From NCBI GenBank assembly GCA_016207365.1, contig JACQPU010000042.1, forward strand, positions 1-26,322: a stretch of DNA of 26,322 bases, given 5' to 3'. Made by a program: the position numbers and the translations under genes. How positions within the stretch are numbered: position 1 is the first letter of the stretch; every line of letters starts with the position of its first letter. This stretch comes from Ignavibacteriales bacterium. GTDB taxonomy: Bacteria; Bacteroidota; Ignavibacteria; UBA10030. Below the pieces are notes generated by a model. The model worked only from the letters and a program-made list of their open reading frames with translations. It did not search any database and was not told the origin of the DNA. Shown here piece after piece: positions 1-26,322 of the stretch.

Positions 1-2
1 AG

Positions 3-2486
3 AATCCCCTCTCTGTCATGTACCGCTATCTAACAAGCCCGCGATGGAGCTCTCCCCGCTGGTATATTGAAGGGATTGCCGTCTTCATGGAAACATGGAA
101 TGCAGGGGGCTTGGGCAGAGCGCAGGGTGCCTATGATGAAATGGTATTCCGTACTCGAGTGGCAGAACGTAAACCACTCTACGATGTTCTGGCTATTGAG
201 GCCGAAGGCACTGCTGTTGATTTCCAGGCCGGCGCGCTTTCATATATGTATGGTACTCGCTTCATGAGTTACCTGGCTTATACGTACGGGCCGGAGAAGC
301 TTGTGCGCTGGACTGGCCGGCAGGAAGACGGCAAAGCGTATTTCGCCTCGCAGTTTGAGCATGTGTACGGCCTTCCGCTCAAAGATAGCTGGAGTGCATG
401 GATCGATTCAGAGAAACAATGGCAGCAAGAGAATCTCCGAACGATCAGAGAATACCCCGTCACCAACGACCGGTCGCTTTCCCGCCGTGCGCTCGGGTCG
501 GTGTCCCGCGGATTTCTTGATCCGTCGGGAACACGACTTTATGCCGGCGTTCGCTTCCCGGGACAAGTTGCCTCCATCGCCGCAATCAATCTGTCGGACG
601 GATCGGTCGAACTGCTGGAAGACGTCAAAGGAGCGGCGCTTTACTATACTTCGTCGACTGCCTTTGACCCTTTGACAAACTCGCTTTTCTACACAACCGA
701 CAATAACGATTGGCGAGACATCGTCCTTCTGAATGTCAAAACGGGAAAGTCCCGCCGGGTCATGGACGATGGACGCATTGGCGACCTTGCATTCAATCAG
801 GCAGATCAATCCCTGTGGGGTGTACGCCATGACAATGGGTTTTCGACCATTGTCCGGATTCCGCCCCCCTACGATGAGTGGAATCAGATCTGGACATTGC
901 CCTACGGCAAGGACGTCTTTGATCTTGACATCAGTGCGGACGGTAAATTCCTTGTCGCGGGACTGACCGAAGCGAGCGGACAACAGCAATTAATTCTGTT
1001 TAACATCGACCGGCTCCGGAACGGCGATACATTTTTTGAGGTCCTCTTCGACTTCGATTTCAGCACTCCCTCGAATTTCGTTTTTAATAAGGATGGAAGA
1101 TTCTTGTACGGGTCTTCCTACTATACCGGAGTCTCGAATATCTACCGCTACTCGTTGGAAACGAAAGAAATGGATATTCTGACCAACGCGGAAACGGGAT
1201 ACTTCCGCCCCATTCCGACCGGGGAGGATTCTCTGATCGTGTTCCGGTATTCGGGGGAAGGATTCATTCCTGTGAAAATTGGCATTGCTGTTCAGGAGCG
1301 AGTCAACGCGATTCGTTACTATGGCCAGGCGATCGTCGAGAAGCATCCTCAGTTGCGCTCCTGGAAACTGAAACCGCCGTCCGCTGCCGCCGTCGATTCC
1401 GCCAGTACTGTAGCGAGCGAATACTCTCCCGTTGGAAACATCACGCTTGCGTCTGCATATCCCGTCATTGAAGGATATAAAGACTTCGTCGCATTTGGCT
1501 GGAGGTTCAACTTCTCCGACAAGATTCTTCTCCACAATCTGAACCTGACGCTTTCCTATTCGTCAAATAACCTCCTTCCTGCCTCTGAACGTTTCCACGC
1601 GTCGTTCAGTCATAGCTTTTGGGAATGGACGATCCGGGCCAATTACAACGGCGGTAATTTCTACGATCTCTTCGGACCCACGAAAGTAACTCGCAAGGGC
1701 TATTCAGCGTCGGTTCGATACAAAAAATATCTGGTGTATGACGAACCGAAGACGCTTGACTATACTCTCATCCTTGCGGGTTACGGCGGACTCGAGCGGC
1801 TGCCTGAGTTTCAGAACATTGCGGCCTCCTTCGACAAGTTCCTCACACTCCGCGGGCAACTGACCTATGAGTATTTCAACCGCTCGATCGGGGCGGTGGA
1901 CGATGAAAAGGGAACCCGCTGGCAAATGATTTCATGGAACAACTACGTCCGATCGAAACTTTATCCCCGCGTCTCCGCAAATTTCGACTACGGCCTGGCT
2001 CTTCCGCTTGATCATTCTTCCCTCTGGCTACGCAGTTCCGCCGGATATTCGTTCGGAAACCGCTCGGAACCATTCGCCAACTTCTATTTTGGAGGATTCG
2101 GCAACAACTGGATTGATTATCAGGACGCAAAGCGTTACAGGGAGGATTTTAGCTTTCCTGGAATTGAGCTCAACGCTGCCGGGGGCAAGACGTACGGCAA
2201 AATGATGCTGGAATGGACGCTCCCCCCACTACGCTTCAGGAATTTTGGCTCGCCCGGTCTGTATTCCAACTGGATGCGACTTGCGGTGTTCTCATCTGTC
2301 CTTTCAACAAATCTCGATAGAAGGCAATACAGAAAAACCCTCGGCAACGTCGGATCACAACTCGATCTTCGGATTTCCTTTCTTTCCTCCTTCGAAGGCA
2401 CGCTTTCAATGGGCGTCGCTGTAGCCGCCGAAGAACACCAGCGGTTCACGCGGGAATTCATGGTATCATTGAAACTCCTGAAGTGA
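3..2486 (+). CDS. 5'-truncated large envelope protein: Peptidase_MA/gluzincin-like N-terminal region, TolB/PD40-like beta-propeller, C-terminal outer-membrane beta-barrel-like domain
   Basis: The frame is open to the window edge (NPLSV precedes the ATG at 18). SPRWYIEGIAVF resembles the gluzincin third-ligand PxWxxEGxA motif, so HEXXH would lie off-window. Repeated propeller-like units (DLDISADGKFL, FVFNKDGRFLY, DLAFNQADQSLW) are followed by amphipathic strands (FGWRFNFS, LNLTLSYS, WTIRANYN, LDLRISFL). Confidence 0.6.
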   Translation, partial: NPLSVMYRYLTSPRWSSPRWYIEGIAVFMETWNAGGLGRAQGAYDEMVFRTRVAERKPLYDVLAIEAEGTAVDFQAGALSYMYGTRFMSYLAYTYGPEKLVRWTGRQEDGKAYFASQFEHVYGLPLKDSWSAWIDSEKQWQQENLRTIREYPVTNDRSLSRRALGSVSRGFLDPSGTRLYAGVRFPGQVASIAAINLSDGSVELLEDVKGAALYYTSSTAFDPLTNSLFYTTDNNDWRDIVLLNVKTGKSRRVMDDGRIGDLAFNQADQSLWGVRHDNGFSTIVRIPPPYDEWNQIWTLPYGKDVFDLDISADGKFLVAGLTEASGQQQLILFNIDRLRNGDTFFEVLFDFDFSTPSNFVFNKDGRFLYGSSYYTGVSNIYRYSLETKEMDILTNAETGYFRPIPTGEDSLIVFRYSGEGFIPVKIGIAVQERVNAIRYYGQAIVEKHPQLRSWKLKPPSAAAVDSASTVASEYSPVGNITLASAYPVIEGYKDFVAFGWRFNFSDKILLHNLNLTLSYSSNNLLPASERFHASFSHSFWEWTIRANYNGGNFYDLFGPTKVTRKGYSASVRYKKYLVYDEPKTLDYTLILAGYGGLERLPEFQNIAASFDKFLTLRGQLTYEYFNRSIGAVDDEKGTRWQMISWNNYVRSKLYPRVSANFDYGLALPLDHSSLWLRSSAGYSFGNRSEPFANFYFGGFGNNWIDYQDAKRYREDFSFPGIELNAAGGKTYGKMMLEWTLPPLRFRNFGSPGLYSNWMRLAVFSSVLSTNLDRRQYRKTLGNVGSQLDLRISFLSSFEGTLSMGVAVAAEEHQRFTREFMVSLKLLK

Positions 2487-3505
2487 TCTCCATAGATTCC
2501 ATCGCTCCGATAATCATCAGCATCGCCCCCGTCTTTCTCTTCTTACTCGGGCTGATTTTTCTCGACAGCTATAAGCTCGTCAAAGCCCGCGGTGTCTCGG
2601 GAGCCATTCTCTATGGCTGTGCAGCCGCCGGCGCATCGTATTTCCTCAATTCATGGAGCCAGCAATTCACCGGCTTGTCGTTTGTCGTGTTCACACGGTA
2701 CGTCTCCCCGATTAATGAAGAGGTTCTCAAGGCATTGTTCCTCGTCTTCCTTCTCAAAAAAAAGCGCATTGGATTCATGGTCGACGCCGCCATCTACGGT
2801 TTTGCCGTCGGCGCAGGATTTGCATTCATTGAAAACCTGTATTTTCTCTCAACGACCGTTGCGGCTGACATGTTTCTCTGGGTCATCCGCGGCTTCGGAA
2901 CCGCGGTGATGCATGGCGGTACGACGGCGATTATTGCAATCATGGCAAAACGGGAGACTGACCAGCAGTCAACAGATAATCCGGTGGTACTCTGGAAAGG
3001 CCTTGTCCTGGCCGCGATCATCCATTCGTACTACAATCATTTTCTCTTTCACCCGCTGTTTTCCCCTGTCAGCATCATTGTGGTGCTACCGGTAGCCCTG
3101 GCCGGCGTGTTCCAGATCAGCGAACGGGCAACGCGGGAATGGCTTGGCGTGGGGTTCGATACCGATGTGCAGCTCCTTGAGATGATCACTTCAGGAAACC
3201 TGACGCAAACGCGTGTGGGCATCTATCTGAAAACACTCCAAAACAAATTCCGCGGAGAAATCATTGCAGACATGATTTGCTATCTCCAGATCTATCTCGA
3301 ACTTTCGATCCGCGCAAAGGGCATGTTGTTGCTCCGGGAAGCGGGATTTGCGCCTCCCCCTGAAGAGGGAGTGGACATCAGGGAAAAATTCCGCGAGCTC
3401 GCGTACCTCGAACACAGCATCGGCACAACAGGTCGGCTGGCTCTTCACCCATTTCTCAGAACGAGCAGTCGCGATCTGTGGCAGCTGAACATGCTTCAGA
3501 CGTGA
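2483..3505 (+). CDS. prsW: PrsW-family (M82) intramembrane metalloprotease with long C-terminal soluble extension
   Basis: All four PrsW motifs are present: PINEEVLK, GFAVGAGFAFIEN, MHGGTT, IHSYYN. Multiple TM segments. GTG start overlaps the upstream TGA (GTGA at 2483-2486). Confidence 0.88.
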   Translation: MISIDSIAPIIISIAPVFLFLLGLIFLDSYKLVKARGVSGAILYGCAAAGASYFLNSWSQQFTGLSFVVFTRYVSPINEEVLKALFLVFLLKKKRIGFMVDAAIYGFAVGAGFAFIENLYFLSTTVAADMFLWVIRGFGTAVMHGGTTAIIAIMAKRETDQQSTDNPVVLWKGLVLAAIIHSYYNHFLFHPLFSPVSIIVVLPVALAGVFQISERATREWLGVGFDTDVQLLEMITSGNLTQTRVGIYLKTLQNKFRGEIIADMICYLQIYLELSIRAKGMLLLREAGFAPPPEEGVDIREKFRELAYLEHSIGTTGRLALHPFLRTSSRDLWQLNMLQT

Positions 3506-3568
3506 ACAATGACGGCACGTGCCATTCTCAGTTCACTCTGTGTAATCTTTTTCGGCACGCGGTTCTCC

Positions 3569-3597
3569 TTGAACACAAGATTGATTATCGTTATCAT
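3569..3597 (+). promoter_or_regulatory. sigma70-like promoter for the M61 gene
   Basis: TTGAAC (3569-3574), 17 bp spacer, TATCAT (3592-3597); about 40 bp upstream of ATG 3640. Confidence 0.55.
3582..3596. promoter_or_regulatory. Candidate Fur-family operator overlapping the -10 element
   Basis: TGATTATCGTTATCA matches the 7-1-7 Fur core TGATAAT-N-ATTATCA at 12 of 14 positions. Confidence 0.5.
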
Positions 3598-3639
3598 AGT
3601 AAACTTTCAATCTTCACAATTAAGAACGCCGATCCGGTT

Positions 3640-5427
3640 ATGAGATGTGTCATCCTCCCAGTCATCTTCCTTTCCTTCACTGCCATGGCTTTCGCACAAC
3701 CAGTGATTTCGTACACACTTTCCATGTCCCAGCCGTGGACGCATTATTTCGAGGTCCAGGTTAATTTTGACGGGCTCCCGGCAAATCAGGCAGCTTTCGA
3801 ATTGTCTCTCCCTGCGTGGCGCACAGGTCGATATCTCATTCTGGATTTTGCAGGCAGTGTCCAGGAGTTTTCAGCCTCCGACAAAGACGGCAGATCGTTA
3901 CGGTGGGAAAAAAATGACAAAGACACATGGCGTATTGAAAAAGGAACCTCAACCAGGGTATCCGCACGCTACAAGGTGTACGCAAACGAGTTTCACTTGC
4001 GGACAAAAGGGCTTAATGATGAAGGCGCATTTCTTGACGGCGCCGCTGCGTTCATGTACGCGTCCGAATACCGCCAGATTCCGGTAACCCTTACCGTCGT
4101 CCCCTACGGAACGTGGCACGTGACCACCGGCCTGGAACGCATGCCGGGAAAGGCTAATACGTTCGTCTCGCCAAGCTATGATTATCTTGTCGATTGCCCG
4201 CTTTTCATTGGGAATCAAAAGGACTTCGAATTCGAAGCGGAAGGCAAGAAGCACGTGTTGAGTATCTTGGGCGAAGGGAAATACGACGCACCAGTCGTCA
4301 TTGAAGACCTGAAGAAAATCATAAAAGTGAACAAGGATTTTTGGGGAGATCTGCCCTATGACCGGTATGTCTTCATGCTCCACTTTTCTTCCCAGGGCGG
4401 AGGTGGCACGGAACACATCAACTCCACAATCCTCGGTGCGCGACCTTTCGCACTTGCTCAAAGTGGCTCGTATCGCGGCTTCCTGGGACTCGTCAGCCAC
4501 GAATTTTTTCACACGTGGAACGTCAAACAAATCCGTCCGGCAGGTATCAGTCCGTACGACTGGTCCAAAGAAAATTACACAAAAGAGCTTTGGGTCTCAG
4601 AGGGAACAACATCGTATTATGGTCGAATGCTCCTCCTCCGCGCAGGCTATATTCTTCCAACTGAGATTATTGATCAGCTTCCGCGGGAAATTGAAAACGA
4701 GCGGATGCGACCGGGGAACAGGGTACAACCTGTGACAGAATCAAGCTTCGATGCATGGATCAAGTACTGGAAAGGAAACGAGAACTCATTCAATGCAGAA
4801 TCCGACTATTACGACCGGGGTGCGGATGTCAGTCTGATTCTTGATCTTGAAATCCGTCATCGCTCCGGTAACAGGTATTCGCTTGACGATGTGATGCGGG
4901 CTCTTTACAAACGTTTCCCCTGGAATGGCAGTGGATATACCGTGGAGGATCTCCGGAAACTCTGCGAGGAATTCGGCGGAGAAAGTTTTGCCCAGTTTTT
5001 CGATGACCACGTGCACGGGACAAAGTCTCTCGCTTGGGAAAAAGCTCTTTCCTATGCAGGACTGGCCGTAATGACTGAACCGAAAGGCACACCGTGGCTG
5101 GGAACATTTACGCGCGATCAGGATGGGAGGGCGGTCATTCGTACTATTGTCGCCGGATCTCCGGCATATGTCGCCGGCCTCAACACCAACGATGAAATCA
5201 TTGCACTCGACGGATACCGTGTCAGATCAAGCGATCTGACCGACCGCGTCACCGCACGCGCCGTCGGAGAAACGGTGCGTATCACGGTGATGCGCGATGA
5301 CCGATTACGCGAGTTCCAGGTTACCCTTACAGTTCATCCCGTTCCTTCGTATCGCGTGAAGCGGGTCGAAAAGCCCCTCGCGCTTCAGAAGCAGATCTTC
5401 GAATCGTGGCTCGGTACGAAGTGGTAG
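3640..5427 (+). CDS. Secreted M61-family (glycyl aminopeptidase-like) metallopeptidase with C-terminal PDZ domain
   Basis: HEFFHTWNVKQIRP zinc motif, GGGTEH, WVSEGTTSYY, PDZ-like AGSPAYVAGLNTNDEIIALDG. Likely start is ATG 3640 (signal peptide MRCVILPVIFLSFTAMAFA), not the ORF-track start at 3478. Confidence 0.92.
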   Translation: MRCVILPVIFLSFTAMAFAQPVISYTLSMSQPWTHYFEVQVNFDGLPANQAAFELSLPAWRTGRYLILDFAGSVQEFSASDKDGRSLRWEKNDKDTWRIEKGTSTRVSARYKVYANEFHLRTKGLNDEGAFLDGAAAFMYASEYRQIPVTLTVVPYGTWHVTTGLERMPGKANTFVSPSYDYLVDCPLFIGNQKDFEFEAEGKKHVLSILGEGKYDAPVVIEDLKKIIKVNKDFWGDLPYDRYVFMLHFSSQGGGGTEHINSTILGARPFALAQSGSYRGFLGLVSHEFFHTWNVKQIRPAGISPYDWSKENYTKELWVSEGTTSYYGRMLLLRAGYILPTEIIDQLPREIENERMRPGNRVQPVTESSFDAWIKYWKGNENSFNAESDYYDRGADVSLILDLEIRHRSGNRYSLDDVMRALYKRFPWNGSGYTVEDLRKLCEEFGGESFAQFFDDHVHGTKSLAWEKALSYAGLAVMTEPKGTPWLGTFTRDQDGRAVIRTIVAGSPAYVAGLNTNDEIIALDGYRVRSSDLTDRVTARAVGETVRITVMRDDRLREFQVTLTVHPVPSYRVKRVEKPLALQKQIFESWLGTKW

Positions 5428-5493
5428 TGGAAGACACGATGAATATTGCGGCCATCTTGCGATAGTCCTGACCGTATTTTGAGGAGAAGAAAC

Positions 5494-7635
5494 ATGTCCC
5501 GTCGCTCTGTGTCCCTTATTGAGTTTGTAGTCCTCCTTACCGGTACACTTGGCCTCGTTGCGTTTCTTGGCCTGCCGCAGAATACTCCCGCCGTCAACGC
5601 GCCTTCGGCACAGCGCCTGGCTCAATCGACAGTCCCCGCAGAATGGGACCGTTCACTTGTGCTACCGCGCCAAAGCGACCGAATTGCAAACTACACCATG
5701 GATGTGCGCCTCGATCCCGAGGCCAGAATGATTACCGGGTGGGAAATTCTGGAATGGAGGAATACCACAGGCCGGGGGCAGACGGAATTTCCTTTTCACC
5801 TGTATCACAACGCATGGAAGAACAACAGAAGCACGTTTGCAAAGGAAAACGGATGGCAATTGGGTCGACCGAACATGAGTGAGAGCGATTACGGGTACAC
5901 CAATGTTAAGCGTGTTGTTGTTCTTGATCCACGCGGAGAAACCGACATTACGCCATCCTTCCAATACATTCATCCGGACGAGGGAAACGTTGAGGACCAG
6001 ACAGTGTTCCAAATTACAACTCCGCGCGCTGTCCAACCGGGGGAAACCCTGCGGCTCCGGATCGAGTTCGAAACAAAACAACCGTTTCCCATCGCTCGGA
6101 CAGGCGCGATCCGCGACTACCATTTTGCTGCACAGTGGTTTCCAAAGATAGGAGTATGGTGGAAGGATGGGTGGAATTGCCATCAGTTTCACGCTTCAAC
6201 TGAATTCTTCGCAAATTACGGAATCTATGACATAAAGATTACACTGCCGACGGAGTACATTATTGGCGCAACCGGCGGGATTCCAAAAGAAGTTACGGAC
6301 AACGCGAACGGGACAACAACGCACCGATTTTATCAGCAGGATGTGCATGATTTCACATGGGTAGCCTCTCCCAGCCTGGTACGGGAAGTACGAACATTTG
6401 TGCACTCGGACCCTGACGAAGGCGAGCGGCCCGATCGACATCATCCTCTCCGGCCTGTGCAGGTTATACTCTTATCCCAACCCCACCATCAGAATCTCGT
6501 CGAACGCTATTTTGACGCAACATTCAAAGCATTGAGATATTACGGCGAATGGTACGGTGAGTATCCGTACGAAACCGTCACCGTTGTCGATCCGGCAAAC
6601 AACAGCAGGTCGGGCGGAATGGAATACCCCACGATCTTCACGGGCGGCGGAAACATGTTCGCACCGAAAGAAGCCCCCTCTCCGGAAAGCGTGACCGTCC
6701 ATGAGTTTGGCCATCAGTTCTGGTACGGATTGATCGGCAATAATGAGTTTGAAGAGGCGTGGCTTGATGAGGGATTCAATTCGTACTCCCAGGACCGGGT
6801 GATGCAGACCGCCTGGCCGCCATTTAAGGCCACCCGATACTTCCTCGGCGGCGAGGGCGCAGGCACCGTTGTGGGAATTCCTTACGTTTTCAGCGATATC
6901 CGGCTATCACGATACTCGTTCGGGAACCTGGAAATCCGCCGGCAGGGAAAGAACGACGTCATGGCGCGAAAAGGGTGGGAGTATTATCAGTCGTATGGCC
7001 TGAATTCCTACACGAAACCAGCCCTATCCCTGTGGCAGCTTGAGTTCTCCGTAGGCGAGGAAATGATGTATCGAATCATGCGAACCTATCACCATCGCTA
7101 TCGCTTCAAACATCCAACATCGCAAGACTTCATCGCAATCGTGAACGAAGTTACCGGAAAGGACATGAGTCATTTTTTCCGTAACACATGGTTCAGTTCT
7201 GACCTGTTTGACTACAAGGTTGAGTCCATTGTCAACCGGATGATTCCCGGTCCTGCCGGCATCTTCACAAACAACGGAACAGCGGTCGACCCGCCGGCAG
7301 ATTCAGATCCGTCCTACGAGTGTACTGTTGTTATCAAGCGTGAGGGGGAAGCAGTCGCTCCAATTGATGTGCTTGTGGTTTTTCAGAATGGGGAAGAAAA
7401 GCGTGAGCATTGGGACGGCGAGTACCGATGGACGCGTTTTGTGTATAGGACCAGCTCCCCCGTTCAGTATGCGGTTGTTGATCCGGACAGAAAGATCGTC
7501 ATGGATGTGAATTACACAAACAACAGCAAGGTTTCCCGTCCTACGCGATTCCGCTCACTTGCAGCGCGCTCTCTTGGCACCCGGTGGCTTTTCTGGGTTC
7601 AGAATTATTTGGACGTCGGCACATTTTGGCATTAG
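5494..7635 (+). CDS. M1-family zinc metallopeptidase (aminopeptidase N-like) with N-terminal membrane anchor/signal
   Basis: GGMEYP exopeptidase motif, HEFGHQFW followed by EAWLDEG, NSYTKP. RBS GAGGAG at 5481-5486 supports ATG 5494. Confidence 0.92.
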   Translation: MSRRSVSLIEFVVLLTGTLGLVAFLGLPQNTPAVNAPSAQRLAQSTVPAEWDRSLVLPRQSDRIANYTMDVRLDPEARMITGWEILEWRNTTGRGQTEFPFHLYHNAWKNNRSTFAKENGWQLGRPNMSESDYGYTNVKRVVVLDPRGETDITPSFQYIHPDEGNVEDQTVFQITTPRAVQPGETLRLRIEFETKQPFPIARTGAIRDYHFAAQWFPKIGVWWKDGWNCHQFHASTEFFANYGIYDIKITLPTEYIIGATGGIPKEVTDNANGTTTHRFYQQDVHDFTWVASPSLVREVRTFVHSDPDEGERPDRHHPLRPVQVILLSQPHHQNLVERYFDATFKALRYYGEWYGEYPYETVTVVDPANNSRSGGMEYPTIFTGGGNMFAPKEAPSPESVTVHEFGHQFWYGLIGNNEFEEAWLDEGFNSYSQDRVMQTAWPPFKATRYFLGGEGAGTVVGIPYVFSDIRLSRYSFGNLEIRRQGKNDVMARKGWEYYQSYGLNSYTKPALSLWQLEFSVGEEMMYRIMRTYHHRYRFKHPTSQDFIAIVNEVTGKDMSHFFRNTWFSSDLFDYKVESIVNRMIPGPAGIFTNNGTAVDPPADSDPSYECTVVIKREGEAVAPIDVLVVFQNGEEKREHWDGEYRWTRFVYRTSSPVQYAVVDPDRKIVMDVNYTNNSKVSRPTRFRSLAARSLGTRWLFWVQNYLDVGTFWH

Positions 7636-7689
7636 TCGAACACTCATGAAGATGTTTCCCTCCGACCAAGCAAGTGAAGGGTTCTCTGT

Positions 7690-8718
7690 ATGAGCATTTT
7701 CCAGTCATTTCGCATCGGTTTTCAGCAGGTTCGCCAGGCCAAACGAATGATTCTGTTTGCCTGGATTGTCAACGTCGTTCTTGCCCTCACAGTAACCGTC
7801 CCTTTGCTGAATCTGCTGGATGGATATATCCGGGACACGGTGCACGAAGAGCAACTTCTCGAGGGCTTGGATTCGAACTGGTTTGAGACATTTCGCACAG
7901 ACAATAGCGAGAATCCGCTTGTCCGGTCCTTTGATTATTCCATCACCGGCTATGCACCGTTTTTGATTCACTATGAAGCCTTGATGGGAGGCACCATGAT
8001 CAAGGTAATCGGAAATTTTTTTATTGACATGGTGTTTCGCTTGAAGATCAGATTCGATTTGCTGGGACCGTTGACAATTCTTGCCTTTGTCTACCTTCTC
8101 GCTTCAACATTTCTCGCCGGCGGATTTATCGGATCATTCGCCAAATCGTATCGTGTGACATTCCAGGAATTTCTGATGGAAGGGGCGAAATACTTTGGAA
8201 AGTTTTTCCGGATCTCGCTTTTGTTCCTTCTCGTTTCGCTCGCTCTTTTTGAGTGGGTCTTTGACTGGTGGACGGCAAGCATTCCGGAAATAACATACAA
8301 CGATCCAAGCGAATGGACACCGTTTGTGCACTACATGATCAGGAATGTTGTTATTCTCATGGTTCTGGGATTTCTCATCATAGGTTTCGATTACGCGAAA
8401 ATACGTACAGTTGTAGATGATCGTTTCAGCGCATTGTTTGCGAGTTGGGCGGGATTCAGATTCGTTCTGAAACAATTCGGTGCAACAGCGGGCTTGTTCC
8501 TTCTCCTTGTTTTCATCGGGCTGGTGTTCATGGTGTTGTATGCTCTCGTTCAGGGAACGATCTACGCCTCCGGTTATTGGTCAATCCTTCTGCTGTTTGT
8601 TCTCCAGCAACTGTATATTGCATCTCGACTCGGGCTCAGGGCCCTGGCATACGCCTCCCAGACACAGCTCTACCAGTCGCGGATGCAAACCGATCACCGC
8701 GTGGAGGTGGCATCGTAA
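7690..8718 (+). CDS. Multi-pass integral membrane protein of unknown function, downstream partner of the M1 peptidase
   Basis: 342 aa ORF with about 6 hydrophobic helices and a polar loop after TM1; AAGGG RBS-like motif 8 nt upstream. Confidence 0.75.
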   Translation: MSIFQSFRIGFQQVRQAKRMILFAWIVNVVLALTVTVPLLNLLDGYIRDTVHEEQLLEGLDSNWFETFRTDNSENPLVRSFDYSITGYAPFLIHYEALMGGTMIKVIGNFFIDMVFRLKIRFDLLGPLTILAFVYLLASTFLAGGFIGSFAKSYRVTFQEFLMEGAKYFGKFFRISLLFLLVSLALFEWVFDWWTASIPEITYNDPSEWTPFVHYMIRNVVILMVLGFLIIGFDYAKIRTVVDDRFSALFASWAGFRFVLKQFGATAGLFLLLVFIGLVFMVLYALVQGTIYASGYWSILLLFVLQQLYIASRLGLRALAYASQTQLYQSRMQTDHRVEVAS

Positions 8719-8776
8719 CGGCACCTTCTGAGTCTCCCGGCATCTCCTTCATTCCGGCCTTCCTGCGGGCTCTTCA

Positions 8777-8805
8777 TTGGAATTCAGTCCTTTTTTCGGT
8801 ATCTT
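8777..8805 (+). promoter_or_regulatory. Possible sigma70-like promoter for the DUF3108 unit
   Basis: TTGGAA (8777-8782), 17 bp spacer, TATCTT (8800-8805). Confidence 0.4.
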
Positions 8806-8820
8806 GACCGCCGTTCTCAA

Positions 8821-9678
8821 ATGGTCCACGGCAGAGGAAGTCGAGTCTTGTCCATGAAGCGAGGTGTCGCGGGCCTTGCCGGTTCGCTCTTTATCGGGGG
8901 TTTGCTGATCGCCGTTCCACCACGCGTTCCCTTGGATGCCGAAGCGGGATCCCGGGTTTTGGCCTCGGCCGAACGGCTTCAGTATAAGGTGAAATGGCTG
9001 TTCTTCAGGCTTGGTACCATCACGGCGAGCACCGACCGCCTTCCGGGATCTGGCGACCTGTATCGGACGGCGATTTCACTCGATTCGAATCCCGATTTGT
9101 TCTTCATCAGCATCCACAACCGGTATGAAGCGATTATCCGATTGAATCCCATTCGCTGTGAAGCGTTCATTTCGCGGGAGGCTGACGGAGACGACACCCT
9201 GGTTACCCGCTACATTTTTGTGGATTCACTGAAACAGATACTGATGACACAGCAAATGCTTCCTGCAGACACTCTTGTCAGGGAGGAGGTGAGGGTTGGA
9301 ATCGACAGGTTTTTTGAAGGTGCGTCGCTGATTGTCCTTGCGCGCTCCCTCGTACATCGCGACACCTCTGTGAGCGTACCCACCCTCGTGGACTTCGATC
9401 TTTTTCCCACCGACATCACGTTTCCTTCCACAGTACGATCCGTAAGCATTGGGGCTCTCAAAGCCCCGGTCCGCACCCGGGAACTCTTCGGCAAGGCCGA
9501 TTTTGGCGGCAAAACCATTGGAGGATTCTCCGGTGATTTCAAGGGATGGTTTAGCGATGACATAGCGGCCATCCCCATCCTCGCTGAAATGAGCATCACC
9601 CTCGGCACGGTCGATGTCGAACTCGAACAATGGAGCAGGGAAGGCTGGGAGCCGCCCCTCGTTCCTTCAAAACCATGA
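8821..9678 (+). CDS. DUF3108-domain exported protein
   Basis: Signal-like N-terminus (alternative start ATG 8854). ERLQYKVKWLFFRLG at the N-terminus and GWFSDDIAAIPILAEMSITLGTVDVEL at the C-terminus are typical of DUF3108 proteins. Confidence 0.7.
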   Translation: MVHGRGSRVLSMKRGVAGLAGSLFIGGLLIAVPPRVPLDAEAGSRVLASAERLQYKVKWLFFRLGTITASTDRLPGSGDLYRTAISLDSNPDLFFISIHNRYEAIIRLNPIRCEAFISREADGDDTLVTRYIFVDSLKQILMTQQMLPADTLVREEVRVGIDRFFEGASLIVLARSLVHRDTSVSVPTLVDFDLFPTDITFPSTVRSVSIGALKAPVRTRELFGKADFGGKTIGGFSGDFKGWFSDDIAAIPILAEMSITLGTVDVELEQWSREGWEPPLVPSKP

Positions 9679-10685
9679 CGGAACCGGCAACGATTTTCGT
9701 CACGGGCGGGACTGGCTTTATCGGCACGAAGTTGGTCAATGTCCTCATGCAGAGTGGGCATTTCGTGAGGGTACTTACGCGCGCAACAAGCAATCGCGAA
9801 GGACTTCACCATGAACGCATCTCTTTCGTGGCCGGAGATCTCCTTAACCGAGAATCTCTCCGGAAGGGGATGGAAGGATGTACTCAGGTGTATCATCTGG
9901 CCGCGTATGCAAAGAACTGGTCGAAGGATCCCATAATTTTTTTTCAGCAAAACATCGAAGGGATGAAGCTTGTCTTCGATGCTGCACGGGACGCGGGCGT
10001 CCGGCGTATCGTCTTCACATCAACAATCGTTGTCTATGGGCCCACACCGCCGGGTGTCGTCGGTGACGAATCAATGCCGCGGACAACCCAGCGATGCTTT
10101 ACCGAATATGAAGAAAGCAAGACGCTCGCGCAGCAGGAAGCTCTGAAGTATGTGGATCGTGGCCAGGATATTGTCGTCGTCAATCCCACGCGCGTGTACG
10201 GTCCGGGAAAACTCACTGAGGGGAATTCAGTAACCCTCATGATCTCGATGTACGACAAGGGAAAGGTCCCCGTCTTGCTCAACAAGGGCCTGAATGTTGG
10301 AAACTATGTATTTGTGGACGATCTCGTAAAGGGACACGTTTTAGCAATGGAACGCGGAAAAACCGGTGAATCTTACATCCTTGGCGGAGAGAACGCATCG
10401 CTCAAACACCTGTTCGATCTTGTTGACGCCATCAGCGGTAAACAACATTTTCAGATCAATCTTCCGCCCCCCATAGCCCGGTTCTATTCCCGCGTTGAGC
10501 GGAAGAAAGCGGAATGGCTGGGTTTGTATCCGCAGATCACTCCCGGTTGGGTGGAGACGTTTCTTCATGACTGGGCGTATACCAGCACAAAGGCCGAGCG
10601 TGAAATCGGCTATACCATTACACCTCTTCGCGAAGGAATCAGGATCACTTACGAATGGCTGAAACAGGCAACCACGAAACGGTGA
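9675..10685 (+). CDS. Extended SDR / NAD-dependent epimerase-dehydratase (HpnA/dihydroflavonol-reductase-like)
   Basis: TGGTGFIG Rossmann motif, HLAA, YEESK (YxxxK), VVVNPTRVYGPG. ATG 9675 overlaps the upstream stop (ATGA). Confidence 0.9.
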   Translation: MTEPATIFVTGGTGFIGTKLVNVLMQSGHFVRVLTRATSNREGLHHERISFVAGDLLNRESLRKGMEGCTQVYHLAAYAKNWSKDPIIFFQQNIEGMKLVFDAARDAGVRRIVFTSTIVVYGPTPPGVVGDESMPRTTQRCFTEYEESKTLAQQEALKYVDRGQDIVVVNPTRVYGPGKLTEGNSVTLMISMYDKGKVPVLLNKGLNVGNYVFVDDLVKGHVLAMERGKTGESYILGGENASLKHLFDLVDAISGKQHFQINLPPPIARFYSRVERKKAEWLGLYPQITPGWVETFLHDWAYTSTKAEREIGYTITPLREGIRITYEWLKQATTKR

Positions 10686-11401
10686 ACCGGTTTGGTTCGT
10701 CACTCTCGCTCGCAGGATTGTTCAGTGGAGGAAACAGAAAACCAACTCTGATCCTTCTCCTGACGCCCATTCTCCTGACGACATTTAAGTACTATGGATC
10801 GAAGCAGTGGTACGAGGAGTTTCTGAGCGATATCATCGTTCTGGGGGGGACTCCCGAATGGACGGCAGCGTTATATGTTTTCTTGTCGTCGTTTATTCTG
10901 CTTGGGCTCGTGCCATTCATCGTAATCAGGTTCGTGTTTAAAGAGCAGCTGTCATTGTACGGATGGCAGCTCGGGGATGCACGATTCGGCCTGACAGCTC
11001 TTGCAATCCTGGCTCCGCTCTTCGTTGCATCCGCTTATCCCTCTGCTTCAATGCCCGATTTCATGGCAGAATATCCGCTTTATCGTGGAGCGGGAACAGG
11101 GTGGAATACCTTCGCTCTTCACGCGCTTTCATACGGCCTCTTTTACGTCGGCTGGGAAACATACTTCAGAGGATTCATGCAGTTTGGCCTGCGCTCGACG
11201 GTTGGCGATTGGAACAGCATCCTCATTCAGGTTCTTGCCTCCTGTCTCGTACACATCGGAAAGCCTGCAGCAGAGACTTTTAGTTCCATCCTGGGCGGAT
11301 TGCTCTGGGGCATCCTCGCATTCCGCACCCGTTCAATTCTCTATGGCCTCGCCATTCACTGGCTGCTGGGGGTTGCTCTGGATTTCTTTATTGTCATGTA
11401 G
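10682..11401 (+). CDS. CPBP (Abi/CAAX type II) intramembrane glutamic endopeptidase
   Basis: WETYFRG (single-Glu variant of EExxxR), LVHIGKP, AIHWLLGVALD, multiple TMs. GTG 10682 overlaps the SDR stop (GTGA). Confidence 0.85.
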   Translation: MNRFGSSLSLAGLFSGGNRKPTLILLLTPILLTTFKYYGSKQWYEEFLSDIIVLGGTPEWTAALYVFLSSFILLGLVPFIVIRFVFKEQLSLYGWQLGDARFGLTALAILAPLFVASAYPSASMPDFMAEYPLYRGAGTGWNTFALHALSYGLFYVGWETYFRGFMQFGLRSTVGDWNSILIQVLASCLVHIGKPAAETFSSILGGLLWGILAFRTRSILYGLAIHWLLGVALDFFIVM

Positions 11402-11439
11402 AGTTCCTCTCCGAATATCGTTTATACACAGAATGAAAC

Positions 11440-12369
11440 ATGTTCTTGGGTCGACGGCTTATTTTGGGAAAACTTGAGCTTCAAATCACGGATGTTCTTG
11501 TCCTTGGCACGCTGGCTTTCTTCAGCGCGCTGGCCCTGCTTTTCCTGGTAGATGATTGGCCTGTTCTCGTCCTGAAAAATCTGGGTATTGGCGTCCTGTT
11601 CCTCGGAGCCGTCTATGGAACCCCCAGGATTCGCCCTCGCTTTTGGCGATTTCTCCTGCGTGTCGCGGCGATCACCCTTTCTTACGCTTACCTCTTTGGG
11701 GCTGTTGCCAAGCTTCAACTCATTGTCCATTCCGACTGGCTGGATTATCTCATTCTCGATTTCGAACAATACATCTTTGGCGTGCAACCCACGTTGTGGA
11801 TAGAAAAGTTCACGGCACCCTGGCTCACAGAATGGATGATGTTTTCGTACGTCATCTACGTACCCATGTATCCGATTCTCTGTGGGATAATTTACTTCAC
11901 ACGGGGGGAACTGCCTATGGAGGAGTATTTCTTCGCCCTTGGCCTCACCAACATTCTTTGTGACGTGGGCTTTATTCTGTTCCCGGTTGCGAGTCCACTG
12001 TACTATGTGCCCGAGATTTACACCGTTCCGCTTGACGGATACGTGTTCACATTCCTTGGAGAACTGATGAGAAGTCAGCTTCACTATGCAGGAGGTTCCA
12101 TTCCGAGTCCACACGCCGCCGCGGCTACCATCATGTGGGTCATGGCCTACCGGTATCATCGTCCGTCATTTTATATTCTGACGCCGATCATCCTTTCCCT
12201 CTATGCGTCCACATTCTACGGCAGATATCATTATCTGACCGATGCTGTTGTTGGTGTGGTCGTTGCGGGAATTGCGTTGGTTCTTGCGCCGTCGATCATG
12301 CGGGCGTGGGATCGTCTGGTTGAAAGAGGAACAGTGGGTCTGCTCTTTGCACGCGCAAAAATTGACTGA
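11440..12369 (+). CDS. PAP2-superfamily membrane phosphotransferase, Aur1/inositol-phosphorylceramide-synthase-like
   Basis: IPSPH (C2) and RYHYLTD (C3) motifs, FPVASP, no KxxxxxxRP C1 motif, about 8 TM segments. Confidence 0.82.
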   Translation: MFLGRRLILGKLELQITDVLVLGTLAFFSALALLFLVDDWPVLVLKNLGIGVLFLGAVYGTPRIRPRFWRFLLRVAAITLSYAYLFGAVAKLQLIVHSDWLDYLILDFEQYIFGVQPTLWIEKFTAPWLTEWMMFSYVIYVPMYPILCGIIYFTRGELPMEEYFFALGLTNILCDVGFILFPVASPLYYVPEIYTVPLDGYVFTFLGELMRSQLHYAGGSIPSPHAAAATIMWVMAYRYHRPSFYILTPIILSLYASTFYGRYHYLTDAVVGVVVAGIALVLAPSIMRAWDRLVERGTVGLLFARAKID

Positions 12370-12388
12370 GCTGATGGTCCGGTTCATA

Positions 12389-12417
12389 TTGCTTTTCCTT
12401 CCTAAAACCGGTATCAT
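12389..12417 (+). promoter_or_regulatory. sigma70-like promoter for the Yip1 gene
   Basis: TTGCTT (12389-12394), 17 bp spacer, TATCAT (12412-12417). Confidence 0.5.
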
Positions 12418-12444
12418 TGCCAGACGTCATTCTCCCCCCACCCC

Positions 12445-13026
12445 ATGAGCGTTTTTGACCGCTTTGTTCTGCTGCTCTCCTCGCCCGATGAAGCGATGTT
12501 TGATCAATACGAATCGCCGAGTCTTGCCCATGCTCTTATTATTGTTTCAGCTTATGCGCTGATTTCATCGCTGAATTCCTTCCTCTCCGCAACCATCAAA
12601 TCCGGAAGTTTGGGATTCAGTCTTGTCACTTTTTTCGGATCGTTCCTCACGACATACCTCACGTGGGCTTTCCTTACGATCGTGTTCCGGCTCGCCTCCG
12701 AGCTGTTGGGCGGACTAGGAGAGCTCCCGAATGCAGTTGCCATCGTAGGCCTTGCAGCCGCCCCTCTCGTCCTCACATCGGCCGTTTCCATCGTCATCAC
12801 GCTCGGCGGAGCAATTGCCCTTCCCAACGATCCGGATCTCGTGCTGCCGAAAATCAGCCTTCTCGTGTCCGTAGTCGGCATGGCCTGGGGTTGGCCGGGT
12901 ATTTTGTGTTATTTTGGATTGAAATACGCGGAAAAGCTGCATGAGGCCAAGGCAGCAATCATCGTGCTTTTGGCCTTCCTGGCGGGAGGTCTTTACGAAG
13001 TTATCTATTCCGGAGCATTCGAATAA
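12445..13026 (+). CDS. Yip1-domain membrane protein
   Basis: 193 aa, 5 TM. LLSSPDEAMF resembles the Yip1 P..F start; IVGLAAAPLVL and a terminal G..LH..KA..I pattern also fit. Confidence 0.7.
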   Translation: MSVFDRFVLLLSSPDEAMFDQYESPSLAHALIIVSAYALISSLNSFLSATIKSGSLGFSLVTFFGSFLTTYLTWAFLTIVFRLASELLGGLGELPNAVAIVGLAAAPLVLTSAVSIVITLGGAIALPNDPDLVLPKISLLVSVVGMAWGWPGILCYFGLKYAEKLHEAKAAIIVLLAFLAGGLYEVIYSGAFE

Positions 13027-13119
13027 TCAGGACTGCTGGGCTGGCCCCAGCGCTTAAGAGAAACTCCGGTCCGTAAATCCTTGCTTGCCCCCGATGAAAG
13101 ATGGGAATTGCTTTCCTGG

Positions 13120-14508
13120 CTACTTTCTTGCCTTCAGTATCCTCGTCCAATGAACAATCTGCTTTTTTACTTCCTGTGGAGAGGTGCTCCCTGCCGACCT
13201 CTTTTGCTCTACGCTTTGATGGGGTAGGAGATGGTCAAAAATATCCGCTTCGAAATGCTTTGAAAATGTTCTAAGGGTTTCGAGGTCAAGGTTCCCGAAG
13301 TACATTCTGTGGTCGATGCAATACGAGACGATTTTGCCGGTAATCTCGTGCGCGGCGCGGAATGGCAGTCCTTTCCGCACCAGATAGTCCGCTACGTCCG
13401 TCGCTGTCGTAAAGTCGTTCCGCAGTTCTTCTTCCAAATGATCCTTCCGGAACTCCGTATGCACAAACATGTGGGACATAACAAACAGGGATGTGCGAAT
13501 CGTGTTCATTGTGTCAAAAAACGGCGCTTTATCTTCCTGCATGTCTTTGTTGTAGGCGAGGGGAAGGGCCTTCATCATGGTCAGGAGATTCATGAGGTTT
13601 CCATACACCTTTCCCGTTTTCCCGCGAATAAGCTCGGCTATATCCGGATTTTTCTTCTGCGGCATGATGCTGCTTCCTGTGGTATAAGCATCGCTGATGT
13701 CAACGAACGCAAACTCCCGCGTTGACCAAAGGACCAGCTCCTCGGCCAATCTGCTCAGATGCATGGCAAGAATTGAGCATGAAGAAACGCATTCAAGGAG
13801 ATAATCCCGGTCACTCACTGCATCAATGCTGTTTTCCACAATCCCATCGAACCCCAGCTTTCTGGCCACCCTGAGCCGATCGATTGGAAACGACGTTCCC
13901 GCCAGGGCTGCGGCGCCAAGAGGCGATTTGTTGGCCCGCCTCAGACAGTCATTCAGCCGGTCATAATCCCGATCGAACATGGACACATAGGCCAGAAGGT
14001 GATGTGACAACAACACGGGCTGTGCGCGCTGGACATGTGTATAGCCCGGCATGAGAACGCTAAAGTATTTCTCGGATTTGTACAATAGGACACGCTGAAG
14101 GTGTGTAATGAGTTTTTGCAGTTCGCGCGCGGAGGTGCGAAGATAGAGACGCTCATCGAGGGCTATCTGGTCGTTTCGGCTGCGCCCTGTGTGCAATTTT
14201 CCGCCCAGTGGACCGATCTTCTGGATGAGTCGATGCTCAATTGCCAGATGAATGTCTTCAAAATCATCGCTGAGCTGAAACTTCCCCGTTTCGATTTCTT
14301 TCTGGATGGCTTTAAGTGCGTTCCGGATCCTCCGCGCTTCCTGAGCGCTAATAATACGGCAAACCGAGAGCATTTCAACATGGGCAATGCTCCCTGCGAT
14401 ATCCTCCTGGTATAATTGCTTGTCGAGATCGATCGATGTGGAAAAATTCAGAGCGGCTTTGGATAGTGATTCTTTGAATCGCCCGCTCCAGAGAGCCTTA
14501 TGCGACAT
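13120..14508 (-). CDS. argH: Argininosuccinate lyase
   Basis: LWSGRF, KLHTGRSRNDQ, GSSIMPQKKNPD signature, YNKDMQEDK. Confidence 0.98.
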   Translation of the reverse strand: MSHKALWSGRFKESLSKAALNFSTSIDLDKQLYQEDIAGSIAHVEMLSVCRIISAQEARRIRNALKAIQKEIETGKFQLSDDFEDIHLAIEHRLIQKIGPLGGKLHTGRSRNDQIALDERLYLRTSARELQKLITHLQRVLLYKSEKYFSVLMPGYTHVQRAQPVLLSHHLLAYVSMFDRDYDRLNDCLRRANKSPLGAAALAGTSFPIDRLRVARKLGFDGIVENSIDAVSDRDYLLECVSSCSILAMHLSRLAEELVLWSTREFAFVDISDAYTTGSSIMPQKKNPDIAELIRGKTGKVYGNLMNLLTMMKALPLAYNKDMQEDKAPFFDTMNTIRTSLFVMSHMFVHTEFRKDHLEEELRNDFTTATDVADYLVRKGLPFRAAHEITGKIVSYCIDHRMYFGNLDLETLRTFSKHFEADIFDHLLPHQSVEQKRSAGSTSPQEVKKQIVHWTRILKARK

Positions 14509-14545
14509 GAGGGGTACTCAGGATTGTGTGAGAAAAGTGACAGGC

Positions 14546-14574
14546 AAGATAGGGAAAAATGGGGGGGAGGGCAA
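14546..14574 (-). promoter_or_regulatory. Independent sigma70-like promoter for argH
   Basis: On the minus strand: TTGCCC (14574-14569), 17 bp spacer, TATCTT (14551-14546). No ARG box seen nearby. Confidence 0.5.
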
Positions 14575-14590
14575 TGGGAGATTGCGTACT

Positions 14591-14740
14591 GCGGATTGTT
14601 TACCCGCCGAAGGCATTTGTGCCGAAGGCGGGCGGATTGTTTACCCGCCGAAGGCATTTGTGCTGAAGGCGGGCGGATTGTTTATCCGTCGAAGGCCTGC
14701 GTGCCCACCATAAATCACGGTGGGTAAACCGGCAGGCAGG
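14591..14740. repeat. Composite palindromic (REP-like) element: about 2.6 tandem copies of a 41-bp unit plus a nested hairpin
   Basis: Unit GCGGATTGTTTACCCGCCGAAGGCATTTGTGCCGAAGGCGG starts at 14591 and 14632, with a partial copy at 14673-14696. It is followed by CCTGCGTGCC...GGCAGGCAGG (14696-14740) enclosing CCCACC-9nt-GGTGGG. Confidence 0.88.
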
Positions 14741-14772
14741 CGGTTTAGGGCTCACCATTCGCCGGGTACCGT

Positions 14773-15204
14773 TCACTCTTGGCTTCTCACATGCTGAATC
14801 ACTACCGCCTGGCAATACACTTTGATCTGATCCCGAACGGTCCGAAACGCTGCGAGAATTTCGGAATCCGTTCCGGTAACTTTGGCTGGGTCCTGGAAAT
14901 CGTGGTGGAGTTGACGAACGCGGGCGGGAAAGTACGGACATTGTTCCCGGGCATTGTCACATACGGTAATCACGATATCAAAGTCTTCTTGGGAAACGGC
15001 GTCGATGGTTTTGGACGTGTGCCCTGAGATGTCCACTCCCGCTTCCTGCATCACCTGCACCGCTCGTGGATTCAGACCGTGGGCTTCTATCCCTGCGCTG
15101 TACACATCAACCCGGTCACCGGCAAAATGCCGCAACCACCCTTCGGCCATTTGGCTTCGACAACTGTTCCCCGTGCAGAGGACAAGAATTCGTTGCTTTG
15201 CCAC
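14773..15204 (-). CDS. arsC: Arsenate reductase, LMW-PTP/thioredoxin-coupled family
   Basis: CTGNSCRS P-loop, TVCD...CP redox cysteine pair, DP acid loop; lies in the ars cluster. GTG start. Confidence 0.92.
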   Translation of the reverse strand: MAKQRILVLCTGNSCRSQMAEGWLRHFAGDRVDVYSAGIEAHGLNPRAVQVMQEAGVDISGHTSKTIDAVSQEDFDIVITVCDNAREQCPYFPARVRQLHHDFQDPAKVTGTDSEILAAFRTVRDQIKVYCQAVVIQHVRSQE

Positions 15205-15215
15205 TTCCTATGCGT

Positions 15216-15656
15216 TCAGGCCAATTGTTTGATCATGCACACGGCGGTCGAAGGACAGTATAGCCGGTATTCCTTCGATGCTTTGACAAATTCGGGGATT
15301 TGGGTTTTCGGGACAGTAATGAAGCCATGGTTCGCGAAGAATTTCTCGGCCGTTGTCGTTAGCAAGGCCACCTGCTTCACTCCCATCTGTTTCATGGAGG
15401 AGAGAATCGCATTGGAAAGAATGCCTCCCAGGCCTTTGCCGCGGTCGGGAACACGGACCGCAAGCGACCGAAGGAGGGCCTCAGTTCCAGAGATCTCTGC
15501 TCCCACAACACCGACGATAATCCCGTTGTCTATTGCAACAAGAAAACACTGAAGATGCTCGTCGATGTCGGCCGCCGGAAGATCGTTTTCGTCGAGGAGG
15601 AATTTAACGGCCTCCCGGTCGGCAGCAGTAGCGTTGCGGAGATCCCATTGAGTCAT
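15216..15656 (-). CDS. arsN2: GNAT N-acetyltransferase, ArsN2-like (short ArgA/N-acetylglutamate-synthase-related)
   Basis: LLRSLAV, RGKGLG acetyl-CoA motif, LLTTTAEKFF..HGF, C-terminal EY..YCPSTAVCM. ATG 15656 is 1 nt after the arsM stop. Confidence 0.75.
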   Translation of the reverse strand: MTQWDLRNATAADREAVKFLLDENDLPAADIDEHLQCFLVAIDNGIIVGVVGAEISGTEALLRSLAVRVPDRGKGLGGILSNAILSSMKQMGVKQVALLTTTAEKFFANHGFITVPKTQIPEFVKASKEYRLYCPSTAVCMIKQLA

Positions 15657-15657
15657 G

Positions 15658-16458
15658 TCAAGCCTTTTCTCCCATGACGGTAATGCTTTCAATGCGCGCG
15701 TTTGATCTGCGATATGCTTCAAGATCCGCGGGAGAAAGAATCCCGGCAAGCTGGTCATCCGAAATATCAATTCTTTTTTCCTTCGTAACCCTCACATTAC
15801 GAAATCCGGCTTTTTGAATCAAGCTGAGATACTCATCCCGAAGCAACGCTCCGGCAACGCATCCCGCGTAAAGCTCCGCAACCGATCGAAGGGCTGAGGG
15901 CAAAGGAGCCGACAGGACAACATCCGAGATGCTGAAATGGCCGCGCGGTTTCAGAACGCGATGGATCTGTGCGAAGGCCTTTTGCTTGTCCGGAACCAGG
16001 TTCAGAACGCAGTTGCTGATAACGACATCAATGGAGCCTGATTCAACTGGAAGGTCTTCAATATCGCCAAGATGGAATTCAATATTGTTGTATCCTAGCT
16101 TCTGCCTGTTGGCCTCTGCTTTCTGAATCATTGTAGGTGTGAAGTCCACACCTATGACTCGTCCCGTTTCTCCAACAAGCCGACGGGCAACAAAAACATC
16201 ATTGCCCGCTCCGGAACCCAGATCAAGAACCACATTGCCGGACCGGATTCCCGCCCCGTCAGTCGGAATGCCACACCCCAGGCCAAGGTCGGCCTCCGGC
16301 ACATAACCTACGAGACCCGCGTAGTTGTCCGCCATGATGGGCTCTTCTGAGCACCCGCATCCAGGCCCGCAACATGACGATGATGCTGGCACGGAGCGCA
16401 CCGCGATTTCCCCGTATTTCTCTTTCACGATTTGTTTTAAATCCTGTCCCGTATCCAT
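15658..16458 (-). CDS. arsM: Arsenite S-adenosylmethionine methyltransferase
   Basis: N-terminal SCC, LGLGCG, VLDLGSGAG SAM motif, ISNCVLNL and AGCVAGA cover all conserved ArsM cysteines. Start MDTGQDLK with an AAGGA RBS just after the arsR stop. Confidence 0.95.
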   Translation of the reverse strand: MDTGQDLKQIVKEKYGEIAVRSVPASSSCCGPGCGCSEEPIMADNYAGLVGYVPEADLGLGCGIPTDGAGIRSGNVVLDLGSGAGNDVFVARRLVGETGRVIGVDFTPTMIQKAEANRQKLGYNNIEFHLGDIEDLPVESGSIDVVISNCVLNLVPDKQKAFAQIHRVLKPRGHFSISDVVLSAPLPSALRSVAELYAGCVAGALLRDEYLSLIQKAGFRNVRVTKEKRIDISDDQLAGILSPADLEAYRRSNARIESITVMGEKA

Positions 16459-16471
16459 TGTAGTCCTTTCT

Positions 16472-16804
16472 TCAGCAACACTGCTTGTAGTTTGTTTTAA
16501 GATGATCAAAGAATTCCCCAAGGGAATCGGCTACTTCTTCGAGTCGTTTCCAATGAATGCAATAACATGATTTCGGACCTTCGATTTCCCCGGTAATAAG
16601 CCCGAGTGACTTCAATTCTTTTAGATGTTGCGAGACGGTGGCTTGGGCAAGTGGAATGAGATTTACAATCTCACCACAAACGCACTCGCGACGTTTTGAC
16701 AATTCCTTTAAAATGGCAATCCTTGCCGGATGCGCCAGCACTTTGCAGACCTCCGATAAGTCAACATCCTTCCTGCCGAATAAATGCGTTTTGCTTTTTG
16801 GCAT
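16472..16804 (-). CDS. arsR: ArsR/SmtB-family As(III)-responsive repressor
   Basis: LAHPARIAIL, ECVCGEIV, QATVSQHLKELK helix-turn-helix, SCYCI, C-terminal CC. Confidence 0.93.
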   Translation of the reverse strand: MPKSKTHLFGRKDVDLSEVCKVLAHPARIAILKELSKRRECVCGEIVNLIPLAQATVSQHLKELKSLGLITGEIEGPKSCYCIHWKRLEEVADSLGEFFDHLKTNYKQCC

Positions 16805-16809
16805 GGCTT

Positions 16810-16829
16810 TTATCGTAATATTACGATAA
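16810..16829. promoter_or_regulatory. ArsR operator, perfect 20-bp palindrome
   Basis: TTATCGTAATATTACGATAA is its own reverse complement and lies 5 bp upstream of the arsR ATG. Confidence 0.85.
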
Positions 16830-16874
16830 TAAAATCAAAAAAGTTTCACCCCTCAAGGAAAAAAAGGTCAGTGG

Positions 16875-18116
16875 CTATTTGCGGCCTTTTCTGGCCACTC
16901 TGCGCTTCTTGGAGAGCCCGTTTTTGTTGATTCTGTAGTAGGTTTTGAGAGGAAGGCTAAAAATCTTGATGAATCCTTCGCTTGCTTTGTGGTCGAATGA
17001 ATCTTCCTCGGTGTACGTAGCCAGGCCACTATCGTAAAGCGAGTTCGGCGATGTTCTTCCCGCGATCTCCACATTTCCTTTGTACAGCTTGAGTTTGACA
17101 AGTCCATTAACAACTTTTTGCGTTTCGTTGATAAAGGCATCGTAGGCAAGGCGGAGCGGCGAGAACCACAGACCATTGTAAATCAGATCCGCATAGTCGT
17201 GAGCAATTTTTGCCTTAACATGCATCACATCTTTGTCAAGCGTCAGTCGCTCCAGTTCCCTGTGCGCAAAGTGTAATGCCACAGCCGCAGGCGCTTCATA
17301 GATCTCGCGGGATTTGATGCCGACGAGCCTGTTCTCCACAAGATCCATCCGACCAACCCCGTTCGCCCCCGCAATCACATTAAGTTCCTCAATCAGGTCA
17401 AATCCCTTCAGATATTTGCGATTCAGAGCGAATGGAACCCCTTCGCGAAAGTCGATCGTGACATACTGCGCCTTGTCGGGAGCTTGTTTCGGAGAGGCCG
17501 TTCGTTGATATGCATCTTCGGGCGGCTCAGCCATCGGATCTTCCAGAATTCCACATTCAATGCTCGTACCCCAAACGTTCTCATCGATCGAATACGGGCT
17601 TTTCTTTGTCGCCGTAACCGGTATCCCATGTCGTTCGCAATAGGCGATTTCTTCCTCTCTTGACCTGAATTCCCACTCGCGCACGGGAGCGAGCACCTTG
17701 AGTTCAGGCGCAAGGGCCGCCACCGCCGCTTCGAACCGAACCTGATCGTTTCCCTTGCCTGTGCATCCGTGAGCCACGGCCGTACACCGCTCTCTCCGCG
17801 CAACATCCACAAGGGCCTTCGCAAGCAGCGGGCGCCCAAGAGATGTCGCCATTGGATATGTGTGCTCGTACAGAGCCCCGCCTTTGAGCGATGGCCACAG
17901 GTATTCTTCGACAAACTCATCCCGCAGATCCTGAATGTAAACTTTCCGGGCTCCCGTTCTGTAGGCCTTGTCTGCAAGTCCTGCAAGTTCCTTTCTCTGT
18001 CCAAGGTTTCCCGTAACCGTTACAATCTCGGCGTTGTATCGTTCCTTCAGCCAGTGGACAATGACCGACGTGTCCAACCCTCCCGAATATGCCACGGCAA
18101 TGCGTTGTTTCTTCAC
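16875..18116 (-). CDS. argG: Argininosuccinate synthase
   Basis: [41 protein letters not shown] start with GAGAGGAGA RBS. Confidence 0.98.
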
Positions 18117-18174
18117 AATGTCTCCTCTCGTGGTGGTTTCACCGCACTATTCACAAACTGAATATCATGGCAAC

Positions 18175-18645
18175 TCAAGAACTTGCCGCCGGCCGCCTTC
18201 GGGCTTGCTCAGACATCAGGGACCGAATTACTCTCATCACATCCGGTATTTTCTTGACGGACGCGGGAGTGACAAGAATTGTGTTGTCTCCGGCAAGCGT
18301 GCCAAGCACGAGCGGATGACGAAGATTGTCAATAATCTCCGCCACTCCCTGCGCGCGTCCGGGTAACGTTTTAACAACAACGACAGACTCGTTCGCCCGA
18401 ATGCCTTCAATTTCGTAACCGAGGAAGGCTCTCATTTTTTGCTCTTCGTTTTCAGGCTGGAGGACATAACGTGGACCCTCAGGTACACTCACGCGCCCAA
18501 CGCCCAGCTCACGGAGATCCCGTGACAATGTAGCCTGTGTGACCGCAAATCCTGCTTTTTTCAACGCCTGAGCCAATTCCTCCTGTGTCGCAATTATCCG
18601 CTGGCCCAGAATTTCCTTGATCGCCAATTGACGCTTCTGTTTCAT
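18175..18645 (-). CDS. argR: Arginine repressor
   Basis: TQEEL, VTQATLSRDL DNA-binding motif, KTLPGRAQ, GTLAGDNT. Confidence 0.96.
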   Translation of the reverse strand: MKQKRQLAIKEILGQRIIATQEELAQALKKAGFAVTQATLSRDLRELGVGRVSVPEGPRYVLQPENEEQKMRAFLGYEIEGIRANESVVVVKTLPGRAQGVAEIIDNLRHPLVLGTLAGDNTILVTPASVKKIPDVMRVIRSLMSEQARRRPAASS

Positions 18646-19589
18646 GCTGAAATACCTCGAACTTTCTTCGTATCGTGTCTTATTGCCCCTGGAGCACAGA
18701 GGCCCGCCAAGACAGCCTTTTGCACATGCAGCCGGTTTTCGGCCTGATCAAATACCACCGACCGGGGGCCGTCAATCACCCCATCAGTAATCTCCTCACC
18801 GCGATGAGCCGGAAGACAATGCATCACCAAACAATCCGCCAGTGCTGCATTCATGAGCGCTTCATTTACCTGATAGCCCGCAAATGCCTTCTTCCTCCGT
18901 TCGGTCTCTCTTTCCTGACCCATGCTTGTCCACACATCGGTGTACACAACATCGGCGTTACGCACAGCCTCCATAGGGTCGTTCACAATATCAATTTTGC
19001 TAACACCTGCCGCCCGTGCCCGGCGCACGATAGACTCGTTTGGATAATAATCTTTTGGCGCTGCGAGAATGAAGTGAAGAGGGTAAAGCGCCGAAATCTC
19101 CAGCCAGGAGTTCACAACGTTGTTCCCATCGCCAATGAATGCAACTGTGAGCCCTGGATTCAGTTTCCCGTACTGCCGGATCGTGTAGAGATCGGCCAGA
19201 ACCTGGCATGGATGCGAAAGATCCGTGAGGGCGTTGATGACGGGAATCGTTGAATGACGGGCAAGATCAACAAGGACGCGGTGTTCGAACAGCCGTGCTA
19301 CGATCGCCGTACAATATCGTGACAAGAGAAGCGCCACGTCATGCACGGATTCCCGTGTACCGATCCCAATGCTTTCCTGAGACAGGAATGTCGTATGCCC
19401 CCCCAGCTGTGTCACAGCAACTTCGAAGGAGACTCGTGTACGCAGCGATGGTTTCTGAAAAATAAGTGCAACTGTTTTCCCCTCGAGAGGCAATCCCGAC
19501 TGGCCGGATTTCAGCAAGTCTGTGCGCTCAAAAAGGCCGACCAACTCTTCGCTAGTAAGATCAAAGAGCGTCAGGAAATCTTTTGTCAT
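18642..19589 (-). CDS. argF: Ornithine carbamoyltransferase
   Basis: FQKPSLRTR, HPCQ, DVWTSMGQE, HCLPAHRG. Confidence 0.96.
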   Translation of the reverse strand: MTKDFLTLFDLTSEELVGLFERTDLLKSGQSGLPLEGKTVALIFQKPSLRTRVSFEVAVTQLGGHTTFLSQESIGIGTRESVHDVALLLSRYCTAIVARLFEHRVLVDLARHSTIPVINALTDLSHPCQVLADLYTIRQYGKLNPGLTVAFIGDGNNVVNSWLEISALYPLHFILAAPKDYYPNESIVRRARAAGVSKIDIVNDPMEAVRNADVVYTDVWTSMGQERETERRKKAFAGYQVNEALMNAALADCLVMHCLPAHRGEEITDGVIDGPRSVVFDQAENRLHVQKAVLAGLCAPGAIRHDTKKVRGISA

Positions 19590-20479
19590 GATCCGGTCCC
19601 GTTGCGGCCGTTGTCCTTGTCGTGCAGCATTTGGGTGCCAATTCCCTCATCCGTAAAGATCTCAAGCAAAAGGGAGTGCTTGGCCCTTCCATCCACAATG
19701 TGCACTTTGCGAACCCCTGCCTCGAGCGTTTCAAATGCGGACCGGACCTTGGGGATCATTCCGCCAAAGATCTCCCCGCCGTCGATCATTCGTTGCGCCT
19801 CGGTCCGCGTCAGCGTGGATACCCGTCCGCCGGCTCCCAGAATTCCCTCAACATCACTCAAGTACACAAGTTTTTCCGCCTTCAGCGCCGATGCCACGGT
19901 TGCCGCAGCAAGATCGGCGTTGACGTTATAGACCTCGCCCGAAGGTCCCGCCGCCAACGGGGCAACGACCGGCATGAGGCCATTTCGAAGAAGCATCTCA
20001 AGAAAAGCTTCATGCACCGTGGAGACGACGCCGACATACCCAAGATCAGGTCCGTCGGCTGACAGCGGGTGTGCCTTCAATAATCCGTTATCCAGCCCGC
20101 AGATTCCAATCGCGTTTCCGCCGTTGCGGTTGATGAGATGAACGATCTCCTTGTTGAGTTTTCCGGCAAGAACCATCAACACAACACGAACCATGGCTTC
20201 GTCTGTGTACCGTTGACCATCCACAAAACGCGTTTCAATGCCAAGAGCTGAGGCCACATCCGTAATCTCTTTCCCACCCCCGTGAACAATGACAATATTG
20301 ATCCCGATTTTTTTCAGGATCGTGACATCCTTTGCAAAGGTTTGCTTTAATGCCTCATCGGTCATGGCCGCTCCGCCGTACTTGATGACGAAGGTCTTAC
20401 CCTCGTACGTTTGAATGTACGGCAGTGCTTCGATAAGCACTTCTTCCTTGGTGGCGTAATCGATGGCTTTTGTGTTCAC
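19586..20479 (-). CDS. argB: Acetylglutamate kinase
   Basis: VIKYGGAAM, VHGGG, RYTD, NVNAD, GGMIPKV. Confidence 0.97.
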   Translation of the reverse strand: MNTKAIDYATKEEVLIEALPYIQTYEGKTFVIKYGGAAMTDEALKQTFAKDVTILKKIGINIVIVHGGGKEITDVASALGIETRFVDGQRYTDEAMVRVVLMVLAGKLNKEIVHLINRNGGNAIGICGLDNGLLKAHPLSADGPDLGYVGVVSTVHEAFLEMLLRNGLMPVVAPLAAGPSGEVYNVNADLAAATVASALKAEKLVYLSDVEGILGAGGRVSTLTRTEAQRMIDGGEIFGGMIPKVRSAFETLEAGVRKVHIVDGRAKHSLLLEIFTDEGIGTQMLHDKDNGRNGTGS

Positions 20480-21696
20480 GACCGGTAGCTCGCGTTAATG
20501 TGTACGTATTCTTTTGTCAAATCACAGGTCCAGAATCGCACTTTTTCATGACCGCGATTCAACTCGATTGTGATCAGAACTTGCTCCCGGGCAAGCGCGG
20601 CTGCAGTCTTTTGCTCATCGAGGACAATTTCATATCCTTTGTTCAGCACCGGCAGATTGTTGATCCGAATTTCCACAATCCCGGGATCCACAGGGGCGCC
20701 TGAGTAACCGACTGCGGCCATGATTCGCCCCCAATTTGCATCGTTGCCGTGCATAGCAGTTTTCACCAAATTCGAGTTAGCCACCGAGCGGGCGACGACT
20801 TCGGCCTCCTGCTCAGTACTTGCCCCCTTCACATATACTTCGATGAGCTTTGTCGCTCCCTCGCCATCCCGTGCGATCATTTTTGCAAGTTTGATCATCA
20901 CGTACTCCAGCGCCGAACTGAAGAGCTGAAATTCCTCCGAATGCTCGCCAAATGGTTCATTATTTGCCACCCCGTTCGCCAGTACCAACGCCATGTCATT
21001 CGTGCTCATGTCCCCGTCCACCGTGATCCTGTTGAAAGACTTGCGGTTTGCACAATGGAGAGCTTTCTGAAGCATGCGGTGATCAATGACTGCATCCGTG
21101 GTGATGAATGCCAGCATGGTGGCCATGTTCGGCGCGATCATTCCGGATCCCTTCGCCATCCCGCCGATTCTCACCACCGTTCGGCCGAGCGTAAACTGTA
21201 CGGCCGCTTCTTTTTTGTAGGTATCCGTGGTCATAATCGCTTCGGCGGCGCTTTGTCCGCCCGACTCGTTGACCAAAGGAATGAGTTCGCGGATTCCGGC
21301 CAGGACTTTGTCCATCGGCATATATTGACCAATTACGCCTGTGGACGAAACTATAACTTGTTCTTCCGGAATCCCAAGTCCATGGGCTGCGGTCCTCACC
21401 ATTTCCCATGCATCGTTGAGGCCCCGCTCGCCCGTACAGGCGTTGGCATTTCCACTGTTTATGATCACGGCCGAGCAGAGGGAAGATCGCTGAAGTTGAA
21501 CCTTATCGACGAGGATTGGAGCGGCAAGAGTCCTGTTTTGCGTAAATACGGCTGCAACGCGTGAGGGCCGGTCAGATCGAATGATCGCCAGATCTTTCTT
21601 TGCTTTTCGTATTCCACAATAGACTCCCCCGGCCGTAAACCCGCGGGGCAATGTCACTCCGCCCTGACATTCGTGGACATCACCGTTCGATTTCAC
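20476..21696 (-). CDS. argJ: Ornithine acetyltransferase (possibly bifunctional with N-acetylglutamate synthase activity)
   Basis: NSGNANACTG, STGVIG, AIMTTDT, KGSGMIAPNMA|TML autocleavage site, DGEGATK. Confidence 0.97.
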   Translation of the reverse strand: MKSNGDVHECQGGVTLPRGFTAGGVYCGIRKAKKDLAIIRSDRPSRVAAVFTQNRTLAAPILVDKVQLQRSSLCSAVIINSGNANACTGERGLNDAWEMVRTAAHGLGIPEEQVIVSSTGVIGQYMPMDKVLAGIRELIPLVNESGGQSAAEAIMTTDTYKKEAAVQFTLGRTVVRIGGMAKGSGMIAPNMATMLAFITTDAVIDHRMLQKALHCANRKSFNRITVDGDMSTNDMALVLANGVANNEPFGEHSEEFQLFSSALEYVMIKLAKMIARDGEGATKLIEVYVKGASTEQEAEVVARSVANSNLVKTAMHGNDANWGRIMAAVGYSGAPVDPGIVEIRINNLPVLNKGYEIVLDEQKTAAALAREQVLITIELNRGHEKVRFWTCDLTKEYVHINASYRS

Positions 21697-22709
21697 AGGA
21701 GTGCCTCCGATTCGTTAAACCCCAGCATCAGGTTCATGTTCTGGACCGCCTGACCCGCAGCGCCCTTCACAAGGTTGTCAATTGCCGAAAGCAGAATCAC
21801 GCGGCCTGAGTCATTGTCAATAGAGAATCCGATATCAATGTAATTGGTATGGACTACGTGTTTGATTTCTGGAACCGGAATGAACCGGACAAACGGCTCT
21901 GAAGCATAGTACTGCTGAAAAACACCATGAATCTTTTCAGACGTTGCGCCCGATGCCAGCGGCGCGGAAATCGTCGTATAAATCCCTCGTATAATGGGAA
22001 GCAGGTGCGGAACGAACGTAAAGGATACGGCGGAAGATGAAAACTCGCGAAGAGCGCGGGCAATTTCAGGTATATGCTGGTGGGTGCCGACTTTGTATGC
22101 TTTGACCGATTCGCACACTTCCGCAAACGAGAGTTCAGGCGATGCGCTCCGTCCGGCACCTGAAACGCCTGACAGCGAATTGATCACAATGCCGGTACTT
22201 TCAATGAGATGTTCTTTCAGAAGAGGAAGAAGCGGAAGAAGGACGCTTGTTGGGTAACACCCCGGGTTTGCTACAAAGGTCGAATGTCTGATATTGGCGC
22301 GATTCCATTCGGGAAGTCCATAGATTGCCGTACCCAGAAGATGTTCCGCCGTATGAGTTCGTTTGTAATATCGCTCATAGACGCCGGCACCGTCCAAACG
22401 GAAATCTCCGCCCAAGTCAATAACGCGTTTCCCCCGGCTAAGGAGTTCCGGGACCAGATTCATCGCTTCGCCGGAGGGCAAAGCGATGAAGACCATATCA
22501 CTTTGGCAAGCGGCTTCGGGTGAGTATGGTTCCAGAAGTGCATCCAGAATTCCCAGAAATCGCGGCAGGACATCCTGAACCCGTTTCCCGGCCGACGCAT
22601 GAGCAAAGAGTTTGCCGATCGTAACAGAGGGATGCCTGGAAAGAATTGTAAGAAGTTCGGCGCCTGAGTACCCCGACGCGCCGACAAGAGAAACCACGGC
22701 GTTTGGCAT
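21693..22709 (-). CDS. argC: N-acetyl-gamma-glutamyl-phosphate reductase
   Basis: VGASGYSG, ANPGCYPT with the catalytic Cys, SGVSGAG, DNLVKGAAGQAVQNMN. Confidence 0.98.
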   Translation of the reverse strand: MPNAVVSLVGASGYSGAELLTILSRHPSVTIGKLFAHASAGKRVQDVLPRFLGILDALLEPYSPEAACQSDMVFIALPSGEAMNLVPELLSRGKRVIDLGGDFRLDGAGVYERYYKRTHTAEHLLGTAIYGLPEWNRANIRHSTFVANPGCYPTSVLLPLLPLLKEHLIESTGIVINSLSGVSGAGRSASPELSFAEVCESVKAYKVGTHQHIPEIARALREFSSSAVSFTFVPHLLPIIRGIYTTISAPLASGATSEKIHGVFQQYYASEPFVRFIPVPEIKHVVHTNYIDIGFSIDNDSGRVILLSAIDNLVKGAAGQAVQNMNLMLGFNESEALL

Positions 22710-22742
22710 GTATAATTATACAAAAATGTGAATAATTATGCA
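22709..22742. promoter_or_regulatory. Tandem ARG boxes (ArgR operator)
   Basis: TGTATAATTATACA (22709-22722, perfect palindrome) and TGAATAATTATGCA (22729-22742), centres 20 bp apart. Both match the TGAAT-N4-ATTCA ArgR consensus and overlap the promoter. Confidence 0.9.
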
Positions 22743-22743
22743 A
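22715..22743 (-). promoter_or_regulatory. arg operon promoter
   Basis: On the minus strand: TTGCAT (22743-22738), 17 bp spacer, TATAAT (22720-22715), then only TATAC before the ATG. Confidence 0.8.
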
Positions 22744-22754
22744 GAAGAAAATAT

Positions 22755-22780
22755 AAAAAAAGCCCCGCTGTGGACGGGGC
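22755..22780 (-). terminator. Rho-independent terminator of the outer-membrane protein gene
   Basis: On the minus strand: GCCCCG-TCCACAG-CGGGGC followed by TTTTTTT. Confidence 0.88.
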
Positions 22781-22801
22781 GTTTGCCAAATCTTTTGGTT
22801 C

Positions 22802-23500
22802 TTAGAAATACACGGCGAGCGTCAAAACGCCCTGTGAGGCGATGCTGAAGCCACTCGAGCTTCCAAGCTTTGTGGTGACTGTCGTGGTACCCGCGGTCAC
22901 TTCCTGGTCTTTTCTCGACGTGGAGGTGAACCCCAGACGGTACTCGCCTGCGAGACTCAATTCCTTCCACAGGAAAAACTCGAATCCAGCAAGTCCATAG
23001 ACGGTAAAGGCTGTTCCGCCCAGATAATTGACGCCACCGATGTTTTCCCCGGCAACGGAATTTTTGGTAGTTGTCTGCGACGGCGGCGGATTACCGACCA
23101 CGGCATTCTTCATCTCCGTGCTGGTCGTCGAAAACCCGATGCCACCCCCGAGGTAAGGGCTCACACGGCCTTTTCCCATATGAAGCTCAATTGCGGCGCT
23201 GACGCCAATCTGCGTGGCAGACTGGCTCCCATCGACGCCCGATTGACCAGCGGGCGGGTTTGCCGGATTAGTCGTGCTCCCCGTGGCAAACTGCAGACCA
23301 GCCCGAACGGCCATAGCTTCAGAAAGGTAATATTTCGCCCCAAACCCCCCGTCAAAATTGCCGGCATTCAGGAATGAAAGCCCTGCAAACGAAAACAACA
23401 GCGCCTTTGATCCACCGGTCAGGTTCGGCGTCACTTCCTGCGACTGTGCTACAGGTGCCGCCAGCGTAAGAACCAGGAGGCAAGACAGGAGTTGTTTCAT
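22802..23500 (-). CDS. Small outer-membrane beta-barrel protein (OmpA/OmpW-like, probably 8-stranded)
   Basis: Signal peptide MKQLLSCLLVLTLAAPVAQSQ, AAGGAG RBS, strands GGFGAKYYL, SPYLGGGIGF, LAGFEFFL, LSLAGEYRL, and C-terminal LAVYF. Start corrected from the ORF-track 23812. Confidence 0.85.
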   Translation of the reverse strand: MKQLLSCLLVLTLAAPVAQSQEVTPNLTGGSKALLFSFAGLSFLNAGNFDGGFGAKYYLSEAMAVRAGLQFATGSTTNPANPPAGQSGVDGSQSATQIGVSAAIELHMGKGRVSPYLGGGIGFSTTSTEMKNAVVGNPPPSQTTTKNSVAGENIGGVNYLGGTAFTVYGLAGFEFFLWKELSLAGEYRLGFTSTSRKDQEVTAGTTTVTTKLGSSSGFSIASQGVLTLAVYF

Positions 23501-23554
23501 ACGTTTTTGCTCCTTACTTAATGGTTGTTGGTTTTTCCCAGAATCCTGGTTCAA

Positions 23555-23583
23555 AATATAGTCGCAGAAATTTCCATTTACAA
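23555..23583 (-). promoter_or_regulatory. sigma70-like promoter for the beta-barrel gene
   Basis: On the minus strand: TTGTAA (23583-23578), 17 bp spacer, TATATT (23560-23555). Confidence 0.6.
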
Positions 23584-23720
23584 GGCTGCCCTTGAGCGTC
23601 GTCACAGCCCCCATTTTTGCGGAATTCTTGAATCGTATCGTGGAATGGAAGATTTTTACGTAAATTAAGTCCTCCAAACTGAGTTTTTTCTTCAACGAAA
23701 CAACCGAGAAGGTTATTTTC

Positions 23721-24818
23721 ATGGGATTTACGTGCGGAATTGTGGGCCTTCCCAATGTTGGGAAATCCACGCTTTTCAACGCTATCACTGCCGCCGGAGC
23801 CGACGCATCCAACTACCCGTTTTGCACGATCGACCCGAACATCGGTGTGGTTATCGTGCCAGATAACAGGCTGAACAGACTCACGGATATTTACAACCCC
23901 GCAAAAACCGTCCCGACCGCCATTGAGTTTCTCGATATTGCGGGCCTCGTGAAGGGGGCAAGCAAGGGGGAAGGACTCGGCAATCAGTTCCTTGCTCACA
24001 TACGATTGGTTGACGCCATTGCCCATGTTGTCCGTTGTTTTGACGATCCCAATGTCGTGCACGTGGACGGCTCAGTCAACCCGCAGCGTGACATCGAAGT
24101 CATCGAAACGGAATTGATCCTCAAGGACCTCGAAACTGTCGACAAAAAACTTGCCGAGGCAGAACGGCGGGCAAAAAGTTCAGACAAGAAGGCCAGAGCT
24201 GAAGCGGAGTTTTACGAACGGATCCGAATGCATTTCGGCTCCGGTCGTCTCGCACGCTACTTCGCGATACAGGGAGATGAAGAATCTGTCTGGATGCGCG
24301 ATCTCCATTTGCTCACGCGAAAACCCGTGATGTATGTTTGCAACGTACACGAACGCGATCTCCATGCTGACAACGCGTATGTCACAACCGTGAGAGAGAT
24401 TGCGGCCCGGGAGGACGCGCGGGTTGTTGTCGTTTCAGCAGCCGTCGAGGCCGAGGTATCCGAGCTTCCTGAGAACGAGCGGGCTCACTTTCTTCAAGGA
24501 TTGGGTCTGGAAGAATCCGGCCTGAACAAGGTCATCCGGGAGGGCCATGACATGCTCCATCTCGTTACATTCTTCACGGCCGGACCGAAAGAGGTTCATG
24601 CATGGACGGTGGAGCGCGGTACTGCCGCCCCTCAGGCCGCGGGAATTATTCACTCCGATTTTGAGCGCGGATTCATCCGCGCGGAAATCATGGCATTTGA
24701 GGATCTTAACCGGCTGGGCTCAGAAGCCGCGGTGAAAGAGCGCGGGCTTTTGAGAATCGAGGGACGCGATTATACGATTCAGGATGGGGATGTTGTGTTT
24801 TTCAGGTTTAATGTCTGA
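23721..24818 (+). CDS. ychF: Redox-regulated ATPase YchF (Obg family)
   Basis: [47 protein letters not shown]-domain end [10 protein letters not shown]. Confidence 0.98.
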
Positions 24819-24840
24819 AGGAGAATTTTAATTATCGACT

Positions 24841-24875
24841 GGAAACCGGAGATCAGAGATCGAAAATCGACAATT
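24841..24875. repeat. Degenerate 7-bp tandem repeats in a convergent intergenic region
   Basis: GGAAACC GGAGATC AGAGATC GAAAATC GACAATT. Confidence 0.4.
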
Positions 24876-24885
24876 ACCAGGTTCC

Positions 24886-26322
24886 CTACAGTCTTGGTTG
24901 TTTCCCTAACACATCTTCAATCCGTAAGACCTCCAATTTTCCCAACCCGAGCTTACGGACCGCACGCTCGATGATCGCCTTGTCTCCGACAACCACCACA
25001 ATCATTTTCTCCGGGTCGATATATTCGCGCGCGACCCGTTGAACATCCTCTTTCTTTACCGCAAGGATTTTCCCGACATACGTGTTGAAGTAATCCTCAG
25101 GAAGGTTATACAGCACCATGTCGGCTAACATCGCCGCAATCTGAGCCACCGACTCGAAGTTGTCCGCATAACCGAGCGCAAGATAGTTCCTTGCCTTCTC
25201 GAGCTCTTCGTCAGGAATCGGCCTGAGAATGCCCCGCAATTCTTTGAAAAACTCAACCAAAGCACTGTCTGTTACCGCCGTTTGCACGGCCGAATATGCC
25301 AGAAACGGGCCCGGGAGAGGCCTCATGTCGAAAAACGAACCCGCCCCGTATGAATAGCCATGAGTTTCCCGAAGGTTCTGGTTGAGCCTTGACGTGAACG
25401 AACCGCCCAAGAGCGTGTTCATAACCACAAGCGGAAAGTAGTCCTTGGTCAGGCGTGATACACCAACCCTTCCGATCCTGATCTCAGACTGCGCCGCACC
25501 CGGCTTGTCTATCAGAAACACTGTCCCCTGCTCCACCTGCATCGCGTCCGGCCAATTAACCGATGCGGTTGTCCGTCCTTTCCAAGACCCTAAAACGCTT
25601 TCAAGCTGCTGTTCAATCTCGCTTCTTTCAACATCACCGACGACAATGAGCGTGGCGTTATTCGGATTATAGTACGTTTCGTGAAATCGCTTCAGGTCTG
25701 CCACACGCATGGAACGCAGCGACCGTTCGTTTCCCAGCATTGGAATTCCGTATGGATGCCTGGGACCGAATAGTTTCTGACTGAATGCCACCGAAGCGAT
25801 GGTGGAAGGCTGGTCGTGCCATTGCAGAAGGGATGTTAGACGTTCCTTTCGCAGCCGTTCCAATTCTTCGGATGGAAAGGTGGGGTTTATGACGATATCG
25901 GCCATTAGAGGAAGGGCATCACTAAGCCTCGCGACCGGCGTGTGCAGGCCCACGGAGCTCGTGTGAGGTCCTACACTCGTCGAAATCCGGGCACCCAGGA
26001 AATCTATTGCATCCGCCAGCTCGAGGGCGGAACGTGTGCCGGCCCCTTCATCCAGCATGGCCGCGGTCAGGCTTGCCAGCCCGTTCTTCTCCGCCGGGTC
26101 CATTGCAGAACCTGTTTTTATGAGCATCGTAATCTGAACAAGAGGCACGCCGCGTTTTTCCATCAGAACCACGGGCAAGCCGTTGGAGAGCACAAATTTT
26201 TGGAGAGGCGGAAGTTGAAGTGAACGCGGAGCACCCAGTTGCGGGGGTGATGTGCGATCCGGCTGCTGGCTATCCGCCGGTGCAACAACCAGACATGCAA
26301 GAACGATCGCCGAAGCCCATCG
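24886..26322 (-). CDS. M16B (pitrilysin/MPP-like) peptidase subunit, non-catalytic type, 5'-truncated
   Basis: The frame is open from the window edge through a signal-like segment (RWASAIVLACLVVAPADS-QQPDRTSPP). GLASLTAAMLDEG replaces HXXEH. SRLNQNLRETHGYSYG retains the substrate-binding R/Y pair. Confidence 0.88.
   Translation of the reverse strand, partial: RWASAIVLACLVVAPADSQQPDRTSPPQLGAPRSLQLPPLQKFVLSNGLPVVLMEKRGVPLVQITMLIKTGSAMDPAEKNGLASLTAAMLDEGAGTRSALELADAIDFLGARISTSVGPHTSSVGLHTPVARLSDALPLMADIVINPTFPSEELERLRKERLTSLLQWHDQPSTIASVAFSQKLFGPRHPYGIPMLGNERSLRSMRVADLKRFHETYYNPNNATLIVVGDVERSEIEQQLESVLGSWKGRTTASVNWPDAMQVEQGTVFLIDKPGAAQSEIRIGRVGVSRLTKDYFPLVVMNTLLGGSFTSRLNQNLRETHGYSYGAGSFFDMRPLPGPFLAYSAVQTAVTDSALVEFFKELRGILRPIPDEELEKARNYLALGYADNFESVAQIAAMLADMVLYNLPEDYFNTYVGKILAVKKEDVQRVAREYIDPEKMIVVVVGDKAIIERAVRKLGLGKLEVLRIEDVLGKQPRL

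Follow-up and report, generated by a model that had tools for sequence, protein, structure and literature searches.

The Ignavibacteriales locus examined here, in which four arsenic genes lie between argG and argH, is best read as three adjacent transcription units rather than as one composite operon, and as the product of a single insertion of an ars module at a neutral location. We give this sequence-based reading a probability of about three in four. The window is a stretch of 26,322 nucleotides (GenBank assembly GCA_016207365.1, contig JACQPU010000042.1, positions 1 to 26,322 of the forward strand). Gene identities, conserved control elements, the distribution of the arrangement, and the variable content of the argG-argH gap are shown here; we infer promoter and operator activity from conservation, and we also infer that the location is selectively neutral. 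The first unit, argC-J-B-F-R-G, would be driven by a promoter lying under two ArgR boxes. The second, arsR-arsM-arsN2-arsC, would be an ordinary arsenic-detoxification operon, in which ArsC is predicted to reduce arsenate, ArsM to methylate arsenite, and ArsN2 to act as an acetyltransferase. The third would be argH behind a promoter-like block of its own. The ars module would have entered by one insertion between an amidase gene and argH, in an ancestor shared by four genera, and later loss of the amidase in the genus of the window would have brought arsR to within 70 to 110 nt of argG. The module is probably retained because it holds the only arsM copy of the genome, and not for the sake of its neighbors. 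The original prediction favored a dual-input unit responding to both arginine and arsenite and named a neutral insertion as the alternative; the latter is now the better-supported reading.

Gene content and integrity of the locus

All genes of the locus are read from the minus strand in the order argC-J-B-F-R, argG, arsR-arsM-arsN2-arsC, argH, and open reading frames together with Pfam and NCBIfam matches confirm the gene order and spacing first described. The arginine biosynthesis unit predicted to be under ArgR control (16875-22709) consists of argC (21693-22709), argJ (20476-21696), argB (19586-20479), argF (18642-19589), argR (18175-18645), and argG (16875-18116). Every junction up to argR is a 4-bp overlap, and 58 nt lie between argR and argG. 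A further 70 nt separate argG from arsR, and 264 nt separate arsC from argH (13120-14508), which encodes argininosuccinate lyase (TIGR00838, 606 bits).

The first gene of the cassette, arsR (16472-16804), encodes an ArsR/SmtB repressor (65.8 bits with NF033788, cut-off 55; also HTH_5) with the cysteine motif for As(III) binding, made up of CVC (Cys41, Cys43) and a C-terminal Cys-Cys pair. The second, arsM (15658-16458), encodes an As(III) S-adenosylmethionine methyltransferase, which scores 321.5 bits with NF008823 (cut-off 263) and has a SAM-binding fold (Methyltransf_31). Its start is most likely the ATG at 16458, 13 nt past the arsR stop, since the longest open reading frame, from a TTG at 16521, would overlap arsR; the resulting protein of 266 amino acids has an N-terminal cysteine cluster as well as Cys62, Cys150, and Cys200. 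Only 1 nt past the arsM stop begins arsN2 (15216-15656), whose product is a GNAT acetyltransferase; its score of 133.6 bits with NF040501, where the cut-off is 125, places it in the ArsN2 clade. The last gene, arsC (14773-15204), has a GTG start and encodes an arsenate reductase of the thioredoxin type in the LMWP family (LMWPc); it carries Cys10, Cys82, and Cys89, in keeping with the thioredoxin type, which is marked by a CX5R loop plus Cys82 and Cys89, and its score against TIGR02691 (172.3 bits) is 2 bits short of the cut-off of 174.3. The cassette contains no arsenite efflux pump, neither ArsB nor Acr3; the genome does have a partial Acr3 next to prfC on a different contig, C271. A pump is absent from many ars operons and is thus not a strictly defining feature.

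The source genome is a metagenome-assembled genome (MAG) that is 73% complete and divided among 321 contigs, and GC content falls to 0.47 around arsR, both of which might point to a recently acquired horizontal island or a chimeric assembly confined to this MAG. Such an origin is scarcely credible in view of the other assemblies. The argG-arsR junction is also spanned by a contig from an independent soil metagenome, and the same nesting between argG and argH in 7 further genome assemblies from 4 genera shows that it is not an artefact of assembly; divergence among the nested assemblies tracks that of the flanking genes. We also found no direct or inverted repeats flanking the cassette, and no integrase, transposase, or tRNA gene among the open reading frames and matches between argG and argH.

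Control regions of the three units

Upstream of argC, sequence inspection and a pattern search identified a putative promoter with two tandem ARG boxes (22709-22743, minus strand). The −35 element TTGCAT (22738-22743) and the −10 element TATAAT (22715-22720) are separated by 17 nt and are overlapped by boxes at 22729-22742 and 22709-22722, with 0 and 1 mismatch, the second of which abuts the argC ATG. Matching tandem boxes occur upstream of argC in 10 genomes of the family. The same search, allowing up to 3 mismatches, returned no ARG box near arsR, argG, or argH, and one ARG-box-like match inside arsN2 is likely due to chance. The gene upstream of argC ends in an intrinsic terminator (22762-22780), so the organism does use canonical terminators elsewhere.

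No such element is apparent between argG and arsR. This 70-nt spacer (16805-16874, minus strand) contains a T-run. A terminator scan found no terminator in it, and its folding does not stand out from that of shuffled sequence (z −1.0 to −1.2), both of which bear out the earlier observation that no terminator is evident after argG. A convincing intrinsic terminator is absent at this junction in all three genomes of the window's genus (the window genome, G043, and G044). What the spacer does contain is a −35-like TTGAGG (16851-16856), a −10-like TTTATTAT (16826-16833), and, at 16812-16827, a predicted ArsR operator. As had been proposed, the cassette thus has its own ArsR palindrome, a perfect one of 16 bp that is unique in the window, where 0.05 chance matches would be expected.

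In 8 of 8 nested genomes arsR is preceded by CTTGAC-N17-TATCTT/TTTATT and then TATCGTA-N4-TACGATA, and this block is present whether the gene upstream is argG or the amidase gene. An equivalent block is found ahead of arsR in about 30 ars modules that lie at unrelated loci in the family, order, and class, and a palindromic operator overlapping the operon's own promoter is conserved in every ars module that we examined. Because of this overlap, the ars promoter is expected to be silenced by ArsR and to respond to As(III) as inducer; because its control region matches those at unrelated loci, it shows no sign of adaptation to the arginine context.

A search of sequencing runs for this sequence returned DNA metagenomes only. 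Read-through from the ArgR-controlled unit into the ars genes could nevertheless occur, since there is no convincing terminator and the ars promoter abuts the stop codon of the gene upstream, as it also does in the relatives that have kept the amidase. This leads to the proposal of a functional dual-input unit, in which low arginine would cause transcription to read through into arsRMN2C, or As(III)-induced transcription would run on into argH, and in which the coupling would have been selected; a benefit could, for example, lie in shielding arsenate-sensitive steps such as ornithine carbamoyltransferase and acyl-phosphate intermediates. The absence of a terminator at argG-arsR in the three genomes of the genus would favor such coupling, as would the amidase loss that put the ars genes directly behind argG, and the maintenance of the arrangement across 4 genera. 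We consider the proposal unlikely, however, because ArgR boxes are confined to argC and the ars promoter and operator are alike at every locus, and the downstream end of the cassette adds further arguments against it.

The arsC-argH spacer (14509-14772, minus strand) contains a hairpin with a 9-bp stem (14704-14724), 2.6 copies of a 41-bp tandem repeat (14591-14696), and the promoter-like block of argH, which comprises a −35 TTGCCC (14569-14574), 17 nt, and a −10 TATCTT (14546-14551). The 41-bp repeat was considered as a possible genome-wide element and rejected, as no other locus of the 73%-complete genome was found to have it. In the window genome the spacer is strongly structured (fold z −4.08), which would hinder rather than favor read-through into argH, although the corresponding spacer in G044 is short and unstructured, as dual-input control would prefer. 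The motif TTGCyC-N17-TATCTT is conserved 35 to 45 nt ahead of the argH start codon (ATG), both in every nested genome and in the majority of the non-nested family members; argH thus has its own promoter-like block even where there is no cassette. A single operon would have one promoter/operator and no internal promoters, whereas here promoter-like blocks precede both arsR and argH, in keeping with three separate units.

The argG-argH gap across the family

The survey covered 86 genomes from 33 genera of the family, about 60 of which have argG and argH on one contig. The view that these two genes are normally contiguous does not hold in this family, where they lie less than 700 bp apart in only 5 of the roughly 60 genomes. 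In most genomes a cell-wall amidase gene encoding some 600 amino acids stands between the two. In about 25 genomes the gap is approximately 2.0 to 2.6 kb and holds a gene for such an amidase of 596 to 626 amino acids (AMIN plus Amidase_3), and in about 21 it extends over 2.8 to 24 kb, with extra cargo at either junction. This cargo includes two restriction-modification systems, T9SS-tailed secreted proteins of up to 2192 amino acids, a TonB-type receptor, a GH3 glycosidase, and a TldD/PmbA-like protein. With its unrelated contents in different relatives, this gap makes the link between arsenic and arginine look like a historical accident, and it is a further argument against dual-input control. 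The non-ars cargo varies even within one genus, whereas the ars cassette has been kept across four genera.

The nested arrangement occurs in 8 genomes, and within the four genera concerned (g1, g12, g13, and g25) all 8 assessable genomes are nested. In a species tree built from the flanking genes ArgG and ArgH, a branch (SH-aLRT 90) sets seven nested genomes apart from the rest, such that a single change is needed, in agreement with one old insertion; the ArsM tree has too little resolution to bear on a single origin. The synteny survey therefore gives a divided answer to the idea of a conserved association, in that the arrangement does recur in 8 genomes of 4 genera, but relatives outside this clade carry the module at unrelated loci, other genera of the family among them. 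No arg gene was found within about 6 to 7 kb of any of 20 ArsN2 loci in the class or within about 6 kb of any of 40 ArsM loci in the phylum, so that a second, independent linkage of ars and arg genes appears in 0 of 60 sampled loci, as would hardly be expected of a favored dual-input unit. To go by its title, a genome paper on Arcobacter thereius (PMC5495459), which mentions an ars operon and argininosuccinate, suggests no ars-arg link.

A narrower proposal would limit selection to the genus of the window, where a link between arginine and arsenic stress could operate through argG read-through or As(III)-induced run-on into argH, with ArsN2 possibly acting on a glutamate-like substrate. We regard this as quite unlikely, slightly more so than the general dual-input proposal.

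ArsN2 and N-acetylglutamate synthesis

The position of the cassette could also reflect a direct metabolic link, if ArsN2 were the N-acetylglutamate synthase of the pathway or acted on a glutamate-like arginine intermediate. The ArsN2 clade has been described as nearer to N-acetylglutamate synthases than to phosphinothricin acetyltransferases (PMC6465285), the protein is weakly similar to the short N-acetylglutamate synthase of M. tuberculosis (5yge, E 0.003) and gives weak matches to ArgA-type models, and the arginine cluster has no argA. Yet ArgJ is present and able to recycle the acetyl group, and the ArsN2 score, above the cut-off of its own model, is far below every ArgA cut-off. Moreover, ArsN2 is missing from 12 of the 23 genomes sampled in the family, with completeness of 99% or more throughout, and the arginine cluster is present in those that were checked. 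Outside the clade, 17 of 20 ArsN2 homolog loci have arsR, arsM, or arsC alongside, and none is near an arg gene. A role in arginine synthesis is therefore very unlikely, and ArsN2 is better seen as an arsenic-linked acetyltransferase of interest in its own right.

Significance and comparison with known systems

The locus matters little beyond annotation. On the reading of three separate units, it illustrates how a cassette can look nested within a biosynthetic operon when it lies in a cargo-collecting gap between two separately promoted units. What the locus does offer is a set of footprinted control elements from an uncultured clade of Bacteroidota, namely the ArsR operator, the tandem ARG boxes, and the promoter-like block of argH. 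Were read-through coupling true instead, the locus would illustrate regulatory co-option on a modest scale.

The argG-argH gap resembles integration hot spots in general, in that unrelated cargo between two core genes differs by species. The ars insert departs from that concept in having no integrase, tRNA gene, or flanking repeats, and in being old and stable across four genera.

Tandem ARG-box operators are known from arginine operons controlled by ArgR/AhrC, and the argC region is like these in having two 14-bp palindromic cores 20 bp apart over the −35 and −10 elements, as is the embedding of argR in an operon presumably regulated by ArgR. The present locus differs in that the boxes are found at argC only, and in that argH is displaced and has a promoter-like block without an ARG box.

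The cassette itself is most like the ars operons that contain ArsN2 (arsN clade 2; Nadar et al. 2019, Commun Biol, PMC6465285), with which it shares a same-strand, ArsR-regulated set of ArsR, ArsM, an ArsN2-type GNAT protein, and a thioredoxin-type ArsC. It differs from these in having no efflux pump, with Acr3 encoded on a separate contig, and in its placement between argG and argH.

An ars cassette within the arginine cluster

On the minus strand, argC (21693-22709), argJ, argB, argF and argR are joined by successive 4-bp overlaps, the first between argC and argJ, and argG (16875-18116) follows 58 nt past argR. A 70-nt spacer separates argG from four closely packed genes on the same strand: arsR (16472-16804), the first gene of the ars cassette, arsM (15658-16458), arsN2 (15216-15656), which begins 1 nt past the arsM stop, and arsC (14773-15204), which has a GTG start. 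Translation of arsM most likely begins at the ATG 13 nt past the arsR stop rather than with a longer TTG ORF. Beyond a further 264 nt lies argH (13120-14508), also on the minus strand. ORFs, family scores and scans confirmed the original prediction as a description, namely this gene order and spacing, a palindrome at arsR, and no terminator seen between argG and arsR.

Family assignments of the ars and arg proteins are firm at the sequence level. ArsM (321.5 bits versus a cut-off of 263) contains its conserved cysteines, ArsN2 scores 133.6 bits (cut-off 125), ArgG and ArgH score far over their cut-offs, and ArsR has the CVC motif. ArsC falls 2 bits below the TIGR02691 cut-off and carries the Cys10/Cys82/Cys89 triad. 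The C-terminal tail of ArsN2, YCPSTAVCM, includes two cysteines, Cys134 and Cys140 (15216-15260, minus strand). The cassette contains no efflux pump; the only arsenite pump gene detected in this 73%-complete genome (G000), a groundwater metagenome assembly, is a partial Acr3 gene at the edge of another contig (C271; L097:2750-3478, minus strand), which adjoins prfC, away from the cassette.

The argG-arsR junction is real, because a contig from an independent soil metagenome spans it. The closely related strain in that soil metagenome has a 9-bp insertion at the argG 3' end (16874) and a 1-bp deletion just 5' of the arsR ATG (16808), and the junction is therefore polymorphic between strains.

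The argG-argH interval across the family

The family's 86 genomes (33 genera) were all searched for ArsM, ArgG and ArgH, and 40 arg loci were fetched and mapped by tblastn. Around 60 genomes carry argG and argH on one contig. The premise that argCJBFRGH is normally contiguous fails in this family, as the argG-argH gap is below 700 bp in just 5 of them. In approximately 25 the gap is about 2.0-2.6 kb and holds one same-strand gene for a secreted AMIN+Amidase_3 protein of 596-626 aa, and in approximately 21 it is 2.8-24 kb, with additional DNA on the argG side or the argH side of the amidase gene. The cargo of these large gaps is mutually unrelated, including two type II restriction-modification systems, T9SS-tailed secreted proteins of up to 2192 aa, a TonB-type receptor, a GH3 glycosidase and a TldD/PmbA-like protein. 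Contiguity is therefore not the family norm, and the interval takes up unrelated genes.

The AmiC-like cell-wall amidase (for example L033:5757-7577, plus strand) is encoded at the corresponding place in about 45 family genomes, and in G063 it starts just 23 nt past argG. The restriction-modification pairs (L057:1840-3602 and L060:3399-6164), from two species of one genus, lie between argG and the amidase and combine an N6_N4 methylase with an EcoO109I-like or TdeIII-like endonuclease. At six loci (L041, L042, L047, L048, L049 and L050) argF is missing from the arg cluster, and argB is followed directly by argR.

A probable single origin of the nested cassette

Eight genomes from four genera have the ars cassette in this interval; they include every assessable member of those genera. 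The order is argG-arsRMN2C-argH in the window's genus (G000, G043, G044) and argG-amidase-arsRMN2C-argH in G062, G063, G037, G038 and G035. Genomes of the window's genus contain no amidase orthologue anywhere, and the amidase was therefore lost after ars insertion; it is also absent from G013, G057 and G081. In a tree of ArgG plus ArgH from 39 genomes, seven nested genomes fall together on one side of a branch, so that one change suffices (SH-aLRT 90); G037, whose contig stops past arsC and whose argH lies on another contig, was left out. The ArsM tree resolves too poorly to carry much weight but is compatible with one origin. The cassette has no flanking repeats.

Elsewhere in the family, arsR-arsM-(arsN2)-(arsC) modules occur at other loci. 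Of 20 ArsN2 loci sampled in other families and orders of the class, 17 place ArsN2 next to arsR, arsM or arsC, and all 20 are free of arg genes to a distance of about 7 kb, as are 40 ArsM loci from across the phylum to about 6 kb. Judged from these sampled loci, ars and arg genes became linked in one historical event, without recurrence. A functional tie could still be imagined if ArsN2 supplied N-acetylglutamate synthase (NAGS) activity, a weakly motivated idea that draws on the resemblance of the ArsN2 clade to NAGS (PMC6465285) and on a match to the short NAGS of M. tuberculosis (E 0.003). However, ArsN2 is missing from roughly half of the family genomes sampled, which still have the arg cluster, and it mostly accompanies ars genes.

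Control elements

Upstream of argC, two palindromic ARG-box cores of 14 bp, lying 20 bp apart (22729-22742 and 22709-22722, minus strand), overlap TTGCAT-N17-TATAAT; tandem ARG boxes also precede argC in ten family genomes, and no comparable box was found near arsR, argG or argH. The -10 element is separated from the ATG by 5 nt, and the start-codon A falls within the second box (22707-22743, minus strand), so the argC mRNA may have no leader or almost none. The layout is the same in G043 and G037, and the leader is longer in other family members.

Just 5' of arsR lies a perfect palindrome of 16 bp (16812-16827), for which chance alone would give 0.05 matches. A block common to all eight nested genomes is found here: a -35-like CTTGAC, about 17 nt, a -10-like TATCTT/TTTATT and then TATCGTA-N4-TACGATA, kept whether the preceding gene is argG or the amidase. 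Since the same block precedes about 30 ars modules at unrelated loci in the family, order and class, the cassette is predicted to bring its own promoter and operator, which are without sign of adaptation to the arg context. Folding of the argG-arsR spacer is no stronger than that of shuffled sequence. With no evident terminator in any of the genus's three genomes, transcription could read through from argG into arsR; nothing in the sequence suggests that this is selected.

A TTGCyC-N17-TATCTT block lies 35-45 nt 5' of the argH ATG (14569-14574 and 14546-14551 in G000). All nested genomes and most cassette-free family members conserve it, and argH thus appears to be separately promoted with or without the cassette. 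In G000 the arsC-argH spacer shows strong predicted structure (z -4.08) and contains a 41-bp tandem repeat (2.6 copies, 14591-14696) found at a single locus in the genome. In the related soil strain a different short repeat, (CGGATTG)n, takes its place, and the spacers of relatives are much shorter or different, so this structure is lineage-specific. Across the family (e.g., G062, G080, G083 and G076), short CAATC-type motifs recur many times in the stretch from the argH promoter-like block to the ATG, and in G000 (14509-14700, minus strand) the motif also occurs inside the 41-bp tandem repeat.

A probable reading: three units side by side

The best-supported reading of these sequences is of three autonomous units side by side: an ArgR-controlled argC-G, an ArsR-controlled arsRMN2C, and argH. 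The proposed dual-input arginine plus arsenite unit is not supported, given an ars promoter and operator common to unrelated loci, a separate argH block and no ARG box near arsR or argH. The alternative offered with it, neutral insertion, is favored by the variable gap with its unrelated cargo, the single insertion and the lack of recurrence in sampled loci. The ars module would have lodged once in the variable argG-argH gap and was probably kept because it holds the genome's only arsM copy. The locus is, in these terms, an ordinary ars operon, its kind already known, whose position is unusual yet explicable.

Follow-up and report, generated by a model that had tools for sequence, protein, structure and literature searches.

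An ArsN2-type acetyltransferase within the arginine cluster of an Ignavibacteriales bacterium probably serves an arsenic cassette rather than replacing ArgA

Background

Does an acetyltransferase gene lodged in an arginine cluster devoid of argA stand in for the missing enzyme, or does it belong to the arsenic genes that surround it? This question is raised by a 26,322-nt stretch of DNA from an Ignavibacteriales bacterium (GTDB lineage Bacteria; Bacteroidota; Ignavibacteria; UBA10030; assembly GCA_016207365.1, contig JACQPU010000042.1), hereafter the window, in which the genes argC, argJ, argB, argF, argR, argG, arsR, arsM, arsN2, arsC and argH follow one another on the minus strand (Table 1). 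The initial annotation of this DNA proposed that the ArsN2-like acetyltransferase of the cassette could acetylate glutamate in place of ArgA, with the caveat that a bifunctional ArgJ would make ArgA unnecessary.

In the literature, arsN genes are set in ars operons (PMC6465285, PMC6205960, PMC12607644), and PMC6205960 traces their first description to Chauhan et al. 2009. Nadar et al. 2019 (PMC6465285) divided the GNATs of these operons into ArsN1, which is similar to phosphinothricin acetyltransferase (PAT), and ArsN2, which is nearer to N-acetylglutamate synthase (NAGS) and was left uncharacterised. Its function is still called unknown in later papers (PMC6205960, PMC12607644, PMC13163355), in agreement with the initial remark that its substrate is poorly defined. 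On the arginine side, Xu et al. 2006 (PMC1382215) concluded that the bifunctionality of OAT/ArgJ is not predictable from sequence, and described short NAGS genes beside argH in Thermus and Deinococcus, Thermus being ArgJ-positive and NAGS-negative with a short GNAT by argH.

Here, we combined profile searches, structural modelling and gene-neighbourhood comparisons to place this acetyltransferase among its relatives and to weigh its possible roles in the arginine and arsenic pathways.

Results

An ordinary ArsN2 within the GNAT families

The arsN2 frame remains open from its ATG at 15656 and encodes 146 aa. This ATG lies a single nucleotide past the arsM stop codon (15660-15658), with the purine-rich GGGAGAAAAGG immediately 5' of it, and the product carries the tail Y-C-P-S-T-A-V-C-M at residues 133-141; translation therefore confirmed the length, the close linkage to arsM and the tail as they had first been described. 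An alternative frame of 184 aa, beginning at a TTG (15770) and overlapping arsM, was rejected because, in the 146-aa form, the match to the ArsN2 profile sets in at residue 13, and because homologues are 143-147 aa long.

Against NCBIfam, the protein reached 134.6 bits on the ArsN2 equivalog NF040501 (cut-off 125), covering positions 1-133 of the 133 of the profile, a result with which the genome search agreed, and PF13508, PF00583 and PF13673 were over threshold in Pfam. The assignment to the ArsN2 type thus held in the comparison of models that had been suggested, while the link to short ArgA did not: the runner-up families were all NAGS-related and all far under their cut-offs, with 55.2 bits on PRK07757 (NF005840, cut-off 154), 37.9 on the short ArgA of M. 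tuberculosis type (PRK07922, NF005921, cut-off 180), 30.2 on the ArgH(A) fusion model (cut-off 657), and 27.8 and 30 on the classical ArgA models TIGR01890 (cut-off 202.85) and NF003641 (cut-off 344). The NCBIfam models of ArsN1 and phosphinothricin acetyltransferase gave no match at E <= 0.01.

The family signature is present, with LLRS on beta-4, LLTTTA and the (T/S)xEFxxxCP...M tail, and the residues R63, S64, T100, C134, P135 and M141, conserved in 195 family members, are all found in the window's protein; position 117 is a Lys where the family usually has an Arg. The acetyl-CoA motif R72-G-K-G-L-G is intact (GNAT pattern R/Q-x-x-G-x-G/A), and the AlphaFold2 model (pLDDT 92.6) has the GNAT topology. 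Judged on these sequence features, the gene is an ordinary member of the ArsN2 family, predicted to encode an acetyl-CoA-dependent N-acetyltransferase that the intact motif suggests to be competent.

With the single sequence, a search of the PDB returned weak matches alone (E about 1e-3). A profile of 43 homologues, compared with solved structures, retrieved the short NAGS Rv2747 of M. tuberculosis as best match (5yge, E 3e-10) and the NAGS of N. gonorrhoeae as second (2r8v, E 1e-9), and hhalign paired ArsN2 with the acetyltransferase domain of E. coli ArgA at 96.8% probability and 20% identity. The best Foldseek match of the model was likewise the acetyltransferase domain of 2r8v (E 4e-12, TM 0.85), on which VIA-align superposed 143 of the 146 residues (Z 20.1, rmsd 2.0 A), model residues 1-146 corresponding to chain residues 284-435. 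PAT-like structures were ranked much lower than NAGS by the same search, PA4866 standing at rank 28 of the Foldseek matches. Taken together, the profile, hhalign, Foldseek and VIA-align results point to ArsN2 as a NAGS-type GNAT by descent, which accords with the initial statement, and with PMC6465285, that NAGS rather than ArsN1/PAT is the nearer relative of the family. When 25 ArsN2 sequences were placed in a maximum-likelihood tree rooted with the E. coli ArgA domain, the resolution was poor, also as to the grouping of the arg-embedded copies: 12 of the 23 inner branches remained open, and the branch leading to ArgA was very long.

A pump-less cassette lodged between argG and argH

Table 1. 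Coordinates and supporting evidence for the arginine genes, the arsenic cassette and the associated sequence elements of the window
Feature	Coordinates	Strand	Evidence
argC	22709-21693	-	
argJ, ornithine acetyltransferase	21696-20476	-	TIGR00120 490.9 bits, NF003802 517.9 bits, both over cut-off
argB	20479-19586	-	
argF	19589-18642	-	
argR	18645-18175	-	
argG, upstream cassette flank	18116-16875	-	ORF/translation; Pfam Arginosuc_synth on relatives' orthologues
Perfect 20-bp palindrome, core ATCGTAAT/ATTACGAT, candidate ArsR operator	16810-16829	.	Sequence inspection
arsR, ArsR/SmtB repressor with C-V-C motif	16804-16472	-	NF033788 65.8 vs 55; Pfam HTH_5, HTH_20
arsM, As(III) SAM methyltransferase	16458-15658	-	NF008823 321.5 bits vs cut-off 263
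arsN2 (P0001), 146-aa GNAT N-acetyltransferase	15656-15216	-	NF040501 and Pfam GNAT domains
arsC, thioredoxin-type (LMW-PTP fold) arsenate reductase	15204-14773	-	TIGR02691 172.3 vs 174.3; Pfam LMWPc
41-nt tandem repeat, 2.6 copies, arsC-argH spacer	14591-14696	.	TRF score 191
argH, downstream cassette flank	14508-13120	-	ORF/translation; Lyase_1/ASL_C2 on relatives' orthologues

The cassette is compact. The arsM gene probably starts at ATG 16458, the mechanical ORF extending to a TTG at 16521 and ArsM of relatives measuring 265-267 aa, and arsC starts 11 nt past the arsN2 stop. A spacer of 264 nt then separates arsC from argH, whose orthologues in relatives are 62-87% identical. The palindrome ends 5 nt 5' of the arsR ATG and is likely the ArsR operator, in which case the cassette would control itself inside the arg cluster. 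Scans for sigma-70 promoters and intrinsic terminators around the cassette returned nothing above the shuffled expectation, and the argG-arsR spacer folded no better than its shuffles (z -0.3). The 41-nt repeat of the arsC-argH spacer is confined to this site in the genome assembly and forms strong GC-rich hairpins (fold z-score -3.0); located ahead of argH, it may have a part in processing, stability or attenuation.

Elsewhere in the same genome, a fragment of an Acr3 arsenite pump, cut by the contig end, was detected (G000:C271:2834-3478, L063; 266 bits over profile positions 116-327), and no ArsB was found there. The genome thus has an arsenic determinant besides the pump-less cassette.

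The order argG-arsR-arsM-arsN2-arsC-argH recurs in both congeners, with ArsN2 64-66% identical, and three further genera, along with several metagenome contigs, have the same order with an amidase between argG and arsR (ArsN2 46-56% identical). In the remaining ArsN2-positive relatives, an arsR-arsM-arsN2(-arsC) module is located elsewhere, with no arg genes nearby. The argG-argH gap is itself variable in the family, spanning 160 to 2800 bp and containing an amidase, small ORFs or nothing. This variable gap, the occurrence of the module at other sites and the arsR palindrome together suggest that the cassette is a self-contained unit which entered a gap tolerant of insertions and has since been inherited.

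ArgA is absent throughout the lineage, with or without ArsN2

The descent of ArsN2 from the NAGS fold lends some credit to a moonlighting role as short NAGS, in which the enzyme would use acetyl-CoA to acetylate glutamate and prime the cycle of a monofunctional ArgJ, in the manner of the arg(A)-like genes found by argH in Thermus. Its nearest relatives in sequence and fold are NAGS acetyltransferase domains, it has the beta-4 Arg-Ser/Thr in common with the short NAGS of M. tuberculosis, and JGI pipelines call its homologues 'amino-acid N-acetyltransferase'. It is also the only NAGS-like GNAT in the window's genus and is placed between argG and argH, a situation with a precedent in organisms that have ArgJ, lack NAGS and encode a short GNAT near argH (PMC1382215). 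Conversely, its scores on NAGS-type models are low (37.9 vs 180, 55.2 vs 154 and 27.8 vs 203), and the cassette has its own candidate ArsR operator.

The distribution of the arginine enzymes bears directly on this role. As first noted, the operon lacks argA; none was found in the window, and no ArgA was over cut-off in the metagenome-assembled genome (MAG) to which it belongs. Since this MAG is 72.9% complete, the absence is weak proof in itself, and 60 relatives were therefore searched. Classical ArgA was over cut-off in none of the 61 genomes, including two of the same genus at 100% completeness, while ArgJ was present in 48 of them (33 of 36 within the same family) and ArsN2 in 20 (12 of 36). 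A canonical argA elsewhere, together with a best match of the acetyltransferase to an unrelated GNAT family, had been put forward as an outcome contrary to the ArgA proposal; neither was seen, the best match being ArsN2.

We then compared arg loci without the ars cassette in 14 genomes of 90-100% completeness (G003, G004, G005, G008, G010, G011, G012, G022, G023, G027, G028, G031, G035 and G036), 13 of which have no ArsN2, the other (G010) carrying it on a different contig from the arg locus. All 14 loci run argC-argJ-argB-(argF)-argR-argG and continue to argH across a space that contains an ORF of ~600 aa or small unrelated ORFs, or is nearly empty; none of them contains a GNAT gene. The ~600-aa product is an Amidase_3 protein where scanned (L010, L012, L014), and argF is absent between argB and argR in G003, G005, G010, G012, G023, G027 and G035 (L049, L057-L062). 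Genome-wide, the ArgA and short-NAGS models (E <= 1e-5) recovered no NAGS-like GNAT in the 13 ArsN2-less genomes; exceptions to this absence were two weak generic GNAT matches of ~29-30 bits, in G033 and G016, outside the fetched loci. The ArgJ of ArsN2-less relatives is 64-81% identical to that of the window, which the NCBIfam models hitting it name bifunctional.

Because at least 13 relatives share the operon and have neither ArsN2 nor any NAGS-like GNAT, the cycle would be primed there by ArgJ or by an unrecognised enzyme. The occurrence of a NAGS wherever ArgA is missing is thus not a pattern that ArsN2 follows, these relatives having intact operons and no candidate at all. The absence of ArgA is family-wide and is not compensated by ArsN2, and these sister genera weigh heavily against the short-NAGS role. 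From the sequence comparisons, N-acetylglutamate is most likely made in this lineage by ArgJ itself, and the caveat attached to the initial proposal, that ArgJ suffices, becomes the best-supported reading.

Three genomes of one sister family (G044, G052 and G060) encode a true PRK07757 GNAT (207-208 bits) in addition to ArsN2 and ArgJ. The genes examined (L065:3612-4064 and L066:3784-4239, both on the minus strand) keep G-L-M-L-P-R-S, end in C-x-x-C-P-x-x-x-x-C and have no adjacent arg genes.

A rebuilt acceptor pocket and a family-wide Cys tail

In the NAGS of N. gonorrhoeae, three side chains, those of Arg316, Arg425 and Ser427, bind the carboxylates of glutamate (PMC4490483). The segment of Arg316 (G-I-L-V-R-R-S in E. 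coli) falls in a gap of ArsN2, of 4 residues by hhalign and of 7 residues in a MAFFT alignment with two PRK07757 proteins, which retain G-L-M-L-P-R-S at this place; the 195 family members have an invariant Leu26-Pro27 instead. At the other end of the pocket, strand 139-144 of ArsN2 aligns structurally with NAGS strand 428-433, and the end-to-end alignment brings the loop 134-138 (C-P-S-T-A) onto the helix14-beta25 glutamate loop N423-S427, a mapping made at the level of the loop, from aligned ranges and sequence and not by residue-by-residue superposition. Here the NAGS loop with Arg425 and Ser427 is replaced in ArsN2 by Cys-Pro-Ser/Ala-Ser/Thr-Ala, and no conserved Arg occurs at positions 131-138 among the 195 members. 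In these alignments, at loop level for the C-terminal part, ArsN2 has no counterparts of the glutamate ligands Arg316, Arg425 and Ser427. According to the sequence alignments and the model, its acceptor pocket appears rebuilt relative to that of NAGS.

Cys134 is found in 192 of the 195 family members, Pro135 in 184 and Cys140 in 130. The near-invariance of Cys134 makes the Cys tail a hallmark of the family and no peculiarity of the window's protein. A Cys-bearing tail is also partly common to the PRK07757 proteins, which are non-arsenic paralogues: the two from the same order end in C-x-x-C-P-x-x-x-x-C...M, an older motif to whose second and third Cys the Cys134 and Cys140 of ArsN2 seem to correspond.

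Such conserved cysteines could suit a non-catalytic protein that binds As(III) and passes it through Cys134/Cys140 to ArsM, as ArsD does for ArsA, or that senses it, and the tight coupling or fusion of arsN2 to ArsM is in keeping with this. We nevertheless regard a chaperone or sensor of this kind as very improbable, as the acetyl-CoA motif and the whole GNAT core are under strong constraint and many family members occur in genomes without any ArsM.

Arsenic and non-arsenic associations of the ArsN2 family

The ArsN2 family comprises 2854 representative clusters at E <= 1e-10. In the relatives' loci, arsM lies directly upstream of arsN2 in 15 of 20, whether arg genes are nearby or not. In a sample of 301 genomes of the phylum, ArsN2 was over cut-off in 60 genomes and ArsM in 128, and by coordinates 22 of the 71 ArsN2 matches adjoin ArsM. 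The idea of ArsN2 as a specific partner of ArsM is weakened by this modest adjacency and by the many carrier genomes without ArsM.

Among 20 further loci of the phylum, 9 have the order arsN2-arsR-X-arsC, and in the other 11 a tblastn search, for which the Ars proteins of the window and the Acr3 fragment served as queries, detected no ars gene within 5 kb. The arsN2-arsR-(~0.5 kb gene)-arsC arrangement, from which arsM is absent, was observed outside the window's class in L070-L073, L075, L076, L082 and L083. No arg genes were found near arsN2 in any of the 20. This last result again disfavours the short-NAGS role, as do the deletion of the Arg316 segment, the lack of a conserved Arg in the Arg425 loop and the separate family formed by the true PRK07757 genes of the same order. 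We therefore consider it unlikely that ArsN2 stands in for the missing ArgA as first proposed, the absence of ArgA being lineage-wide and independent of ArsN2 and the glutamate ligands not being conserved; a small residual probability is kept for this idea on account of the Thermus precedent and of an ArgJ bifunctionality that is unpredictable in silico.

Fusions give a further view of the family. Among the best 150 representatives, the ArsN2 domain is joined to an ArsM-type methyltransferase (P0048, P0140) or to an LMW-PTP ArsC (P0095), other partners being MarR, DinB/mycothiol-S-transferase-like, C_GCAxxG redox, cupin, response-regulator and second GNAT domains; no fusion to an amino-acid kinase, to ArgH or to other arginine enzymes was seen among them. 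The fusion proteins P0048, P0140, P0095, P0090, P0148, P0063, P0060 and P0193 are metagenomic.

Three distant genes, bona fide members by score (135-155 bits), have no ars context, and one of the three belongs to a purine operon. In this last case (L068:4001-4447, 135 bits), the ArsN2 gene is flanked by a purS-glutamine amidotransferase (purQ-like) stretch on one side and by purL-purF on the other, and ars genes are absent from the surrounding 4 kb. Overall, about one third or more of the members sampled are outside a recognisable ars context, so the substrate of ArsN2 need not contain arsenic.

These observations open the way to another role, in which ArsN2 would acetylate a non-arsenical amine (a low-molecular-weight thiol, a cysteine S-conjugate, another amino acid or a protein) and help under arsenic or thiol stress, arsenic never entering the active site. 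The products of ArsM themselves have no amino group, which fits such a substrate. It is also favoured by the bona fide members without ars neighbours, including the one in the purine operon, and by the share of phylum loci (11 of 20 by tblastn) without an ars gene within 5 kb. The DinB/mycothiol-S-transferase-like, C_GCAxxG redox, cupin and MarR fusions hint at thiol or redox chemistry, and the Cys motif is partly common with the non-arsenic PRK07757. On the other hand, arsM, arsC and arsR are strongly associated with ArsN2 in most of the lineages sampled, direct fusions to ArsM and ArsC exist, and the proposal names no candidate substrate. The association of ArsN2 with arsenic genes is strong, yet neither exclusive nor specific to methylation, and we therefore reserve for a non-arsenical amine a sizeable share of the probability, well short of making it the expected answer.

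Discussion

We consider it probable that the gene encodes an acetyltransferase of the ArsN2 family with a rebuilt NAGS-type pocket, which acts on an amine within a self-regulated, pump-less ars cassette and is not the ArgA of the arginine pathway that surrounds it. In this scenario, arsR would govern arsM, arsN2 and arsC through its own palindromic candidate operator, the whole having lodged in the variable argG-argH gap in one clade of the family and having presumably been inherited vertically since. The enzyme would have kept the ancestral NAGS-type fold while losing the Arg316 segment and acquiring an invariant Cys134-Pro135 on the former Arg425/Ser427 loop.

As for its chemistry, ArsN2 may act on a trivalent arsenical, amino-acid-like or thiol-bound, which Cys134 would hold while its amino group is acetylated, or alternatively on a metabolite needed under arsenic stress; either acetylation would back the detoxification steps of ArsM and ArsC. 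Of the two, the arsenical, with its As(III) ligated by Cys134, is the most plausible substrate we infer, and acetylation of a glutamate-like arsenical, also envisaged in the initial annotation, is possible. More speculatively, the former glutamate pocket could have been turned into a pocket for trivalent arsenicals, with Cys134 ligating As(III) and with ArsM and ArsC contributing to an undescribed N-acetylated arsenic metabolite, a proposal that we advance tentatively and that may well prove wrong. In a weaker variant limited to the arg-embedded clade, residual acetylation of glutamate would provide an arsenic-inducible boost for arginine synthesis.

The locus in itself is of little significance, since it carries a routine ArsN2 whose link to arginine is positional. 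For the biochemistry of the family at large, the analysis yields several handles: a fold of NAGS type, the loss of the Arg316 segment, an invariant Cys-Pro on the former glutamate loop, and fusions that join ArsN2 to ArsM, ArsC and thiol-redox domains. Caution is also called for in the reconstruction of arginine pathways from MAGs, where the pipeline labels 'amino-acid N-acetyltransferase/ArgA' given to the ArsN2 family may mislead.

Compared with known systems, ArsN2 has in common with the NAGS acetyltransferase domain (2r8v; E. coli ArgA) the GNAT core and the C-terminal arm, whereas classical NAGS is a two-domain protein, with an amino-acid kinase and an acetyltransferase, and ArsN2 is a single domain of 146 aa without kinase. 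The short NAGS and arg(A)-like GNATs are closer in architecture: they too are single NAGS-like domains of ~150 aa bearing the beta-4 Arg-Ser/Thr, and their hosts, like the host lineage of ArsN2, are ArgJ-positive without classical ArgA. The motif G-[IL]-[LM]-x-x-R-S nevertheless belongs to short NAGS and PRK07757 and is lacking in ArsN2, which, outside the arg-embedded clade, travels with ars and not with arg genes. ArsN1/PAT, known for arsinothricin resistance, resembles ArsN2 as a GNAT of ars operons that plausibly acts on an alpha-amino group, and was assigned by Nadar et al. 2019 (PMC6465285) to a clade of its own. It is with clade 2, ArsN2 itself (NF040501), that the window's protein agrees in every essential respect, being over the cut-off with the same signature residues and the same ars context; it departs from the usual ArsN2 by its Lys117 and by a cassette that sits inside an arginine cluster without an efflux pump of its own.
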